Source: an uncultured Clostridia bacterium
Lineage (GTDB): Bacteria > Bacillota > Clostridia > Christensenellales > CAG-917
Direction of reading: 5' to 3'
DNA length: 49,849 nucleotides
Assembly (NCBI GenBank): GCA_947628855.1
Contig: CANRBM010000004.1
Location: 1-49,849, forward strand
In this document: piece after piece, positions 1 through 49,849 of the stretch
Position numbering within the stretch: the first letter of the stretch is position 1
Layout: every line of letters begins with the position of its first letter
Notes under the pieces: generated by a model
What the model was told of the DNA's origin: nothing
What the model saw: only the letters and a program-made list of their open reading frames with translations
The model's database searches: none
Position numbers and translations under genes: made by a program

Positions 1-2087
1 TGTGTCCCGTGTGCGGGGAGCGCTTCTTTGCCCCGGGCGCGGAGGAGCTCGCCTTCAACTCGCAGGGCGCTTGCAAGCGCTGCGACGGTACGGGAGTCGT
101 GCGCATAGTTGACGAGTCTACCCTAGTCCCCGACGAAAACCTCTCCATAGACGAGGGCGCGGTCGCGCCGTGGCAGACGCTGATGTGGTCGCTCATGAAG
201 GACATAGCGCGCGCTATGGGCGTGAGGACGGACGTCCCTTTCAAGGAGCTGACCCCCGAGGAGCGCGACATAGTATTCCACGGCCCCGCCGTCAAAAAGA
301 ATATAATCTATCAAAACAAGACGAGCGGCGCGATGGGCGATATGGATTTCACCTATTTCAACGCCACCTACACCGTTGAAAACGCGCTGTCCAAGGTCAA
401 GGACGAAAAGGGCATGAAACGCGTGGAAAAATTCTTGCGCACGGACGTATGCCCTGACTGCGGCGGGACAAGGCTTTCGGGAGCCGCCCGCTCTCCAAAG
501 CTGAGAGGGCTGTCCCTCGCGGAAGTCTGCACTATGACGCTCACGGAGGCTATAGAGTGGGTGCGCGGCGTGCCCGACTCCCTGCCAGAGGAGATGCGCC
601 CCATGGCAAGGAGCATATGCGACTCCTTTGACGGCGCGGCAAAGCGGCTCATGGATCTGGGACTCGGCTATCTCACCCTCGACCGCGCCTCGTCCACGCT
701 GTCCACGGGAGAAAGGCAACGTATGCAGCTCGCCCGCGCCGTAAGAAATCGCACCACAGGTGTGCTTTACATCCTCGACGAGCCCTCGATCGGCTTGCAC
801 CCATCCAACCTCGAGGGACTCAAAGGCGTCATGGACGACCTCATCGCGGACGGAAATTCCGTCGTGCTCGTAGATCACGACGTAAACGTGCTCAGACACG
901 CCGACCACTTCATAGAGCTGGGTCCCTGCGCGGGCGCGGACGGCGGAGAGATAATCGCGCAAGGCAGCCTTTGCGACATCGAAAATTCTCCCGCCTCCAA
1001 ACTCGGCGGCTTCCTCTCGGGCGAAAAAGTCATAGAGACAGGCGAACATCCATCGTCCGAAGAAATGTTCGCATTTGGCAAAATCGAGCTTTTAACATCT
1101 CAGATCCACACTGTAAAACCCCTGTTTGCGTCAATTCCCAAAGGTAGGATGACCGCGGTGACCGGCGTTTCGGGCTCGGGCAAAACTACGCTCGTGCTCG
1201 AGAGCCTCATACCCGCGCTGGAGGCAAACATCAAGGGCGCGCCCCTTCCTCCGCATGTAAAAAGCGTACGCGCGGACGGCATTGCGCAAGTCAAACTCAT
1301 AGACTCCGCGCCCATAGGCATAAACGTCCGCTCTACCGTCGCGACATACGCGGACGTACACGACGAACTTCGCAAAGTCTTTGCAAAGACCGCGGACGCA
1401 AAAGAGAGAAAACTCAAGGACGGCGATTTTTCATACAATACGGGCAAACTGCGCTGTCCCACCTGCGACGGCACGGGCACGATAAGTCTGGACGTGCAAT
1501 TTTTGCCCGACGTGGACATCCCCTGCCCCGACTGCGGCGGCTCCCGCTACGGCAAAGAGGCAAGCCTCGTGAAACGGACGTCAAAGGACGGAGAGGCGCA
1601 CTCCCTGCCCGAACTCATGGATATGAGCGTGGACGAGGCGCTGAAAGCATGCGACGACCTGCCGCAGGTGAAGCGCAAACTCGGCGTATTGCACGACCTC
1701 GGCTTAGGCTATCTCACCCTCGGCGAGCAGACCCCCGCACTGTCCGGCGGAGAGGCGCAACGCCTCAAGCTCGCGAGCGAAATGGGCAAGGGACAGTCCG
1801 ATACGGTGTTCGTATTTGACGAGCCGACTATAGGGCTGCATCCCCTCGACGTAAAAGTGCTGCTGGGCGTTTTCAACTCTCTCATTCAAAATGGCGCGAC
1901 CGTCATCGTCATCGAGCACGACCTCGACGTCATCAAAAACGCAGACTACGTCATAGATATGGGCCCGGGCGGCGGCGAAGAAGGCGGTAAAATAGTCGCC
2001 ACGGGCACCCCCGCTGAGCTCGCAAACGCCCCCCAAAGCATAACGGGCAAATACCTCAAAGAACACATATCCGCGCGCAAAGAGTGA
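1..2087 (+). CDS. uvrA: UvrA-like ABC ATPase (excinuclease ABC subunit A family, probably the short UvrA2 type); 5' end lies outside the window
   Basis: The frame is open from the window edge (CPVC). CxxC zinc fingers, LSTGERQR and LSGGEAQR signatures, Walker A GVSGSGKT, Walker B DEP, C-terminal SITGKYL. Confidence 0.9.
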   Translation, partial: CPVCGERFFAPGAEELAFNSQGACKRCDGTGVVRIVDESTLVPDENLSIDEGAVAPWQTLMWSLMKDIARAMGVRTDVPFKELTPEERDIVFHGPAVKKNIIYQNKTSGAMGDMDFTYFNATYTVENALSKVKDEKGMKRVEKFLRTDVCPDCGGTRLSGAARSPKLRGLSLAEVCTMTLTEAIEWVRGVPDSLPEEMRPMARSICDSFDGAAKRLMDLGLGYLTLDRASSTLSTGERQRMQLARAVRNRTTGVLYILDEPSIGLHPSNLEGLKGVMDDLIADGNSVVLVDHDVNVLRHADHFIELGPCAGADGGEIIAQGSLCDIENSPASKLGGFLSGEKVIETGEHPSSEEMFAFGKIELLTSQIHTVKPLFASIPKGRMTAVTGVSGSGKTTLVLESLIPALEANIKGAPLPPHVKSVRADGIAQVKLIDSAPIGINVRSTVATYADVHDELRKVFAKTADAKERKLKDGDFSYNTGKLRCPTCDGTGTISLDVQFLPDVDIPCPDCGGSRYGKEASLVKRTSKDGEAHSLPELMDMSVDEALKACDDLPQVKRKLGVLHDLGLGYLTLGEQTPALSGGEAQRLKLASEMGKGQSDTVFVFDEPTIGLHPLDVKVLLGVFNSLIQNGATVIVIEHDLDVIKNADYVIDMGPGGGEEGGKIVATGTPAELANAPQSITGKYLKEHISARKE

Positions 2088-2382
2088 CCTGCGCCGTATT
2101 TGGTATAATTTAAAAATTGATATGGCGTCCCACACTCCGCGCAAGACATAAAATCAAAACAGCGAAAGACCCCGCACGCTGTGTTTTATTGCTTGCATAA
2201 TATATTTTTCAAGCCTGAGCAATAGGAGAATGTATTCCCGCAATTTGGGCAACATCCAAACAAATTCGAACAAAAAAATCTGTCATAAAAATTTGCAATT
2301 TTATAAGCATAAGGTATAAAATCGATTCAGAGATATTGCGTTTTAGTATGGAATTTAATGAAACCAAAAAAAGGAGATAAAT

Positions 2383-2919
2383 ATGAGCATATTCGATGAG
2401 TTAATAAAGTTGGATGAAACGGGAAATATACGTTTTACAAGATGGATAGAATGGCGGCATCGCAGTATAGGCTTAATACATTGTTCTACATGTGTTGCCC
2501 TTGATAAGTGTTGGTTTTTGGATATGAAAAAGCCCAAACACCCTCAACATAACAATTGTCATTGCTATATGGTTCAAATACCTACGCCAAATTGTGACAA
2601 CACAAAAGCGGAATGTCCGTTGGATAAATTCACGGGATACATTTTTGCCGATAAATATTCATGGAATGGAAAGAGAAAATTGTATGAGACGTTAGGTTTT
2701 ACAATTGAAGATGCTACATACCTGAAAAAGGAGTATGAACATCAGGCACAGGCGGAATATTGCAAAGGTAATTATCAACTTGGTAAACTAGATTCAAGAG
2801 GACAAAGAATAAATATCGATATTAAATTTATGCGAAATAACAGGCAAATTGTTTTTACTTCCGGATGGATGGTTAGAGCAAAAGGTCTGATAACAAATAA
2901 TACTCCACTTGGAGATTAG
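2383..2919 (+). CDS. Putative toxin: phage MuF-like Cys/His motif fused to a DUF6883-like C-terminal domain
   Basis: RBS AGGAG. The CxxC...PxHxNCxC motif is typical of the MuF C-terminus. The rest (K-F-x-x-Y, LGF, SGW...LIT) resembles DUF6883 by eye. AT-rich relative to the flanks. Confidence 0.55.
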   Translation: MSIFDELIKLDETGNIRFTRWIEWRHRSIGLIHCSTCVALDKCWFLDMKKPKHPQHNNCHCYMVQIPTPNCDNTKAECPLDKFTGYIFADKYSWNGKRKLYETLGFTIEDATYLKKEYEHQAQAEYCKGNYQLGKLDSRGQRINIDIKFMRNNRQIVFTSGWMVRAKGLITNNTPLGD

Positions 2920-2929
2920 AAGGTGACAA

Positions 2930-3157
2930 ATGAAATATCTTGATTTGGTGGAACTGATCGTAGAAAAGCCGGCATATTTGAAAGCAGGAGTAAAACGTGG
3001 CGATTTTGGAGCTGTTATGTCAAAAGAAGCAATAGACGGCAAATGGCAGGTCGTATTCTCCGAGTTTTACACCGGCAAAGATATTGCGGATATTATGGTG
3101 TATGAAAACGATTTGAAGGTGCACGATTTTGTTCCTTTGGACAGATATCCAAAATAG
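2930..3157 (+). CDS. Small DUF4926-like protein, putative antitoxin or immunity partner
   Basis: 75 aa, starting 10 bp after the upstream ORF. Pattern D-x-V-E-L...G-V-K-x-G-D-x-G-x-V...V-x-F is SH3-like, as in DUF4926. Confidence 0.55.
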   Translation: MKYLDLVELIVEKPAYLKAGVKRGDFGAVMSKEAIDGKWQVVFSEFYTGKDIADIMVYENDLKVHDFVPLDRYPK

Positions 3158-3565
3158 CAATGCATGACGCAAACAATATGTGAAGCGGGGGTCTCCGCCG
3201 CTTCGCAGCCCATACGGGAGCGGTGGCGGCATAGCCGACAGCGGATGCAGCTCCCGCACGCAGAGCGAAAGCCTCTTCTGTTTGTTTATAAATGTATATC
3301 TAACGAGGTCAAACATATAGTTGCTTATCAAAAAAAAGTCGTGAGCGGAGCAACGATTGCGCAAACTGTACGACATAACAAGCGATTTTTTGCTCGGCTT
3401 GTCCGAAATTTGATACCTGTCGCGAGAAATCGCGCATTTTGGAGCGACGCGACGACCGTATGAGAAAACATAATTTTCAAAATTTTTTTGGAGCATTGAA
3501 CAAGCGCGCCGAAAGTGGTATCATCATATTGCCGACATTCTCGGACAAAACTTTCGGAGGCGCAT

Positions 3566-4540
3566 ATGTGCACAGCGGCAACTTTTAAGACTAAGGACTT
3601 TTATTTCGGAAGAAATCTCGATTATGAATACTCCTACAACGAGACGGTGACGGTGACTCCGCGCAACTTCCCGTTCAAATTCCGCGCGGCGGGCGAGAGC
3701 GAGAGCCACCTCGCGATGATAGGCATGGCGTTTGTGCAGGACGGCTACCCGCTCTATTATGACGCGACGAACGAGGCGGGGCTGAGCATAGCGGGGCTGA
3801 ACTTCCCGAGGAATGCGTTTTATCCGCCAAAAGCCGAAAATATGACGAACGTCGCGCCTTTTGAGTTTATCCCCTACATCCTCTGCGACTGCAAAAGCGT
3901 GAAGGACGCGCGGAAAAAACTTGAAAATCTCAACATATACGACGAAAATTTCTCGCCCGCACTGCCCCACTCTCCCCTGCACTGGCTCATATCCGACAAG
4001 GACGAGAGTATAGTCGTCGAGCCTATGAAGGACGGGCTGAAGGTATACGACGATCCCGTGGGCATACTCACAAACAACCCCTCTTTTGATTTTCATATGA
4101 CAAATCTTGCGACCTATCTCAACGTCACGCGCGAGGAGCCCACAAGCCGTTTCGCGCAGGACTTCGCCCTCACGCCGTACAGCCGCGGCATGGGCGCGAT
4201 AGGCCTCCCCGGGGACTTGTCCTCCGCGTCGAGGTTTGTCAAAGCCGCCTTCACAAAGCTCAACTCCATATCGGGGGACGGCGAGGTCGAGAGCGTAAGC
4301 CAATTCTTCCACATCCTCGGCTCCGTAGAGCAGCAGATGGGATGCTGCAGAGTGGAAAAGGGCTTCGAGCATACGATCTACTCCTCTTGTTGCAACGCGA
4401 CGAAGGGCGTCTACTATTACACCACCTACAATAACTCCCGCATAGTCGGCGTGGATATGCGCCGCGAGGAGCCGGACTCCGCCGCCCTCGTCTCCTACCC
4501 CCTGCAAAAACAGACCGAGCTACTCATACAAAATGTGTGA
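3566..4540 (+). CDS. bsh: Choloylglycine hydrolase (bile salt hydrolase / penicillin V acylase family, Ntn hydrolase)
   Basis: Start MCTA after GGAGG, so the catalytic Cys is residue 2. Motifs FGRNLDYE, NEAGL, LTNNP, GLPGDLSSASRF. Confidence 0.9.
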   Translation: MCTAATFKTKDFYFGRNLDYEYSYNETVTVTPRNFPFKFRAAGESESHLAMIGMAFVQDGYPLYYDATNEAGLSIAGLNFPRNAFYPPKAENMTNVAPFEFIPYILCDCKSVKDARKKLENLNIYDENFSPALPHSPLHWLISDKDESIVVEPMKDGLKVYDDPVGILTNNPSFDFHMTNLATYLNVTREEPTSRFAQDFALTPYSRGMGAIGLPGDLSSASRFVKAAFTKLNSISGDGEVESVSQFFHILGSVEQQMGCCRVEKGFEHTIYSSCCNATKGVYYYTTYNNSRIVGVDMRREEPDSAALVSYPLQKQTELLIQNV

Positions 4541-4831
4541 GATATAACGTGCGGCATATAGACTAAAGCATGAAAAGCGTGGGGACTCAGATAAGGCGGA
4601 CGGCGGGTAAGGGGCGCTCGGACGAAGATGATGATATAATTAGTTGCATATTATGTCCCTTTTGTTTTTGAGCGCGTTTTTTTAATATATTGAACTTGCG
4701 TACTTGCAGGCGGGTGGCGCGCGTGGTAAAATGTAAAGGATAAAAATTTTGCGCTATGTCCCGAAACGGCGGCGCCGGCGCCGCAACAAAATAAGCTACC
4801 CGTGAGGATATCGGGACGGGAGAGGGAGTCC

Positions 4832-5779
4832 ATGAGAGACAGAGTCAAAAAAGCGTTGCTGTTGCTCGCGCTGGGCATAACGGTCAATATCGCGCTTGCC
4901 TTCATAAAACTGTACGTGGGGCTTGCCTCGAACAGCCTTACCATCATGCTGGATTCCATAAACAGCTTTTTCGACATCATCACCTGTTTTGTCACGGTGT
5001 TGGCGTTTTGCGTGCTGCTGCGTTTCAAAAGCGAATCCGCTCCCTACGGGTATGGGCGGAGCGAGTATCTTGCGAGCTTTGTCGTCGCGGTCGTATCCTG
5101 CGTCGTGGGCGGGCTGTTTTTCATAAGATCCCTCAATAGAATGGCTATGCCCGAGCCCGTGTGGTTTGGCGTAGAGAGTTGCGTGCTCATCTCCGTGACT
5201 ATACCAATAAAGCTGGGCGTAGGACTTTTTTATCATTTTGCAAACAAAAAATTGCGCTCAAAGGCGCTTGACGCGATAGCTTTGGACAGCTATTTGGACA
5301 CGGCGATAACCTCCGCCACCCTCGTCTCATTTGTCATTTCGAGCAGAGTGGACTATGCCGTGGACGCGATAGTCGGCATGGTCCTAAGCGTCGTCATCAT
5401 AGTGTTCGCCGTGAAAATGGTCGTGGACAGCGTAAAGGCTGTGGTCTCGGGCGACGTGCCGAAGGACGCGGCGGAGCGCATAAAGGACGCGGCAAGCAAG
5501 CTCCCCTGCGTGGAGAGCGTGGACAGCGTGGTCATACACGATTACGGCTACGGCGAGAAGATAGCCTCCGTATGCGTCAAAGTGAAACGCGGCGTTTCCA
5601 TGGAGGACTTCGACGCGCAACGGCAGGAGCTCTTTCAAACCGTCGTGGCGGATCTCAATGAGGAGTATGCGCCCGAGATACAGCTCGTCCCTAAACTTTC
5701 GCAAGAGGAAAACGCGCCCCCATATGACCAAAACGCCGCCTGTGAACAGGACGAAACAACCGAAACCGACGCCGAATGA
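4832..5779 (+). CDS. Cation diffusion facilitator (CDF) family transporter
   Basis: About 6 TM segments, PYGYGRSEY motif, C-terminal cytosolic domain with HDYG. Start moved to the ATG after GGGAG. Confidence 0.85.
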   Translation: MRDRVKKALLLLALGITVNIALAFIKLYVGLASNSLTIMLDSINSFFDIITCFVTVLAFCVLLRFKSESAPYGYGRSEYLASFVVAVVSCVVGGLFFIRSLNRMAMPEPVWFGVESCVLISVTIPIKLGVGLFYHFANKKLRSKALDAIALDSYLDTAITSATLVSFVISSRVDYAVDAIVGMVLSVVIIVFAVKMVVDSVKAVVSGDVPKDAAERIKDAASKLPCVESVDSVVIHDYGYGEKIASVCVKVKRGVSMEDFDAQRQELFQTVVADLNEEYAPEIQLVPKLSQEENAPPYDQNAACEQDETTETDAE

Positions 5780-6133
5780 GAAACGACAAGAGGCGTGTAT
5801 AAGCACGCTCGGGCAGAGGGTCACTGATATATAACGTAATGCCGGATAGAGGCGCTCGGGTCCCCAAAATAATTATGAAGTGATTTTTTGGGGTGAGTAC
5901 AAGGGGTGCGCTAAATTCAGTGACCCCCACCATCGCGCGATAGCGCGGAGCCTCCCCCTATATAGATGTTTGTCATCTACACCTATGTTGCAGAAGGGAG
6001 ATGCCAACGCTCGGACTAGGGGATTCCTCACTTTACCCCACAAAAACACTGCGTATTTTTGCGGGGACCCCATTATGCTCGGAATGACAGCGCGGACGAC
6101 GCCGACGCGGCAAATTTTAATGAGGCGAATATA

Positions 6134-6162
6134 TTGACTGTAAATAATTATGATGTTAAAAT
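6134..6162 (+). promoter_or_regulatory. Sigma70/SigA-type promoter for the AAA-YbjN operon
   Basis: TTGACT-17 bp-TAAAAT with an extended -10 TG. Confidence 0.6.
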
Positions 6163-6242
6163 CTTTTTATAGGCTTTAATATGTTTTATAAGCATATATT
6201 GGGCTTTGGAACGACAAAAAGATCAAAAAAGGAAGAACGCAT

Positions 6243-8324
6243 ATGAGATTCAAGATCAATGTCGAGCTCGATCCGGAGTGGGTGCTCTCTCATCGTGACG
6301 ACCCCGTTTTGCCCGTCGCGACGCTAATAAACGAGTTTGACAAACATTTTAGGTGCATCATCGACGACAGCGGACCGAGCGAACTTTTGTTCACTGTGGA
6401 ATCCGACAGAGGATTTGAATTTGTCCGCAACAGGATATACGAAATATTCTCATCGATATACGGCGCGCCCGCTCCAAGCGTGATGCGCGTCTCTTTGGCG
6501 GAAAACACTCCGTCTTTCGAGATGGGCGGCGCGACGACATCCACATCGAGCGGCGAAAGGAATGCCGAGGAGTCGGGAGCGACGTCCGCAGACTTCCTTG
6601 ACAGGCTGTGCCGCCGTACGGCGGGCGGAGATACTGCCACGAACGGCCGACCGACTTCTGGGAACGCTGCCGCCCGACCCAAAGGCGGGGACGCAACGAA
6701 TAATATACTTGCCGAGATACAGTCCCTCGTCGGCGCGGAAGAATTTGTCGAGCTTGCAAAGGAACTTGTCAAAATAGCGCCCGAGATAAAGGAGAGAGGG
6801 CTCGAGCGCCTCGTCCTGTCGAGGTGCTACTTGTTTGCGATAAGCGACGGATGCGGTTTTTCAACGGCGGCTTCCCTGCTCGCAAAATTGTACGGGGCGC
6901 TCGGTTTCGCCTGCTATGAGAGCGTGAACGAGATAATTTTGCCCCCATTCACGGACAATATGGATAAGTTGAGACCCGTATTCGCCGCGATAGAGTCTCC
7001 CTCTTCCGACGTCTACCGCACCGTGATATCGCTTGACATAAGCGAGTGGATGAACAAAACTACAAACGTAAATTTCCGAGCCATACTCAAGGCGATAGAG
7101 GCAAACAAGGATCATCTCGTAGTGCTCTTCCGCATACCCTACGTCGAAAAGGAGCTCGTGAGCGGCATAAGCAGGACTTTGAACGATATGATGACAACAA
7201 AGCTCGTCAGCTTCCCTCCCGCCACGCGCGAGCAAATACTTGACTTCGCCAAAAAAGAGCTGGGCGACAAGGGCTTTACGGTGCAAAGCGCCGCGCTCGA
7301 ACAGATCTGGAACAGGCTCAACGAGGAGAAGAGCGACGGCAGATTCTATGGCATCAAGACTGTCAAAAAGGTGCTGGACGAGCTTGTCTATGACAAGATA
7401 GCGAACAGCCACGGCAAATGCGGCAGCGTCATATCGGGCAAGGACGCTTCCGATCTTTTGAAAATGGAAAATCCCGACAAACGCACGGCGCAACAGATGC
7501 TCGACGCTCTTATCGGCAACGAGACTCTAAAAGACCAGCTCAACGCCATAGTCGCGCAGATAAAGCTTGCAAAGCTCTCAGAAGAGGAGACTCCCTGCAT
7601 ACATATGCGCTTCGTCGGCAATCCCGGCACGGGCAAGACTACGGTCGCGAGGATAGTGGGCAAGATGCTAAAGGAGGAAGGCATTCTGCGCATAGGCGGA
7701 TTCTTCGAGGTGAGCGGCAGGGATTTCTGCGGCAGATACATTGGCGAGACAGCACCCAAGACTGCAAGCATATGTAGGGACGCCTACGGCTCCGTCCTGT
7801 TTATCGACGAGGCATATTCCCTCTATCGCAGCAGCGACGAGGATTCGAGAGATTTCGGAAGAGAGGCTCTCGATACGCTCATCGCCGAGATGGAGAACCA
7901 CCGCGACGACTTTGTCGTGATAATGGCGGGATATACGGACGAGATGGACAAGCTCATGCAGGGCAACCGCGGACTCAAGAGCAGAATGCCCTACACTATC
8001 GAATTCCCCAACTTCACGCGCGAACAGCTGTTTGAGATATTCCGCTCCCTGCTTGCGACGCACAAGTATGAAGAACAGCTTGTTGACGTCGCGAAAAAGT
8101 ACTTCGACGAGCTCCCCGAGGACCTCATCACCTCAAAGGAATTCAGCAACGGTCGCTTTGTCCGTAACCTCTACGAGAGGACGTGGGCAAAGGCGGCGCT
8201 GAGATGCCAACTCGCGGGACTTAAGACCGTTACCCTGTCCTGCAAGGACTTCGAGCTCGCTTCCGCCGACAAGGACTTCGCTCTCGACGGCGGCAAGAAA
8301 AAGGCGAGACTCGGATTTTATTGA
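6243..8324 (+). CDS. SpoVK/CbbX/EccA-like AAA+ ATPase with one degenerate and one intact AAA module
   Basis: C-terminal module: HMRFVGNPGTGKTTVAR, GRYIGETAPKT, VLFIDEAYSL, VIMAGY, GLKSR, FSNGRFVRN. The N-terminal module has a decayed P-loop (ISDGCGFST). Confidence 0.85.
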   Translation: MRFKINVELDPEWVLSHRDDPVLPVATLINEFDKHFRCIIDDSGPSELLFTVESDRGFEFVRNRIYEIFSSIYGAPAPSVMRVSLAENTPSFEMGGATTSTSSGERNAEESGATSADFLDRLCRRTAGGDTATNGRPTSGNAAARPKGGDATNNILAEIQSLVGAEEFVELAKELVKIAPEIKERGLERLVLSRCYLFAISDGCGFSTAASLLAKLYGALGFACYESVNEIILPPFTDNMDKLRPVFAAIESPSSDVYRTVISLDISEWMNKTTNVNFRAILKAIEANKDHLVVLFRIPYVEKELVSGISRTLNDMMTTKLVSFPPATREQILDFAKKELGDKGFTVQSAALEQIWNRLNEEKSDGRFYGIKTVKKVLDELVYDKIANSHGKCGSVISGKDASDLLKMENPDKRTAQQMLDALIGNETLKDQLNAIVAQIKLAKLSEEETPCIHMRFVGNPGTGKTTVARIVGKMLKEEGILRIGGFFEVSGRDFCGRYIGETAPKTASICRDAYGSVLFIDEAYSLYRSSDEDSRDFGREALDTLIAEMENHRDDFVVIMAGYTDEMDKLMQGNRGLKSRMPYTIEFPNFTREQLFEIFRSLLATHKYEEQLVDVAKKYFDELPEDLITSKEFSNGRFVRNLYERTWAKAALRCQLAGLKTVTLSCKDFELASADKDFALDGGKKKARLGFY

Positions 8325-8347
8325 TATCAAATATAAAGGAGAATATT

Positions 8348-8833
8348 ATGGCTACGGAACAAGAACTCAAACAGGCGGCAAGCCTATTCAAGACCTTGTG
8401 CGATTATCTGGATGAAAATACATGGAACTACAAAAAGGCGGACGACTCTTTGGGCGTCACATTCGGCACAAAAGGAGACGATCTTCCCATACCAATCATC
8501 ATCAGGATCAACCCCGAGCTTATGGTGCTGTCTATATACGCCACAATGCCCTTCGAGATCCCCGAGGATATGCGCGTGCCTATGGTCGTCGCCGTCACGG
8601 CGGCTACGCACTGCATGGTGGACGGCGGTTTTGACTACGACGTCAAGTCGGGCAAGATACTGTTCAGGATCACATCCACCTTTCGCGAAAGCATAATCGG
8701 CAAAAAACTCATCGAGTATATGCTCGGCTGCGCTTGCGTGATGACAGACGAATTCAACGACAAGTTCTACAAAATGGTACAAGAAAAAATGTCCGCCGGC
8801 GAAATGCTGGATATGATCTATAAGGAGGCGTAA
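8348..8833 (+). CDS. YbjN-like domain protein (T3SS-chaperone-like fold), paralogue 1
   Basis: RBS AAGGAG. About 160 aa, acidic, with a DGGFDYD motif and a C-terminal helix. Aligns along its length with the next ORF. Confidence 0.65.
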   Translation: MATEQELKQAASLFKTLCDYLDENTWNYKKADDSLGVTFGTKGDDLPIPIIIRINPELMVLSIYATMPFEIPEDMRVPMVVAVTAATHCMVDGGFDYDVKSGKILFRITSTFRESIIGKKLIEYMLGCACVMTDEFNDKFYKMVQEKMSAGEMLDMIYKEA

Positions 8834-8835
8834 CT

Positions 8836-9288
8836 ATGGCAAACAATATTTCCGCGACTATATACAGATATCTGTGCGAATTGTTTGACGGCAGAAATTA
8901 TAAGTACACCAAAAACGACGACGAGCTCCGCCTCGAGATCGTCATGGTCGGCGAGGACGAGCCTATGCGCTTCTACATCAACGTAGACGAGGCAAGGTCT
9001 CTCGTGATCTTCAGATCCTTCCTGCCCTTCAAATTCAAAGAGGACAAACGTATAGCGGGCGCTATCGCCGTATGCAATATCAACTATAATGTCTGCGACG
9101 GCTTGTTCAACACCGACGTGCGCAACGGCTCGACTTATTTCAAACTCACAACTTCCTATCGCGACAGCATAATCTCCAAAGCCGTGCTCGAGCAAATGTT
9201 CGAGCTCTCTTGCCAAATGGTCGATAAGTATAACGACCGCCTCGCCGCCGTCAACGACGGCACCCTCGACCCTAACGACATAGGTTGA
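8836..9288 (+). CDS. YbjN-like domain protein, paralogue 2
   Basis: RBS AGGAGG. 150 aa with AVCNINY..DGLFNTD. Clear paralogue of the preceding ORF. Confidence 0.65.
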   Translation: MANNISATIYRYLCELFDGRNYKYTKNDDELRLEIVMVGEDEPMRFYINVDEARSLVIFRSFLPFKFKEDKRIAGAIAVCNINYNVCDGLFNTDVRNGSTYFKLTTSYRDSIISKAVLEQMFELSCQMVDKYNDRLAAVNDGTLDPNDIG

Positions 9289-9298
9289 GTTTGTTTAT

Positions 9299-9556
9299 GT
9301 GGGGTTCCACCCCACTCCCCGGCAAGGGACTTTGTCGCCCCCGCAGGGCTCCTCGCCCTGCATGCCCCAGGTGGGGCGCTGCCCCACACCCCGGCAAGGG
9401 ACTTCGTCCCCTGCACCCCAAGCTAAAAAGCGCGAATGTGGCTCTTTTTAAACCCCACAAAATCACTGCGTAATTTTGCGGGGACCCCTCACATCGCACA
9501 CATTCGCGCTTTTTGATTGTGTGTATGGTATGAATTCCTGCGTGAGAGCTTGATAT
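9299..9556 (+). repeat. Hairpin repeat family A, copy 1 (contains a family B insertion at 9451-9488)
   Basis: GTGGGG..CCCCAC, GGCAAGGGACTTCGTCCCCTGCACCCCAAGCTAAAAA, long stem, TCCTGCGTGAGAGCTTGATAT. Confidence 0.85.
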
Positions 9557-9594
9557 TAGCGTCACGCATAGTCCAAGATTTTTACTATAAAACA

Positions 9595-9679
9595 GGGAGA
9601 TGTTTCGACTTCGCTGCGCTCCGCTCAACATGACATCAAGAATAAACCTGTCATTTCGAGCGTAGTCGAGAAATCCCCT
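9595..9679. repeat. CGTC/TGTCAT-type REP-like palindrome pair (family C); related copies at about 6019-6089, 17421-17690, 19935-20019 and 49326-49441
   Basis: GATGTTTCGACTTCGCT..CGCTCAACATGACA, short spacer, TGTCATTTCGAGCGTAGTCGAGAAATCCC. Confidence 0.8.
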
Positions 9680-9686
9680 AGTTGCA

Positions 9687-9747
9687 CCCCCGCCCTCACT
9701 GGGTAGTTAGCGTGAAACCGCTTGCTCCGCGAAGTCGCTCGGACAAA
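9687..9747 (+). repeat. Repeat family D; further copies at about 33254-33312 and 49451-49508
   Basis: CCCGCCCTCA(C/T)TG..TA...CCGCT(T/C)GCTCCGCG...TCGCTCGGACAA is seen three times. Confidence 0.75.
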
Positions 9748-9790
9748 GCGTCCGCCCGTGTATTAAAACGCTCGGACAATGCTAACATGA

Positions 9791-9930
9791 ATATAAAGCT
9801 CACACGCAGGAGTTTAGCACTTGCATACAATCAAAAAACGCGAGCGACGGCAAGTATTTGCCTAGCTCGCACCTTTAGCTTGGGGTGCAGGGGGTGAAAC
9901 CCCTTGCCGAGGTGTGGGGCAGCGCCCCAC
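9791..9930 (-). repeat. Hairpin repeat family A, copy 2
   Basis: Reverse-orientation copy: AAGCTCACACGCAGGAGTT ... TAGCTTGGGGTGCAGGGGGTGAAACCCCTTGCC..GTGGGGCAGCGCCCCAC. Confidence 0.85.
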
Positions 9931-9946
9931 ATAAGTAATACGGGGC

Positions 9947-11056
9947 TTACATGCGAGTGGTTTTGTCCTCGCCTATGCCGATCATGCCGTCGAGCTGATA
10001 TTTTTTGCCGTTGGTGTCGGTGATATAGCCTTTGAGGGTGCCGAACGGGAGCGCATAATAGCAGTCGATGACAAGGGCGTGGATGGGCATATAAAAGACT
10101 TGGTTTATGGTGAATGTGACGTCCACAAGTCCTTTGCCCAACTCGTCGGTGACGTGCCATTCTTTCGCCTTTTTCTTGCCGTCCTTGTGCGTAAAGACGA
10201 CGGGGGGCATGGGATAGGACTCGTTTTCGAGCCAAATGACGTTTTCGTTGTATTGAGGTTGGTCTACGGACTGGTTTCTTGTGAGGTTGAAGGCGAAATA
10301 CTTCTCCTCGCCGTCGATTTTGAGCTTGCCCATTGATGTCAGCCAATCGTAGTGCGCGTGGAAGGGATAGAAACCCTTGTGATCGTCGATTATGCCGACG
10401 GAGCGCTCGTTTGTGGCGTAGCGCTTGCCGTTGATGTCGATGTAGCCTGTGGCTTTGAAGAAATCCTTCTCGCTGTACAGCGCGTTGCGATAGGAGCCGT
10501 CCTTGTTCTTGGCGAGGGGCATGACTCCGTTTGCGAGGGGAGCCAATCTCTCAAATTTGATGTCTATGGCAAACTCTCCGTTTTTGCCTTTTGTAAAGCC
10601 TTTCGCGCAGGCTTTGCCGTTCATAAAGTCGTTTTCTATTTTATATTCGCTCTTTTTGGTCTTGCAGTAGCAGTAGTCGTTGACAAGCTGCGACGCGACG
10701 CGGACGTTCTTTTTGGATGCGATGTTGCGCCAGCTGTACACCTTGTCCTCCGCCTTGTCGTACCATACGAAGATGGAAAAGCGGATCGCGCCTATTTTGT
10801 ACACCGCGCTTATAAGCGCGCCTTCGTCCATGCCTACCTCGAAAGCCTCCCACTCCGTAAGTCTGCTGCCTATAAGGAAGTCGGGCATACGCGGTCCGCA
10901 AGGCTTGTGCGTCTCAAGCAAATTTATGTTTTGCCAAGGCGCGTCAAAAGTGCCAAAATGTACTTGCCCGTCCTCAACGATGCTGTTTGGCGTCGAGACG
11001 GGTTTTCGCGTCGGATGTATATAATCCGCTTGCTTTTTCTCTTTCAAATCGCTCAT
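9947..11056 (-). CDS. DUF2804-family protein (beta-rich, function unknown)
   Basis: Motifs G.F..P..INL, EWEAF, DDHKGFYP...YDW, NENVIW, GIGEDK. Start after GGGGGAG. Confidence 0.7.
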   Translation of the reverse strand: MSDLKEKKQADYIHPTRKPVSTPNSIVEDGQVHFGTFDAPWQNINLLETHKPCGPRMPDFLIGSRLTEWEAFEVGMDEGALISAVYKIGAIRFSIFVWYDKAEDKVYSWRNIASKKNVRVASQLVNDYCYCKTKKSEYKIENDFMNGKACAKGFTKGKNGEFAIDIKFERLAPLANGVMPLAKNKDGSYRNALYSEKDFFKATGYIDINGKRYATNERSVGIIDDHKGFYPFHAHYDWLTSMGKLKIDGEEKYFAFNLTRNQSVDQPQYNENVIWLENESYPMPPVVFTHKDGKKKAKEWHVTDELGKGLVDVTFTINQVFYMPIHALVIDCYYALPFGTLKGYITDTNGKKYQLDGMIGIGEDKTTRM

Positions 11057-11216
11057 ATTTTCTCCCCCGAGCAAACAATGGGTTGCTGCCACATGCTGTG
11101 CTCATTCTTATTAATATATAGTTTAACACAACACTTTGCGCCTAGCAATACATTTTTTCACAAGTGTATAAAAAAATCATGCGCGTCAATAATTTTTTCA
11201 AAAGGAGAAATATATT

Positions 11217-12470
11217 ATGTCTTTCAATCCATTCAATGAGACCCCCGAAAGAAGTGAAAAACTGTTTTTCGACTTCAAGAACATCTATCCCGAAAGCTAT
11301 CTCAAGGACAGCACGGATCCATTCACAAAGACGCGCGTCATTTTGATGAACGGCACGGAATACGAGGCGGTGTGGTATTCGCACCAATTCTCCCGCCACT
11401 GCAAGAACAACGACTTGCGCCGCGAGTTGGAATTTGTAAGACGCAGCGAGCAGATGCAACAAAAAAAGATCGCCTGCCTCAAACCTAAGGACGAGGGCGT
11501 GCTCGAGACCACTATCGCATATGAACAGCTCGCCGTCGAACTCACCGCCATACTTGCTCAGCGCGAACCCGATAAGCATGTCAAGGCGGCGCTCGACTTC
11601 GCCCTGCTCGAGGACTTCGACCACCTGTATCGCTATGCGGACCTTCTCGATATGGAACAAGGCATACAGGCGGACAAGCTCGTCGGCGGCTACACGGAGA
11701 TAACCCCGGGGCGCCCCACGCTCGCGCATCCGCGCCATCCCTACGACGAAATACGCAAGCCCGTCAATTTCAAAAAGTGCGCGCCTATCACAAAGCTCGA
11801 CGTCGCCATAATCACCGCCGCGGAACAGCAGACGATGAACTACTATATGAATCAGTGCGCCTTCTACGAGAGCGACCTCGGGCGCAGGCTGTATCAAGAG
11901 ATCGCGCTCGTCGAGGAGGAGCACGTCACACAATACGGCTCGCTCATGGACGTAAACGAGGGTTGGCTGGAATGCTGGCTCAATCACGAGTACACCGAGT
12001 GCTATCTCTATTACTCCTGCTGGCAGGACGAGACGGACAAGAAGATCAAAAAGCTGTGGGAACAATGCTTGCTTCAAGAGATCGCGCACCTTCATCTCGC
12101 CGCCGACGCCCTCAAACGCTACGGCAAAAAGGAGTGGCAAGAAGTCATCCCCGACGGCAATTTCCCCGAGCTCATCCGCTTCTCGCCACAGGAAAAATAT
12201 ATCCGAAAAGTGCTCGCCGAGACCGTTGAAAATACCGCGCTCAGAGAGGGCTATATCAACGTCAACGAGCTTGGCAGCGACGCGGACTTCTTCGCCTTCC
12301 AAAAACTCGCCATAGGCAACGAAAAACTCGCCCCAAGTCATCAAGTCATCCGCGCGCATATCGACCGTACGGGCATGGACTATCGCGCCGAACACGCCGA
12401 AAATCCCGTCCCCTCCCTCCGTAACAGAACGGACGACAACATCCATTTGGGCCGTACCCATAGGAAGTGA
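11217..12470 (+). CDS. Ferritin-like superfamily protein with two tandem four-helix-bundle units
   Basis: RBS AAAGGAG. Repeated E...ExxH-like helix pairs (EDFDH, EEEH, EIAH). Confidence 0.7.
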   Translation: MSFNPFNETPERSEKLFFDFKNIYPESYLKDSTDPFTKTRVILMNGTEYEAVWYSHQFSRHCKNNDLRRELEFVRRSEQMQQKKIACLKPKDEGVLETTIAYEQLAVELTAILAQREPDKHVKAALDFALLEDFDHLYRYADLLDMEQGIQADKLVGGYTEITPGRPTLAHPRHPYDEIRKPVNFKKCAPITKLDVAIITAAEQQTMNYYMNQCAFYESDLGRRLYQEIALVEEEHVTQYGSLMDVNEGWLECWLNHEYTECYLYYSCWQDETDKKIKKLWEQCLLQEIAHLHLAADALKRYGKKEWQEVIPDGNFPELIRFSPQEKYIRKVLAETVENTALREGYINVNELGSDADFFAFQKLAIGNEKLAPSHQVIRAHIDRTGMDYRAEHAENPVPSLRNRTDDNIHLGRTHRK

Positions 12471-12477
12471 TGTCTTT

Positions 12478-12692
12478 GTGAGCTACGCGCCCACTCCTCG
12501 GCAAGGGACTTCGTCGCCCCATGCAGGGCTGCTCGCCCCGCCGCCCCATGCGGGGTTCCACCCCGCGCCCCGGCAAGGGACTTCGTCCCCCTGCACCCCA
12601 AGCTAAAAACGCGCGAACGTCGTGACTTTCGTCACTTGTTCGCGCGTTTTTGATTGTGTGTATGGTATGAACTCCAGCGTGATAGCTTGATT
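12478..12692 (+). repeat. Hairpin repeat family A, copy 3 (followed by a family B copy at 12745-12782)
   Basis: Same blocks as copy 1, with a duplicated GGCAAGGG hairpin module. Confidence 0.85.
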
Positions 12693-12785
12693 TTTACGTT
12701 TACCGTGTCCGCGCGATTAACGTAACCTTTGTCCGAGCGTAATCGGGGTCCCCGCAAAATTGCGCAGTAATTTTGCGGGGTAGGC

Positions 12786-12814
12786 TTGTAAACGGCGGAG
12801 TTGTATGGTATAAT
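12786..12814 (+). promoter_or_regulatory. SigA-type promoter of the flavodiiron gene
   Basis: TTGTAA-17 bp-TATAAT with an extended -10 TG. Confidence 0.6.
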
Positions 12815-12849
12815 GTCAAATCGGAAAAAAAACTTTTTCGGAGGTATAT

Positions 12850-14640
12850 ATGTTCATCACAAACGACATCAAATACGTCGGCGTAAACGATCGCGACATC
12901 GACCTGTTTGAGGGGCAATACGTCGTGGAAAACGGCATGGCGTACAACTCCTACGTCATAGTTGACAAGAAGATAGCTGTGTTTGACACGGTAGACAGGC
13001 GCTTCGGCGACAAGTGGCTTGCAAACATCAAGGGCGCGCTTGGCGCAAAGGCTCCGGACTTCCTCATCGTCCAGCACATGGAGCCTGACCACTCCGCGAA
13101 TATCGCGCTGTTTATGGCGAAATATCCGACGGCTACGATAGTTTCATCCGCGAAGGCGTTCAAGATGATGGGACAATTTTTCGGCACGGAATTTGAAAAT
13201 CGCCGCATAGTCGTGGGCGAGGGCGATACGCTCTCCCTCGGCGAGCACGAGCTCACGTTTGTGACTGCGCCCATGGTGCATTGGCCGGAGGTCATCGTCA
13301 CCTACGACAGCAAGGATAAGGTGCTGTTTTCGGCAGATGGGTTCGGAAAATTCGGCGCGTTGGACGCGGACGAGGACTGGGCTTGCGAGGCGAGAAGATA
13401 CTATATCGGCATAGTCGGCAAGTACGGCGCGCAGGTGCAGGCGCTCTTGAAAAAGGCGGCAGGTCTGGACATACAGATCATCTGCCCTCTTCACGGTCCC
13501 GTACTCAGCGAGAACCTCGGCTACTATCTCAACCTCTACAACATATGGTCATCCTACGGCGTGGAGTCGGACGGCATAATGATCGCCTACACATCAGTCT
13601 ACGGACATACGAAAGCGGCGGTGGAGAAACTTGCTGGGAAATTGAAGGAAAAGGGCTGCCCCAAAGTCGTCGTCACCGACCTCGCGCGCGAGGATATGGC
13701 GGAGGCTGTCGAGGACGCCTTCAGATATGGCAAACTCGTGCTTGCGACAACTACATACAATGCGGAGATATTCCCCTTCATGCGCGAGTTCATCAACCAT
13801 CTCACGGAGCGCAACTTCCAAAACAGGCACATCGCTTTCATCGAAAACGGCAGCTGGGCGCCAATGGCTACGCGCGTTATGAAGGGCTTGCTTGAGGGCT
13901 GCAAAAACTTGACTTATGCGGAGCATAACGTGCGCATACTTTCCGCCCTCAACGCGGAGAGCGAGGCGCAACTTGAGGCGCTTGCTACGGAGCTTTGCTG
14001 CGACTATATAGCGCGCGGCGCGGACGCGGACAAATTCGATTTGAAGGCGCTGTTCAACATCGGCTACGGGCTGTACGTGGTCACCTCCCGCGACGGCGCA
14101 AAGGACAACGGCCTCATCGTAAACACCGTGACGCAGCTCACAAATACGCCAAACCGCATAGGCGTCACAATAAACAAGGCAAACCTCTCACATGACATCA
14201 TCAAAAAGACGGGAGTGCTCAACGTCAACTGCCTCTCCGTCGAGGCGCCCTTCAAGGTGTTTGAGAATTTCGGCTTCAGAAGCGGCAGGGATTGCAATAA
14301 GTTTGCAGACTGCGAGGAAATACTGCGCTCTGACAACGGTCTCATCTTCCTGCCCCGCTACATCAACTCCTTCATGTCCCTCAAGGTGGAGAGCACGGTG
14401 GACCTCGACACGCATACCATGTTTGTGTGCACCGTCACGGAGTCGCGCGTCATCTCCCCCGTCGAGACAATGACCTACAACTACTATCAGCAGAACGTCA
14501 AACCCCGCCCTAAGACCGAAAACAAGAAGGGCTGGGTGTGCAAGGTGTGCGGCTACGTCTACGAGGGCGACGAGCTCCCCGAGGACTTCGTCTGCCCCCT
14601 CTGCAAGCACGGCGCAAGCGACTTTGAGAGGATACAATAA
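12850..14640 (+). CDS. fprA: Flavodiiron protein (FprA core) fused to flavin reductase and rubredoxin-like domains
   Basis: HMEPDH, HWPE, SADGFG and PLHG in the metallo-beta-lactamase domain; flavodoxin YTSVYGHT; flavin reductase IGYGLYVVTS; C-terminal CKVCGY...CPLC. Confidence 0.92.
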   Translation: MFITNDIKYVGVNDRDIDLFEGQYVVENGMAYNSYVIVDKKIAVFDTVDRRFGDKWLANIKGALGAKAPDFLIVQHMEPDHSANIALFMAKYPTATIVSSAKAFKMMGQFFGTEFENRRIVVGEGDTLSLGEHELTFVTAPMVHWPEVIVTYDSKDKVLFSADGFGKFGALDADEDWACEARRYYIGIVGKYGAQVQALLKKAAGLDIQIICPLHGPVLSENLGYYLNLYNIWSSYGVESDGIMIAYTSVYGHTKAAVEKLAGKLKEKGCPKVVVTDLAREDMAEAVEDAFRYGKLVLATTTYNAEIFPFMREFINHLTERNFQNRHIAFIENGSWAPMATRVMKGLLEGCKNLTYAEHNVRILSALNAESEAQLEALATELCCDYIARGADADKFDLKALFNIGYGLYVVTSRDGAKDNGLIVNTVTQLTNTPNRIGVTINKANLSHDIIKKTGVLNVNCLSVEAPFKVFENFGFRSGRDCNKFADCEEILRSDNGLIFLPRYINSFMSLKVESTVDLDTHTMFVCTVTESRVISPVETMTYNYYQQNVKPRPKTENKKGWVCKVCGYVYEGDELPEDFVCPLCKHGASDFERIQ

Positions 14641-14691
14641 AACATAACTCTCTGTCAAAAGCGACAAGTAAAATTAAAGACTGATTTATTC

Positions 14692-14728
14692 AAAAGGCTT
14701 GTGCTTAACGCTCAAGCCTTTTCTTTTT
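14692..14728. terminator. Bidirectional intrinsic terminator between fprA and uppP
   Basis: AAAAGGCTTG..CAAGCCTTTTCTTTTT between convergent genes. Confidence 0.75.
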
Positions 14729-14759
14729 ATATTAACATTTTATATTTTTTGACCCATAG

Positions 14760-15533
14760 CTATATTTTGACGCCGAAGAGCGGGAGCAAGGTCACGGCTA
14801 TGCCGAGAAGGAGGGTGTAGGCGGCAAAGGGCATGAGTGTGTGATTTTTGACGAGCTTGAGGAAGAGGGTTATTGCGGCAAGACCCGACAAAAACGCCGC
14901 CGCGACGCCTACGAGCATGGGCAGCCAGCCTACGTCGAGGGTCACGCCGCCCCTCATTATGTCCACGCCTTCCATGAGCGCGGAGCCTACTATTATGGGC
15001 ACGGACAGCAAGAATGAGAAGTCAGCCGCCTCGCTCCTGTCTACGCCCGAGAGGGTCATCGCGGACACCGTAGCGCCGCTGCGCGATACGCCCGGCAAAA
15101 CGGCTATACCTTGCAAAACGCCTGTTAATATACTTATTTTGGGTGTAAGAAGTGCCGTTTTGGTCGGTTTAAGTTTTTCGCCCGCAAACAACAGGCATGC
15201 CGTAAGCACGAATCCGAAGCCCAAAAGTTTGCCATCCAAAAGCGCGGGCGCGGCGAATTTGAACACGAGCGCAATGAGGACCGTAGGCACGCAAGCGATC
15301 AAAATATAGCCCGTCGTCTTTTGCAGGGGGTGCCGCGCCAGCTCCCATATCCGCTTGCGCATCGCGATGAGCACCGCAACAAGAGTGCCGACGTGCACCG
15401 CTATATTGAAGGGCAGGCTTGCGCATCCTATCCCCAACTTTTCAAGCAGCAGCAGGTGTCCCGATGACGATATGGGCAAAAACTCGCTCGCCCCCTGCAC
15501 TATCCCGAGTATCAACGCCTCCCACCATGTCAT
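14760..15533 (-). CDS. uppP: Undecaprenyl-diphosphate phosphatase (BacA)
   Basis: QGASEFLPISSSGH and PGVSRSG motifs; multi-TM. Confidence 0.95.
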   Translation of the reverse strand: MTWWEALILGIVQGASEFLPISSSGHLLLLEKLGIGCASLPFNIAVHVGTLVAVLIAMRKRIWELARHPLQKTTGYILIACVPTVLIALVFKFAAPALLDGKLLGFGFVLTACLLFAGEKLKPTKTALLTPKISILTGVLQGIAVLPGVSRSGATVSAMTLSGVDRSEAADFSFLLSVPIIVGSALMEGVDIMRGGVTLDVGWLPMLVGVAAAFLSGLAAITLFLKLVKNHTLMPFAAYTLLLGIAVTLLPLFGVKI

Positions 15534-15640
15534 AAGCCGCACAAAAGCGAATTTTCCGCTTTACTATTCTCCCCATTTTGTTTATAATACCAATAGATAT
15601 TCTCACTTTCGCGCTTTTAGACCAAAAGCAAAGGAGCATT

Positions 15641-16723
15641 ATGAAACTCGGAGTTGTCGGATTGCCGAATGTAGGCAAAAGTACGCTGTTCAACGCGATC
15701 ACAAAGGCGGGTGCGCAGGCGGCAAACTATCCCTTTTGCACAATAGAGCCCAACGTGGGCGTAGTCGCCGTCCCCGACGAGAGGCTTGAAAAGCTCGCCG
15801 CCCTCTACGACAGCAAAAAGATAACCTATACCACGCTTGAATTTGTGGATATCGCGGGACTCGTCAAGGGCGCAAGCCGAGGCGAAGGGTTGGGCAATAA
15901 ATTCCTGTCCCATATACGCGAAGTGGACGCAATCGTGCACGTGGTGCGCTGTTTCGACGACGAAAATATTACGCACGTGGACGGAAGCGTGAATCCCGCC
16001 CGCGACATAGATACTATCGACCTCGAGCTCATCTTCGCCGACCTCGAGACCCTCGACCGCCGTATGACAAAAGCGCTCAGCATGGTCAAAGCGGACAAAA
16101 AATATCAAGAGGACATCGACCGACTGAACATAATGAAACAATGCCTCGAGGCGGGCAAGCGCCTCAGCTCCCTCAAAGTGGACGAGGAGTTCAAGGCGTT
16201 CATAGACGCGCAATTTTTGCTCACGTCCAAACCCGTCATCTATGTCGCCAACACGGACGAGGCGGGTATCGCGGGCAACGCCTACACCGCCGAAGTACAG
16301 CGCATCGCCGCCACGGAAGGCAGCGAGTGTATTGTGCTTTGCGCTAAGCTCGAAGAGGACCTCTCCGCCCTCGCCGACGACGAGCGCGCTATGTTTATGG
16401 AAGAATACGGTCTTTCGGAGAGCGGTCTCGACCGCCTTGTCAAGGCGTCATACAAACTGCTCGGTCTCATAAGCTATCTCACCGCGGGCGAAAAGGAAAC
16501 GCGCGCCTGGACTATCGTCAAGGGCACAAAAGCTCCCGAGGCAGCAGGCAAGATACACAGCGATTTCGAGCGCGGCTTTATCCGCGCCGAGATCGTGGAC
16601 TACGATACCCTGCTCGAGTGCGGCTCCTTCAACGCCGCCAAAGACAAAGGCAAAGTCCGCAGCGAAGGCAAAGACTACGTCATGCAGGAAGGCGACGTCG
16701 TCCTCTTCCGCATAAACGTGTGA
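15641..16723 (+). CDS. ychF: Ribosome-binding ATPase YchF
   Basis: [41 protein letters not shown]-terminal TGS domain. RBS AAGGAG. Confidence 0.97.
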
Positions 16724-16731
16724 TGAGTTAT

Positions 16732-16876
16732 GTGGGCTACTCGCCCACGCCTCGGCAAGGGACTTCGTCCCCTGCACCCCAAGCTAAAAACGCGCAAACG
16801 TCGGCACTTTCGTGCCTAGTTTGCGCGTTTTGATTTGTATGCAATGTCCAAAACTCATGCGGGTGAGAGCTTGATA
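16732..16876 (+). repeat. Hairpin repeat family A, copy 4
   Basis: Begins 8 bp after the ychF stop; same conserved blocks as the other copies. Confidence 0.85.
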
Positions 16877-16911
16877 AAACACAATTTTTAAAAGTACAGC
16901 TGATTTGATAA

Positions 16912-17268
16912 TTATTTTTGACTTCGCTTTTTCTCTTTCACCGCTAACGTGATTTCTGTAATAAGTATCGGAAATACGACCGGAACAACTACTGAGACGA
17001 TCAAATAGCCGATAAACCCGATTTTCACGTCCAAAATATACTTGCAAATCAACAATATGCTCCCTATGACCATAAGCGTCAAAGAAAAAATTATCAGCAA
17101 TATTGCAAAAAGTTTATTTGCGCACTTCCATGTTTCTGCATCTCTTGACGCTCTGCGCGTTTTGTATCCCCATAAGTCATTTATGGGTGGGATCTTAACG
17201 CGCAAGATCACTCCTATAATAAGGAAAAAACCTTGTAATATAAATACTGAACAAATGTCAAATTTCAT
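16912..17268 (-). CDS. SdpI/YhfL-family membrane immunity protein
   Basis: 3 TM segments; N..WGYKT..A....ETW..AN motif; AT-rich. Confidence 0.75.
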   Translation of the reverse strand: MKFDICSVFILQGFFLIIGVILRVKIPPINDLWGYKTRRASRDAETWKCANKLFAILLIIFSLTLMVIGSILLICKYILDVKIGFIGYLIVSVVVPVVFPILITEITLAVKEKKRSQK

Positions 17269-17420
17269 GTTTCACCTTTTCCATTATAAGCGACGTTCTG
17301 CATTATGTCAAATGTGCACTGTTACACTTTTTACAGGCGAGCCTTCCGGCATAGCATAAGCGTTTATCCGAGACTTGTTTCTACATCTATGCAAATTTAC
17401 CTGCAAAATCACTCGAACAT

Positions 17421-17734
17421 GGGGATTTCTTGACTACGCTCGAAATGACACGTTATATTACCTGTCATGCTGAGCTATACGGGGTCCCCGCAAAAATACG
17501 TAGTAGTTTTACGGGGTATAGGATACGGGGTCCCCGCAAAAATATGAAATGTTTTTGTGGGGTAAGGAGTCGAAACATCCCCCGGATAAAGGCACTGCCT
17601 CTTCACTTGGGGATTCCTCGACTGCGCTGCGCTTCGCTCGGAATGACAATATATACATGCTGTCATGCTGAGCGAAGTCGAAACATCCCCCTGTTATACC
17701 CCACAAAATCACTGCGTAATTTTGTGGGGACCCC
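17421..17734. repeat. Mosaic of family C palindromes with three family B units (17481-17518, 17527-17564, 17697-17734)
   Basis: B consensus TACCCCACAAAATCACTGCGTAATTTTGCGGGGACCCC; C ends ATGACA / TGTCAT. Confidence 0.8.
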
Positions 17735-17786
17735 GATGATGCTCAGACAAAAGTAACGTTAATCACTCGGACAAAGCGCCACGTCA

Positions 17787-17930
17787 ATATCAAGCTATCA
17801 CGCAGGAGTTTTGACGCTTGCATACAAACCAAAACGCGCGAACCAGTGACGAAAGTCACGACGTTTGCGCGTTTTTAGCTTGGAGTGCAGGGGACGAAGT
17901 CCCTTGCCGCAGTGTGGGCGCGTAGCCCAC
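17787..17930 (-). repeat. Hairpin repeat family A, copy 5
   Basis: Reverse copy ending 7 bp from the stop codon of the Mrr-like gene. Confidence 0.85.
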
Positions 17931-17937
17931 AAAAATC

Positions 17938-19146
17938 TCAGATATTATATCCGCATTCGCGGGCTTTTTTGAGCCACTCGTCGCCGTCGAGTATGAGGAG
18001 CATATGTCCGAACGGGAGGGTCGCCATGTACTTTTGCGCCTCTTTGGTGAGTTTGGCGTTGGTGGAGTAGATGAATTTTGTTGGACGCTGGGCTTTGCCC
18101 GACTTTTGCTCGCCGAAGAGGTGATAGGCAACGATGCCGATAAACTCGCGCACGTCCTTGATGTTGATGTTGTTGCCTGCGGCGCGGTGCTTGCTTTGGA
18201 TGATGATGTACTCCTTGAACCCCATGCCGTCCGTGCCCTTGATGTAGCAATCCACTCCGTTGTCGCCGCTGCTGTCCGTGTTTTCGCTTTTTAATTCCTT
18301 TAGAATACCGAATTTTTTGTACCACTCGTACAGCATGCGCTGGGTGTGAATGTTGAATTCCTCGCCGCTGAGCCCGTGGATGAGCTCCTCGTTTTTCTTG
18401 GGAGGAAGGCTGTAGGCGCCGCTCTTTTTGTCGAAGAGTATCTTGCCCGCGTCCTTGAGGTTGGACAGCAGCTGTCCCGCGCGCGTGCGCAACCGCTTTG
18501 CCTCGTCCTTGCCCTCGGACTTATCGCCCTCGACAATGGTCAATATCTCGCGGCGGGTGTGCTTTTCTTTTTTCACCGAGTCCAAAATTTTGCGCTCTAT
18601 CTCCGCGTCCTCATTGGCGAGCTTGAGCGCCTTAGCTTTGACTGCCTTCTCGGGCTTTGCTTTGCTCGCCGCGGATCTTACATCTGCCTTGAGTGGAGCT
18701 TGCTCCTTTTTTGAGGAAGTCGCGGATGGTTTTTCACTTTCGTTCTGCTTATCGGCTGTCTGAGGCTTCTTCTTTTGCGCGCTCTGTTTGTCCGCGTGCT
18801 TTGCTCCCTTACCGCGTTCGGCATTGCCCTTGGCGTCGGGAGCGCCCTGCTCCGCCTTGAGCGCCGCGGGCTCGACTTCGCGCGCGTCCTCTATCTCGCA
18901 AAGGAAAAGCGTCGCATTTTCGGCGTCCTGCCGTATATATCCGTCCCTGATGAGCGCGTCCAAAACGCCGCCCAAAACGCTACATACGTTGTTGTATCTG
19001 CTGGTGGGCGACTTGTCCTTCAACTCCTCCTTGTCAAGCAAGCCCTCCACGCTCAGCCGTATCACCTGCTTGCGCGAGCGTTTGCCGTCCACGTTTTTGA
19101 ATATTTCCTCGCGCGCCTTTTGCGCATCCAAATTCATATCTGCCAT
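17938..19146 (-). CDS. Mrr-family (type IV-like) restriction endonuclease with N-terminal winged-helix-like repeats
   Basis: C-terminal Mrr_cat pattern EEF...SGDNGVD...IIQSKH...VREFIG...FIYSTNAKLT..A...LILDGDE. Confidence 0.75.
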   Translation of the reverse strand: MADMNLDAQKAREEIFKNVDGKRSRKQVIRLSVEGLLDKEELKDKSPTSRYNNVCSVLGGVLDALIRDGYIRQDAENATLFLCEIEDAREVEPAALKAEQGAPDAKGNAERGKGAKHADKQSAQKKKPQTADKQNESEKPSATSSKKEQAPLKADVRSAASKAKPEKAVKAKALKLANEDAEIERKILDSVKKEKHTRREILTIVEGDKSEGKDEAKRLRTRAGQLLSNLKDAGKILFDKKSGAYSLPPKKNEELIHGLSGEEFNIHTQRMLYEWYKKFGILKELKSENTDSSGDNGVDCYIKGTDGMGFKEYIIIQSKHRAAGNNINIKDVREFIGIVAYHLFGEQKSGKAQRPTKFIYSTNAKLTKEAQKYMATLPFGHMLLILDGDEWLKKARECGYNI

Positions 19147-19392
19147 AAGTTCTCCTTCGCGAGCATTATATCATACCCTATCGCATTTTTCAACGCAATA
19201 AGTCGCTTCTCACGCAACGAATATATTTACTTTCCCGCAAAAAGCTCTAAGAAATGTCGAATTGCGCAAAAAAATAATATCGGGACGCGTGACTGTCCCG
19301 ATATTTGGCCGAAAATTTGAAACTTAGACGCGCAGACTCTCAAATACCGCTACGCTCATATTTTGCGACGCTCCGCCGCGCCTAGGCGCGTA

Positions 19393-19698
19393 CTATGGCC
19401 GCCACAAGTATTTTTCAAGATCGACATAGCCATCCGCGTCCACCTCTATGCCGTCTGCGCGCAGCAGGTTTGCCTGTATCTCGGGTCCGCCGAACGCGAA
19501 CGCGGGCGCGCACCGCCCAAACCTGTTTACGACGCGGAAACAGGGTATGTTTTGCGGGTCGGGATTGAAATGCAGCGCGTACCCGACCGCGCGCGACGCC
19601 TTGGGCGAGCCCGTCATCGCCGCGATCTGCCCATACGTCGCGACTTTTCCGCTTGGTATGCGCTTGACTATTTCATAAACTCTGTCGTAATAACTCAT
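19393..19698 (-). CDS. MGMT/alkyltransferase-like DNA-binding protein
   Basis: IPSGKVATYGQIA, RAVG, PCFRVVN, Q..LL..DGI. Confidence 0.88.
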   Translation of the reverse strand: MSYYDRVYEIVKRIPSGKVATYGQIAAMTGSPKASRAVGYALHFNPDPQNIPCFRVVNRFGRCAPAFAFGGPEIQANLLRADGIEVDADGYVDLEKYLWRP

Positions 19699-19757
19699 AG
19701 ATTTTTCCTTATTATTTACAAATTTAAGTGCGCTCGGACAAAAGACAAATATGATAC

Positions 19758-20019
19758 GGGGCCCCACCACCCGCGAAAATTTCGCGGGAGCCTCCCCCTA
19801 TACATCACCCCACGAAATCACTACGTAATTTTTTTGGTCCCGTATCCTATACCCCAAAAAAACACTGCGTATTTTTTCGGGGACCCCGTATCGCTCAGAC
19901 CGGCGTTATGTTAAAAATACAATACCTCTGCATCGGGGGATGTTTCGACTTCGCTTAGCTCCGCTCAACATGACATTTTTTATACTGTCCTTTCGAGCGT
20001 AGCGTAGTCGAGAAATCCC
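19758..20019. repeat. Repeat mosaic: CCCCACC..GAGCCTCCCCCTATA unit (also at about 5922-5962), family B doublet (19806-19887) and a family C pair
   Basis: Direct sequence similarity to the other copies in the window. Confidence 0.75.
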
Positions 20020-20057
20020 ACGGTTTAACAGTAAGACCTAATACAATATTAACGTTT

Positions 20058-20246
20058 ATATCAAGCTCTCACGCAGGAGTTTGTCCATGCTCACAGGCAA
20101 AACGCGCAAACAAGTGGCGAAAGTCACGACGTTTGCGCGTTTTTAGCTCGGGGTGCAGGGGACGAAGTCCCTTGCCGAGGGTGCGGGGCGAGTAGCCCTG
20201 CGTGAGGGGACGAAGGCCCTTGCCGCAGTGTGGGCGCGCAGCCCAC
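20058..20246 (-). repeat. Hairpin repeat family A, copy 6
   Basis: Reverse copy ending 6 bp from the stop codon of the C-GCAxxG-C-C gene. Confidence 0.85.
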
Positions 20247-20252
20247 ATTATA

Positions 20253-20699
20253 TCACTCGATACCCAGCTCCTCGGAAACTATCTCGGCGCAGTCGCCGAC
20301 GAGTTTTGCGCAGGGACGGGACTTATAATATTCGGGAGTGCGCGCGTCGGGCGTGGGAGTTGTCGCGGCGAGCTTTGTGCCGAGCAATTCTCGGCATATG
20401 TAGGAGCCGTTTTTCTCCTTGAATTTTGCCGCCAAACGTTGTATGAGCGCGTAGTGCTCTCGCTTGGCGTCGAGGTCGGAAGGAGAGGAATAGCCCTCGA
20501 GCAATCCCGCGACGATGAACATACCGCTTACCGCGCCGCACACCTCTCTGAGCCTGCCCATTCCACCGCCGAAGGATGAGGAGAGCTTGAGCAGGGTCTC
20601 TCTGTCCATACCCAGTTTGTCCTCGAAGGCGAGCACCAGCGCTTGCGTACAGTTGTAGCCGTCCAGGAAGTTCTGCTCCGCCCTCTCGCGCCGCGTCAT
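20253..20699 (-). CDS. C-GCAxxG-C-C family putative redox protein
   Basis: GYNCTQA, FGGGMG..EVCGAVSG, GSYICRELL, C-terminal C..LV..C. Confidence 0.88.
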   Translation of the reverse strand: MTRRERAEQNFLDGYNCTQALVLAFEDKLGMDRETLLKLSSSFGGGMGRLREVCGAVSGMFIVAGLLEGYSSPSDLDAKREHYALIQRLAAKFKEKNGSYICRELLGTKLAATTPTPDARTPEYYKSRPCAKLVGDCAEIVSEELGIE

Positions 20700-21508
20700 T
20701 TATCCAGCTCCTTGAGCGCCATATCGACGAGATTCCTGTCCGCGAGGCTCTCCACGTTGCCCGCGTCCACCGCCGCCGCAATGGATGCGTCTATGGGCAG
20801 GCGCGCAAGCACCTTCAAATCGAAATCCGTAGCGACTTCGTCCACTTTGCTGCCGCCGAATACGTCTATTTGCTTGCCGCAATCGGGACAGACGAGATAG
20901 CTCATATTTTCAATGACGCCATAGATCTTGACATTCATGGTGTTTGCCATCTTGACCGCCTTTTCGACAATCATGCTGACAAGCTCCTGCGGGGACGTCA
21001 CGATGATAATGCCGTCGAGCTTTATGGATTGAAACACCGTGAGCGGCACGTCGCCCGTCCCCGGGGGCATATCCACAAACATATAGTCAACGTCGCCCCA
21101 GATGACGTCCGTCCAAAACTGCTTGACCATGCCCGCTATGACGGGACCGCGCCATATGACGGGATCCGTCTCGCTTGGCAAGAGCAGGTTGGAACTTATC
21201 ATCTTGACGCCGAGCTTGCTCTCGCGCGGATATATGCCCATATCGTCGCCGTCTATGCCGCCCTTTACGCCGAACGCGCGCGGAATGGACGGACCCGTGA
21301 TGTCCGCGTCCAAAATCGCCGCTTTTTTGCCCTTCGCCGCCTCGCCTACGGCAAGCAGAGCCGTGACAAGAGATTTGCCTACGCCACCCTTGCCGCTCAC
21401 TATGCCTATCACCTTTTTGATACGGCTGAGCTCGTGCGGCTTTTCAAACGTGATACGGCTCGCGCAATTCTGTCCGCAGCTGCTGCAATCATGAGTGCAA
21501 TCGCTCAT
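20696..21508 (-). CDS. Mrp/NBP35 family Fe-S cluster carrier ATPase
   Basis: N-terminal Cys cluster, SGKGGVGKS, DADITGPS, DMPPGTGD, ENMS..CPDC. Confidence 0.93.
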   Translation of the reverse strand: MSDCTHDCSSCGQNCASRITFEKPHELSRIKKVIGIVSGKGGVGKSLVTALLAVGEAAKGKKAAILDADITGPSIPRAFGVKGGIDGDDMGIYPRESKLGVKMISSNLLLPSETDPVIWRGPVIAGMVKQFWTDVIWGDVDYMFVDMPPGTGDVPLTVFQSIKLDGIIIVTSPQELVSMIVEKAVKMANTMNVKIYGVIENMSYLVCPDCGKQIDVFGGSKVDEVATDFDLKVLARLPIDASIAAAVDAGNVESLADRNLVDMALKELDK

Positions 21509-21706
21509 ATCTGTACTCTCCTTATAAGAAACCTATCGGAGTTTCTCAAGACTTTATTTTTTTGCAATGCGCCCTTTTGGTCGCAACTAAAATGATACCA
21601 CTTCGGGAGCGCCATATCAAGCACAAAATACGTTTTTGCCCCGCACGTGTTTAAGTGTTTGCGAAATTTGCAATAATTATTTCAAAAACATAAAGGAGAC
21701 CAAAAT

Positions 21707-22297
21707 ATGAAACTTATCGACAGCAAAACACTGCTCAACCTCGCAAAGTCCTACGCGGGCGAAATGATGGCGCATGCAAGATATTCCTTTGTGGAGTACG
21801 GCGCGCGCAACGAGGGCTACAACGCCATGGCGGACATCATTGACAAGGTAGTCTACAACGAGTTCAACCATGCGCGCATGCTCTACACCTATATCCAGCA
21901 GGCGTCCAACAAGACCATCGACAACATTGACATCTGCTCCGGCTACCCCTTCCGCGAGAAGTGGAATTTGACGGAAAACCTCAAGCTCGCCGCCGAGGAC
22001 GAGGCTATGGAAGTCAAGACCTACAAGGCGTACGCAAAAACCGCGCGCGAGGAAGGCTTTGAGGAGATCGCGGGGCTTTTCGACAAGATCGCCGGCGTGG
22101 AGACCTGCCACGAAAAGCTGTTCAACGACCTCTACGACCAAATGTCCTCGGGCACGCTCTACAAGAAGGAAAAGGCGGTCAAGTGGAAATGCGCGGGCTG
22201 CGGCTACGAGCAGGAAGGCAAGGAAGCGTGGGATTGCTGCCCCCTCTGCAAAGCAAAACAGGGCTTTGTGGAGTTGCACCTGAACGAGGTCGTGTAA
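21707..22297 (+). CDS. Rubrerythrin
   Basis: NL.KSYAGE..A..RY, NE..HA, E..HE, C-terminal WKCAGCGY...CPLC. Confidence 0.9.
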   Translation: MKLIDSKTLLNLAKSYAGEMMAHARYSFVEYGARNEGYNAMADIIDKVVYNEFNHARMLYTYIQQASNKTIDNIDICSGYPFREKWNLTENLKLAAEDEAMEVKTYKAYAKTAREEGFEEIAGLFDKIAGVETCHEKLFNDLYDQMSSGTLYKKEKAVKWKCAGCGYEQEGKEAWDCCPLCKAKQGFVELHLNEVV

Positions 22298-22395
22298 AAA
22301 CGGCGGAATTTAAAAACTGTTTACGTCAACGATAGTTACAAGTGTACAGTGCTAATTAAAAACTCGATTTGACACATATCACACAGTTTCTATTC

Positions 22396-22427
22396 AAAAA
22401 AAACCGAGGTATTGTCTCGGTTTTTTG
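22396..22427 (+). terminator. Intrinsic terminator after rubrerythrin
   Basis: AAAAAACCGAG-loop-CTCGGTTTTTT. Confidence 0.75.
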
Positions 22428-22621
22428 AATATGTGCGCACAAAATTGTATATCTATCGCTCAACGACAGGGCTCAAATGTGCGATGTCTAACTCCAAAAT
22501 TAAACATCAAAAAACCCGGAATTTTCAAGCGTAGAAAAAATTCTTTATAAAATTACATAATATACTTGAAATTATTATAATTTTGGGTATAATAATTATA
22601 ACAGTAGTGCGGAGGTACAAA

Positions 22622-24013
22622 ATGCAGAAGTTTGTAAATCGAAAAGCGGAACTTGAAACGCTTGAAAAACAGTATAACGGTGAGGCGTCGTCTCTGGTGA
22701 TAGTTTACGGGCGCAGGCGCGTCGGCAAAACAGCGCTTTTGACCGAGTTTTTGCAAGCGCATCGGGACAGCTTATATTTTCTTGCAACTGAGGAATCCGA
22801 AGTCCAAAATTTGAATTATTTCAAAGCGCAAGTTGCACAGTTCACCGGCAACGAGCTTCTTCGCATTGCCGCGGTGGATTGGTATACTGTTTTTAAGACT
22901 CTTGTGGAATTCAAGACCGAGACAAAAAAAATCATTGTGTTTGACGAATTTCAATACATTGGGCAGTCCAACTCGGCATTTCCTTCCATATTGCAAAAAA
23001 TTTGGGACACAATGCTCAAAGACGCAAATATAATGCTTATTTTATGCGGATCGCTCGTGTCGCTTATGAAGTCTCAAACGCTTGACTACGGCAGTCCTTT
23101 ATATGGCAGAAGAACGGCGCAAATAAAGCTGAAACAGATACCTTTCAAGCATTATCACGAGTTTTACGAAGGGAAAACGGACGACGCGCTGTTGCCGTTT
23201 TATGCTGTGACGGGAGGCGTGCCTAAGTATATAGAGACATTCAATGACTATGACGATATTTTCGACGCGATCAAAGAGAATGTACTTAATTCTCAGAGCT
23301 TTTTGTATGAGGAGCCATACTTCCTATTGCAAAAGGAAGTAAGCGAGATCGGAAGCTACTTTTCGCTTATCAAGGCGATAGCCATGGGAAATCGCAAGCT
23401 GTCCGACATCGCCGCAAACTTGGGAGTTAAACAAACAAATTTGACAAAATATCTAAAAGTCCTTATGGACTTGGATCTTGTCGAACGCGAGGTACCTGTC
23501 ACGGAATCCGCTCCGGAAAAGAGCAAAAGCGGACTGTATCGCATAACAGACAACTTCATATCTTTTTGGTTCAAATTTGTTTATCCTTACAGGGCATATC
23601 TCGAAAAAGGCGAGACCGATTACGTTCTCACACAGATAAAAAAGAGCTTCATGCAGAATTTTGTTTCATTTGTCTATGAGGATGTCTGCAGAGAAAAAAT
23701 GTGGGAACTTTCGGCTACAGGCACATGGGATTTCCGTTTTGATAAAGTCGGTAGATATTGGGGCGCGAAATCGAAAGAAACGGACATTGTAGCCATAGAC
23801 ACGCTTGGCAAAAATATTGTTTTGGGTGAGTGCAAATACTCAGTTTCCCCAAAAGGACTATCCGTTTTGCACGATTTGCAAGAAAGAACCGAGGCGCTTA
23901 GGCAACTGATAGGCGCAACAAACGTCTACTACGTATTATTCAGCTCTTCGGGCTTTACGCAAGGTTTGCTTGACGAGGCAGAGACTAATGATGCTATACA
24001 TTTGATAAAATAA
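22622..24013 (+). CDS. Archaeal-type P-loop ATPase with wHTH, DUF234-like region and C-terminal PD-(D/E)XK nuclease motif
   Basis: FVNRKAEL, YGRRRVGKT, VFDEFQ, LCGS, TGGVPKY, DNFISFWF, ETDIVA...GECKY. RBS GGAGG. Confidence 0.85.
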   Translation: MQKFVNRKAELETLEKQYNGEASSLVIVYGRRRVGKTALLTEFLQAHRDSLYFLATEESEVQNLNYFKAQVAQFTGNELLRIAAVDWYTVFKTLVEFKTETKKIIVFDEFQYIGQSNSAFPSILQKIWDTMLKDANIMLILCGSLVSLMKSQTLDYGSPLYGRRTAQIKLKQIPFKHYHEFYEGKTDDALLPFYAVTGGVPKYIETFNDYDDIFDAIKENVLNSQSFLYEEPYFLLQKEVSEIGSYFSLIKAIAMGNRKLSDIAANLGVKQTNLTKYLKVLMDLDLVEREVPVTESAPEKSKSGLYRITDNFISFWFKFVYPYRAYLEKGETDYVLTQIKKSFMQNFVSFVYEDVCREKMWELSATGTWDFRFDKVGRYWGAKSKETDIVAIDTLGKNIVLGECKYSVSPKGLSVLHDLQERTEALRQLIGATNVYYVLFSSSGFTQGLLDEAETNDAIHLIK

Positions 24014-24127
24014 TACTTAAAAAATATCGTAGCAAGCCTGTCATGCTTATTCACTTTTAAAAGCACGATCGGGCATATGTTGAGCAAGCTCCATTTCGCC
24101 TATTTTTTGCGAATACGCCCTCATCGC

Positions 24128-24156
24128 TTGCAAAAACCAAAAACTTATATTATAAT
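24128..24156 (+). promoter_or_regulatory. SigA-type promoter of the tRNA-Ser locus
   Basis: TTGCAA-17 bp-TATAAT. Confidence 0.75.
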
Positions 24157-24173
24157 AGCAAAGCACATTACAA

Positions 24174-24319
24174 GGAAACGTATCGAAGTGGTCTACGGTC
24201 AAGACGCACAGCGTCTCGTCCGCCCCCTTCGTATCAAGATAAAGTATATTATAGGGAAACGTATCGAAGTGGTCGCAAGTTTGAGGCGCACAGCGCCTCA
24301 TTGCTACACCCCGCTACAC
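24174..24319 (+). repeat. Two copies of the tRNA-Ser 5' end (20 bp at 24174, 24 bp at 24255), each followed by a GC-ACA-GC hairpin
   Basis: GGAAACGTATCGAAGTGGTC is identical at 24174, 24255 and 24320. Confidence 0.92.
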
Positions 24320-24411
24320 GGAAACGTATCGAAGTGGTCGCAACGAGCCGCACTCGAAATGCGGTTGACCTGCATAAGGTCACGTGGGTTCGAATCCCAC
24401 CGTTTCCGCCA
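24320..24411 (+). tRNA. tRNA-Ser (anticodon CGA)
   Basis: Acceptor stem GGAAACG/CGTTTCC plus GCCA; anticodon arm CCGCA-CTCGAAA-TGCGG; long variable arm TGACC..GGTCA; T arm GTGGG-TTCGAAT-CCCAC. Confidence 0.95.
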
Positions 24412-24936
24412 AAAAGCACCTGCAAAGGTGCTTTTTGTATAGAAACTGCGGGATTTTTCGATTTGCTCTGCAAATCAAACACAGCTATGCTGTGCGAACC
24501 CCCGTTCCGTGGCTGACCTTTTACCCCATAAAATTCGTTCCACACACTTATCAATTTCTATACAATGTCACGTCGTCACTCATTATTATGGGGACCCCGA
24601 TATCGCTCGGACAATCTTAGCGGTATTACGGCGGCAGTATTTCTGCCGCCTACGAATCCCACCGTTTCCGCCAAAAAGCACCTGCTAAGGTGCTTTTTGT
24701 ATAGAATCGGCGTGATTTTTTGTTTTGCTCTGCAAATCAAACACAGCTATGCTGTGCGAACCCTCCTTCCGTGGCTGACCTTTTACCCCATAAAATTCGT
24801 TCCACACACTTATCAATTTCTATACAATGTCACGTCGTCACTCATTATTATGGGGACCCCGATATCGCTCGGACAATCTTAGCGGTATTACGGCGGCAGT
24901 ATTTGCTGCCGCCTACGAATCCCACCGTTTCCGCCA
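24391..24936 (+). repeat. Two tandem units of 262 and 263 bp delimited by three copies of the 21-bp tRNA-Ser 3' end
   Basis: CGAATCCCACCGTTTCCGCCA at 24391, 24653 and 24916. The units are near-identical and each starts with the terminator-like AAAAAGCACC..GGTGCTTTTT. Confidence 0.93.
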
Positions 24937-24980
24937 AACAAAAAAGTCCTACTGTTGAATAGGACTTTTTTGTTTGTTTT
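24936..24980. terminator. Bidirectional terminator between the tRNA array and the Ig-domain gene
   Basis: AAACAAAAAAGTCCTA..TAGGACTTTTTTGTTT. Confidence 0.8.
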
Positions 24981-24998
24981 TACTCGTGTTGAAAGTTC

Positions 24999-27974
24999 TC
25001 ACTTTCCCTCGTGGAGGTGATCAATGAATTGACTGTTCACGGTGTAGGTGGACATCGGGGTGAGCGAGGAGTCGTTTTTGTAACAATACATGGCGATCTC
25101 AAAGTTTTTCAAAATGTCCAAAACCGTTTTGACATCTTTTGTGATACCGGGGTAGTTGTCGCTGAGTTCACGCGAGTAGATGTGGAAGAAACGGTCATCC
25201 TCAAAGCTGTACCTTGTGAAAGTGCGCTCGTTGGCGACGCCTCCGCCCAAGTTGATGCCGGATGTTATCATCCCGACATGGAAATACCTCGTCTCTATGT
25301 CACCATTTTTCACAGTGTAGACACCGGGGACAAAGGCGGGATGCGAAAACATCGGCTGTACCGCCGTACGTATGATAGAATTGTACTTTTCATCGCCTGT
25401 ATCGATCAAGTTGGCGTCCGTGGCGTTCTGCCAATTGTAGATGTCAAGAAATCCCGTTTGATCAATGCTTGCCACATAGCCCTTGGGAACAAGATTGTCC
25501 TCCACCCATTTGTAGCTTTCTTCCCGCCCTTGTGCTTCGTTGACGGCGGTGGAAAATCTGCCCTTCGTCCCGTCGAGAGCAAAACTTTCATGAGATGTGC
25601 TGACACTGACGGATATGACGGAGGAGAATACGCAATTGTTGAGGTTCAACCTTGAAAAACAGAAGTTGAACTCATTTTCATTCGCGCCTTCGGGATTTCG
25701 CGTCCTCGCATAATCATAGATTGCCGTAGCCGAAATGTTGCGGAAAAGGCAGCCGTCTATGATGCCATCCATGTTGTCGATCTCTATGCCGCCATGCGAG
25801 TTTTCAAAAATGCAATACTCCAATTTGACATTTGTAAGGCGCTCCATATCGTCGTTTTCGCTGCAAACAATGAGACAATAGGAATATTCGAAGGTGTGGC
25901 TGTCAAGCTTGTCCGGTTGGAAATTCTCATGTCTTATCGTCACATTGCTGACCGTAACATCACTGCTGGCAACGCGCACATCATAACTTGCCCAGCTGAT
26001 AAGGTTTTGAGGCATGGTTGAGATCATGTGGCCGTTGCCGTAGAGGTCGCCGTACAATATGATACATCTGTTCGCATCGCCATAATCAATGGTCAGGTCT
26101 TCGGCGGCTTCGATGTCGTTGGCAAGAGTTATAGCAAAGTTGCCCGCGGGACGCTCCGCTTCTACGACGCGGAATTGTTTGTTGTTGACGTCAAATGAGT
26201 CAATGATAGTGCCTTCAAGTTTTTCTTTGTCGCCGAATGCATACTTCCTTTGATCTTGTCCCGCGCGCATGGCTTGCTCGAAAGTGAAGACGTGGACGCC
26301 GTACACGACATTGAGCGTCACATACGCCGTAGTGTGTTCGCTGTTCGTCTCAAAGCGCGGGTATTTTGCATGAGCCATGACTTTGACGGGCACTATGCCC
26401 TTGCCCTCGAGTGCGGCGGCGTCAATCACGAACATATTGGGATATTCTTCATCAAAATGCGCGTACTCCTTGCCCTCGACAACTTCAAAGTGGAAATCTT
26501 TGTAGAATTGCGCCTGCTCGTCTTCATCCTCGGGCTCGCCCTGCAGATGTATGAATACGGTGTTGGGGAGCTTTTCAAACTTGTCGGCGCCCTCCTCCGC
26601 CGTGAGATATTTGTACTTGTAAGAGGCGTATACCGTCTCGCGCGCAAGACCCGTACGGAGGGATGCGTCCGACGTCTTGAGCCTGAGCAAAGATACTTTG
26701 TTGTGGACATTTATCTCCAAGCTCGCCGACTTTGCGCCCGCTCTTGAATTTACGGTAGCGGTGATGATCGCGACACCGTTTGAGACGCCTTTGACATTGC
26801 CCTCTGCATCGACTGTTGCGACTTGCTTATTGTTTGAGTCCCAACTCACTTGAGGTTTGCCCTCGGCAGCCGTAGCCGCAAACGAGGCGGAAAGTTTAAG
26901 CCCGCGCTCGCCGATGTCGAGCACGTATCCGCCCTCTTTGCCTACAAATATATCGGCATGATCAATGACGATCGCGCCCTGCTCGCATATATCGACGGTA
27001 AGGACTTTCCCATTTCTCAGCGCGACCGTCGCGGTCTCGCCGTTTATGACTATGCCATCCGACTGCACCGTACAATTCTCGCTTGCCGCCTCGTCAACGT
27101 CCGCCGCCGAAATGCCGAGCTTGTCAAAGGGATACTTGCCGCCATCCACTCTTTCGAGCGTCACTTTGTTGCCGTATCTGCTTGCGCCCTCGCCAACCGT
27201 GACATTGAATTCGTTGCTGGGGACAAATTCTTTTTCTTTGCCTTCGTCCTCGCTGTATTTGCTTGCCAAAGCGCGCACAGTAGCGCTTCCCGTGCTTTTG
27301 GCCGTAATAACGCCGTTTGCATCGACAAAAACGACATCGGGAGCACTGCTTTCAAACTTAAGTTCCTCTACTTTGCTGTCGAGCGGGACGAATGCGGCGC
27401 TGAGGAGCATGCTCTCGCCCACGGTCAAATTTGTTTGAGTGGCGCCCTCTGTATCTGTGAGAGTGACCCTTGCCACCGTGGAGCCGACTATGTTGACTGT
27501 AAACGTCTTGTTGAAAGTCTCCGCACTGACAGTGACTTCAAAACTGCAGTAGGCGTACAGCCTGAATTTGCCCGATGTGTTTGTTGTTCCCTCGTGCCCG
27601 TAGCCGCTGCCATCGATGAGTACTGCCGCGGGATAGACCGGAGTGCCGACAGGATTGGCTTCATATTGTTCATATTTCTGTTGATACTCGCTGTCGGAGC
27701 ATTCCAAGTTGCTCAAAGCCCAATCAACGGTCTGATTTGCCTTTTCGGGATAGACGAGCACTTGAACAAAGTCGTTGAAGTCATATATCGCGTTTTCATC
27801 GACGTCTATGACGGGTTGCAAGAAGTTTACCTCTTTGCCCGTGAGCTTGTCCGTAACGGTCAGACTTTCAACGGCTACCCACGCTTGAAGTTGCAACATA
27901 TTCGTGACGAGCGCGACGACGAGCAATATAATGATAGGGATAAGGATCAATATACCGATAAGTACTTTTTTCAT
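24999..27974 (-). CDS. Large exported or surface protein with bacterial Ig-like (Big_2) domains and a probable C-terminal beta-helix
   Basis: N-terminal signal/TM segment; Big_2 motifs FESSAPDVVFVDANGVITAKSTG and WDSNNKQVATVDAEGNVKGV; LYGNGH and repeated xCxFxN beta-helix-like pattern. Confidence 0.75.
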   Translation of the reverse strand: MKKVLIGILILIPIIILLVVALVTNMLQLQAWVAVESLTVTDKLTGKEVNFLQPVIDVDENAIYDFNDFVQVLVYPEKANQTVDWALSNLECSDSEYQQKYEQYEANPVGTPVYPAAVLIDGSGYGHEGTTNTSGKFRLYAYCSFEVTVSAETFNKTFTVNIVGSTVARVTLTDTEGATQTNLTVGESMLLSAAFVPLDSKVEELKFESSAPDVVFVDANGVITAKSTGSATVRALASKYSEDEGKEKEFVPSNEFNVTVGEGASRYGNKVTLERVDGGKYPFDKLGISAADVDEAASENCTVQSDGIVINGETATVALRNGKVLTVDICEQGAIVIDHADIFVGKEGGYVLDIGERGLKLSASFAATAAEGKPQVSWDSNNKQVATVDAEGNVKGVSNGVAIITATVNSRAGAKSASLEINVHNKVSLLRLKTSDASLRTGLARETVYASYKYKYLTAEEGADKFEKLPNTVFIHLQGEPEDEDEQAQFYKDFHFEVVEGKEYAHFDEEYPNMFVIDAAALEGKGIVPVKVMAHAKYPRFETNSEHTTAYVTLNVVYGVHVFTFEQAMRAGQDQRKYAFGDKEKLEGTIIDSFDVNNKQFRVVEAERPAGNFAITLANDIEAAEDLTIDYGDANRCIILYGDLYGNGHMISTMPQNLISWASYDVRVASSDVTVSNVTIRHENFQPDKLDSHTFEYSYCLIVCSENDDMERLTNVKLEYCIFENSHGGIEIDNMDGIIDGCLFRNISATAIYDYARTRNPEGANENEFNFCFSRLNLNNCVFSSVISVSVSTSHESFALDGTKGRFSTAVNEAQGREESYKWVEDNLVPKGYVASIDQTGFLDIYNWQNATDANLIDTGDEKYNSIIRTAVQPMFSHPAFVPGVYTVKNGDIETRYFHVGMITSGINLGGGVANERTFTRYSFEDDRFFHIYSRELSDNYPGITKDVKTVLDILKNFEIAMYCYKNDSSLTPMSTYTVNSQFIDHLHEGK

Positions 27975-27984
27975 ATTCGCCTCC

Positions 27985-29694
27985 TCACCACATTATTTTG
28001 TTGTAGCGTTTGTCAAGTTTGACAAACAACGCCGACAGACTGCCCGCAAGCAGTATGAGCGAAACCGCCGTCAGTATGAGATAGATATTGCCCAAGTTCC
28101 CCTGCGAGGATAAAAGCGTATCGCCCACTTGCAGCGGTATGAAGTTGGTGACCATGACTACCGCGCCGAACGCTATCGCAAAGAAGAAACCTACGACAAG
28201 CATTATGGCTACGTTTTTGTTTGCCGAGACAAGCTCTCCGTCGCCCGAAACGTTGAAGGTCGGCCACTTGATGTCCACCGCCATAGACAGGCTTGTGAGG
28301 CTGATGACAAGTATCTCGCTTATGCCCCAGATCGCCGCCATATCCACCGCGGAGAGCGCCTTATCGCCCGCGTCCGTGGTGTAGAATATGCCCGTCACAA
28401 GGCAGGTGAGCAGGACGGAGATCGTCGCCACTACGGAGTAAAGTATGAATTTTGTGAGTATCTGCACCTTGAATGAGACAGGCATCACCTTTGTCATGTA
28501 GAAACAGTTGCCCTCCCTCGATATGCAGGTGGACGCAAATGATACCGTGACGGTGATGAATATGATTATGACCATTATGGTTATGCCCGGCATTATCGCG
28601 GCGCCCACGGAGTCCGTGCCCATCGTCGCCGCAAGCCTGTTGCAGAAGAACACCATTATAGGCGCCGCACACGCCATGGCAAGATATTCAAAGGAGTAGT
28701 TGAAACTTCGCAAGATGAGATAGAATTCCTTTGTGAGCAGGGTCTGTACAACGGGCATCTGTTTGTCCTTGACCTTGCGGCTGACCGTAGACTTGCCGCT
28801 TGCTATGCCGTAGAGTATAGTCTTATAATAGGCGCGCGACGTGATGAAATATGCCGCCACGCTTAGAGCCGCCGTCATAAGGAAGATGTACAAAAATCTG
28901 AGCGCAAGGCCGCCCGCATTGAGCGTCCCCAAGCGTCTGCCGCTAACAAGCTCGGCGTACCACTTGAACGGATATGCCCCGTTCAAAAACGCCTTGTACC
29001 TTATTATCATATCGGCAGAGAAGATGCCCTGCCTCGAATCCCTAAGATAGGTGAGGATGTGGCTCAACGCAAGCAGATATGCGACAAAGACGCCGCACAC
29101 AATAATGATCGTCAAGATGAGCACCACCACGAACTTGTTTTTGAAGATATTGATGAGCTTCACCGCGGGTACAGCGAGTATGTTGCCTACCGCAAACGTG
29201 ACGAGCGAGCTCAACAAAATTATGCCGATATAGGCGAAATAGTCGCCTGCGGGAGCATTTGTCACCGCCCCGAACGTCACATAAATGGGAAACATCAACA
29301 AAAAGCACACTATGATATTGTGCAAAAAACAATAAATGGATTTTGCAAGCAATATCTCCTTGCCGCTCACGGGAAAGCGCAAAAGCATCTCGTTGTCGCC
29401 GTTTTGATAGAGATTTTTGACTATCGTGCCCGTCGAGATCACCGCCGCAATTATCATAGTGGCAAACGATATGAGCGTCAAAAATTCCAGACGCATTTGA
29501 CTGCGCTCTACAAATATCTTAGCCAAATAATACATGCCGAGAATGAGCACGGCGTATATCGCCAAGAAAAACAGCGCGTTCATGCATTGCGATATCCTGT
29601 ACTTGACGCCCCGCTTGTGCGTCGTGCCAAAGCGAGACTTCAGATCCAGCTTGAAGAGGGTCTTCACCCTCGTAATAGAAATGTCGCTCTTCAT
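27985..29694 (-). CDS. ABC-2-type multi-TM permease
   Basis: More than 10 TM segments; D.EMLLRFPVS..EILLAK and ISREG..FY..K..PVS motifs; directly downstream of the ABC ATPase. Confidence 0.8.
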   Translation of the reverse strand: MKSDISITRVKTLFKLDLKSRFGTTHKRGVKYRISQCMNALFFLAIYAVLILGMYYLAKIFVERSQMRLEFLTLISFATMIIAAVISTGTIVKNLYQNGDNEMLLRFPVSGKEILLAKSIYCFLHNIIVCFLLMFPIYVTFGAVTNAPAGDYFAYIGIILLSSLVTFAVGNILAVPAVKLINIFKNKFVVVLILTIIIVCGVFVAYLLALSHILTYLRDSRQGIFSADMIIRYKAFLNGAYPFKWYAELVSGRRLGTLNAGGLALRFLYIFLMTAALSVAAYFITSRAYYKTILYGIASGKSTVSRKVKDKQMPVVQTLLTKEFYLILRSFNYSFEYLAMACAAPIMVFFCNRLAATMGTDSVGAAIMPGITIMVIIIFITVTVSFASTCISREGNCFYMTKVMPVSFKVQILTKFILYSVVATISVLLTCLVTGIFYTTDAGDKALSAVDMAAIWGISEILVISLTSLSMAVDIKWPTFNVSGDGELVSANKNVAIMLVVGFFFAIAFGAVVMVTNFIPLQVGDTLLSSQGNLGNIYLILTAVSLILLAGSLSALFVKLDKRYNKIMW

Positions 29695-29698
29695 ACGC

Positions 29699-30529
29699 TC
29701 ACTCCTCCGAGGGCTTATCGCCGCTTTCGGACGCGTCGCCTTCGTGGGAAGGAAGGTCGGGACGCATATCTTCGCTCTCCTGCGAGGCATAGTCCTCAAA
29801 CAGTCTGCGCTCGTAGGTGCCCGTGATGCGGAAGAATTTCTCTTCGAGATTCGCCTTGTTCGCCTCGTTGCCCGCAAGGTCGAACAGGTCTACGAGTTGC
29901 CCGTTGTTTACGATCGCCACCCTGTGGCACAGCTTTTTGACGAGATCGAGATTGTGACTTGAGAAAAACACCGTGTTCCCCTTTGCGCAATGCTCCCGCA
30001 TGTGAGCGATTATCTCCGCCGTGGACTGCGGGTCGAGACCCATCATTGGCTCGTCGAGCACCCAAAGCTTTGGCTCGTGTATGAGCGCCGCCATTATGCA
30101 TATCTTTTGCTTCATGCCGTGCGAATATCCCGCGATCTGCCTGTCCATCGCCGCTTCGAGCTTGAACAGCTCCGCAAATCTCTTTATGCGCTCGCGCCTT
30201 AGCTCCGTAGGGACATTGTAGAGGTCGGCAACGAAATTGACGTATTCTCGCCCCGTCAGCTTTTCATAGACGGAGTGGTTGTCGGGCACATAGCCCATAT
30301 TCATCTTCGCCTTGATCGGGTCCTTCACGATGTCGTAGCCGCATATCTCGATGGTGCCGCTGTCAAACGGCAATATGCCCGTGAGACACTTTATCGTCGT
30401 GCTCTTGCCCGCGCCGTTCTGTCCCAAAAAACCGAATATCTCCCCGGGGCGGAGCTCAAACGAGATGTCGTTCACCGCCACCCTGTCGCTTTTTGGATAT
30501 ATCTTTGTCAAATGTTCTACTTTAAGCAT
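29699..30529 (-). CDS. ABC transporter ATP-binding protein
   Basis: GQNGAGKST, YSHGMKQK, LDEP..GLDP, SSH. Confidence 0.95.
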   Translation of the reverse strand: MLKVEHLTKIYPKSDRVAVNDISFELRPGEIFGFLGQNGAGKSTTIKCLTGILPFDSGTIEICGYDIVKDPIKAKMNMGYVPDNHSVYEKLTGREYVNFVADLYNVPTELRRERIKRFAELFKLEAAMDRQIAGYSHGMKQKICIMAALIHEPKLWVLDEPMMGLDPQSTAEIIAHMREHCAKGNTVFFSSHNLDLVKKLCHRVAIVNNGQLVDLFDLAGNEANKANLEEKFFRITGTYERRLFEDYASQESEDMRPDLPSHEGDASESGDKPSEE

Positions 30530-30602
30530 AATAAAACCTCCATTATTTTTAATATCGCAAAATCGACGCACATTGCGTGCGCCCGAATAAAGGCATAAAA
30601 AT

Positions 30603-31025
30603 TCAACTCAACATTACGGGAGTTTGCCTAAGATACGATGAAAAATAGCCTATCTTGAAATTTTGTCGCGCTATACATGGCTCGTTGCTTTTTGTACCGC
30701 TCGCCATAAACGTCGTGTAATTATAAAGACGCCTTGTGTGATCGCACAAAAATTTGACTGTCTGCAATATTGCCAAAATGCCAAGCGCGCTCAACACCCA
30801 AATGCCCTGCCTTATCGCAGACACAACAAATATGTTCAGCGCGTTTTCGCCTAACAAGACAATAAACAAAAGCGCCGTGGCGATCCATCTCACCACGCTC
30901 TGGAGCTTTTTCGGCAACAGTTTTATCAAAAGTCCGCCCGTCGCCGCAAGCATCGCTATGCCCAGACACTTGACCAAAAACACAAAGACGTCGAGCATCT
31001 TGACAAACAAAGTCAGACTGTCCAC
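30603..31025 (-). CDS. Hypothetical membrane protein (start uncertain)
   Basis: About 3 hydrophobic segments; a GTG start is preceded by GGAG; same strand as the neighbours. Confidence 0.4.
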   Translation of the reverse strand: MDSLTLFVKMLDVFVFLVKCLGIAMLAATGGLLIKLLPKKLQSVVRWIATALLFIVLLGENALNIFVVSAIRQGIWVLSALGILAILQTVKFLCDHTRRLYNYTTFMASGTKSNEPCIARQNFKIGYFSSYLRQTPVMLS

Positions 31026-31431
31026 TTTTTCTTTTCTCCGCTTGTATAAGCTAAAGCGCCTATACGCGAGCATACGCGCGCTTTTTATTGAAGTCAAGGC
31101 TTTGACTTGTTGCGCGACATACACTTCTTGTTTGAATTTTAACACCCATATGCGATATTGTCAAGCGGTTGCTTGCTATAAGAGAGCGTGTGGGCTGTGG
31201 CGCGCGGATCGGCCGTAGCGCGAGCTTGTTTCATATTTGTCTCGGGCTACAAATCGAAACGTCGGAAGTTTTTGTGCTTTTTTGCAAAAACAGGCGTTCA
31301 GAATGCCGAAATTTGCGTAGCGGGACGGCTTGTTGGCATAGATATACAAAAAGGCGCGAGCATTTTTGAAATATCGAAAAGCGGGCGTCAAATACCGTCC
31401 GCTAATATCTTATAGACATATTTCGCAAGGT

Positions 31432-32793
31432 TTACTCCGCGAAGGCTTTGAACGCTTTGTACGCGCTGTACACGTCCGCCTTGGAGACAAGCTCGTCGGG
31501 GGAGTGCATAGATAGCACGGGGACGCCGAGGTCTACGGTGTCTATGTTGTTGTTTGCAATGAACAGCGCTACGGTGCCGCCGCCGCCGAGGTCTACTCTG
31601 CCCAGCTCGCCCGTCTGCCATATCACGCCCGCGTCCTTAAACACTTTGCGCAGATAGCCCACATACTCCGCGGACGCGTCGTTGGAGCCGCTCTTGCCGC
31701 CGCGCCCCGTGAACTTGCTCATAGCAACGCCGTGGTGGACGAGACTTACGTTCATCTCCTCGAATGCGGAGGCGTACGCGGGATCAAAGCCCGCGGTGAC
31801 GTCCGCGCTTACGCACTTGGAGCTTTGCCTGAGCACTGCGGGATCCACGCCGTAGTTCTTTGCTATAGCGTCAAGGATATCCCTTATCAAAATGCACTGC
31901 ATGCCCGTGTTGCCTACGCTGCCTATCTCCTCCTTGTCGGCAAGTATGGTGAGCACCGTCTCGTTTGTGTCGGCGTCCACGGTCGCGGTGATCTCGGGAT
32001 AGGCGCAAACTCTGTCGTCGTGTCCGTAGCTTGCGATATACGCCCTGTCAAAGCCTACGTCGCGCGCCTTCGCCGCGGGGACAGCCTCGAGCTCCGCGCT
32101 CAAGAAGTCCTCTTCCTCAATGCCGTACTCCGCATTTAGCAACGCAAGCACATTCTTCTTCACCGCGTCCTTCTCCTCGCCCTTTACGGGTATGCCGCCC
32201 ACGACGAGATTGAGGTTTTCCGCGCTGAATCCGTCCCCTATCTTCGCGTTGTTCAGCTCTTGGGAAAGGTGCGGCAAAAGGTCCGTAATGTAAAACACGG
32301 GGTCGCTGTCCTTCTCGCCTATCGCTATCTCGACCTTCTTGCCGCTCTTCAACACAACGACTCCATGTAGCGCGAGCGGTATGGTCAGCCAATGATACTT
32401 CTTTATGCCGCCATAGTAGTGCGTCTTGAAATAGGCTATGTTCGCCTTCTCGTACAGCGGCACTTGCTTGAGGTCCAGCCTCGGGCTGTCCACGTGCGCT
32501 ACGAGTATTCTCACGCCGTTCTTCGCGATATCCGCTTTTCCCGCCCTCAAAATGAACAGGCTCTTGCCGCGGTTGTTGAGATACAGCTTGTCGCCCTTCG
32601 ATATTTTGTCGCCCAAAGCGTACGGCTTGTAGCCCTTCGCCTCCAACAGCTTGACCGCCGTCGAGACTGCTTCGCGCTCCGTTTTGGAGCTGTCCAGAAA
32701 GCGCTTGTAGCCCTCGGCATACGCCATAATTGCGTCCGTTTCCGCCGCGTCCGCCGCCGCGTAAACGTTTGTCCTCTTGTAAGTCAAGTCCAT
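31432..32793 (-). CDS. M18 family aminopeptidase
   Basis: KTEREAV, AHVDSPRLDLK, YYGGIKKY, GHDDRVC, DKEEIGS, GGGTVA, LSMHSP. Confidence 0.92.
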   Translation of the reverse strand: MDLTYKRTNVYAAADAAETDAIMAYAEGYKRFLDSSKTEREAVSTAVKLLEAKGYKPYALGDKISKGDKLYLNNRGKSLFILRAGKADIAKNGVRILVAHVDSPRLDLKQVPLYEKANIAYFKTHYYGGIKKYHWLTIPLALHGVVVLKSGKKVEIAIGEKDSDPVFYITDLLPHLSQELNNAKIGDGFSAENLNLVVGGIPVKGEEKDAVKKNVLALLNAEYGIEEEDFLSAELEAVPAAKARDVGFDRAYIASYGHDDRVCAYPEITATVDADTNETVLTILADKEEIGSVGNTGMQCILIRDILDAIAKNYGVDPAVLRQSSKCVSADVTAGFDPAYASAFEEMNVSLVHHGVAMSKFTGRGGKSGSNDASAEYVGYLRKVFKDAGVIWQTGELGRVDLGGGGTVALFIANNNIDTVDLGVPVLSMHSPDELVSKADVYSAYKAFKAFAE

Positions 32794-33421
32794 AAAGTCA
32801 CCTCGTAAAATTAAATTTTCGATCTTCCGTATCATTATATCACGCCGCAAATAATTTGCAATACGAAATTGCTTATTTTATTCGTGGGCGAACAAGCCGC
32901 TTACACTTGCTCAGAGCTTGGCGCCATGATACGACAAGCATACTCGGGCAGAGGGTATATAGAAATCAAGCACAAAAAGCGCTAGTGTCTCAGACATTGG
33001 AGTGAAAGACCCAACCTCTCCCTTCGTTACGTGCAGCGATGAGTTTGGGTATTAGTATGAACATAACGTTCCGCCACACTGCACTCAGGACTCCCCTCCC
33101 TCTCCGTACTCACTAACGGTTTGCGCTCGAGCGCAAACACAGCCCCTGCGTTACGCCGCGGCAGGGCGGGAAGGGGCTGCGCTCGCTCACCGCGATACGT
33201 CGTGCAGGCAAGCCTGCAATTATACCACTTGTTCGGGCGGAAATAAATCAGAGCCCCGCCCTCACTGCGTACGTGAGTATATCCCGCTTGCTCCGCGACA
33301 TCGCTCGGACAATACGTCACGGTAATCGGGTTTAATGGCGGGTTAAAATAAATTATACGTTGATTTTATTTTTTGCACGTGGTAAACTTAAATGAGTAAT
33401 TTATCAAATAAGGAGACGGGT

Positions 33422-34825
33422 ATGTCATTCAGCAAATTTTTGGAGTCGAGGCGCGGGGACTGCGTAGCGCTGGTGCGCGAGCTGAAAAAGCGTTTCGAGT
33501 ATGTAAGCGTGCTCGGCAGCGACGTAAAGGCTTTGTCCGTACGCGTCAACAAGCAAACGTCGGCTATTTCGGACGGCTCGGACGTGGATTGCGGCTTTGT
33601 CGTGAAACTGTGGACGGGCGGCACGTTTTTGGAGTATTCGCTTGACGACGTGACGGGCGACAAGGAAGAGCTCGCCGCAAAGATAGAGGGCGCGCTCGCG
33701 CTCCCCGAAGGGCTTGAGGACAGACAGATATCCGCATGTCCCTTGAGCGACGAGCCTTTGGAGCGCTCCTTCCGCCGCTTGAACGACCTTGACAAATTCG
33801 GCGAAGAGGATATTTTGAAGGCGTGCATAAAGGCGCGGGATATGTTGCTTGCAAAGAGCGAGAACATCGTGAACGCGACCGCGCTTGTACGTACGCTGGA
33901 CATAAGCAAGCTGTTTGTGAGCGAACATCGCATGCTGGATCAAAACTACACCTGGGTCAACGGCATTCTCCTTGTCAACTACCGCGAGGGGGAGCGCATG
34001 ATAAGCGCGCGCGAGGGTGCGGCGAGCCACAATTTGGGCTATGTGCTCACTTCCCTGCCCCTGCTTACGGACAGGCTCGCGGACAAGGCGGCGCATCTCG
34101 TGAATGCAAAACCCATAGAGCCGGGCGAGTACGACGTCATCACGGATCCGTCCATCACGGGACTGCTTGCGCACGAGGCGTTTGGACACGGCGTGGAGAT
34201 GGATATGTTCGTCAAGGACAGGGCGCAGGCGAAGAAGTTTATCGGCAAGCAAGTAGCTTCCCCCATATGCAACATGCGCGACGGCGCGGCGGCGACTTTG
34301 AGCGTGGCGAGCTATTACTTTGACGACGACGGAGTGCTCGCGCACGATACGCAGATAATAAAGGACGGCATACTGCTCGCAGGCATAAGCGACCTCGCAA
34401 GCGCGGCGCAGCTGGGCACGGAGCCTACGGGCAACGGCAGACGCGAGAGCCATAAGCGCAAGGCGTACACGCGCATGACCAACACCTTCTTCGAGAGAGG
34501 CATGGACAAGCTGGCGGATATGATTGCGTCCATAAAGCACGGATATATGATATTCGAGACGAACAACGGCATGGAAGATCCCAAAAATTGGCAGGTGCAG
34601 TGCGTCGCGGAGTACGGCAGAGAGATAATCGACGGCAAGCTTACGGACAACTATGTCGCGCCCGTCGTTATGAGCGGATATGTGCCCGACGTGCTCAAGT
34701 CCATATCCATGATATCGGACGACTTCTTCATAGAGGGCGCGGGCTCCTGCGGCAAGGGACACAAAGAGTGGGTGCGCGTCTCGGACGGCGGTCCCGCATT
34801 GAAACTCAAAGTGAGATTGGGGTGA
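33422..34825 (+). CDS. tldD: TldD family metallopeptidase
   Basis: AHEAFGHGVEMD, FDDDG, GNGRRES, RMTNT, GSCGKG..VSDGGP. Confidence 0.9.
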   Translation: MSFSKFLESRRGDCVALVRELKKRFEYVSVLGSDVKALSVRVNKQTSAISDGSDVDCGFVVKLWTGGTFLEYSLDDVTGDKEELAAKIEGALALPEGLEDRQISACPLSDEPLERSFRRLNDLDKFGEEDILKACIKARDMLLAKSENIVNATALVRTLDISKLFVSEHRMLDQNYTWVNGILLVNYREGERMISAREGAASHNLGYVLTSLPLLTDRLADKAAHLVNAKPIEPGEYDVITDPSITGLLAHEAFGHGVEMDMFVKDRAQAKKFIGKQVASPICNMRDGAAATLSVASYYFDDDGVLAHDTQIIKDGILLAGISDLASAAQLGTEPTGNGRRESHKRKAYTRMTNTFFERGMDKLADMIASIKHGYMIFETNNGMEDPKNWQVQCVAEYGREIIDGKLTDNYVAPVVMSGYVPDVLKSISMISDDFFIEGAGSCGKGHKEWVRVSDGGPALKLKVRLG

Positions 34826-34829
34826 TATT

Positions 34830-36113
34830 ATGATGGAACTTAAGGATATAATGGAAGTTGTTTCCTCAAAGGAAGGCATTTGCGATTTCAGGATCGTAGA
34901 AGAGGATAAGCAGTCCTACGAGCTGTTTTTCGTGCACGGCAAGCTGGAGACGGAAAGGAGAGCGGACTCGCTTGAGAGAAATCTCACCGTCTACGTCAAT
35001 CACGACGACAAGCGCGGCTCGAACACTTTCGGCATAAGCGCGTCTATGGACAGAGACGAGCTCTCGGCAAGGACGGACAAGGCGATCAAAAACGCAAAGC
35101 TCATTTTCGACGAGCCGTACGTGCTGCCAAACGACGAGACGTTGAATGTGCTCATCGAATCCGACCTCGCGGATATAGATCCCAAAGAAGCGGCGACAAA
35201 GTTTGCAAACGCGGTGTTCTGTGCAAATACGCAAAAGGGGCTTGACATAAACGCGCTCGAGGTGTTTGTCGTAAAAAGCGTACTGCACGTCGTCAACAGT
35301 CGCGGAATAGACAAGACGCAGACAAAGTATACCGCACACATAGAGGCTATCCCCACCGCGAACGGCGAGCATGAGTCCGTGGAACTTTTCGAGAGCTATG
35401 ACCTCGCCTCCCTCGACGTAGATATGCTCAAAGAGGAGATCGCCGCGCGCCTCGAGGACGCAAAAGCGAGGCTGTATGCGAAAAAACCCGAACAAAAGCT
35501 CACCTGCCCCGTCATTTTGAACGCATATGAGCTTAGCGCCCTCTTCAGAGAGCTTGCCTCGGACGCGAACTACGCGAACGCATATATGCATGTCAACCTG
35601 CACGAGGTCGGCGACGCCCTTCAAACGGCGCCCGAAGGCGACGCGCTGTGCATAACGGTGCGCGGCAGTATGAAGGACAGCGCGGCAAGCAACTGCTTTG
35701 ACCTTGACGGCACTAAGCTTACGGACAGAGAGATAGTGCACGACGGCAGGATCGTCGCGGGATACGGCGCGTCGCGCTATGCGGGCTACCTCGGCAAGAC
35801 TCCGACGGGCGCGCTCGGGTGCGTGGACGTACGCGCGGGCACCACTTACATCGAGGCGCTAGAGAGCGAGCCTCACCTCGAGCTTGTGTATCTGAGCGGG
35901 CTGCAAGTTGAGCCGCTGAGCGACTATATCGGCGGCGAGATAAGGCTTGCGTACTATTTCGACGGCGAGAAAAAGACGCCCGTCACGGGCATCGCATTCA
36001 GCGGCAAGCTCTCCGACATGCTAAACACCATCACTCTATCGGCGGAGCGCACTACGCTCGGCGCATACTCGGGACCCAAAAAGGCGCGCATAAGCGGAGT
36101 GAACATCTTCTGA
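34830..36113 (+). CDS. PmbA/TldE-like partner subunit
   Basis: Adjacent to tldD; NSRG and FDLDG motifs; lacks HExxGH. Confidence 0.8.
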   Translation: MMELKDIMEVVSSKEGICDFRIVEEDKQSYELFFVHGKLETERRADSLERNLTVYVNHDDKRGSNTFGISASMDRDELSARTDKAIKNAKLIFDEPYVLPNDETLNVLIESDLADIDPKEAATKFANAVFCANTQKGLDINALEVFVVKSVLHVVNSRGIDKTQTKYTAHIEAIPTANGEHESVELFESYDLASLDVDMLKEEIAARLEDAKARLYAKKPEQKLTCPVILNAYELSALFRELASDANYANAYMHVNLHEVGDALQTAPEGDALCITVRGSMKDSAASNCFDLDGTKLTDREIVHDGRIVAGYGASRYAGYLGKTPTGALGCVDVRAGTTYIEALESEPHLELVYLSGLQVEPLSDYIGGEIRLAYYFDGEKKTPVTGIAFSGKLSDMLNTITLSAERTTLGAYSGPKKARISGVNIF

Positions 36114-36171
36114 GAGCGCCAAAAATCGACATAATTCACCAAATATACGCGCGAAAGCGCAAGAAACGACA

Positions 36172-36456
36172 ATGACGGACGAAGAAAAACGCAAAAAAAA
36201 GAAGGACAAGGACGATTGGGATACGGGCGTCGTCATCGCTCATATGAACGGCGACGAGCTGCCCAAATATCGCCGTATGGCGTATCTCAACCGTCAAAAA
36301 CGTCCCCCGAAGAGCGAGCGCAAAAAGAGCGACCTCACAAAAAAGGAAAAACGCGCGATATACCGCGCGGGATTTGCCGCTATGCTCCCTCAGCTTATCA
36401 TCATCCTCATCGCCTTCGGCATCGTCGGCGTCCTCATCTACTTCTGGCTCAAATAA
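36172..36456 (+). CDS. Small basic hypothetical protein with a C-terminal TM segment
   Basis: D.G.VIA.MN motif, Lys-rich middle, single terminal TM helix, followed by a terminator. Confidence 0.65.
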   Translation: MTDEEKRKKKKDKDDWDTGVVIAHMNGDELPKYRRMAYLNRQKRPPKSERKKSDLTKKEKRAIYRAGFAAMLPQLIIILIAFGIVGVLIYFWLK

Positions 36457-36536
36457 ATTTTCGGCTTGGTCGATTAATTACGGATCGAATACTTTTGGGC
36501 AAAGACAAAAATGCGGACGGGAAATTGTTATGTATG

Positions 36537-36577
36537 AAAAAACCCCTCGGAGTTTTTATCCGAAGGGGCTTTTTTTT
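36537..36577. terminator. Bidirectional terminator
   Basis: AAAAAACCCCTCGGA..TCCGAAGGGGCTTTTTTTT between convergent genes. Confidence 0.75.
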
Positions 36578-36584
36578 GTTTATA

Positions 36585-37127
36585 TTATTTGAAATAGCGG
36601 TCGAGCAAGCCTTTGAGCGCCTTGCCGTGGCGAGCCTCGTCGCGAGCCATCTCGTGCACGGTGTCGTGGATGGCGTCAAGTCCCTCTTCCTTTGCGCGCT
36701 TCGCGAGTTTTGTCTTGCCCTCTGTCGCGCCGTTCTCCGCGGAAACTCTCGCCTTGAGGTTCTCCTTTGTGGACGGTGAGACGAGCTCTCCAAGCAGCTC
36801 GCAGAATTTTGCGGCGTGCTCTGCTTCTTCCCATGCCGCCTTTTCCCAATACAGACCTATCTCCGGATAACCCTCGCGGTGCGCGGCTCTTGCCATTGCG
36901 AGATACATGCCGACCTCGGTGCACTCGCCCTCGAAATTCGCCTTGAGTCCCTCATAGATATCATCGGGGATGGTGCCTTTCTTGCCTGTGCCGATGACGT
37001 GCTCCGCCGCCCAGCCGAGCTCATTCTCTTCTACTTTTTTGAGAGCCGCCTTGCAGATGGGGCAAACTGCGGGAGGATTTTCTCCCTCATACACATAACC
37101 GCAAACGGGACATACATACTTTGCCAT
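36585..37127 (-). CDS. Reverse rubrerythrin (NADH peroxidase)
   Basis: N-terminal CPVCGY..CPIC, then [28 protein letters not shown]. Confidence 0.93.
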
Positions 37128-37276
37128 AATAACTCTCCTTTTTTTGATAAATATTTTTTGCGCTGTCGCGTAAAATCGTTATCCTTCGTCCGCGCAAGCA
37201 AATGTCGTCTGCCTCGCCCTGCGCCGACGCGCTTTTTAAGCCTTGGGACAGCGGCAAACGCGCCCTCCCCGACCGT

Positions 37277-37318
37277 TGATTATCGTTATCATTTTAACAC
37301 CCGAAAAAAAATTGTCAA
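37277..37318 (-). promoter_or_regulatory. Promoter with an adjacent Fur/PerR-like 7-1-7 box upstream of reverse rubrerythrin
   Basis: Minus strand TTGACA-16 bp-TAAAAT. TGATTATCGTTATCA (37277-37291) matches TGATAATnATTATCA at 12 of 14 positions. Confidence 0.6.
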
Positions 37319-37434
37319 GCCATATTCAAACAGATTTACGGCGCAAATTTTTTTGAAAAATTCAAAAGAACGGCTGCCTCAAAAACAGCCGTTTCATTTG
37401 TACGTTTTGGATATATAAAATGTCTGTTTTGCGC

Positions 37435-38463
37435 TCACGCTTCAAGTATCTGCCTCGCCTCGCGCATTAGGCTCCCGTCCGCGTTGCAGCCTAAGTGCCA
37501 GCAGAATACGCCGCCATAGCCCCGCTTTTTGACAAGCCGCACTTTGCGCATGAGATACTCGCGCGTGTCAAAGGACAGCCTGTGCCCTTGATATTTAGCA
37601 TAGCAATACTCATATGTCTTTTTGACCTCTATCTCTCCCCTCTCTATCATGGACATCAGCTCGTCAAATTCTTTATAGTCGTACTCCTTGTCCTTGCACC
37701 TCTCGTAAAAGGGCAAGCCGAGATTGAGCTGGCTCTTTTTGTAACCCGCAAGATACGCGTTGAACATGGACGACGCTGTCTCGGTGTAGCCGCAATGATT
37801 CGTAAGCCCGAGGTCATAGGTCATTACGTTGACAAAATCCAGAGTCTTTGCCATTCTTCGGTTGTTGATGTCGTTCATAAAGGTGACGCTGCCGCATAGC
37901 GCGATTGACAGCGCAAAGTCCTTGCCAAACTCCGCCCGGATATCCTCCATGAGCGCGGCGTAGTCCTGCCCGTCGTGTATGCAATGCCTGTATCCGTTTG
38001 TGTTGCGTTTCGGATACTCCCAGTCCGCGTCTATGCCGGATATGCCGTACTTTTCAACAAGCGGTTTGAGGTTTTGAATGTAGGCTTTTCGCCTTTCCGC
38101 CGTGCGGCTGACATAGCAAAAGCCGTTGCCGTTCAGCGATATCATAAGCTTGACAGAGGGATGCGCGGACGCATATGTATGCAGCGCGGCGAGCGCGCGA
38201 TCGTCCGCTTCGGATATTGTGGGCTCTACGCTGCCGTCGTTTATGCAAACAAATCCGAAAATTATGTGCGTCAAGTCGTGCAGGGGCAGGTCTTCGACGT
38301 CCGCCGCGTTGTTGACCGTGCTCGCCATGATGTAGCCCACGTTTCTATACTCGCTTATCGGCTCGTGCGCGAAGTACAGCCCCAAAAATACGGAGCCTAA
38401 GATGACGCCCGCGACTAGCGCTGCCGCCACGCATATCAATGCTATCTTTTTCCGTTTTGTCAT
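37435..38463 (-). CDS. Glycoside hydrolase family 18 with an N-terminal membrane anchor
   Basis: LTHIIFGF, catalytic GIDADWEYP (DxDxE), NVMTYD, GLPFY, GGVFCW. Confidence 0.9.
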   Translation of the reverse strand: MTKRKKIALICVAAALVAGVILGSVFLGLYFAHEPISEYRNVGYIMASTVNNAADVEDLPLHDLTHIIFGFVCINDGSVEPTISEADDRALAALHTYASAHPSVKLMISLNGNGFCYVSRTAERRKAYIQNLKPLVEKYGISGIDADWEYPKRNTNGYRHCIHDGQDYAALMEDIRAEFGKDFALSIALCGSVTFMNDINNRRMAKTLDFVNVMTYDLGLTNHCGYTETASSMFNAYLAGYKKSQLNLGLPFYERCKDKEYDYKEFDELMSMIERGEIEVKKTYEYCYAKYQGHRLSFDTREYLMRKVRLVKKRGYGGVFCWHLGCNADGSLMREARQILEA

Positions 38464-38487
38464 TTTGTGCGCTTTTTAAAGGGTATA

Positions 38488-38525
38488 CAAAAAGCCATAA
38501 ACTCGAATGAGCCATGGCTTTTTTG
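38488..38525 (-). terminator. Terminator after rplL
   Basis: AAAAGCCAT..ATGGCTTTT hairpin with A/T tracts on both sides. Confidence 0.6.
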
Positions 38526-38539
38526 CGTTTTGGGTGAAA

Positions 38540-38917
38540 TTACTTGAGTTCTGCAGTTGCGCCGACCTCTTTGAATTTGGCGACAAGAGCTTCCGCTTGA
38601 TCCTTGGGGAGACCTTCCTTGACGGTCTTGGGAGCCTCGTCGACGACTTTCTTTGCGTCCACAAGTCCGAGACCCGTTGCATCCTTGACGACCTTGATGA
38701 CCTGGACCTTGTTGGGACCGACTTCCTTGAGGACGACGTCGAACTCGGTCTTCTCTTCCTCTTGAGGAGCTGCCGCGGCGCCTGCTGCGGGGCCTGCCAC
38801 TGCGACGGGAGCCGCTGCGCTCACGCCGAATTTCTCTTCGAGTGCCTTGACGAGCTGATTGAGCTCGAGCACTGTAAGTTGCTCAATGTCTGCGATGAAT
38901 TTTTCGATATCAATCAT
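38540..38917 (-). CDS. rplL: 50S ribosomal protein L7/L12
   Basis: [34 protein letters not shown]. Confidence 0.98.
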
Positions 38918-38976
38918 TTTTTTATTCTCCGATTTTTTTATTTTTTATTTTTTCGGCTATGCCGCTTGAGCAACTT

Positions 38977-39477
38977 TTAGGCTTGCTCCGCCTTTTGTTC
39001 CGCTATCTTGTTCAAGCAGATAGCAAGTTTGCTGATCGGCGACGCGATGCTGCCGACCAAGCGCGCGAGCAGGATCTCCTTTGACGGGACATCCGCAAGC
39101 TGTTTGACACCGTTCTCGTCCATATAGGCTTTGTCGACCATGCCGCATTTGATCTTCATCTTGTTGAGCGCTTTGATGTTCTTCAAAATGAACTTTGCGG
39201 GAGCGACTTCGTCCGTGGAAGAGAATGCAACTGCCGTGGGACCGTTGAGCGCTTCGTCAAAATCGGTGTAGCCGAGCTCGTTGAAAGCGATCTTGACAAG
39301 GCGATTTTTGAGCACTGCGTAGTCGATACCGTTTTCTCTCAATTCCTTGCGGAAAGCGGTGTCCTGTGCGACTGTCAATCCCATATAATCGAGAATGACG
39401 ATGCCCTTCGCGCTTTGGATCTTGCTCTTGATCTCTTCGACCTGTTGCTTTTTGGCTTCGAGGACCTGCTGATTCAT
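38977..39477 (-). CDS. rplJ: 50S ribosomal protein L10
   Basis: DYMGLTV, KNRL, GPTAVAFS; position upstream of rplL. Confidence 0.97.
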   Translation of the reverse strand: MNQQVLEAKKQQVEEIKSKIQSAKGIVILDYMGLTVAQDTAFRKELRENGIDYAVLKNRLVKIAFNELGYTDFDEALNGPTAVAFSSTDEVAPAKFILKNIKALNKMKIKCGMVDKAYMDENGVKQLADVPSKEILLARLVGSIASPISKLAICLNKIAEQKAEQA

Positions 39478-39497
39478 CTTTACCTCCTATCAAAATA

Positions 39498-39605
39498 AAT
39501 TGCGTCACCCTAAGACGTGGAATGACGCAACCGAAAAAATCGTTTTTCTGTCATCCTCGGCAAGCACTCACGTTTACGGCATTTGCCACTTGCTGTCTTA
39601 GGAAC
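39498..39605 (-). promoter_or_regulatory. L10 leader (rplJ autoregulatory RNA), with its own promoter TTGACA-17-TATTAT at 39640-39612
   Basis: Minus strand CCTAAGACAGCAAG...CTTGCCGAGG...GTCTTAGG directly upstream of rplJ. Confidence 0.7.
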
Positions 39606-39667
39606 GGTACTATAATACCCGATACGGCGGGCTTTGTCAAACAAATTGAACAAAGCCGCCGAAATTT

Positions 39668-40360
39668 TTAGGCATTCACCTTGTAGACCACCTTGATGCC
39701 GGGGCCCATTGTGGTGGAAATGCTGATGGAGCGGAAGTAGACGCCCTTTGCCGCCGCCGGCTTTGCCTTGAGCAGCGCGTCCATAAGGGTGTTGTAGTTT
39801 TCAAGCAACTTCTCCTGTCCGAACGACGCTTTGCCGAAGGGGACGTGGCAGATGGCTTGCTTGTCCACTCTGTACTCCACTTTACCTGCTTTGATGTCGT
39901 GAATGGCTCTTGTGATATCCATTGTGACGGTGCCCGACTTGGGGTTCGGCATGAGTCCCTTGGGTCCGAGCAACTTACCGAGGCGTCCCACGACGCCCAT
40001 CATGTCGGGAGTTGTGACGATGACGTCATAGTCGAACCAGTTTTCATGCTGTATCTTCTGCACCATCTCTTCGCCGCCCACGAAGTCTGCGCCTGCCGCC
40101 TGCGCCTCGTCGGCTTTGGCGCCCTTGCAGATCGCGAGCACGCGAACGGTCTTGCCCGTGCCGTTGGGGAGCACTACGACGCCTCTGACCTGTTGGTCGG
40201 CATGGCGGGGGTCGATACCCAACTTGACATGGAGCTCTATGGTTTCATCGAATTTCGCCTTCGCTGTCTCGAGAGCGAGCGCTATCGCCTCTGCGCCCTC
40301 ATACTGCTTGGTGCGGTCGATGAGCTTTTTCGAATCTATATATTTCTTTCCGCGTTTCAT
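39668..40360 (-). CDS. rplA: 50S ribosomal protein L1
   Basis: [38 protein letters not shown]. Confidence 0.98.
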
Positions 40361-40372
40361 AGCTGTCCCTCC

Positions 40373-40798
40373 TTATTCCTCGACGGTGACGCCCATGGAG
40401 CGTGCTGTACCTGCGATCATGCTCATTGCGGTCTCTATGCTTGCGGCGTTGAGATCTGGCATTTTCTGCTCGGCAATGGCCCTGAGTTGCTCTTTGGTGA
40501 GCTTTGCGACCTTGGTCTTGTTGGGGACTGCGGAGCCGCTTTCGATGCCGACTGCCTTCTTGATAAGGACGGGCGCCGGAGGAGTCTTGAGCACAAACGT
40601 GAAGGAGTGATCTTGATATATCGTGATGATCACGGGGATGATGAGTCCCGCTTCCTTGCTTGTCTTTTCATTGAACTCCTTGGTGAAACCCAAAATGTTG
40701 ATGCCGTGAGGGCCGAGCGTCGAACCTACGGGAGGTCCCGGGGTCGCCTTGCCTGCAGGCAACTGCAATTTGACAACTGCTGTAATTTTTTTAGCCAT
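40373..40798 (-). CDS. rplK: 50S ribosomal protein L11
   Basis: [30 protein letters not shown]. Confidence 0.98.
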
Positions 40799-40815
40799 AT
40801 TTCCTCCTGACTAAT

Positions 40816-40855
40816 GTGGTCTTTCGGCGGTATTAAAGGATTTGCCGCCTCCCAC
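40816..40855 (-). promoter_or_regulatory. L1-binding mRNA leader upstream of rplK
   Basis: Minus strand GTGGGAG-GCGG..CCGC-..GACCAC stem next to the RBS. Confidence 0.65.
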
Positions 40856-40910
40856 TTCCCGCGCATACGCGCTTTGATTTGATGTGCGACATTAGTCGCG
40901 TGCCCTTTTT

Positions 40911-41450
40911 TCAGAGCTTTTCCACTTGCGCAAAGTCGAGGTCGACAGGCGTCTCCCTTCCGAACAATGCAACAATTACCTTGACTTTTTGCTGTTCCGC
41001 GTTTATGGAGTCCACAACTCCGATAAAGCCTTCGAGCGCGCCATTGATGATCTTGACGTTGTCGCCGACTTTGATGTCGAAATCCTCTATGGAGATCTGC
41101 TCCAGCCCTATGCGTCTCACTTCCTCGTCTGTGAGCGGTATCGGACGGCCTGCGGATCCGACGAAACTTGTGACTCCGCGCGTCCTCGTCACCATGAACC
41201 AGACGTGGTTGGTGTAGATCATTTTGATGAAAGCATAGCTTGGAAACTTCTTGCGCTGGATGACCTTCTTTTTGCCGTTCCTCTCCACGATATCGTCCTC
41301 GACGGGGACTTTTATGTCGTAGATATACTCGTGCAGGTCGTTGTTGTCTACCATATTGCGAAGGTCCTGCTCCACAGCGTTCTCATAGCCGGAGTATGTG
41401 TGTATCACATACCACTTCGGTTGTTCTTTTGGTACTTCTTGATTTGCCAT
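40911..41450 (-). CDS. nusG: Transcription factor NusG
   Basis: WYVIHTYSGYE, FPSY, GVTSFVG, KOW motif, FGRETPV. Confidence 0.97.
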   Translation of the reverse strand: MANQEVPKEQPKWYVIHTYSGYENAVEQDLRNMVDNNDLHEYIYDIKVPVEDDIVERNGKKKVIQRKKFPSYAFIKMIYTNHVWFMVTRTRGVTSFVGSAGRPIPLTDEEVRRIGLEQISIEDFDIKVGDNVKIINGALEGFIGVVDSINAEQQKVKVIVALFGRETPVDLDFAQVEKL

Positions 41451-41460
41451 ACGAACCCCC

Positions 41461-41769
41461 TCAGTTCCAAAGATGTGTCCAATGTCCGCTTGTTGTAAGT
41501 CCCAGCAATCCCGTAAGCACATAGTCGATCACAAACAGAACGACAAAGAACAGCACTACGACGACAAGCACGACCACCGTGTTTGAGCCGACTTCCTTGC
41601 CCTTTGGCCACGTGACTTTCTTGAGCTCCGAGAAGATGCCCTTGATACCCTTCCACATCCTCTTGAAGATGTTGGGTTTGTCGGACTTCTTGTTGCTCTT
41701 TTTCGCCTTTGGAGTTACTTGCTGAGCCGCTGAAGTCGAGGTATTGGTTTCAGGCTTATTTTTTGCCAT
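41461..41769 (-). CDS. secE: Preprotein translocase subunit SecE
   Basis: ELKKVTWP followed by one TM segment. Confidence 0.93.
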   Translation of the reverse strand: MAKNKPETNTSTSAAQQVTPKAKKSNKKSDKPNIFKRMWKGIKGIFSELKKVTWPKGKEVGSNTVVVLVVVVLFFVVLFVIDYVLTGLLGLTTSGHWTHLWN

Positions 41770-41793
41770 AATAACACCTTCCTAAAAATTTGC

Positions 41794-41958
41794 TTACTTT
41801 GTTTCTTTGTGCAGGGTATGCTTTTTGCAGAATCTGCAATACTTTTTAAGCTCGATCCTATCGGGATGCTTTTGCTTATTCTTCCAAAGATTGTAGTTGC
41901 GCTGCTTGCACTCCGAGCAGGCAAGTACGATCTTGACTCTTGCTCCTTTCTGAGCCAT
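41794..41958 (-). CDS. rpmG: 50S ribosomal protein L33 (Zn-binding type)
   Basis: LACSEC..RNY..KN...[16 protein letters not shown]. Confidence 0.96.
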
Positions 41959-42048
41959 ACTGTCCTCCTTCCCAATCAATACGACACCCTACACGGCAGG
42001 CTTATCTGCCGTGTAGAGCACTTTTTATATCATATTGAAAGAACAATG

Positions 42049-43254
42049 TTATTCGATGATTTTTGCGACGACGCCGGAGCCGACTGTTCTGCCGCCCTCA
42101 CGGATAGCGAAACGCAATCCTTCCTCGATAGCGATCGGGGTGATAAGGGTGATCTCCATGTCGATGTGGTCGCCGGGCATGACCATCTCAACGCCCGCGG
42201 GCAGTTTGATGGATCCTGTGACGTCCGTTGTTCTGAAATAGAACTGAGGACGATATCCATCGAAGAACGGAGTGTGACGTCCGCCCTCTTCCTTCGTCAG
42301 GACATAAACCTGAGACGTGAAGTGAGTGTGAGGATGGATGGTGCCGGGTTTTGCAAGAACTTGACCGCGCTCGATCTCGTTTCTCTGAATGCCGCGGAGC
42401 AGTACGCCGATGTTGTCGCCGCCCTCTGCATAATCGAGGAGCTTGCGGAACATTTCGATACCGGTGACGACTGTCTCTTTCTTATCGGGACGCAGACCGA
42501 CGATCTCGACCTTGTCGCCCATCTTGAGCATACCGCGCTCGACTCTGCCTGTTGCGACGGTGCCGCGGCCTGTGATGGTGAACACGTCCTCGACGGGCAT
42601 AAGGAAGGGCTTATCCGTGTCGCGCTGAGGGTCGGGAATGTAGCTGTCGACTGCGTCGAGCAATTCCTTGATAGCGTCAAGCGCAGGATCGTCCCACTTG
42701 CCTGCGAGACCTGCGTTCATCGCGTTGAGAGCGGAGCCGCGGACGATAGGAGTATCGTCTCCGGGGAAACCGTACTCGTTGAGCAGCTCGCGAACTTCCA
42801 TTTCGACAAGCTCAAGCAGCTCTTCGTCATCGACCTGGTCGCACTTGTTGAGGAAGACGAGGATGTAGGGAACGCCGACCTGACGTGCGAGCAGGATGTG
42901 CTCACGAGTCTGAGGCATGGGGCCGTCGGAAGCTGCGACAACGAGGATAGCGCCGTCCATCTGTGCCGCACCTGTGATCATGTTCTTGACATAGTCGGCG
43001 TGGCCGGGGCAGTCAACGTGCGCATAGTGGCGCTTGTCTGTCTCATACTCAACGTGCGCTGTGTTGATCGTGATGCCTCTCGCTTTCTCTTCGGGAGCCT
43101 TATCGATCTCGTCATACTTCATGACTTGGGCTTTGCCGAGGTGCGCGCTGTACATTGTGATTGCAGCGGTGAGCGTGGTCTTGCCGTGGTCAACGTGGCC
43201 AATCGTACCGATGTTAACATGCGGCTTTGTTCTTTCAAATTTAGCTTTTGCCAT
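42049..43254 (-). CDS. tuf: Elongation factor Tu
   Basis: [31 protein letters not shown]. Confidence 0.99.
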
Positions 43255-43355
43255 ACTAAATTCCTCCAATAGATTTTTTTGGCTTTTTTATTTTTTTTAT
43301 TATCCTAAAAGCTGTTTATTATATATATTATCAATATAATACGTCGCTTTCAAGG

Positions 43356-45437
43356 CTATTTTTTGTCGCCGACTATCTTTTCGGCAACGTTTTTGGGCAC
43401 CGCTTCATAATGGTCGAAGAGCATTGTGAAGCTGGCTCTGCCCTGTGTTATGCTGCGCAGGCTTGTCGCATATCCGAACATCTCGGAAAGCGGCACGTCC
43501 GCGTCTACGCATTGCGCGCCCGTGCGGGGCTCTATGCCCTTCACCTGCCCGCGCCTCGTCGTAAGGTTGCCCATCACGTCGCCCAAATAATCGTCGGGAG
43601 TGATGACCTCAACCTTCATTATCGGCTCCAGCAACGTGGGCGCCGCTTTGCTTGCCGCCTCCTTAAAGGCGAGTGAGCCCGCGATCTTGAACGCCATTTC
43701 CGAGCTGTCCACCTCGTGCATACTGCCGTCCACGAGTCTGACCTTGAAGTCCACGCACTCGTATCCCGCGATGACGCCGCTCTGCGCTGCCTCTTTGATG
43801 CCTTCCCATGCCGCCGCCGCAAACTCCTTCGAGACTGCGCCGCCGACGATGACGTTTTCCACCTCGAGACCGCCGCCGGGATTGGGCTCGATATCAATGA
43901 TTATCCTGCCGTACTGACCGTGTCCGCCCGACTGTCTGACAAACTTGCCTTCCACATTCTTGACGGGCTTCGTAATGGTCTCGCGATAGCTGACCTGCGG
44001 CTTGCCGATGTTCGCCTCCACTTTGAACTCGCGCATCATTCTGTCCACTATGATGTCCAGATGGAGCTCGCCCATGCCTGCGATGATGGTCTGACCCGTC
44101 TCCTTGTCGGTGTACGCCTTGAAGGTTGGGTCCTCCTCTTGCAGTTTTTGGATGGCGACGGTCATTCTCTCTTGAGACGCCTTGGACTTCGGCTCTATCG
44201 CGACCTTGATGACGGGATCGGGGAATACCATGTTTTCAAGCACGATCTGCCTCGTCCTGTCCGACAGCGTGTCGCCCGTAGTGCTCTTTTTGAGACCTAT
44301 TATCGCAACTATGTCGCCCGCGTACGCCTCTTCGATGTCCTCGCGGTTGTCCGCGTTCATTCTGAGTAGCCTGCTTATGCGCTCGTTCTCGCCCTTGACC
44401 GTGTTGTAGACGACGCTTCCTACCTTGACCGTGCCCGAATATATCCTCGCAAACGACAGCTTGCCGACAAATTCATCTGTCAAGATCTTGAACACCAGCG
44501 CGCTGAACGGCTCGTCCTCGCCGGGATGGCGCAGTTCGGGCTGCTCCGTCTTGGGATTTATGCCCTCTATGCTTGCCACGTCCGTGGGAGCGGGCAGATA
44601 ATCCACCACCGCGTCGAGCATGAGCTGTACGCCCGTGTTCTTGTAGGCGCTTCCGCAAAGCACGGGATTCAATTTCATCTCTATCGTGCCTTTGCGTATC
44701 GCCGCCTTGAGCTGCTCCTCGCTTATGCTTGCGGCATCTTCGGAAATTATCTTTTCGAGGATGTCCTCGTCATAATCGGACGCCGCCTCAAGCAGCTTTT
44801 GTCTGTACTCTTCCGCTTGCGCCTTGTACGCCTCGGGAATGGGCTTTTTGTAAAATGTCACGCCCTTGTCCTTTTGGTCATAGTAGTACGCTTGCATGTC
44901 GATGAGGCTTATCACGCCCTCGAACTCGCTCTCCTTGCCTATGGGCAGGCAGATGGGTACGGCGTTGGCGTTCAGCCTCTCCTTCATCATCTCGACGGCT
45001 CCGAAGAAATTGGCTCCGTTGATGTCCATCTTGTTGACGAAGGCGATCCTCGGGACTTTGTAGGTGTCCGCTTGACGCCATACGTTTTCGGACTGAGGCT
45101 CGACGCCGCCCTTCGCGCAGAATACCGCGACGGCTCCGTCAAGCACTCTCAAGCTCCTCTCCACTTCCACCGTAAAATCCACGTGGCCGGGGGTGTCGAT
45201 GATGTTGATCTGATGCCCCTTCCAAATTGCCGTGGTCGCCGCGGAAGTTATCGTGATGCCTCTCTCGCGCTCTTGCTCCATGTAATCCATTGTGGCGGAT
45301 CCGTCATGGGTCTCCCCGAGCTTGTGATTGACGCCTGTGTAGTAAAGTATTCGCTCGGTCGTGGTGGTCTTGCCGGCGTCGATGTGCGCCATGATGCCGA
45401 TATTACGCACCTTGTCAAGAGCATATTTCCTTGCCAT
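43356..45437 (-). CDS. fusA: Elongation factor G
   Basis: [30 protein letters not shown]. Confidence 0.99.
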
Positions 45438-45440
45438 AGT

Positions 45441-45911
45441 TTACCACCTGTAGTGTGCAAACGCCTTGTTTGCTTCTGCAGCGCGGTGCATCTCGTCCTT
45501 TCTTCTGACGGCGCCGCCTGTCAGATTGTAGGCGTCCATAAGCTCACCCGCAAGTCTCGCGTCCATGGTCTTTTCGCCCCTCTTCCTCGCAAAGGACACA
45601 AGCCATCTGATGGCGAGAGTCTGCCTGCGCTCCGGACGGATCTCCATAGGAACTTGATAGGTCGAGCCACCCACACGCCTTGCCTTGACTTCCAGCATAG
45701 GCATTGCGTTTTCGAGCGCCTTGTTGAATATATCCATTGGGTTTTGACCCAACTTCGCTGCTGCAATATCGAAAGCCCCATAGACGATCGCTTGTGCCGT
45801 CCCCTTCTTGCCGTCGAGCATCACTTGATTGATGAGCTTTGTGACGACCTTGCTGTTGTAGATAGGATCGGGCAGCACGTCTCTCTTGGGCACGTCGCTT
45901 CTTCTTGGCAT
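45441..45911 (-). CDS. rpsG: 30S ribosomal protein S7
   Basis: [23 protein letters not shown]. Confidence 0.99.
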
Positions 45912-45951
45912 AAATTACCTCCTATTCTTGGTTTAAGATAACATTCGAAAA

Positions 45952-46326
45952 TTACTTCTTGGGACGCTTCGCGCCATATTTGGACCTTGCCTGCCCGCGC
46001 TTTGCAACGCCTGCAGTATCAAGAGCTCCGCGAATGATGTGATAGCGCACACCGGGCAGGTCCTTGACTCTGCCGCCTCTGATGAGCACTACGCTGTGCT
46101 CTTGCAGATTGTGGCCTTCGCCGGGAATGTAAACAGTACCCTCCATACCGTTGACAAGGCGGACCCTCGCGATTTTACGAAGTGCCGAGTTCGGCTTCTT
46201 GGGGGATGTAGTCGTGACGCTCAAGCAGATACCGCGCTTTTGGGGGCACTGCTCCATGATAGGCGTGAGCGACTTTTTGACCTGTTTCTCTCTGCCCTTT
46301 CTGATAAGCTGATTGATGGTTGGCAT
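45952..46326 (-). CDS. rpsL: 30S ribosomal protein S12
   Basis: [29 protein letters not shown]. Confidence 0.99.
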
Positions 46327-46380
46327 TTTGTTTCCTCCTTCTGGATTTTCCGAATGTACCCGCAACCCTACAGGTGCAAT

Positions 46381-46653
46381 TCATTTATCTTCCTCCGCGG
46401 AAATTATCCCGACCGCCGCCGTAGCGACCTCGACCCCCGCTGCCTCGCCCAACTTCCTCTTTGAAGGGACGTATTTGACGGGCACACGGTGCCTGCGCGC
46501 CGCATCGACAAGCGCCTCTTTAATTTCCGCATCGGCGTCGGAAGCGACTATCACACACCTGAGCGTCCCTTCCGACAAACCCTTCAAAACCTGTTTGGAT
46601 CCGACAACTTTTGAAGAGCAAGCTAGCATATCTTCAAGTTTTTCTTTGTCCAT
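46381..46653 (-). CDS. L7Ae/YbxF-family RNA-binding protein (start could be 46671)
   Basis: VVGSKQVLK, VIVASDAD, LGEAAGVEV; canonical position upstream of rpsL. Confidence 0.88.
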   Translation of the reverse strand: MDKEKLEDMLACSSKVVGSKQVLKGLSEGTLRCVIVASDADAEIKEALVDAARRHRVPVKYVPSKRKLGEAAGVEVATAAVGIISAEEDK

Positions 46654-46924
46654 ATCGCTCCATATTTCCAAAGCTAAAAACTGCTTGCACAGACTGCAAG
46701 CGTGATTATATTATCATCAATCCCCGCCACTTGTCAAACAAAAATACTAAAATATTTTTTAAAATTATTCTATTATATATATTGTGGTAATGAGAAAAAT
46801 TCTACCACAAAATATAGGCCGCGCCCTCAACACAAACAGCCGAATAACGTTGCCGGTCACAAAAATCGCAATTTAATGTTGTTTTAAGTTTCAAAAGCTA
46901 CTATAATCAAAAAAGGAGGCGACT

Positions 46925-47599
46925 ATGCGAGTTTTACTTGTAGAGGACGAGAGAGAGCTTTCTCGCGCGCTTGCGAAGATGCTCTCCAAGGACGGGTATG
47001 ACGTGGATTGCGTATATGACGGTGCGGACGGCTTGAATTTCGCCTCGACGGGCATGTACGATCTTATTCTGCTCGACGTCATTATGCCGAAAATGAACGG
47101 TTTTGAAATGCTCGGAGAGCTTAGGCGCAAAAAGATGGACACGCCCGTCATAATGCTTACCGCTCTCAACGACGAGAACGACAAGATAGCGGGGTTGGAC
47201 AAAGGTGCGGACGACTATGTTTCAAAGCCGTTTTCGACAAATGAACTGCTTGCGAGGATGAGGGCGGTGCTGAGGCGCCGCGGCAAACTTGTAAGCGACA
47301 ACAAACTCGAATATTCAAACGCGTCGCTGGACCTCACGACGTACAGGCTGAGCACTCCAAACGGCGAGATAGGTCTGACGGGCAAAGAATTTGAGCTGCT
47401 GAGATACCTCTTCGAATATCCGGGATTTGTCGCGCCAAAGGAAGATCTCATCCTTAAAGCGTGGGGCATGAACAGCGAATTTGAAAGCAACAACCTTGAG
47501 GTGTACATGTCGTTTTTGAGGAAAAAACTCAATCATCTCGGCGCGGCTTTCACGATAGAATCCGTGCGCGGCGTGGGATATCGGCTTGTGCAAAAATGA
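46925..47599 (+). CDS. OmpR-family response regulator
   Basis: LLVEDE, LLDVIMP, GADDYVSKPF, C-terminal wHTH ending VRGVGY. Confidence 0.95.
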   Translation: MRVLLVEDERELSRALAKMLSKDGYDVDCVYDGADGLNFASTGMYDLILLDVIMPKMNGFEMLGELRRKKMDTPVIMLTALNDENDKIAGLDKGADDYVSKPFSTNELLARMRAVLRRRGKLVSDNKLEYSNASLDLTTYRLSTPNGEIGLTGKEFELLRYLFEYPGFVAPKEDLILKAWGMNSEFESNNLEVYMSFLRKKLNHLGAAFTIESVRGVGYRLVQK

Positions 47600-47646
47600 C
47601 TAAACAGGCATTTTATCATGTCAAAATAGAAGGATAAACCTCAAAA

Positions 47647-48912
47647 ATGGACCTTATCAAAAAACAGCGCACATCATTCACCGTCGTTACCACTGTTTTT
47701 GCGGCGGTGTTTTTGCTTGTACTGTTGGGAGGGTTTTTCGGCATAACCTGCCTCGCAAACGACATGTATATGAGCGCCGCCCTCAATAAGGCGCTTGAAA
47801 ATCCCCTCACATACAATCAAGTTTCGCCGCAAAATCTGCGCTGCTTTTTTGTATACGTCGATCAAATAAGCGGCGAGTCACACATCAAAGGCGATGTGGA
47901 TTACTATGGGGACAGCGTCTCGGGCATCATCAAAGCGGTCAAAAAGTTGGGCAGACCAAGTGACGACCTTCCCCAAAAATTTCGATGTGGGGACAGATTT
48001 TTCGCCGCAAAGTGCACTGATATTGAAATGTTTAAAGTGTACGCTGTGCTCGACAGGACGTCATATCGCTCGCAACTTATCAACACCGCCCTGCTCACCG
48101 TGCTGCTGTATTGCTGTACGGTGGGGCTTACGGCGCTGCTTACCTATCTCGGCTCCGCGCGACTGCTGAGACCCGTCGCCGACGCCATGCAAAAACAGCG
48201 CGACCTCACAGCAAACGCCTCGCATGAACTCAAAACTCCGCTCACCGTCATTTCGGCAAACTTGAGCGTGCTGCGCTCGGAGCCGACTTCCACCGTCGCG
48301 GAAAACGAGCACTGGATAGAGAGCATAGACTCGCAAATAACGCGTATGCAGGAGCTCATACAGAATATGCTCGAGCTGAGCAAGCTCGAAAGCTCCGCCG
48401 TCGTGAAAGAAAAACTCGATCTCAGCTCCGTCACGGAGGGCGTCTGCCTCTCGTTCGAGCCCGTATGCTTTGAAAAGGGCGTAACCCTCATCACCGACAT
48501 CGCGGACGGGGCTACCGTTGAGGGAGACGCGCGCGCCCTCGAGAGGCTTGTGGGTATTTTGCTCGATAACGCCATCAAATATTGCGGCGAGAGCGGCAAG
48601 GTGGGGCTCAACTTGAGCTGCGACCAAAAAAAGGCGAAGCTGTCCGTTATGAATACGGGCGAAAGCATATCCAAAGAAGAGGCGGAACACGTCTTTGACA
48701 GATTTTACCGTACGGACGGCGCCAGACATAACGAGGACAATAAGAGCTTCGGACTCGGGCTGTCCATCGCCTACGCCACGGTACAGGCGCACGGCGGCAC
48801 GATATCCTGCCACGGCGTAGAAGGCAAGGGCTCCGTTTTCACCGTTACCCTGCCCCTAATCAAGGAAAAACACGCCAAAAAGCCCGCAAAAAAACCGCAA
48901 CAAAACAATTGA
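47647..48912 (+). CDS. Sensor histidine kinase
   Basis: 2 TM segments, ASHELKTPL, N box LDNAIKY, F box VFDRFYR, G box GLGLSI. Confidence 0.95.
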   Translation: MDLIKKQRTSFTVVTTVFAAVFLLVLLGGFFGITCLANDMYMSAALNKALENPLTYNQVSPQNLRCFFVYVDQISGESHIKGDVDYYGDSVSGIIKAVKKLGRPSDDLPQKFRCGDRFFAAKCTDIEMFKVYAVLDRTSYRSQLINTALLTVLLYCCTVGLTALLTYLGSARLLRPVADAMQKQRDLTANASHELKTPLTVISANLSVLRSEPTSTVAENEHWIESIDSQITRMQELIQNMLELSKLESSAVVKEKLDLSSVTEGVCLSFEPVCFEKGVTLITDIADGATVEGDARALERLVGILLDNAIKYCGESGKVGLNLSCDQKKAKLSVMNTGESISKEEAEHVFDRFYRTDGARHNEDNKSFGLGLSIAYATVQAHGGTISCHGVEGKGSVFTVTLPLIKEKHAKKPAKKPQQNN

Positions 48913-48937
48913 CAAAATTTTCGTCAAATGATATTAT
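48909..48937 (+). promoter_or_regulatory. SigA-type promoter for the tRNA pair, overlapping the kinase stop codon
   Basis: TTGACA-17 bp-TATTAT with an extended -10 TG. Confidence 0.75.
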
Positions 48938-48954
48938 CTTATAGCATCCACTTT

Positions 48955-49030
48955 GGGGGTATAGCTCAGTTGGTAGAGCGCTTGATTTGCATTCAAGAGG
49001 TCCTCGGTTCGAATCCGTGTATCTCCACCA
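48955..49030 (+). tRNA. tRNA-Ala (anticodon TGC)
   Basis: Acceptor GGGGGTA/TATCTCC with G3:U70; anticodon arm CTTGA-TTTGCAT-TCAAG; TTCGAAT loop; CCA end. Confidence 0.96.
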
Positions 49031-49036
49031 CGATAT

Positions 49037-49113
49037 AGTTGTGTAGCTCAGTAGGTTAGAGCACCACCCTGATAAGGTGGGGGTCGGTGGTTCGAGTCCA
49101 CTCACAACTACCA
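49037..49113 (+). tRNA. tRNA-Ile (anticodon GAT)
   Basis: Acceptor AGTTGTG/CACAACT; anticodon arm CCACC-CTGATAA-GGTGG; TTCGAGT loop; CCA end. Confidence 0.96.
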
Positions 49114-49139
49114 AAACCTCGCACTAGCGAGGTTTTTTT
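49113..49139 (+). terminator. Terminator after tRNA-Ile
   Basis: AAAACCTCGC-ACTA-GCGAGGTTTTTTT. Confidence 0.85.
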
Positions 49140-49219
49140 GTTATGCGCCTCCGCCTCAATGCTTGCATTGGAGCCTGGGGCGCATAACAAAAATAAACAC
49201 ATTGTCGCAGGCAATGTGT

Positions 49220-49250
49220 TGGGAGTTGTGAGTGGACTCGAATCACCGAC
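49220..49250 (-). repeat. Inverted copy of the tRNA-Ile 3' 31 nt
   Basis: Reverse complement GTCGGTGATTCGAGTCCACTCACAACTCCCA matches 49083-49113 at 29 of 31 positions. Confidence 0.9.
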
Positions 49251-49594
49251 TTGGCGAGCTTGCTCTTTTTTGGACGAAGTACAAAAAAGAGCATAAGGTG
49301 CATTTAAATTTATCCGCTCGGACACGGGGATTCCTCGACTTCTTACCCCACAAAATCACTTCGTAATTTTGCGGGGACCCCATTGCGCTCAGAATGACAG
49401 GTTTATTTCGCTGTCATGTTGAGCGAAGTCGAAACATCCCCTTGTGCAGACCCGCCCTCATTGCGTACTTAGCGTTAAACCGCTCGCTCCGCGGGGTCGC
49501 TCGGACAAAGCAAATTCCGTATATAAGGACGCTCAGACAAGGCGGACGGCGGGTATAGGGGCACTCGAACAGAAGGCGCGTGATTTGACAAACA

Positions 49595-49849
49595 CCCTAT
49601 CAAAAAACAAAAGAGCGCGATTGCGCTCCTCTGTTTCAATGTTTTGGTTCTTTGATTATTGCTCGCTGATCGCGCCGACGGGGCAACCGTTTTTTACCCC
49701 ATAAAATTCGCTCCACTCAATTTGCATTTCTACAAAACTTTACATCGTCTCTCATTATTATGGGGCCCCCAAATATCACCCGGACCGACTTTTCGTTTCG
49801 GTTGCCCCTATACAAAAAACAAAAGAGCGCGGTTGCGCTCCTCTGTTTC
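49595..49849. repeat. Direct repeat (period 212 bp) of a minus-strand terminator, truncated by the window end
   Basis: CAAAAAACAAAAGAGCGCG(A/G)TTGCGCTCCTCTGTTTC at 49601 and 49813. Confidence 0.85.
49656..49688 (-). pseudogene. 3' remnant of a ferredoxin-like gene
   Basis: The minus strand reads G-C-P-V-G-A-I-S-E-Q-stop. The upstream part is replaced by a repeat element. Confidence 0.5.

Follow-up and report, generated by a model that had tools for sequence, protein, structure and literature searches.

The tRNA-Ser(CGA) locus and its leader

We have found that the gene for tRNA-Ser(CGA) in an uncultured Clostridia bacterium, the sole gene with a CGA anticodon in the assembly, is preceded by two leader units, each of which begins with a copy of the tRNA's own 5' end. 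The gene lies in the window, by which we mean the whole stretch of 49,849 nucleotides analysed here (contig CANRBM010000004.1 of assembly GCA_947628855.1, forward strand), and the array is flanked by an ATPase gene (PF01637/DUF234) upstream and a convergent gene for a Big_2 surface protein downstream. The features of the region are as follows.

24128..24156, + strand: promoter-like site TTGCAA-17-TATAAT (promoter scan, 10/12 matches)
24174..24254, + strand: leader unit 1, "type A", 81 nt, with the copy of tRNA nt 1-20 at 24174-24193
24202-24216, + strand: apex of unit 1, AGACGC-ACA-GCGTCT, preceded by the left arm
ending at 24231, + strand: right arm of unit 1, ...CCCCCTTCG
24232-24254, + strand: A/T-rich spacer of unit 1
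24255..24319, + strand: leader unit 2, "type B", 65 nt, with the copy of tRNA nt 1-24 at 24255-24278, then GTT
24282-24300, + strand: hairpin of unit 2, TGAGGCGC-ACA-GCGCCTCA, then TTGC, which pairs with GCAA
3' of this TTGC, + strand: tail of unit 2, TACACCCCGCTACAC
24320..24411, + strand: tRNA-Ser(CGA) (ARAGORN; Rfam, 57.6 bits)
24410..24437, + strand: terminator hairpin of tRNA-Ser(CGA), a 12-bp stem and a T run (inverted-repeat search)
24391..24938, + strand: 262-bp tandem repeat of 2.1 copies, a separate feature (repeat search)

The 20-mer GGAAACGTATCGAAGTGGTC occurs in three copies (24174, 24255 and 24320, at spacings of 81 and 65), of which the third alone is tRNA-Ser(CGA) and the first two are the leader units; identity to the tRNA start extends over 20 nt in copy 1 and 24 nt in copy 2. 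An earlier note on this DNA had described this triplication behind one TTGCAA-17-TATAAT, had recognised a tRNA only in the third copy and had placed all three inside the predicted transcript. These points hold: the repeats are found again on re-reading the sequence, ARAGORN and Rfam both place tRNA-Ser(cga) at 24320-24411, and the copies fall within one promoter-to-terminator unit in the promoter and terminator scans. The two hairpins to which the note drew attention, with their shared ACA loop, are likewise present, the A-T to G-C exchange between them being the fourth pair from the loop. The promoter scan returned no second promoter-like site on the + strand upstream of the tRNA, within or adjoining the units, and the terminator scan no + strand site between promoter and tRNA; we infer that the array sits in the promoter-to-terminator transcript predicted for tRNA-Ser(CGA). 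The leader (24157-24319) has no match in Rfam 15 at E<=1, and a search of 22000-27000 gave only the tRNA and sub-threshold hits at chance level.

The array is genuine sequence and no assembly artefact. Contigs from four public DNA runs (two studies) carry the junctions of promoter with unit 1, of unit 1 with unit 2 and of unit 2 with the tRNA, so that the repeats are borne out; the junction between the units (24174-24274) shows 0 differences in the independent contigs, and since the two units differ, their order is determined.

Downstream, the 262-bp units, which the earlier note does not mention, each begin with the last 21 nt of tRNA-Ser (24391, 24653 and 24916). They also hold a terminator, the tRNA 3' end once more as an inverted copy that has decayed, and a module of ~95 bp. 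Copies of this module lie at 24520-24615, 24782-24877 and 49692-49785 in the window, and it is dispersed elsewhere, both in the source genome, hereafter G000 (contigs C95, C26, C18, C109, C36 and C14), and, many times over, in G007 and G016.

Anatomy and folding of a unit

The units share a common plan, in which tRNA nt 1-20/24 are followed by a left arm, a 3-nt loop ACA, a right arm and an A/T-rich spacer. The left arm still resembles tRNA nt 21-33 (GAGGCGCAC versus GAGCCGCAC), and the right arm repeats tRNA nt ~6-33 in inverted, diverged form. Compared with the reverse complement of nt 1-34 of their own tRNA, the right arms of 25 of 29 units gave p<=0.024 (0.014 for unit 1 and 0.01 for unit 2 of the window), as against p<=0.05 in just 3 of the 29 when they were compared as direct copies of the tRNA 3' part, all of these being single-test figures over units that are related by descent. 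Clade-specific differences in the tRNA are mirrored in the inverted arm in alignments. Because the part beyond the tRNA-identical start is an inverted copy, the unit folds back on itself, and because the right arms match the inverted tRNA, a unit consists of a direct and then an inverted copy, with the next direct copy after it. The 14 nt that end just ahead of copy 2 are similar to the promoter-proximal leader in front of copy 1, so the repeated segment took in some of the leader as well.

We also considered a unit to be a whole tRNA copy that had been deleted internally and kept a 3'-end tail. This is mostly rejected, given the direct match in 3 of 29 units, though one unit of the related genome G011 (unit 3) does hold a good copy of the tRNA 3' end (p 0.002). 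In one clade, the first 7-8 nt of the unit pair with an acceptor-3'-like GCTT(G/A)CC in the manner of a minihelix, the sequence continuing GCCAAC in one G011 unit. The first 6 nt of both window units are unpaired in their folds, and so there is no acceptor-like stem there.

The fold of unit 1 has an energy of -20.8 kcal/mol (z -2.3, with 7/200 shuffles as good) and that of unit 2 one of -23.9 kcal/mol (z -3.4, 0/200). Across 19 representative units, arms paired with their own partner at -19.95 kcal/mol and with swapped partners at -16.44 kcal/mol, with 0 of 10,000 permutations as good. When a hand-set structure was laid over the units, 80.6% of cells were paired, compared with 31-47% when that structure was slid, and five pairs change on both sides, giving a covariation of 0.186 versus 0.111 in shuffles (0/500). 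The covariation that the earlier note had read from the two window hairpins is thus supported by both the arm-swap test and the test on the hand-set structure. These tests were used in place of MAFFT and RNAalifold since the arms align poorly and that procedure recovered just the apical 5 pairs.

Selection on the fold of the sense RNA is nonetheless unsupported, because the antisense strand is the more stable in 54 of 68 hairpins, the units being related; the sense strand folds better in 14 of the 68 hairpins and in 13 of the 68 whole units. The window units themselves reach -25.9 and -29.0 kcal/mol in antisense, versus -20.8 and -23.9 in sense. When leader and tRNA are folded together, copy 1 pairs with the acceptor 3' strand of the tRNA in the minimum-energy structure, and it is thermodynamically possible, as far as such a model goes, that the copy competes for that strand.

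Distribution and turnover of the arrays

The pattern of a tRNA start, 40-75 nt and a second tRNA start is present in 36 of 52 genomes of the genus (1-4 matches each); a second genus has it in 2 of 12, and the other 14 genera of the family in none of 44. A control with the reversed pattern gave 0, against 38 of 108 family genomes for the pattern itself, which excludes chance. We read the tRNA-Ser(CGA) locus in 25 genomes of the genus, two of the loci being cut by contig ends, and found that unit number varies between species: G006, G022, G048 and G059 have none, G005 has one decayed unit, and the rest have 1-4. Where relatives lack units, the homologous leader, with TATAAT and AGCAAAG, directly precedes the tRNA; where they have units, it precedes the first of these. 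A synteny comparison found no conserved flanking genes around tRNA-Ser(CGA) in relatives; the cassette of promoter, array and tRNA moves as one piece.

Units within a genome tend to be alike. Beyond nt 20, units are 90-98% identical in four of the five within-genome pairs compared and 70% identical in the fifth (G023). The two units of G000 are only 48% alike over the same part, and each has an orthologue elsewhere, unit 1 being 84% identical to a unit of G016 and 78% to one of G061, and unit 2 being 89% identical to a unit of G007. It follows that two old unit types have been kept in G000, and the earlier view that the array is not one recent tandem duplication is supported. Of 33 units, 29 match the tRNA of their own genome exactly over the first 20 nt, even where the tRNA has changed: in a second clade the tRNA starts GGAAGTG (GGAAGCG in G013 and G045) rather than GGAAACG, and so do the leader copies. 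Apart from the apex and the tRNA-identical part, unit sequence diverges rapidly. These comparisons show that the array is inherited within the genus, numbers 0-4 units, is homogenised in each genome and follows changes in the tRNA acceptor stem.

The phenomenon is not confined to one tRNA. Four of the 33 testable tRNA genes of G000 have leader arrays (Ser-CGA with 2 units, Ser-GGA with 3, Leu-TAA with 3 and Pro-CGG with 1), and in all four the complement of the copy's D-arm region is found 3' of the copy. Of the 42 genus genomes with a match to Ser-GGA, 23 align over 70 nt or more ahead of the tRNA. Ser-GGA has 1-4 units in 13 of 13 loci read and Leu-TAA has units in 11 of 13, counts that are biased upward because these loci were the best matches to array-bearing queries; the GCCGATG and GCCGGAA acceptor variants of Leu-TAA are mirrored in its copies. 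We note that most relatives also share a stretch with ...GGTTTTGTTTTCCATTGGCTTCCAACTGCCACCCACTTGTAA... that lies ~60-110 nt upstream of the first Ser-GGA unit (L039-L052), between a strong promoter-like site and the array.

An exact-pattern scan of one genome per species (185,579 species) returned 48 stretches, of which we read 14, and 11 of these 14 come from other Clostridia. The records include Anaerotignum neopropionicum DSM 3847, Caproiciproducens sp. R1, Acutalibacter and Ruminiclostridium MAGs, an uncultured Oscillospiraceae MAG and a Bacillota MAG. Their unit, which again precedes tRNA-Ser(CGA), is simpler: 77-80 nt long, it copies tRNA nt 1-~42, through the anticodon loop, often with a short fold-back, and in many of them the spacer ends in an AAAAYTGAATA-like sequence. 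Most of these loci, read by eye, have a strong promoter-like sequence upstream of the first copy. At L140, the locus of Caproiciproducens sp. R1, resident tRNA and leader copies are not the same. An uncultured Clostridia record (L100) has at least 6 units of 87 nt, each of which starts with 18 nt of a tRNA-Ser start and contains GACCACTT, the inverse of AAGTGGTC, and upstream lies a perfect inverted copy of tRNA nt 1-29.

A short motif, ACT(T/G)AAT, recurs in 14 of 68 distinct units, in the spacers of three different tRNAs' arrays, compared with 0 of 29 upstream regions of array-less tRNA genes and 0.4% of random AT-rich 30-mers. It spans arrays of different tRNAs and of different orders of Clostridia, which hints, as far as a sequence pattern can, at a sequence-specific partner. 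Often the motif is part of AAAACTTAATA or AAAAYTGAATA and stands 0-12 nt before the tRNA-identical start; it occurs in unit spacers at, for example, L004, L039-L047 and L081-L090, and also at L103, L106, L121 and L136-L138. We note, too, that each unit of G011 (L018, 1726-2000) has an antisense promoter-like TTGACC-17-TATTGT, with ATGACC-17-TATAAT at the tRNA start. The scan found no antisense promoter-like site in the units of the window.

Other repeats of tRNA sequence were seen on the 3' side of tRNA genes. An inverted copy of the T-arm or acceptor 3' strand lies just after the terminator of tRNA-Ser(CGA) in relatives (G006, G061, G011, G004, G015, G017 and, at L066-L077, members of a second and a third genus), and in G000 also at Asn, Trp, Ser-GGA, Arg-ACG, Leu-TAG and Thr-CGT genes. 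Such a copy would extend the terminator stem into the tRNA, mirroring the fold-back on the 5' side. Elements of ~185-380 bp are bounded on one side by a complete tRNA (Arg-CCT, Ala-CGC, Val-CAC or Leu-GAG) and on the other by a direct repeat of its 3' part, beginning in the T-loop (contigs C2, C9, C17, twice, C95 and C109 of G000; L035-L038). They share a right end, ...GCTCCGCTGT(A/T)A.., and have an inverted T-loop copy after the tRNA's terminator, and from their sequence they look like miniature integrative elements. On contig C90 of G000 (1293-5387), tRNA-Gly(GCC) is followed by two tyrosine-recombinase genes, and this region is probably a classical integrated element. G000 holds eight tyrosine-recombinase genes in all, and one Y1-transposase-like gene.

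Origin, possible roles and relation to known systems

The reading that we favour, with a confidence a little above even, is that of a co-transcribed leader array that arose by fold-back partial duplication and was amplified and homogenised by slippage, with no dedicated trans-acting role. Template switching during replication would have produced a partial duplication of the leader and the 5' third of the tRNA in direct-inverted-direct order. The identical 20-24-nt segments would then undergo slipped-strand or unequal exchange, by which units would be gained and lost, and the same exchange would keep the copies identical to the tRNA. The array would be transcribed with the tRNA and removed by the RNase P cut at the true 5' end, while the hairpin would hold the decoy D-arm segment paired with the antisense arm and so leave folding of the tRNA undisturbed. 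The creation and repair of hairpins by template switching is a published mechanism (PMC8794818). Near-identity of the units within a genome, in four of the five pairs compared, is the outcome expected of local amplification. The earlier note had offered serial insertion of a tiny hairpin element as an explanation, and this did not survive: the 15-17-mers at the apex of Ser-CGA, Ser-GGA and Leu-TAA units are confined, within the genome, to their own arrays, which rejects a dispersed hairpin element; the right arm is an inverted copy of the tRNA; and the pattern is one of local amplification. We also asked whether the arrays were permitted by loss of SbcD, a hairpin nuclease. SbcD was found in none of the 25 genus genomes searched, but a search of 16 other families of the order likewise failed to find it in 11, and so it does not discriminate.

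Several observations sit uneasily with a passive leader. The arrays persist at four tRNA genes, in most species of the genus and in genomes of 1.3-1.9 Mb, and a by-product without function would not obviously do so. The recurrent spacer motif, with its hint of a sequence-specific partner, is a second such observation. The arms may covary because the hairpin is under selection, rather than through template-switch repair; the reading does not account for the better folding of the antisense strand; and the L140 copies, which are unlike the resident tRNA, look more like the result of replacement by incoming DNA, to judge from their sequence.

It is possible, although we think it unlikely, that the units are functional leader RNAs, either small structured RNAs or cis modules that tune the maturation or stability of a single-copy tRNA. 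They would be released by RNase P at starts that form an acceptor-like stem, by RNase III in the stems of ~20-26 bp, or by both, and the genome does encode RNase III and an RNase P RNA (239.9 bits). The minihelix-like pairing of the first 7-8 nt in one clade would suit such release, but the window's units have no acceptor-like stem; the covarying stems speak for a selected structure, but the sense strand is the poorer folder. Recurrence of the spacer motif, the conservation of units at several tRNAs and across 36 of the 52 genomes of the genus, their wide occurrence in Clostridia and their persistence in small genomes all speak for functional RNAs, and one study reports that three tRNA-linked repeats (TLRs) of E. 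coli yield RNAs that bind Hfq and CsrA in vitro (PMC8144298). Less easily accommodated are the four genus genomes in which an intact locus has 0 units, the one in which the unit has decayed, and the fast divergence outside the tRNA-identical part and apex.

A bolder proposal, which we consider doubtful, is that the units or antisense transcripts of them are widespread, undescribed leader-encoded structured RNAs, a 5' counterpart of the TLRs that steers tRNA supply. The tRNA-identical start and the conserved spacer motif would then direct processing, and the RNAs would either regulate how much of a single-copy tRNA is made available or titrate a factor that handles tRNAs, with the same principle at work across several orders of Clostridia.

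We hold it to be improbable that the units are footprints of miniature integrative or mobile elements that inserted into the tRNA gene at a point past the D-loop but before the anticodon loop, each restoring the tRNA with its own copy of the 5' part, in mirror image of the T-loop mini-elements at 3' ends. The anticodon loop is a classical crossover site, and at L121, L137 and L140, three of the loci outside the family, the copy breaks in or just after that loop and gives way to an unrelated stretch, which at L121 and L140 runs for ~180-200 nt before a complete tRNA that, at L140, differs from the copies. The same genome, moreover, houses the ~185-380-bp elements with 3' copies of Arg, Ala, Val and Leu tRNAs and the eight tyrosine-recombinase genes, and arrays of different tRNAs have ACT(T/G)AAT in common. 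The 41-61 nt between the window's repeats are, however, too little in our judgement for a recombining circle. The arrays have no shared core other than tRNA sequence, their apex sequences being unique to each locus; adjacent units of one genome hardly differ, and the copies follow the host tRNA; and no integrase is adjacent, the flanks being the ATPase and Big_2 genes.

Very little speaks for tandem promoters, in which each unit would bring its own start site and more units would mean more tRNA. The spacers are A/T-rich and have -10-like strings, such as TATTAT before copy 2, and the end of a unit resembles the promoter-proximal leader, but such strings in the window stand 0-3 nt from the first base of a copy and none is found in the spacer of unit 2. 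A scan of G000, G011 and the Ser-GGA array of G004 found no sense sigma-70-like site inside the units, the sole sense promoter-like site in each lying upstream of the first unit. An artefact of assembly or repeat collapse, which might be suspected of a 122-contig metagenome-type assembly when contigs of relatives often end inside such arrays, has next to no likelihood, with the junctions recovered from the four runs of two studies and orthologous arrays in dozens of genomes.

Leaders of tRNA genes are usually treated as short throw-away sequence, and here they hold conserved hairpin modules of variable copy number, made from the tRNA itself, that evolve in concert with it at several tRNA genes and also in cultured Clostridia. 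If the arrays are neutral, nature has kept in them a clean record of how fold-back template switching and slippage act on highly transcribed genes, and they also give rise to tRNA fragments that are mis-annotated. If instead they have a function, they add a 5' counterpart to the E. coli TLRs, which have been largely unexplained since 1978, and would point to a hitherto unknown layer of control over single-copy tRNAs. The simpler forms in Anaerotignum neopropionicum DSM 3847 and Caproiciproducens sp. R1 make this a question that can be tested at the bench.

The arrays bear some likeness to several known systems. Split or permuted tRNA genes also present a stand-alone 5' piece of a tRNA followed by a structured, G+C-rich stretch. 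To our knowledge, bacteria lack the splicing endonuclease; here, unlike in split genes, an intact tRNA-Ser(CGA) follows the units and no orphan 3' half is needed. REP and BIME sequences, which are linked to RAYT transposases, are likewise imperfect, clustered palindromes in non-coding DNA, and one Y1-transposase-like gene is present in this genome, but REPs form dispersed families with a shared sequence, whereas each leader hairpin is confined to its own locus and made from the tRNA next to it. Integrative elements reportedly leave attachment-site duplications in tRNA genes, usually repeating the 3' part of the gene. The leader units resemble these in that a partial tRNA copy stands beside the intact gene as a direct repeat; attachment-site duplications, however, flank kb-scale elements that bear an integrase, and here the repeats are 41-61 nt apart, with no adjacent integrase, in copies that are tandem and homogenised.

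The direct-inverted-direct order of the leader is also that of bacterial tandem inversion duplications. Template-switch hairpins likewise arise in one event as a reverse-complement copy of adjacent sequence that forms a near-perfect stem (PMC8794818); 25 of 29 right arms match such a reverse complement (p<=0.024), and the likeness extends to the direct-inverted-direct order and to multi-base "compensatory" changes. Template switching as described there is a general mutational process, however, and here its product would have been retained, amplified and spread widely.

We found no published description of copies of tRNA genes in their 5' leaders, although the supplementary fragment tables of one survey might hold examples; its main text attributes tRNA gene fragments to integration and CRISPR and nowhere uses the words "upstream" or "leader" (PMC9897764). 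Of the known cases, the E. coli TLRs come closest; according to PMC8144298, they comprise 22 units at ten loci in which 18-19 bp repeat the 3' end of an upstream tRNA or rRNA gene, as in rtT of the tyrT operon and in rrA, rrB and rrF after 5S rRNA, their function being mostly unknown. As in the leader arrays, these repeats lie in stable-RNA transcription units, one to five to a locus, with an identity to the gene end of 18-19 bp compared with 20-24 bp here. Unlike the TLRs, which are downstream copies of a 3' end, the leader units are upstream copies of a 5' end with an added inverted copy that yields a fold-back hairpin, and so the TLRs are their 3'-side mirror image; it is the 262-bp units at 24391-24938, on the other side of the same tRNA gene, that do have the downstream, 3'-end layout of the TLRs described there.
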